From a virus (Duplodnaviria > Heunggongvirae > Uroviricota > Caudoviricetes), in the IMG/VR virus record IMGVR_UViG_3300029571_000007, positions 1-19,006 of that record: a DNA stretch of 19,006 bases. One strand, 5' to 3'. How positions within the stretch are numbered: position 1 is the first letter of the stretch; every line of letters starts with the position of its first letter. Both the position numbers and the translations under genes were made by a program. Below, one piece after another: positions 1 to 19,006 of the stretch. The notes below the pieces were generated by a model. That model was not told the origin of the DNA. It worked only from the letters and a program-made list of their open reading frames with translations, and did no database searches.

Positions 1-458
1 TCACTTAGAGGATGGGTATGTCGTTGGGGATTGCTCTCTTATATAGTTATTCTCTATATATGACCTTTCATTTCTATATATGGTCAACATTAAAAATGTA
101 GAGTACCGTCCTGCTCGTTGCCCGTTATTAATGATACTTAGACACCTATCAAGTCTCCTCGATATTTTCATATATCCACATATACAATTTTTTCTGCTTT
201 CGCAACCTCATCCAATATAACCATATGGATTACGGTTTGTTATGTGATCCGTGGGTAGTTTGTTAAGCTACCAAGCATTCAAGCATTTACTCCTCCATGT
301 AATAGTTTATACTCCGCTAAAGTGTTTGCAGAGTTTTTATTAAGAATCCCATGTATCCATAGATTTGATTGTAACGCCATTATGTTATTCTCTTATCTAT
401 GATTGACCAACTAAAAACTGTTGGAGAGAGTTTTTATATAAGGTTTGAAAACCCAATC
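1..458 (-). ncRNA. Group I intron 2 in the tape measure gene (5' part; 3' end lies outside the window)
   Basis: Minus-strand core pairings. P1: exon UUUAUUAAGAAUUUU (473-459) with GGGAUUCUUAAUAAA (350-336), ending in U.G pairs. P2: ACUCUGC/GCGGAGU. P3: UGGAGGA (297-291)/UCCUCUA (12-6). J3/4 AAA. P4: UGCUUG (285-280)/CGAGCA (117-112). P5: UGCUUG (277-272)/CGGGCA (124-119). P6: GGA/UCC. J6/7-P7: CCA-ACGACAUAC (about 27-16). The exact 5' splice site (after 461, 460 or 459) is uncertain. Confidence 0.8.
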
Positions 459-1094
459 AAAATTCTTAATAAATTTAAAGATACCTGTACCAGCACCACC
501 GATACCGATAACAGTTGGTAATACACCAAATTTGTCAATAAGTTGATCTAGTACATGGATTGCTCCTGTACCAAAATCAACTATACCCTTCAGAAAATCA
601 GAGCTTACCAAGTCAGACTCAAGTTCTTGAAGTCTATTCTGGAATTGTGCTACCTTGGCATCAAGAGATTCCATGTAAGAGTCAAGTTCCTTCATTGCCG
701 CTCCGTCTGCGTCAAGTGCAGAATTGTACACAGACTCTAACATTTCTGGGTTGAGCAGGATACTAGAAGCAATGTTGGATCTGTTCTTACCTGCAATAGC
801 CTCTACTAAAGCATTTGCTCGGTTTGTTCCAGCCTTTTTATCTTCTTCTTGAATCTCTTTATAGACCTTGGCGATGTCTAAAAGGATATCATATGTATTA
901 CGGAGATTTCCGTTAGCATCTAAAACATCTACACCTTGATATGCATTAGACGCAACAGCAGTATAATCTTTGATTATTTGCTGTGTTTTTGAACTGGTTT
1001 GTACAACAAAATCATCTACATCTTCGCCTAAAGAAGCTAATTCATCTTTCGCTTCTTCAGTTCCTGCGAGTCGCAGACTAATTGTACGAACACC
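459..1094 (-). CDS. Tape measure protein, exon 2 (about 212 codons, GVRTISLRL...FKFIKNF)
   Basis: Joining 3336 to 1094 is in frame and gives ...DVSKTAG|GVRTISLRLAGTEEAK, followed by typical TMP core motifs (GNLRNTYDILLDIAK, EAIAGKNRSN, SLDAKVAQF) and a hydrophobic segment. The listed ORF 411..1118 includes intron sequence at both ends. Confidence 0.88.
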
Positions 1095-1153
1095 CTTTAT
1101 GTTTGATACAAGTCGCAACTCTTGTATCAGATACTATTATATTATTCTCTTTT

Positions 1154-2725
1154 TTATGATACTTCTTGTAATATATTTAAGTCTAATAAGTTATCAAATA
1201 AAAAACATTCAATATTATTCTTTTCCCAATATGGAATACGAATTAATTGAATGTTTTGTTCTTTACAATATTCAGTTTTTATTTTGTCGTGGGATTGAAC
1301 TAATTCAAATGCTCTATTTAGTTCTTCGTCTGACATTTTACCATTCCAATTAACAGGCATATAGTGTTGTTCACCATCGTATTCTATGGCAACATTATAG
1401 TCATTAAGATAAAAATCAAATGGAAGAGTATTTATATCCTTGCAATCATCAAATCTTTTTTGACGTTCATATTTAAGCTGAAATTTATCCAATATTTTTC
1501 CTACATTGTTTTCAGAATTGGAAGCATTGCAATTTGGACAACCAAATCCAGTCATCAAGTTATATGCAAGCGGTGTCCATTCATGTCCACAAGTTCTACA
1601 TCTGCATTCAATTCGTTCACCAGCTAATGTGTATTCGCCTGTAATTTCAATATTTGGTAATTTCTCTTTTATAATTTCTTTAAATTCATCTGTAGTTCTA
1701 AAATATCCGTTACAATATCTACAACAACATTTTGAAGATTTTATATTATGAAATGGTACTTTTTGGATACCTTTATCAATATGATTTTTACACAAGAAAG
1801 ATATTACTGTATGCCCATTGACAACTTCTCTATCTTTATAAATATACCCATGAACATCTTCTACATAATATTTATATAAATCATCATCAATTAATTTTGT
1901 GCATCTATCATTTTCATACATACACATTGGACAACATAACGATTCTTTATATAGAAAAGAAGAAGGAGCTGCTTCAAATTCATAATTATGTTTTTTACAA
2001 TAAAACTTCATTTTTTCTTTAATATTTATATATTCAGACAATATATTAATATTAGGATTTATCTCATTGATTTTTGCATACACATCTTCCTTGTTTAACC
2101 CAAACTTTTCTCTGGCTTTCTCTAATTGGCATTCTTCACAATTGGTAGCACCTTTTAATAATGTATGTATTTGAATTTTCCATTTTGTATCATGTTTTTT
2201 ACAACGGCATAAAATTTTATTATTACTTCCTGTATATTCACCTAACACTTCAATTTCAGGGGATACTTCTAAAACTTCATTTATGATATCTTGGGTTGTT
2301 TTTCTACCTCTCGAATCCCATCGTTTTACATGTCCGCATATCTTACATCCATTACCATATAATAAACATGAAACAGTGCCATCCCATATGTGACCACATA
2401 CCTTACATTTACATTTTACCTTTGTGTTCCAATTCTTATACTCAGATAATATTTCAATATCTGGATTTATAATAGTCATTTCCTCTTTAAATGTCTCTTT
2501 TAATTTTGAATGATTACAATATTGACATGGCTTTTTATTCTTACCTATTTTTTCAACAGGAATCCATTGTACTCCTTTTTCTTTATGTTTATTACATAAA
2601 ATACAAGCACAACGTCTATTTTTACCGTTTACTTCTTTATTATCTATTCCAACTAAAATTAAATCTTTTTCATTACATAATTCTTTTAAATATTCTGTTG
2701 TATATTTCAATTTACTATCACCCAT
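1154..2725 (-). CDS. Intron-encoded homing endonuclease: six Cys/His Zn-binding repeats plus a C-terminal Vsr/DUF559-like (EDxHD-type) nuclease
   Basis: Repeats of the form INPxIEILxEY...CxCxx(C/H)...CxxC. C-terminal motif LPFDFYL...AIEYDGEQHY...HDKIKTEYC...LIRIPYW. RBS GAAAGGA upstream. Lies inside intron 1. Confidence 0.85.
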   Translation of the reverse strand: MGDSKLKYTTEYLKELCNEKDLILVGIDNKEVNGKNRRCACILCNKHKEKGVQWIPVEKIGKNKKPCQYCNHSKLKETFKEEMTIINPDIEILSEYKNWNTKVKCKCKVCGHIWDGTVSCLLYGNGCKICGHVKRWDSRGRKTTQDIINEVLEVSPEIEVLGEYTGSNNKILCRCKKHDTKWKIQIHTLLKGATNCEECQLEKAREKFGLNKEDVYAKINEINPNINILSEYINIKEKMKFYCKKHNYEFEAAPSSFLYKESLCCPMCMYENDRCTKLIDDDLYKYYVEDVHGYIYKDREVVNGHTVISFLCKNHIDKGIQKVPFHNIKSSKCCCRYCNGYFRTTDEFKEIIKEKLPNIEITGEYTLAGERIECRCRTCGHEWTPLAYNLMTGFGCPNCNASNSENNVGKILDKFQLKYERQKRFDDCKDINTLPFDFYLNDYNVAIEYDGEQHYMPVNWNGKMSDEELNRAFELVQSHDKIKTEYCKEQNIQLIRIPYWEKNNIECFLFDNLLDLNILQEVS

Positions 2726-2748
2726 ATATTATCTGTTCCTTTCTAATT

Positions 2749-2916
2749 TTACGCATAAAAAATCGCCAGTAGTTTAAATAACTCTGACGTTTTCGTATAC
2801 TTATATGTAGTTACTTCATTTATTTCTTTTACAAAAGATGGTTTAATACCATGTTGTAATAAATACTCCTTTTCAGGAGAAAATTGAGTTGAATACTCCT
2901 TATCGAATTTCTTCAT
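2749..2916 (-). CDS. Small 55-aa intron-borne hypothetical protein (MKKFDKEYSTQFSPEKEYLLQHGIKPSFVKEINEVTTYKYTKTSELFKLLAIFYA)
   Basis: Not in the ORF track (below its length cutoff). ATG at 2916 is preceded by GAGGAATAAAAGGA, TAA is at 2751-2749, and it ends just upstream of the endonuclease RBS. Confidence 0.7.
   Translation of the reverse strand: MKKFDKEYSTQFSPEKEYLLQHGIKPSFVKEINEVTTYKYTKTSELFKLLAIFYA
2757..2789 (-). terminator. Terminator-like hairpin inside intron 1, at the end of the 55-aa ORF
   Basis: CGUCAG-AGUU-loop-AACU-A-CUGGCG followed by AUUUUUU. Confidence 0.45.
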
Positions 2917-3335
2917 TCCTTTTATTCCTCATGTATAATAGTATCTCTCTACCTTTCGGAAGAGTAACAGATCATGTCTTATTCCCTTGCTATGCATTAG
3001 GGAACATACCTTTTCCATTTGACGGGTTCTCACCGACTTCATTTGCGATTAAGCCGTACTTCTTATGATTCAGATATTCAGGATTTCCACCTTTATTCAC
3101 AAGTCTGAATCTCCTCATCGGAGAATGATCGTTGAGCGTTTACCCTCGACTCAAGTACCGTATGGTCTACGGGATACGTTAGGGTACTTCGTTGCAAACA
3201 AGCCATTGTAATATCTCTAATTTTTGAATCCATCATATAGTAGTTTCCTCTATATTGTGGCATAGAGCTTTAGGCTGCCCTTGCAGTTAAATATGTTCTA
3301 TAAAATATATTTCTATATCTTTCAGGCAATGTTTC

Positions 3336-6275
3336 ACCTGCGGTTTTAGAAACGTCCTGTGTTATGGCATTACCAGCAGTAATAAGAGCTACACTTTCAG
3401 CAAGATCGTTGCCTTGAGTTTTTAATACAGCAGCCGAATCTTTCAATGCTGTTGAAAGTTCATTGGTACTGATACTATACTCGTTGCCGATTTTATCCAG
3501 GACATCAATAATTTCCATTTTGTCAAGCTCTTTATAAGCTTGTGACATTGCAACTAATGAATCCGTTGCTTCATCAATATTTTCAAATTCTGATACATTT
3601 AATAAAACTGTTGCATCTTTTGCCGATTCCTTGGCTTCATCTAATGACTCACCAAGACGCATCCATGTTGCTGTGGCATCCTGTAATGCGAGAGCAGTAG
3701 TACCAACCGAGTCAGCGGTAGAAAAACTTTCTTTCTGAAAATTCTTTAATGACTGTGCAGATTCATTTGACACTTTACGCATTTCGGTATATGCAGTATC
3801 TAATTCTCTAACAGTAGAAGCAACCTGTTTCAATCCATTAATAACATCATAAACACCAAACATTCCTGCCATCTGAGCAGCAATCTGATGGAATCCGCTA
3901 TTCTTTAAAGTGTCAAAGAAACTTTTACCAGCACGACCAGCTTCGACTTCAGCATTATAAATCTTCATGATTTCGCCATGAATTCTATCCAAACTCATGC
4001 TAGGATTACCACTTTCAATTTCTGCATAGTAAGATTTAATCTTAGCTTTTGCTTCAGAAGACATTTTACTATTTTCATTGAGAAGCTTGTGAATCTTGTC
4101 TAATTCTTTCTGAGCCGATACAAAGTTATATCCCTTCTCAGAAGCCGACATATTAGTAACAGTAGCGATAGTATCTTTTATTTTCTTTTCATACTTATCT
4201 AAGTTCTGAATATCCTCATCACTAGCGATACCATTTTGATTAGTCTTTATATTGTCCAGAAGAGTTGCGTACTGTTTAACCGCATCATGTACAGCTTGCA
4301 CATTTTTTAAATATGTATCACTTGTCCAACCACCATCATTAAACCTTGCAATAGTGGCTTGATATTTATCAACCTTACCATTGTAAGAATCTAACTGTTT
4401 ATCATATTTATTAAGGTTTACATTGGCATTCTGTTCTTTTTGAGCGTTTGCAAGTTTTTCGGTTTCATCAACTACTTCTTTGACATTACTTTTGACACTC
4501 TTTAACGCAACGCTTGTTTTTTCGGCAGAATTAGATGTAGCTTTACCAAAGTTATCAATGGCATCTTGTGCAGATTTAAAGGTCTGAGTAACAGAAGAAC
4601 CTGCGTTCTCAACATCTGTCAACTTTTTAGTAATGGTTACAAATTCACTACTATCAACCTTGATAGAATACTCATCACCAAGATTTAAACTATTCTTGAT
4701 TTTCTGAGCCTTATCTAAGGTTTCTTGATATGTAAGAGCAGGAGCAGTTTCACGACCAAAATTCTGTAATGCCGTTTCTAATTTATCTACACCATTTGTT
4801 ACAGTCTTAAAACGCTGTTCAAAAATATTACCATCAGCATCGACTTTTGCGGAAAACGATTTCCATGCGCCATCAGCATCTTTTATTTTTGCACTTACCT
4901 TTACAAGACCATCAACAAGCTCTGTGTTTACAGTTTCACCAAGAATTGTATATCCAGAATTTGATAATTTTTCATTAATTCTATTAGGAGAGTAATTTAA
5001 GAAATCTTCTTCAGATATTTTCCTTCGTTTTGCGTATCTATCCTTTTTAGGTGGATTAGGTGGGTTTGTATTTCCAGATGAAATATTCGATTCTTGTGGA
5101 GTAGAGGAGAGGTTGGATTTCATTTCTGCAAATTCACTGTTAAGTTCTTTTACAGATTCCTTTGTCTTTTCAACATCATCTCGTACATTTTCAAAACCAT
5201 TCGATTCAATAGAAGAAATTCTATCTTTTACATCACCAAGTTCAGTTTTTACCTCTTGAATATCAGATTTTAACTCTTCAATTTGAGAATTATTTGAATT
5301 AGAAGTATTAGAAACTGTTTCCTTTTGAGCTTCTGCTAATTTCTGTTCTGCTTCAGCAGTAGCAATAGCCTGTGTCTCTTCTTGTTTTAATGATTCAATA
5401 TATTTTTTATTTTCGGCAATAGCATCTTCTTTTGCAAAGTCAAGATACATATTTGCAAGGTCTTTATCCGAATTGATATCTTCGCTTGAATATCCAAATA
5501 ATTCTGCATCTTTTGCTCTGCTTTCTGCAACTTCTAACATCCTAACATATTCTTCAATGTTTTTTGTGATTTCAGGTGTAATTGGCGCATCGCCTAAATT
5601 AGCCTTCACTTTAGAATAAGCAGAATTAAATTTCAAAAGCCGATTCTCTAGTGATGTGATTTCTGCAATTAAATTACTTTCATCTGCATTACCATACTTT
5701 TGAAAATTTTCAAAGTCTTTAATTCTATTTCCTACGATTCTCTCTTTACTGAAAAATGAATCGTTTACATCAAAATCAATAGTTACTTTTTCTAATTTAC
5801 TTTGTGCGACACCTTTTCGCAATGCTTCTTCATAGGCTTTGTAGTACGCATAACCAGCCTTTGCACCTGCATTGGTAGCCATTGCTTCTTCATTACCATA
5901 ATAGTCTTTAAAAGCATCTGCATATTTTTTTAACTGGTTATAAGCATCTGTCTTATTTTTGGTATTAAATGATAAGTCAATTCCTTTTGATAAACTAATA
6001 ATCTCATTAATCTTATTCTCTAATTTATCAAATGTCTGTAGCTGTTCTTTTAATCCAGAATTACCAAACTCGAATGTGAACTTGTCTAATTTGAGTTTCT
6101 GCAATTCCTTAATTTTATCAATTACTTTATCATCTTTTGCATCTAATTGAATTGTGATTTTTTGTTTACCAGCTTTATTACTAATACCATCGAATACACC
6201 ATTTGTTTCCTTTTCAAATTGTGCAAGACTAGCTCTATAATCAAAACCAATCTTAATAATATCTGAATTAGCCAT
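3336..6275 (-). CDS. Tape measure protein, exon 1 (980 codons)
   Basis: Long coiled-coil ORF with TP901-type core motifs (VRELDTAYTEMRKVS, ATATWMRLGES, VLLNVSEF, DKIGNEYSIST). RBS GAAAGGATGTG. The last 21 residues of the listed ORF (3270-3335) are intron read-through. Confidence 0.9.
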
Positions 6276-6290
6276 TTATTCACATCCTTT

Positions 6291-6713
6291 CTAAACTGTA
6301 CAACGCTTTCTATATTCATCCTTTAACCGTTCATGATATTTATGTATTTCTCTATACACACTGAAACTAGCAGGAATGTTATACCAACCATGATAAGTAC
6401 CTTTCGGATTGTAAATAAATTCCGATATAAGATCTGAAGGTGTAATTTGGTCATAGTTATCAAACATTCTTTCAGGTGTTACTTCAACGCCACCATAAAA
6501 AATAGTACCGTGGCTATTTTTATAAAATTTGTTATAAGACCTGTATAAGTTATGTGTTCTTACATACTGTTGTGGTGTGTAATCGCTATAATATAAATCA
6601 ATAAACGACACATAACCATCTGTTAATCTCTGTTGAGCTTCGTGTGCCAATTCGGAAGCTTTTTTCTGAGCCTGTTTCTCCAAATATTTAATAGTGTCTT
6701 TATTTAGTCCCAA
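6291..6713 (-). CDS. Phage hypothetical protein preceding the TMP (possible virion or neck protein)
   Basis: GGAGGTGA SD places the start at TTG 6713. The YYSDYTPQQYVRTHNL motif and position upstream of the TMP fit a morphogenesis gene. Confidence 0.6.
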   Translation of the reverse strand: MGLNKDTIKYLEKQAQKKASELAHEAQQRLTDGYVSFIDLYYSDYTPQQYVRTHNLYRSYNKFYKNSHGTIFYGGVEVTPERMFDNYDQITPSDLISEFIYNPKGTYHGWYNIPASFSVYREIHKYHERLKDEYRKRCTV

Positions 6714-6760
6714 TCTAATCACCTCCAAAAATTTCACTATAATTTCACTATTTTTACACT

Positions 6761-6826
6761 AAAATAGGAGAGCAGTATAACCACTCTCCATAAGAAAAGC
6801 TCTATACGCTATGACACGTATAGAGC
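6761..6826 (-). terminator. Tandem hairpins: GCUCUAUACG/CGUAUAGAGC plus UUUUCUU, then GGAGAGUGG/CUGCUCUCC plus UAUUUU
   Basis: Inverted repeats at 6799-6826 and 6767-6789, each with a U-rich tail on the minus strand. Confidence 0.6.
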
Positions 6827-6864
6827 CTAAAATTAAATTATTACTTTTTATTTTATTGTATTTA

Positions 6865-6873
6865 TGATATAAT
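6865..6873 (+). promoter_or_regulatory. Extended -10 promoter (TGnTATAAT) upstream of the small peptide ORF
   Basis: TGATATAAT, 46 nt upstream of ATG 6920, with an AT-rich upstream region. Confidence 0.55.
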
Positions 6874-6919
6874 CATACTAACATCTGTGGTAAGTATAGG
6901 TAGATAAGGAGAAACTGAA

Positions 6920-7006
6920 ATGGAGTTTGCGTGTTCATTAGTTTCTGCCTGTGTTGTAGTCTTAGGATTTGCATATACAGTCTACAGAGACAATAAGAAA
7001 AAGTAA
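6920..7006 (+). CDS. 28-aa hydrophobic peptide, type I toxin-like (MEFACSLVSACVVVLGFAYTVYRDNKKK)
   Basis: SD AAGGAG at 6906-6911, one TM-like stretch and a basic KKK tail. It has its own promoter and is antisense to the late operon. Confidence 0.65.
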   Translation: MEFACSLVSACVVVLGFAYTVYRDNKKK

Positions 7007-7173
7007 TATGGTTTAAATATATTACAAAAATACAAGTACCTACTTGAATTGTGAATTTGATAGAACGTGAAGAAGATTAGCCACCTTCTTCTACACAAAA
7101 CTATAATTATAAACCCTATATTTACATAGGTTCTTGAGGTATAATAAAACAAGTAGAGAAAGTATTTTCTTTC

Positions 7174-7202
7174 TTGACAACACTACATATAGTGTATATA
7201 AT
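7174..7202 (+). promoter_or_regulatory. Consensus sigma70/SigA promoter TTGACA-N17-TATAAT with an NrdR-box-like palindrome (ACACTACATATAGTGT, 7180-7195) in the spacer
   Basis: Exact consensus hexamers with a 17-nt spacer. The palindrome fits the NrdR consensus acaCwAtATaTwGtgt. Confidence 0.8.
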
Positions 7203-7208
7203 TGGATT

Positions 7209-7370
7209 CAGAACAAGCAAACAAAATCCATTACATTTTATCCTATCTAAAAAGACATTGCAATTTGGCTAATTGTAACTTCTTAAATAAATAACATTTA
7301 TCTATTTACCAAAGAAGGGTTATGTTTATGGAAGGGAAATAGCATCGTAGAAATACGGTGCTATTTTTCT
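7209..7370 (+). ncRNA. Putative ~160-nt small RNA
   Basis: Lies between the consensus promoter and a plus-oriented intrinsic terminator and contains no credible ORF. Confidence 0.55.
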
Positions 7371-7373
7371 TTT
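7337..7373 (+). terminator. Intrinsic terminator UAGCAUCGUA-GAAA-UACGGUGCUA-UUUUU
   Basis: 10-bp stem, GNRA loop and U tract. The U.G pair works only on the plus strand (A.C on minus). Confidence 0.8.
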
Positions 7374-7374
7374 A

Positions 7375-7548
7375 TTAATTATGTATTATTCCATATATCA
7401 TACCAACTAATCCAAACACAAAATAGTAATGTGCAATAGTTAATACAAATGGAATAATTGGTTGCAACACTTCAATACAAATTTCATCTACATTGAATAA
7501 GGTAAGAATCCATCCGCATAGAAGTCCGTATAATATTCCACCTATCAT
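7375..7548 (-). CDS. 57-aa membrane protein with two hydrophobic segments (MIGGILYGLLCGWILTLF...FGLVGMIYGIIHN)
   Basis: Not in the ORF track. The start overlaps the upstream stop (TAATG), which indicates translational coupling. Confidence 0.7.
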   Translation of the reverse strand: MIGGILYGLLCGWILTLFNVDEICIEVLQPIIPFVLTIAHYYFVFGLVGMIYGIIHN

Positions 7549-8192
7549 TATTCCACTTCCTTAAATCCACCAGCTTTAGCAAATTCAACGACCTTCTGTA
7601 CATCTTCTTGTGGAATATCTGCAATTTTCTTCTGCACAGCTTCCATAAAAGGTTCAACGAGGGTATTAATTAAAGCTCCAAATCTTTCGACCTGACGACT
7701 AACATATGCGTGTGGTTCATACATATTCTGCATAATATCAGACTTGTGCATATCAATAAGAGTTTTTATTTCAGATATTTCACTTGCAGGAATAAGTGAT
7801 GGAATATCTTTTCTATCTATAACTTCACCAATCATTAATTTATCAAGTAACCCAGAAGACTTTAATAAGTCATAATCTGTCATAAAATTAGCATCATCAC
7901 TACAAATAAGATTTGTATACTTCTCAATAACTTCTCTAACAAATAACATATACTGAACAAATGAATTAACATGTATATTGTCAGTTTTTCGGAACTTCGT
8001 TTCGCCATCTTTATCTGTATATTTTTCCTGTTCAAACATAGTTCTATCTGTAATAACTATTGCAATAGCATCTTTAACATTTATAGGAATATAAGATATA
8101 ACCTTTAACTTTTCTTGTATATATCTTTTCTTTAATGAATCTGTACAATTTATATATCCTTCAACAAATTCTTTAACTGTTATTTTATTCAT
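7548..8192 (-). CDS. Phage hypothetical protein (214 aa)
   Basis: RBS AAGGAG/AAGGA, co-oriented in the operon. Confidence 0.75.
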   Translation of the reverse strand: MNKITVKEFVEGYINCTDSLKKRYIQEKLKVISYIPINVKDAIAIVITDRTMFEQEKYTDKDGETKFRKTDNIHVNSFVQYMLFVREVIEKYTNLICSDDANFMTDYDLLKSSGLLDKLMIGEVIDRKDIPSLIPASEISEIKTLIDMHKSDIMQNMYEPHAYVSRQVERFGALINTLVEPFMEAVQKKIADIPQEDVQKVVEFAKAGGFKEVE

Positions 8193-8214
8193 AATCCTTT
8201 TTCTCCTTTATAAA

Positions 8215-8616
8215 TCATTCTTCTACAATAGGCATAAATATAGTATATAATTCTGCGCTAAGTCCTAAACTAAACAATTCATCAACGGTCATTGAAGTAA
8301 ATTCCACATCAATATTCTGGTTTCTGAGTATATTCATCTCTTCAACAAACTTATCCATATTTTCGGAGTCTTTCTTGATTTCTATATTTCCTGTCTTATT
8401 GCCTTCATCATCAAGAACTGGCTCACCATATTTCCTAATAAGATCCTGTCTTGTCTGATCGTAATCTGTATAGATACCAGAAAAACTTCTTATTATGCCA
8501 AGTAGCTTAAACTTAGAAAGAGATGTAATGTTAGAGTCGTTGTTCTCTATAATGCCTTTTGTTATCTCATATATGTTTGTTGCTTCGTAAAGCTTCATTA
8601 TTTTCTTCATATTCAA
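8215..8616 (-). CDS. Phage hypothetical protein (possibly DUF1617-like)
   Basis: RBS AAGGAG. RQDLIRKYG...DDEGN motif. Start is either TTG 8616 or ATG 8610. Confidence 0.7.
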   Translation of the reverse strand: MNMKKIMKLYEATNIYEITKGIIENNDSNITSLSKFKLLGIIRSFSGIYTDYDQTRQDLIRKYGEPVLDDEGNKTGNIEIKKDSENMDKFVEEMNILRNQNIDVEFTSMTVDELFSLGLSAELYTIFMPIVEE

Positions 8617-8626
8617 ATATTCTCCT

Positions 8627-9139
8627 TTATAATCTTGTATCGTTAAGAAACTTATTTATATCATAACGATAATTCACTTTTAATTTTTTCTTATTAATCA
8701 ATATTGGGTTACAATATTTCAATAAATCATCTTCATTGAAACTTTTCTTAGATATAGAATTTATTAAATTATCCCATTCATCTATCATAAGAAAATAGGT
8801 ATTACTTGTTTTTCTGAAATCCAAAATAAAACCACTACATACATTTTTATAAGTAGAAAACTTCTTTAACGATTCTACTTGATAGTAGTGTATAATTCCT
8901 TTATCTTCCTTGGTTCGTTCAAATGAACAAGATCCTTCAAAAGTTTTTAATTCCAATGTCCAAAATGTATTTCTATTGCCACTAAAAATCATAAAGTCAC
9001 ATGGACTATGTTGACTAAATCTTAACTTTAAACTCATATCAAATGATTGAGCAGCATCAGGCGGTCTATAAATTAATACATCTTCTGGGCATGAATTTTT
9101 GAAGTTCTGTTCAAAAATTTTGCCTATATTTTTTGCTAT
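8627..9139 (-). CDS. recU: RecU-like Holliday junction resolvase (170 aa, apparent ATA start)
   Basis: The frame is open 34 codons upstream of ATG 9037, giving (I/M)AKNIGKIFEQNFKNS. Motifs GKIFE, PCDF, LELKT, IHYYQ and GFILDF fit the RecU-type nuclease fold. Confidence 0.7.
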   Translation of the reverse strand: MAKNIGKIFEQNFKNSCPEDVLIYRPPDAAQSFDMSLKLRFSQHSPCDFMIFSGNRNTFWTLELKTFEGSCSFERTKEDKGIIHYYQVESLKKFSTYKNVCSGFILDFRKTSNTYFLMIDEWDNLINSISKKSFNEDDLLKYCNPILINKKKLKVNYRYDINKFLNDTRL

Positions 9140-9169
9140 AACTATTCATTCCTTTCTTGATTAAGGGTA

Positions 9170-9248
9170 GAAGAGTGGTCTAGCCACACACTCTCCGTAA
9201 AATAAAAAATGCCCTTACTACATGGCTAGATAGTAGTAAAGACACTTT
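9170..9248 (-). promoter_or_regulatory. Paired hairpins with complementary loops upstream of the RecU-like gene
   Basis: Hairpin A (9206-9248, 16 bp including G.U pairs, U tail) has loop UAUCUAGCCAU. Hairpin B (9170-9196) has loop UGUGGCUAGAC. The loops share 9 bp of complementarity. Confidence 0.55.
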
Positions 9249-9262
9249 AAATGTGTTATAAA

Positions 9263-9297
9263 TAAAAAGAGTGACTTCCGAAGAAATCACTCTTTTA
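9263..9297 (-). terminator. Terminator downstream of the HTH cassette (possibly bidirectional)
   Basis: AAAAGAGTGA...TCACTCTTTT inverted repeat. Confidence 0.65.
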
Positions 9298-9315
9298 ATA
9301 ATATTTAATTGTTAT

Positions 9316-9486
9316 TTACATCGCTAATTGCATAGGATATAATTCCCATTTGCCATTTGGATATTTTTCAGCATTATCAGTTACTATCTTATGTACTTCT
9401 TCAAGAGTTCTAACATTTGTATCAATATATATAACCTTTCCTCCCGTTATACATAATTCTTCGCAAATTAAATTAAAATATGTCAT
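9316..9486 (-). CDS. Small hypothetical protein (56 aa)
   Basis: SD GGAGG 7 nt before ATG 9486, directly downstream of the HTH gene. Confidence 0.65.
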   Translation of the reverse strand: MTYFNLICEELCITGGKVIYIDTNVRTLEEVHKIVTDNAEKYPNGKWELYPMQLAM

Positions 9487-9499
9487 AAACATTCCTCCA

Positions 9500-9703
9500 T
9501 TATTTCTGTATACAGAATAATTCATATAGATTTACTTTAAGTACACGAGATAAGGTGATTGCATGACTTAATAAAATATCATTTGTTTGATTATTTACAA
9601 TTTTTGAAAGAGTGGTTCTTGAAATACCTGTTCTTTCTGATAATTGCTGTAATGTCATATTTTGTTTACAACGATATTCATCAACTTTGTTCTTCATATA
9701 CAT
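9500..9703 (-). CDS. XRE/Cro-family helix-turn-helix protein
   Basis: MTLQQLSERTGISRTTLSKIVNN...LSRVLKVNLYELF, the HTH_3 pattern. Confidence 0.85.
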   Translation of the reverse strand: MYMKNKVDEYRCKQNMTLQQLSERTGISRTTLSKIVNNQTNDILLSHAITLSRVLKVNLYELFCIQK

Positions 9704-9790
9704 AAAGTATTTCCAATAATTTATTTTATATGAGTATTATACATAAATATATGTTAAGCAAAGTTTACCAAATATGTGATATTATAAAAA

Positions 9791-10264
9791 TTAATCTTCT
9801 TTAATTGGCAAAGCCATAATTTCAGGATATAATTTGTCGTGATAAATATCATCGCCTCCTGCAGCTTCATAGATCTTTCCAAGTTCAATAAATGTTTTTA
9901 ACCCTGATTTATCAATATACCCTTTGGTTACAAATTTTTCATGTAACCCATATAGTTGTCCTCTGAGAGTAGCAACTGTTTTTTCTTTATCTTTAATTTC
10001 TTTCTTTATGAGATTATCTTTAATATCATCAATGCCTCTGGATATTTTTTGAATTTCTTGGTACTGCCAATTATCATGTTTTTCAAGCGTTTTAATTCGA
10101 GTTTCAACAGTTTCTCTATCTTCGTCAATGCCTGTCTTTAATCGGAATTTCTTTTTAAAATAACCGAATATTTCAAGAATTTCCTTAGCAGCAAATAAGA
10201 TGGCAAAAAAACCAAGAATGACTAATAAATAATCAATTTGTGCAAGTTTTTCTATAGAAACCAC
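9791..10264 (-). CDS. Holin-adjacent membrane protein (N-terminal TM segment plus coiled coil)
   Basis: Hydrophobic YLLVILGFFAILFAA, C-terminal KIYEAAGGD motif, and position next to the holin. Confidence 0.65.
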   Translation of the reverse strand: MVSIEKLAQIDYLLVILGFFAILFAAKEILEIFGYFKKKFRLKTGIDEDRETVETRIKTLEKHDNWQYQEIQKISRGIDDIKDNLIKKEIKDKEKTVATLRGQLYGLHEKFVTKGYIDKSGLKTFIELGKIYEAAGGDDIYHDKLYPEIMALPIKED

Positions 10265-10283
10265 TCATATGTACCATCCCTTC

Positions 10284-10544
10284 TTACTTCTTCAAAAAAT
10301 TCTTAAAAGCTTCATATAAACCTGTAGAAGCAAGACCAGAGACAAGACCACCGAGCAGTATTTCAGGTGTAAAGGTCATATTCATCCATATATTAAGGAT
10401 TACACCCAATGCACCCATAATTGCAGGAATATACTTATTAACTGCATCTGTTGTTACAATATTTTTTAATACATAGCCAATACATAAGCAAATACCAACG
10501 ATAATCGGTACTGCAAAATTTGTTAAAAATGATAAATCTGTCAT
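10284..10544 (-). CDS. Phage holin (86 aa)
   Basis: SD GGAGG before ATG 10544. Three hydrophobic segments with NKYIP and GLVSGLASTGLYE motifs typical of Firmicutes phage holins. Confidence 0.85.
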   Translation of the reverse strand: MTDLSFLTNFAVPIIVGICLCIGYVLKNIVTTDAVNKYIPAIMGALGVILNIWMNMTFTPEILLGGLVSGLASTGLYEAFKNFLKK

Positions 10545-10548
10545 AATT

Positions 10549-10776
10549 TTAATCCTCCGTATCATAATTTTTCCATCTTTGATATAATTCTTTAGTGTCT
10601 TTTCGATCAAATATCATCACAATAATTTTCCTGTCATTCTTATTATCATAGCTAGGATAAATGTCGATAGGATATGCACCAGAACTCATATAAAAGATTT
10701 GCTGTTTTACATTGCAGATTCTATTCACTTCATGCTCTGAATAGTTTCGTGCGTTATGTAGATTAGTTTCTATCAT
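10549..10776 (-). CDS. Small hypothetical protein (75 aa; possibly DUF5659-like)
   Basis: RBS GAAAGGA before ATG 10776. The family guess comes from motif recall only. Confidence 0.65.
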   Translation of the reverse strand: MIETNLHNARNYSEHEVNRICNVKQQIFYMSSGAYPIDIYPSYDNKNDRKIIVMIFDRKDTKELYQRWKNYDTED

Positions 10777-10804
10777 ATATTTTCCTTTCAATCCGTAATA
10801 GCGT

Positions 10805-10850
10805 AAAAAATAGGGATTACAACATTGAATAGTAATATGTTATAATCCCT
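10805..10850 (-). terminator. Terminator hairpin with a competing alternative helix
   Basis: AGGGAUUAUAACAU/AUGUUGUAAUCCCU followed by AUUUUUU. Confidence 0.65.
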
Positions 10851-10863
10851 TATTTAAAAATCA

Positions 10864-11238
10864 CTATTCAACATTACTTTCAGCCTCATTTTCGACTTTT
10901 GTAACAATATCCTTTTTGACAGATTTAGCCTCTGTCTTTTTATTTTCTTTCTTAATAACTTGTGCTTTTGCCTTCATGATAGAGGTAATAGAATTCTTAT
11001 AACTTTCGCCAAAGTATTCTTTTCTGCTCAAATCTAATTTTTCTAATTTTGGTTTTGCTTCAATATCTGTCGTGCGTCCATCTTCAAATGCAGAAGTCAC
11101 TTCATCAATTTCATGGCAATTATCTGAACACCAACAAAAATACCATGTTGGTTTCAAACGATCTTCTGGATTACAAACTGGACAAAATGAATAAGTCTTA
11201 CCGCAAAGCACACAAGTTCTCAATTCTTTCTTTGACAT
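10864..11238 (-). CDS. Zn-ribbon phage protein
   Basis: CVLC...CPVC...CSDNC with a Lys-rich C-terminus. SD AAGGAGG. Confidence 0.75.
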   Translation of the reverse strand: MSKKELRTCVLCGKTYSFCPVCNPEDRLKPTWYFCWCSDNCHEIDEVTSAFEDGRTTDIEAKPKLEKLDLSRKEYFGESYKNSITSIMKAKAQVIKKENKKTEAKSVKKDIVTKVENEAESNVE

Positions 11239-11251
11239 TATTCCTCCTTGT

Positions 11252-11279
11252 AAGAATAGGGCAGTAGTTTAACTGCCCT
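11252..11279 (-). terminator. Hairpin after the major tail gene
   Basis: AGGGCAGU/ACUGCCCU stem with a weak U tail. Confidence 0.5.
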
Positions 11280-11287
11280 GCGTGTTC

Positions 11288-12124
11288 TTATAATTCGATA
11301 TCGTCCTCTTCCTCGTCAATGTAATAAATAGAGAAAAGTTCTCCATCTGTAGAGCAAGCATTTAGCATCATAGAACCCTTATAATCCATCGTCTGAGAAT
11401 CACCACCCTGTAATGCAAGTGAAAACTCAGGACTTGGCATAAATGAAGGGATGTGAATGATAGCTGCTTTTAATACATCAGTCTCACACTTATCTACTAC
11501 AAGTGCCTTGAAGAACAACTCATGAGATTTTGGGAACTTTTTACCAGAATTAGTAATCTTTGCTCCGCTCTTAATTGTCTTCTTATACTTGACAATATAC
11601 TGAGTTTCACCATCTGCGATAGGCGGTGTTAATACATCACTCGCAGGTGTATTGTCTGGTTCACCCGAAGCTTCGGTGTGCTTAATTGCATATTCAGTAG
11701 CAGAAGCGGCAGATCCTTTCTTAAATTCGTCCTTACCCATAGAACCCTTTGTAGAAAGAGCATTTACATGGATAGAACCTTCAACAAATCCCGTAACATC
11801 TAATGTTTCGCCAGCTTTTACGATCTGAATCATCGGCATAACAATACCCTTATCTGCGGTTGCAATCTCAGCATCAGTAGCAGAAATAGTCTCTACAACA
11901 GCAAGGTTAAGGAATGCGTTAGTTGCAGTAACCTCACCTTTCTTACCTGTATACTTACGATATACAAGGTTTCCATCCTTATCATTGATATCTGTTGAGT
12001 CAGCCGTAATATCAATATTTGCCTGTGTAAGCTGTGTTAAAGCATACAGAGGTGTACCATTAGACTTTGCACCGTAACCAAACTGAAGTCTATCTACGAT
12101 TACGTCACCTAATTTAAATGCCAT
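11288..12124 (-). CDS. Probable major tail (tube) protein
   Basis: Strong SD AAGGAGG, size, beta-rich composition, acidic C-terminus, position after the tail-completion genes, and a downstream hairpin. Confidence 0.7.
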   Translation of the reverse strand: MAFKLGDVIVDRLQFGYGAKSNGTPLYALTQLTQANIDITADSTDINDKDGNLVYRKYTGKKGEVTATNAFLNLAVVETISATDAEIATADKGIVMPMIQIVKAGETLDVTGFVEGSIHVNALSTKGSMGKDEFKKGSAASATEYAIKHTEASGEPDNTPASDVLTPPIADGETQYIVKYKKTIKSGAKITNSGKKFPKSHELFFKALVVDKCETDVLKAAIIHIPSFMPSPEFSLALQGGDSQTMDYKGSMMLNACSTDGELFSIYYIDEEEDDIEL

Positions 12125-12160
12125 AATTATTTTCCTCCTTTAAAATTGTTATTTTTATGC

Positions 12161-12190
12161 AATAAAAATGAGCGATTAAATATCGCCCAT
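12161..12190 (-). terminator. Terminator-like hairpin overlapping the stop codon of 12176..13009
   Basis: AUGGGCGAU/AUCGCUCAU followed by UUUUAUU. Confidence 0.55.
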
Positions 12191-13009
12191 AAAATTGATT
12201 AAATCTTCAGGAATGTCTTTGGCTGACACCATACCACCGTAAATTCCGTGTAAAGCAGCCGTTCCCTGTTCGTATTTTTGAATTCTGTTTACAGAATCCA
12301 TAAACTGACATATATTCACTTGTTTTAATTCTTCCAACTTATATTTAAACCCAGGATGATTTATACAACTCGAAACAAGTGGTAAAAGAGTCGATGCGCC
12401 TTTCTTTTTATCATCCTGTTCTGCTTTCATTCTATCTTCTTGTAAAATCCATTGTTTTGTTGTTTTACCTTTTGCCTTTTCAACCTTTGGATGAACATTC
12501 ATCATCGCTCGAATAAATTCAGCAATTTCCATATATTCATCATCATAAATAATCATATTTTTATCTTGATTTAAAAGCGCAAGATGATTGTATTCTGGAT
12601 CGTCAACATTTTTTCTTGCTTGAATTAGTTCAAATCCATCAAAACTAAAATCTTTGAATAGTAGCTTTAACGGCTCTTTATCTTCGAGCAATTGATATAA
12701 GATATAAAACACTTCAATATCTTTTGTTTTGTTCCAATCCTTTTTAAATACATCATAAAGAAGAACTCGAATGGAAGTAGAATTACTAAGAAAAGGAGAG
12801 ATTGCATGGTAAAATTTTGATTCGCCAATATTTAAAATATCTCCTATGGTTGGAATTGAAATAGTTATACCATTTATTGTATAATCTTCACCAAAATACA
12901 TTTTAAGTTTGTCAAAATGGTATTCTGGATTATTACTTTTTTCTTGTTTCTTTTTTATATCTTCTTCAGCAGCAGATTGAAGATTATTTAATGTCTCTAA
13001 TACATCCAA
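12176..13009 (-). CDS. Phage tail-region protein (possible tail assembly chaperone)
   Basis: TTG start with SD AAGGCGGTGA, and synteny. Confidence 0.6.
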   Translation of the reverse strand: MDVLETLNNLQSAAEEDIKKKQEKSNNPEYHFDKLKMYFGEDYTINGITISIPTIGDILNIGESKFYHAISPFLSNSTSIRVLLYDVFKKDWNKTKDIEVFYILYQLLEDKEPLKLLFKDFSFDGFELIQARKNVDDPEYNHLALLNQDKNMIIYDDEYMEIAEFIRAMMNVHPKVEKAKGKTTKQWILQEDRMKAEQDDKKKGASTLLPLVSSCINHPGFKYKLEELKQVNICQFMDSVNRIQKYEQGTAALHGIYGGMVSAKDIPEDLINFMGDI

Positions 13010-13013
13010 ATAA

Positions 13014-13664
13014 TCACCGCCTTATACCGTAATTCATAATAGAAGACTTTTTATCTGTTGTTTTATGAATTCCATTAGTATCAACAACTTGGAATACGAG
13101 AGTGCGAACAAGATAATTATTATCTGTTGTAGATTCCTTAGAAGATATGAGATGAGTCTGCATACCAAAGATATTTGACCAATTAAATCGCTCTCTTATA
13201 ATAGAAGCAATAAGATCGTGTCTTGGAACACCAGTTAATTTATCATTTCTGTCATTACCATGAACAAAAATAGTAAATGTAACATTTGTATACTTTAATG
13301 TATCCTGATAGCGAGGCATTTCATCAAAAGATACTTGGTAACAGATATAATGTTTTACTTCAGTCTGAGTATCAGGAATAAATAAATAAGGACGAATATT
13401 AGATGTTCCACCAAAATATCTATCCCATTCCCCAAGAGGTTCATACTCTTTTGTATCTTCGTTCCATTCCCAGTTGATATTACCATCATCGTCAAAAAGT
13501 TCAGATTCTAATGATTTTTCATTAAGTGCATATAAAAGACATGGATTAAGCATAAGTGCTTTTTCAATCTTTTTCTTATACTGAATATTTTCATCATCAG
13601 GAGTAGTCTTATATGCACGAAGCTTATTTAACAAATCATTTTTTGTAACTAATTTTTCTGCCAT
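13014..13664 (-). CDS. Probable tail terminator or completion protein
   Basis: SD GGAGGTG. Position between the head-closure and tail genes. IRPYLFIPD and RHDLIASII motifs. Confidence 0.55.
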   Translation of the reverse strand: MAEKLVTKNDLLNKLRAYKTTPDDENIQYKKKIEKALMLNPCLLYALNEKSLESELFDDDGNINWEWNEDTKEYEPLGEWDRYFGGTSNIRPYLFIPDTQTEVKHYICYQVSFDEMPRYQDTLKYTNVTFTIFVHGNDRNDKLTGVPRHDLIASIIRERFNWSNIFGMQTHLISSKESTTDNNYLVRTLVFQVVDTNGIHKTTDKKSSIMNYGIRR

Positions 13665-13674
13665 AAAACACCTC

Positions 13675-14937
13675 CTATTCAGTTAATTCTAACGACAAAA
13701 TTTCGGATTCAATCGGTAAATTATCCTTAACAATTTCGCACTTAATAGACAGTATTTTGCCGATAGTAGAAGCGTCATTAGGAAACTTTACTTTCTTTTG
13801 GTTGTACTCTGTGCCAGCTCGCCATGTAACTTTATCAGTCCAATTTTCATTATCAATAGAGCAAGTCCATGTAAAGGTTGCATCAACATATTCAGTTGTA
13901 ATATCTTCATTGGAATCATTAAATAGATTTACTGTGAGATTTTTATAGCTGCCACCAACTTTAATAGTTGAAGTGGATGCTGAAATTCTTGCTGTAATAG
14001 AAGATGGGGGAGTGGTTGGAGTAGATGGATCAGTTGGGGCAATTTCTGAATCGAAATAGTTCGCATACATTTCGCCCGTTTCAAGATTGACATAATCCGT
14101 ATGCTCGTTCCAAAATGCCGTATATATAGTAAGTTTTTGAATACCAAATGGCATTGAATTTTCAACCTTGGTCACTGTCCATACTGTAGGATGTTCTGTT
14201 AAAGCACTTACTACAACACGCATATTTTTAGAATCTTCAGAAGTGTACCAAAACTTCTCTGTAATAGAGTTCATTGGCAACCATATCTTATCCTGATTAT
14301 CTGTATGTGTAAAATATCGGTCTGTGTAAGTTCCGATCGTGTAGGAATTCTGTTGTCTTAAACAACACCACATACGTCTCTTGATACGCTTATCATTAGA
14401 TTTTTCAATCCATGTAAGTTCGTAATTTACTGGTAAAATTAGATACTTTGGAAACTGATTTGCAGGTTCATCACGACAGACAATCCACTTATGATAAATT
14501 CCTCTATCATCTGGAACGTCCACGAAAAGCCCTATCGGAAATGTTGCCCCATAGCGTTTCCTAAAATCAACCTCATAATAATAAAGGTCATCACCTTCGT
14601 TGAATCTTACAGGCTGACTTGGACGAAACATAAGATAGTATTCTACTTGATCTTTGTCCATTGACTGATAAGATTTGATAATGAACTTTGCATCTATCTT
14701 TGTCTTATTGGTATTTTCATATGTCATACCTTCAGCGAGAGAACGTGTAATTCCATACTCGTCTGTGAAGAAGTCATCATGAAAATAGTCATAGATATAA
14801 CAAGTCCTTGTAGCTATGTCGTTTTCAAATGTCTGTTCCATCGCCCAATCAGACTGTTCCTTATATATCTGACCAATCGTTTTAGCTTCGTTGTTCTTGG
14901 CGTTTGCGACACGCCTAGCTGTTTGTAGACTCGGCAT
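13675..14937 (-). CDS. Probable head-closure or connector protein with a C-terminal Ig-like domain
   Basis: SD GGAGGTG. A Pro/Thr linker (PTDPSTPTTPPSS) precedes a beta-rich domain (TIKVGGSYKNLTV...FTWTC). Confidence 0.55.
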   Translation of the reverse strand: MPSLQTARRVANAKNNEAKTIGQIYKEQSDWAMEQTFENDIATRTCYIYDYFHDDFFTDEYGITRSLAEGMTYENTNKTKIDAKFIIKSYQSMDKDQVEYYLMFRPSQPVRFNEGDDLYYYEVDFRKRYGATFPIGLFVDVPDDRGIYHKWIVCRDEPANQFPKYLILPVNYELTWIEKSNDKRIKRRMWCCLRQQNSYTIGTYTDRYFTHTDNQDKIWLPMNSITEKFWYTSEDSKNMRVVVSALTEHPTVWTVTKVENSMPFGIQKLTIYTAFWNEHTDYVNLETGEMYANYFDSEIAPTDPSTPTTPPSSITARISASTSTIKVGGSYKNLTVNLFNDSNEDITTEYVDATFTWTCSIDNENWTDKVTWRAGTEYNQKKVKFPNDASTIGKILSIKCEIVKDNLPIESEILSLELTE

Positions 14938-15280
14938 CGCTTACACCTCCCTCAAACATTGCTTTTATATATCCATGAGAATCTAAGATTGCCCTACGGA
15001 ATTTTTTGTAACTGAAATGGTCGCTCTTGAAATTATCCATAGCACCTTGTAAAGTCGCCATAAGAGTTACCATAAGCCCGTTATCGTTAAATAATGTTTT
15101 TGTTCCACCTAATTTAAACATAACGTTTTCAAAGAAGACGAGAAACGCTTCATCATCTTCAAATATTTTCTCTTCAATTGTCTTGTCTTTATAGAGCAGT
15201 AGTTTGTGAATATCACCGTGCATCGCACGAACTGCTTCATTGATTTGCTTGTCTGTAAAGTCACCATATATGTATTGCAT
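14915..15280 (-). CDS. Phage hypothetical protein (121 aa)
   Basis: SD GGAG before ATG 15280, adjacent to the upstream stop. Confidence 0.7.
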   Translation of the reverse strand: MQYIYGDFTDKQINEAVRAMHGDIHKLLLYKDKTIEEKIFEDDEAFLVFFENVMFKLGGTKTLFNDNGLMVTLMATLQGAMDNFKSDHFSYKKFRRAILDSHGYIKAMFEGGVSDAESTNS

Positions 15281-15281
15281 A

Positions 15282-15737
15282 TTAGGACTCCGTGTTAATA
15301 TAGGAATTATACATATATCCGTAATCACGAATACGTTTATTCAATTCAGTTTTCATGGAATCCAGACGGTCAATCATATTTTTATGATTGTCAAGTAGCT
15401 TCTTTTCTTCCTTTCCACCTATCATTACTGATGTGTGCATAATAGAATCAACCTGTGGCTGTAACCACTCAATCGTCATTCCAAGTACAAGAATTCCTAC
15501 GACAAAATTCATATCAGCCGTTTCATCTACTGAATTATTCAGTGTGAAATCCAACTGTTGAATTTCATCATCGAGTGTGAGAGAAGAGAATAGTCTACGC
15601 ACCCTTGGATTAGAAATTACATTGCTTAATCGCTCTGTATATATTTCAAGCAAATCGTTTTCGTCAAGAGAGAGTTCTTTCGGATCTGAAATTCGTCCTC
15701 TTGTTCGTGAAAAAATTGTTTCATATGGAAGCGTCAT
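15282..15737 (-). CDS. Probable head-tail adaptor protein
   Basis: SD AAGGAGG. Helical ~150-aa protein two genes after the capsid gene. Confidence 0.6.
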   Translation of the reverse strand: MTLPYETIFSRTRGRISDPKELSLDENDLLEIYTERLSNVISNPRVRRLFSSLTLDDEIQQLDFTLNNSVDETADMNFVVGILVLGMTIEWLQPQVDSIMHTSVMIGGKEEKKLLDNHKNMIDRLDSMKTELNKRIRDYGYMYNSYINTES

Positions 15738-15752
15738 TGTGAGCCTCCTTTA

Positions 15753-16298
15753 TTATAAAATAGAAGATAAGTCTGTACCGCAAACCTCATCAATTACTTT
15801 GATTTTCTGTAATGAATCAAAAGTTCCTGCTTCCATTTCAGTAGCAACTTCTGCACATACAGCTCTCTGTAATCCGTTTGGAAGGGTAGGGAATATACGC
15901 TTAAAGTCATTAAGATTCATATCTATAAGTGTTTCTACATCTTCTGAATAAATCTTTTCGTAAAGTGCTTTTACATCTTTCCACTTAGGATCTTCCAACA
16001 GTTCTTCATCTTCAATTACAAACAATGTCTCAAAAATAAATGGTGACTTTTTAGCTCTTAATCCAAGTAAATCCTGATATTCAATCTCTGTAATATCACC
16101 ATAATCTTCCCAAGTGTAAACTTCGCCACTTTTCTTTCCTACATAAATAAGTTCTCCCTTTGTCATAGAACGACATGGGATCAGGTCATCAGACTTGTAT
16201 TCCTTTACCTTTACTGGTTCAACAGTTTTTGATGTTGTTTTTTCAGTAGTAGTCTTTACGGTCTTTTCTTCTGTATTGGTCTTTTTTGTATATGCCAT
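15753..16298 (-). CDS. Phage hypothetical protein following the major capsid gene
   Basis: RBS AAGGAG and a Lys/Thr-rich N-terminus. Confidence 0.75.
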   Translation of the reverse strand: MAYTKKTNTEEKTVKTTTEKTTSKTVEPVKVKEYKSDDLIPCRSMTKGELIYVGKKSGEVYTWEDYGDITEIEYQDLLGLRAKKSPFIFETLFVIEDEELLEDPKWKDVKALYEKIYSEDVETLIDMNLNDFKRIFPTLPNGLQRAVCAEVATEMEAGTFDSLQKIKVIDEVCGTDLSSIL

Positions 16299-16318
16299 TT
16301 CCTTTTATCTCCTTGCAT

Positions 16319-16352
16319 TAAAATAGGAGAGTGCATAATACACTCTCCATAA
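16319..16352 (-). terminator. Terminator hairpin after the major capsid gene
   Basis: GGAGAGUGUA/UGCACUCUCC followed by UAUUUU. Confidence 0.7.
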
Positions 16353-16367
16353 AATATACACAGAATA

Positions 16368-17447
16368 CTAGGCAATGTTCTTGTAGAAACCAAACTTTCT
16401 CTGAAGTACAGTTGCTACACCCATTTTCTGCTGGTATTCGTATTCAATTGTCTTATCCATATTTGTGTTGCCATCAGATACTTCCTTAACCTGTGCCTCA
16501 CCCTCATCATAAATCTTGATGAATTTGTTGTCTGCAACAGGCATAACAAGGAGAACGTCATTTGCTACTAACTTCTTAGAAGTATCATTTGGAGCAAAAC
16601 TCTGAGGAATCTCTACAAGACGAATTCCTTCCCAGATACCAAGACGACCAGTAGTATGTCTTTCCTCTTTCATAGAGTCTGAAATCCACTGTGTATCAGC
16701 AAGAGCATTAAGCTTAGAAAGTGCTGTCTTAGTACCCATAATTACAGCTTCGACACCGTTTGCTGTCTGTACGTCCTCAACAAGAGTAATAAGAGTATCC
16801 TTATTTAATGTACCTGTCTTTGTAAACTGGCTTGTAGGAAGAACCTTGTCGCCAGCAGCCATAACAGCAGCATAAACCATATCGTTTACTTTCTTGTCGA
16901 AAGCTTCATAAATCTTATTGATAAATCCTGCCCAGTCAACCTTACCAGCCATAAACAGCTCGTACTCGGCATAAATCTTAACCCCGTACCAAGATGTCTT
17001 TACAGAGAATGTACTACCAGCACCAAGTCTCTGACGGAAGAGGTTGTGGTGGTTTCCACTTAATTCAGATACAGTTAATACAGTCTCATCAGGAACATAG
17101 AACTCATTTGTATCACCTGTATTCATAGACTTAACTTCTACGAATTCGTTGAAGAATGGGTTATCTCCCCAACCAGAAACAAGTAAATTCTCAACTGTCT
17201 CTTCAATAACTTCGAAGACATCAACCTTATGTCTACGAATTGCCTTATGTAAATCCTTGCGAGAACATTCCTCATCTACACCAAGAATCTCAAACATAAC
17301 TTCACGAATTTTAGCATCTGCATCTTCCTTAGATACATCTTTCTGCTTTCCGCAAGCAGTATCAATCATTAACTGAGAAAATTCAGTATAATCCTTATCA
17401 GCAAATACTTCTCTAGTATCAGCATTGCTAAATGTTAATTTCTTCAT
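16368..17447 (-). CDS. Major capsid protein
   Basis: 359 aa, SD GAAAGGAGG, follows the scaffold and decoration genes. Motifs VFEVIEETV, VIMGTKTALSKL and GRLGIWEGIRLVEIPQ are consistent with an HK97-fold capsid. Confidence 0.85.
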   Translation of the reverse strand: MKKLTFSNADTREVFADKDYTEFSQLMIDTACGKQKDVSKEDADAKIREVMFEILGVDEECSRKDLHKAIRRHKVDVFEVIEETVENLLVSGWGDNPFFNEFVEVKSMNTGDTNEFYVPDETVLTVSELSGNHHNLFRQRLGAGSTFSVKTSWYGVKIYAEYELFMAGKVDWAGFINKIYEAFDKKVNDMVYAAVMAAGDKVLPTSQFTKTGTLNKDTLITLVEDVQTANGVEAVIMGTKTALSKLNALADTQWISDSMKEERHTTGRLGIWEGIRLVEIPQSFAPNDTSKKLVANDVLLVMPVADNKFIKIYDEGEAQVKEVSDGNTNMDKTIEYEYQQKMGVATVLQRKFGFYKNIA

Positions 17448-17468
17448 TATTCTTTATCCTCCTTTCGA

Positions 17469-17948
17469 TTAAACCGCAGTAGCCTTTAATTTCTTAGCAG
17501 AAACAGCAACAGTGTCAGTTACAGCGGGTGCTTTATCAGTAGTGAATGCTTCGGCAGAAACAGTAAACACGTCACCGACATAAAGCTCGTACACTCTGAG
17601 AATGTCTCCTTTTGCATTGAAGAAATTTGACTCTTCCTGCATTTTTGTTGTGTACTCCTCATAAATAAGAGGTACGGAAAGAACTAATCCTTCACCGTCA
17701 CCAATAGCAGTAACTTCTACTCTGAATCCACCATTGGCTGCTTTTTCAATAATCTTTCCTGCGAAAGTAACAGCAGTATCTTCCTCATAAACCTCTGGTC
17801 TGAGATACGCCCCTTTTTTAACAATAGTTCCGTTATCAATATCTGCTTTTGCTTCGATGTTCCAGATATTTCCAATCTGAGTAGCCTTGAGCTTTGTAGA
17901 CTCAGCTACGGCATGTTTTGTACTAAAATCAATAAAACTTGTTGCCAT
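17469..17948 (-). CDS. Probable capsid decoration or auxiliary head protein
   Basis: SD AAGGAGG before ATG 17948. Lies between scaffold and capsid genes. IDNGTIV and LYVGDVFTVS motifs. Confidence 0.65.
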   Translation of the reverse strand: MATSFIDFSTKHAVAESTKLKATQIGNIWNIEAKADIDNGTIVKKGAYLRPEVYEEDTAVTFAGKIIEKAANGGFRVEVTAIGDGEGLVLSVPLIYEEYTTKMQEESNFFNAKGDILRVYELYVGDVFTVSAEAFTTDKAPAVTDTVAVSAKKLKATAV

Positions 17949-17976
17949 TTTAATTTCCTCCTTAATATTTTTGTGC

Positions 17977-18005
17977 AATAAAAAAGAACGTCTTATGACG
18001 CTCTC
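17977..18005 (-). terminator. Terminator-like hairpin after the protease/scaffold gene
   Basis: GAGAGCGUC-AUAA-GACGUUCUU followed by UUUUAUU. Confidence 0.6.
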
Positions 18006-18028
18006 AAAAAATGTGTTTATATTCTTTT

Positions 18029-19006
18029 TTACTTAAATAATGTTGAATAAGCCTTTGTCTTGCCAGTATCTTTCTTCATACTAAATCTAATCTTTGAAGT
18101 AGATTTCTTATTAGAATCATTCATAGAAAATGTTCCAACAGAAGATACATAGTCAGCAAAAATAACCTTTGCTTCTTTTTCAAGATCAGCAAGAGAGTAG
18201 TTGTCCATATTTTTCTTTAACTCAGTAAAAGCTTCGTTCTCAGCTAATACAGAGTATTTTTCATCAGATAACATAGCATCACGTTCTGCATGAATCTTTT
18301 CAAATTCAGCTTTATCATAATATCTCTGTAACTCATCAAATTCCTCGTTTGTGTGAGAGTGAGAATTCTTATACTCTTCGTACTTAGCTTTTAAAGAATC
18401 AAGTTCTGACATTTCTACAGTCTCTTCAACAGTTTCTTCTACAGAAGCCTCAATAACAGTTTCATCCTCCTGTACTTCTTCATTTTCAGATTCAGTATTT
18501 GTGTCTTCATTTACTTCTGCGTCAGGAGTTTCCTCAGTTGTATTTTCAACAACTTCCTCTGTGGACTCTTCATTTACTTCCTCAACAGTTTCAATTACTT
18601 CTTCGTTTTCGTTTTCGTTTTCCACAACTTCATCCTCCTTTCCGTCAGTGTTGTCTTTATTAAAATAAAAGGCTAATTCATTTTTGAGTTCGCCCATTAC
18701 TTTTGAAAATTCTTCTCTTTCAAGTGAATACTGAACAGGAATTACTTTTGATTCTACAAAACATGGTTCTGTATGTTCTGGACTTGTTTTGTCATCTGCC
18801 TTGCCTAAAAGACAAAGAGCAGAATATGTAAAGTCTGTTAATTCTGTATAGTTACTATCTTCCTCATAAGGTCTGTATTCTGATACAGAAATTTCCATTG
18901 ATTCATTAAAATAAAAGTCATCGGAATAAATAGCTTCCATTAACTCAGGATATCTACCAGTCCAAAGAACAATTTCGGCAGTAAGATATTCTGTTTCGAT
19001 TTCGTC
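18029..19006 (-). CDS. Prohead protease/scaffold fusion (5'-truncated by the window)
   Basis: The frame is open to the window edge (DEIETEYLTAEIVLWTGRYPEL). Motifs ESMEI, FTYSALCLLG and EPCF are followed by a very acidic linker and a coiled-coil scaffold tail. Confidence 0.75.
   Translation of the reverse strand, partial: DEIETEYLTAEIVLWTGRYPELMEAIYSDDFYFNESMEISVSEYRPYEEDSNYTELTDFTYSALCLLGKADDKTSPEHTEPCFVESKVIPVQYSLEREEFSKVMGELKNELAFYFNKDNTDGKEDEVVENENENEEVIETVEEVNEESTEEVVENTTEETPDAEVNEDTNTESENEEVQEDETVIEASVEETVEETVEMSELDSLKAKYEEYKNSHSHTNEEFDELQRYYDKAEFEKIHAERDAMLSDEKYSVLAENEAFTELKKNMDNYSLADLEKEAKVIFADYVSSVGTFSMNDSNKKSTSKIRFSMKKDTGKTKAYSTLFK

Follow-up and report, generated by a model that had tools for sequence, protein, structure and literature searches.

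Group I introns of phages are regarded as selfish passengers that carry a nuclease at most. In prophages of the Bacillus cereus group, the tape-measure (TMP) genes contain the group I introns TMP-IVS1/2/3, which the accessible part of that report describes as IA1/IA2 (PMC2504315). In the canonical arrangement given in the available text of two further reports, the P10 strand sits in the loop of P1, directly 5' of the G in the internal guide sequence (IGS); a terminal G precedes the 3' exon (PMC3984707, PMC6155759). Trans-spliced group I introns of organelles, in the portion of the literature compared here, have their breakpoints in L8, in L9 or downstream of P9.1, at the sites of ORFs in cis-spliced relatives (PMC3873408).

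We analysed a window of 19,006 nt, the whole stretch of gut-phage DNA under study, in which a TMP gene is interrupted by two introns. The first-pass annotation had placed the second of these, intron 2, in a group I-like class, and this assignment was borne out by a co-varying P1 and P8, by P10, and by a terminal G in relatives.

The tape-measure gene and its interrupted site

The TMP intron region lies on the minus strand at the extreme end of an 83-kb linear phage contig, which stops at base 1 of the window and cuts off the core of intron 2 there. Exon 2 is followed by structured RNA up to the contig end (Table 1). A circular continuation of the contig was considered and rejected, as there is no terminal repeat and the other end is unrelated. 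Positions 1-490 are 100% identical to the relative L003, which supplies the missing downstream part; P8, the 3' strand of P7, the cargo and exon 3 are visible only in relatives. Two relatives sit inside contigs of 0.97 and 1.86 Mb, which suggests that the phage is temperate. Among annotated phages, TMP relatives were distant ones only. The interruption accounts for the annotation of such tape-measure genes as short fragments. Near the far end of the contig (G000 C1 80392-81864), a 490-codon ORF resembles, as judged by eye, a TnpB/Cas12f-type nuclease.

Table 1. Features of the TMP gene and of intron 2 in the window
Feature	Positions	Strand	Basis or detail
TMP exon 1	3337..6275	-	PF10145 match
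Intron 1 of the TMP gene, with 523-aa endonuclease ORF (2725-1154)	1095..3336	-	PHROG 559, E 5e-85
TMP exon 2, ending ...FIKNFD; predicted 5' splice site after U456	456..1094	-	PHROG 4211 positions 775-953
Exon strand of proposed exon clamp (15-bp helix minus its two outer U.G pairs)	461..473	-	folding and homologue alignment
Exon strand of P1, UUGAU, with U.G pair at end	456..460	-	5 pairs, 100% of cells paired, 2 double-sided changes
Small hairpin at 5' end of intron 2	442..453	-	4/5 pairs change on both sides
P10 guide, complementary to first 21-26 nt of exon 3; contains in-frame TAG 413-411	408..433	-	duplex scans in relatives
Hairpin 424-420/411-407, putatively masking guide 3' end and IGS G	407..424	-	pair probability 0.86-0.89
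IGS, GUCAA	403..407	-	co-variation
Insertion separating IGS from clamp strand, with a hairpin (387-372) and a GAUA-tetraloop hairpin (362-349)	349..402	-	alignment
Intron strand of proposed exon clamp	336..348	-	folding, 14-homologue alignment
P2	312..333	-	folding
Ribozyme core, truncated by contig end	1..297	-	P3 297-291/12-6, P4 285-280/117-112, P5 276-120, P6 from 111
P7 5' strand within 26-17; G22 is the predicted guanosine-binding G	17..26	-	folding

Searches with exon 2 yielded 82 loci, and the site of intron 2 is nearly fixed among them: the frame stops near this place in 74, runs through uninterrupted in 3, and ends or breaks earlier in 5. The 71 loci with enough DNA fell into 12 sequence clusters, and most of these roughly 12 intron families at one tail-gene site carry recognisable group I-like motifs. 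The family of the window, family A, comprises 72 loci (37 + L211 + 34, with the chance matches L215 and L227 dropped); the loci are close kin, and some are present in more than one collection, which makes counts within the family overstate independent events.

The boundaries of intron 1 fall at 3339-3336 and 1095-1091 of the minus strand, and intron-less relatives read G-[LVI]-R-T there. For a terminal G to be possible, exon 1 has to end in A or G (3339-3337) instead of at the U.G pair, and the 5' splice site of intron 1 is odd. In phiCD211, a TMP intron is annotated near the intron-1 site. A 25-nt direct repeat (88% identical) links position 379-403, in the P1 insertion of intron 2, to 1136-1160, at the end of the intron 1 endonuclease ORF; a 9-mer common to both copies occurs four times in the window, with 0.67 expected. 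The motif at 393-385, 55-47 and 1150-1142 was considered as a second-intron fragment and rejected, since its counterpart in relatives is mostly an antisense terminator tail read in reverse.

P1, a proposed exon clamp and the ribozyme core of intron 2

The 15-bp helix 473-459/350-336 had been read as an unusually long P1. The pairing is present on the minus strand, where 473-462 and 347-336 form 12 Watson-Crick pairs; three U.G pairs, of U461, U460 and U459 with G348, G349 and G350 respectively, can follow. The helix is part of the MFE structure (z = -2.1; 4/200 shuffles equally good), and 29.5% of 200 block-shuffled windows contained a perfect 12-bp inverted repeat whose arms lie close together (3 observed against a mean of 0.57); taken alone, the long helix is only modestly above chance, which is weak evidence. 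Across 14 homologues, 97% of its cells are paired, with one double-sided change (462:347). At 473-468, one of the six pairs is invariant, and four of the five variable ones are disrupted in one or two sequences. Conservation of the exon DNA sets in at about 473, upstream exon alleles being different. The co-varying P1 is another helix, 460-456/407-403, which closes with U456.G407 directly 3' of the guide and gives a junction in frame, NFD|QLK. The check for exon/IGS co-variation among homologues thus gave one double change for the long helix and double changes in 2/5 pairs for P1 (14 sequences, all paired), the latter coming from two divergent loci, L220 and L243. ViennaRNA gave this P1 a probability near 0 even with the guide held open and preferred the fold of the first-pass annotation.

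That earlier fold, which takes the 15-bp helix for P1 and puts the cut at one of the three U.G pairs (461-459), gains from the place of the helix in the MFE structure, from the outer two U.G pairs being unchanged in 14 homologues, and from a cut after 459 being likewise in frame. We nevertheless consider it very improbable, because the P10 guide abuts G407, 57 nt from G350, and not G348-350, because the double changes lie in 460-456/407-403, and because position 461 takes part in a C-G or U-A pair instead of U.G with 348 in two of the 14 homologues. In addition, other families at the same site have the identical order of exon U.G, guide, IGS, hairpin and clamp-like strand. The long helix therefore does not act as the internal guide in our interpretation, and its three U.G pairs do not offer three alternative splice sites: two of the three Us (U460 and U459) are part of P1, and cuts after 461 or 460 are out of frame with exon 3.

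We propose that the long helix is real but shorter, 8-13 bp, and acts as an exon clamp stacked on P1. Its outer U.G pairs (460, 459) compete with P1 and with the GAUA-tetraloop hairpin 362-349 (probabilities 0.41 and 0.28). The clamp adjoins P1 on the exon strand, and both could stack as a 13-18-bp helix with a 54-nt insertion on the intron side. Within this insertion, folding prefers an alternative helix, 401-395/364-358; a homologous hairpin with a varying stem is found in families B and C. The same layout recurs in families B, C, I and E, each with its own P1 and guide sequences, and clamp-like pairing is weak in families B and C (-1 to -9 kcal/mol). Co-folding with exon 3 was unable to display clamp and P10 jointly, as both cross. 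Folding places the IGS G within the hairpin 424-420/411-407 in the free RNA, and counterparts of this hairpin are drawable in L220 and L243. Binding of exon 3 would open the hairpin, which hints at splicing gated by the 3' exon.

Several helices had also been drawn within the loop of the long helix. GGUUU/AAACC was supported, as 4/5 pairs change on both sides. GAUUG/CAAUC, which crosses CAUAGAU/AUCUAUG, does not stay paired in divergent homologues; CAUAGAU/AUCUAUG and CCAAC/GUUGG are nearly invariant in the homologue alignment, which neither backs nor refutes them. A role for ribosomes terminating at the stop 413-411 found no backing: the TAG is present in frame, but the stop position is not conserved among relatives, falling at 225 versus 230 codons in close relatives, 6 codons past the splice site in L211 and directly at the splice site in L243.

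In the core, the P7 partner predicted earlier (like GUAUGUC(U)) is absent, and the look-alike segment is part of P8 and varies with P8. Six of the 11 P8 pairs change on both sides in relatives; for P8 and two 3' hairpins together, 12/24 pairs are double-changed, with contributions from the divergent L211 and L284. P2 to P6 adopt the folds expected of them, and a P4 variant in L284 preserves pairing, as read by eye. If P7 is read contiguously, the guanosine-site G stands opposite G or A. A C-U behind two inserted hairpins (52-55 nt), present in 72/72 family-A loci and in L284, would restore a G-C pair, and it is plausible that P7 is split by these hairpins; the split-P7 pairs never vary among family-A loci. 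Family G (L041, L044, L046, L048, L054 and L056, at about 6070-6140) has a complete standard P7 followed by the same two-hairpin tail. P9.0 is common, though not universal, in group I introns; no conserved P9.0 strand was found in family A, where bases -2 to -10 vary among 15 flanks. Families B and C keep a P9.0-like 5-mer and have shorter guides, from which we infer a trade-off between P10 length and P9.0.

Rfam searches of the window, six loci and G000 returned nothing relevant; RF00028, a model that helps detection and does not define the class, was unmatched, and intron 1 goes undetected by it as well. Loosening the core pattern recovered a single new member, L211, together with five chance matches. 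In family I (L063-L072, at about 5600-5900), P1 and P10 are clear and no group I core was recognised in the RNA.

A long P10, a distant exon 3 and variable cargo

In relatives, the exon is followed by about 500 nt of RNA and by a stretch of 2-6 kb in which variable genes occupy both strands; behind it lies a long ORF without its own start. The in-frame TMP exon 3 with a preceding terminal G, which had been predicted, was located there, starting 2.2-5.8 kb downstream, beyond the cargo. The expectation that the intron tolerates insertions was likewise correct in substance, with the difference that the cargo stands after the core and not inside the P1 loop. The guide/exon-3 duplex reaches -30 to -32 kcal/mol with the exon 3 of four relatives, and P10 is here about three times its usual length.

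The guide was scanned, with no G demanded, in the 70 of the 72 family-A loci that are long enough. One clear target was obtained in 51/70 loci, each of the 51 is preceded by G, and in 49 the frame of exon 2 stays open for 200 codons or more. No clear target was found in the other 19, most of which end too early or have a first-base mismatch; inspection revealed G-preceded starts in five further loci (L097, L230, L234, L211 and the record of L284), and the best guide site of L220 opens only 12 codons. The 29 nt upstream of the terminal G differ among 15 distinct flanks and have a G content of 3.7%. At 36/50 sites, 20-21 of the first 21 nt are paired (G.U counted), and L229 has a compensatory guide/exon change. 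Predicted family-A introns span 2,226-5,835 nt, that of L003 being 4,327 nt; the spliced TMP of L003 would have about 2,770 aa. The exon-3 starts lack an in-frame ATG upstream in 42/50 cases, and 14 have a stop directly before them; among nine 21-nt exon-3 alleles, the commonest differences are synonymous.

Exon 2 and the exon 3 of L003 match successive parts of PHROG 4211, 775-953 and 957-1564. In the uninterrupted TMPs L081 and L045, sequence resembling exon 3 of families B, D and I follows the exon-2 part, and the family-A exon 3 matches uninterrupted TMPs weakly (E 0.002-0.008). Other intron families at the site have their own matching guide/exon-3 pairs, with the unanchored duplex scan being decisive for families A and I only. 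For the 10-12-nt guides of families B and C, blind scans were not above background, and their junctions rest on ORF-restricted scans in which many loci returned a wrong ORF or none. The diagonal of a guide-swap table is biased, as sites were picked by guide score, and is given little weight. The cargo of L077, L080, L091 and L095 contains a decoy-like partial guide match with C instead of G in front. In some relatives, a further standard-looking group I intron lies inside exon 3 (L110, oriented, at about 13,700).

Toxin-antitoxin, TIR, restriction-type and regulatory genes form a hotspot within the intron. Nine cargo proteins chosen by eye comprised PemK/MazF (2), TnpB, TIR, GmrSD, Bro-N/antirepressor, HTH, ToxN and a weak zinc-ribbon family. 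Some introns of families B and C are about 950-1,020 nt long. The loci L008-L014 and L001-L007 have 99% identical exon 2 sequences and differ in intron family and exon-3 allele. Intron, cargo and the start of exon 3 are swapped as one module.

Terminator-like hairpins on the sense strand were found in 40/43 distinct cargos (86 sense and 91 antisense in a crude scan run with no shuffle control), and the idea that cargo avoids sense terminators was rejected on this count. Directly behind the ribozyme, L003 has a perfect sigma-70 promoter. An antisense sigma-70-like promoter overlaps the 3' splice site in most family-A flanks (L003 9930-9965 and equivalents); one matching at least 9 of 12 consensus positions was present in 19/20 flanks, and in 16/20 the -35 box is made up of the terminal G together with the opening bases of exon 3. 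In the same 20 flanks, sense promoters within 45 nt of the site matched the consensus at 8 of 12 positions at most.

Possible modes of splicing and comparison with known systems

We think it probable that the window contains the 5' end of a group I intron that splices in cis, directed by its guide, across the cargo from a long read-through transcript. Visible in the sequence itself are the complementarity of guide and exon 3, the G that precedes exon 3, a junction in frame, the co-variation of P1, P8 and two 3' hairpins, and the cargo; the following scheme adds a predicted reaction. Guanosine would attack after U456, the exon being held by P1 and by the stacked clamp helix (473-461/348-336), which would offset the long P1 loop. 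The long P10 would replace the missing P9.0 and bring in the far-off terminal G, and P7 would be completed by the C-U behind the two inserted hairpins. Late transcription would pass the cargo terminators, and the outcome would be a site within an essential gene for the free exchange of defence-type and regulatory genes. With terminators in nearly all cargos, such read-through requires antitermination. In temperate phages, antitermination carries the transcription of late operons through extra genes that bring a promoter and a terminator of their own, and for this reason we favour splicing in cis over splicing in trans.

Trans-splicing, possible through the P10 guide and not through the long helix as had been suggested, would have the transcript of exon 2 and ribozyme stop in the cargo, with the guide capturing a separately promoted exon 3 RNA that gives only the terminal G. 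The sense hairpins of the cargos agree with this, as does the promoter behind the L003 ribozyme, by which the cargo would be transcribed separately; G is also the sole conserved base before exon 3. Moreover, the duplex of about -30 kcal/mol far exceeds a natural P10, which involves exon nucleotides 2-8, and a stronger P10 helps engineered trans-acting ribozymes, according to the accessible text of PMC6155759. Against it stand the lack of a sense promoter in the 20 flanks, where the promoter present is antisense, the unchanged order and strand of the exons wherever exon 3 was located, and the short versions in other families, and we regard trans-splicing as a rather unlikely, if serious, candidate. 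A search of three wastewater runs for exon joints, made against L001, found none; the contigs were sparse and short, and the RNA status of the runs is a guess. It is tentatively conceivable, at the same level, that a phage ribozyme builds an essential mRNA from two transcripts, holding its 5' exon in the clamp, remaining masked until a second RNA pairs with a programmable guide of 21-26 nt, and requiring no more than a single G from that RNA. If true, trans-splicing would occur naturally in a bacterial virus, the guanosine-binding helix being split, and two-transcript assembly would explain the modular swapping of tail-gene halves and defence cargo.

A further reading dispenses with splicing: the TMP would be made as two proteins, and the RNA would be either a relic or a regulator acting by pairing with the mRNA of the second gene. 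The absent Rfam match and the non-standard P7 fit it, as does the terminal G being the G of an in-frame ATG at many B/C loci; the first bases of exon 3, which double as the antisense -35 box in most flanks, could be conserved without splicing. Yet most family-A exon-3 frames lack an upstream ATG, the promoter consensus prefers T and not G at -1, B/C alleles with ACG retain the G while losing the ATG, P1 co-varies, and the two TMP parts are consecutive in one profile, all of which makes this reading improbable.

The near-fixed site, the dozen or so families and the cargo hotspot suggest a domesticated intron that houses cargo within an essential gene and allows the exchange of gene halves. A 21-26-bp P10 without P9.0 is the design that engineers use for trans-splicing. 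Its natural occurrence here offers a system in which 3' splice-site selection over long range or in trans can readily be tested, and the element is a possible scaffold for RNA ligation tools.

No published description of long-P10 cargo introns was found in the openly accessible literature searched. Like TMP-IVS1/2/3, the introns described here occur several to a TMP gene, with different ones at one site and with P1 and P10 adapted to the site; unlike them, they hold more than a homing endonuclease, and the available text on TMP-IVS1/2/3 mentions no multi-gene cargo, long P10, clamp or split P7 (PMC2504315). The self-splicing group I introns of Bastillevirinae likewise reside in essential phage genes, self-splicing being predicted in our case, but measure 802 +/- 342 nt on average and carry nuclease ORFs in the portion of that report compared (PMC11878797), as against 2,226-5,835 nt here. 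The order of guide, IGS and terminal G is the canonical group I arrangement (PMC3984707, PMC6155759, as far as their accessible text goes), whereas a natural P10 is weak and covers about exon nucleotides 2-8 (PMC6155759), compared with 21-26 nt in family A, which has no conserved P9.0 strand. In the accessible account of IStrons, a group I ribozyme is likewise followed by about 1.5 kb of protein-coding DNA and then by the 3' splice site, but that cargo is one IS element (PMC4227781), whereas here it is a variable 2-6 kb on both strands, with TnpB in some loci. Identity with IStrons was rejected, since the cargo varies, TnpB was 1/9 of the scanned cargo proteins, and the 3' end is the promoter region of an antisense gene. 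The cargo occupies a 3' position equivalent to the breakpoints of organellar trans-spliced introns; the latter are bipartite in the available description (PMC3873408), whereas the phage parts are collinear and the downstream part contributes only a G. Measured against the portion of the literature compared, intron 2 is a variant of a group I intron that combines a P10 of about 20 nt, multi-gene cargo, a proposed exon clamp and an apparently split P7, a combination not met in those systems.
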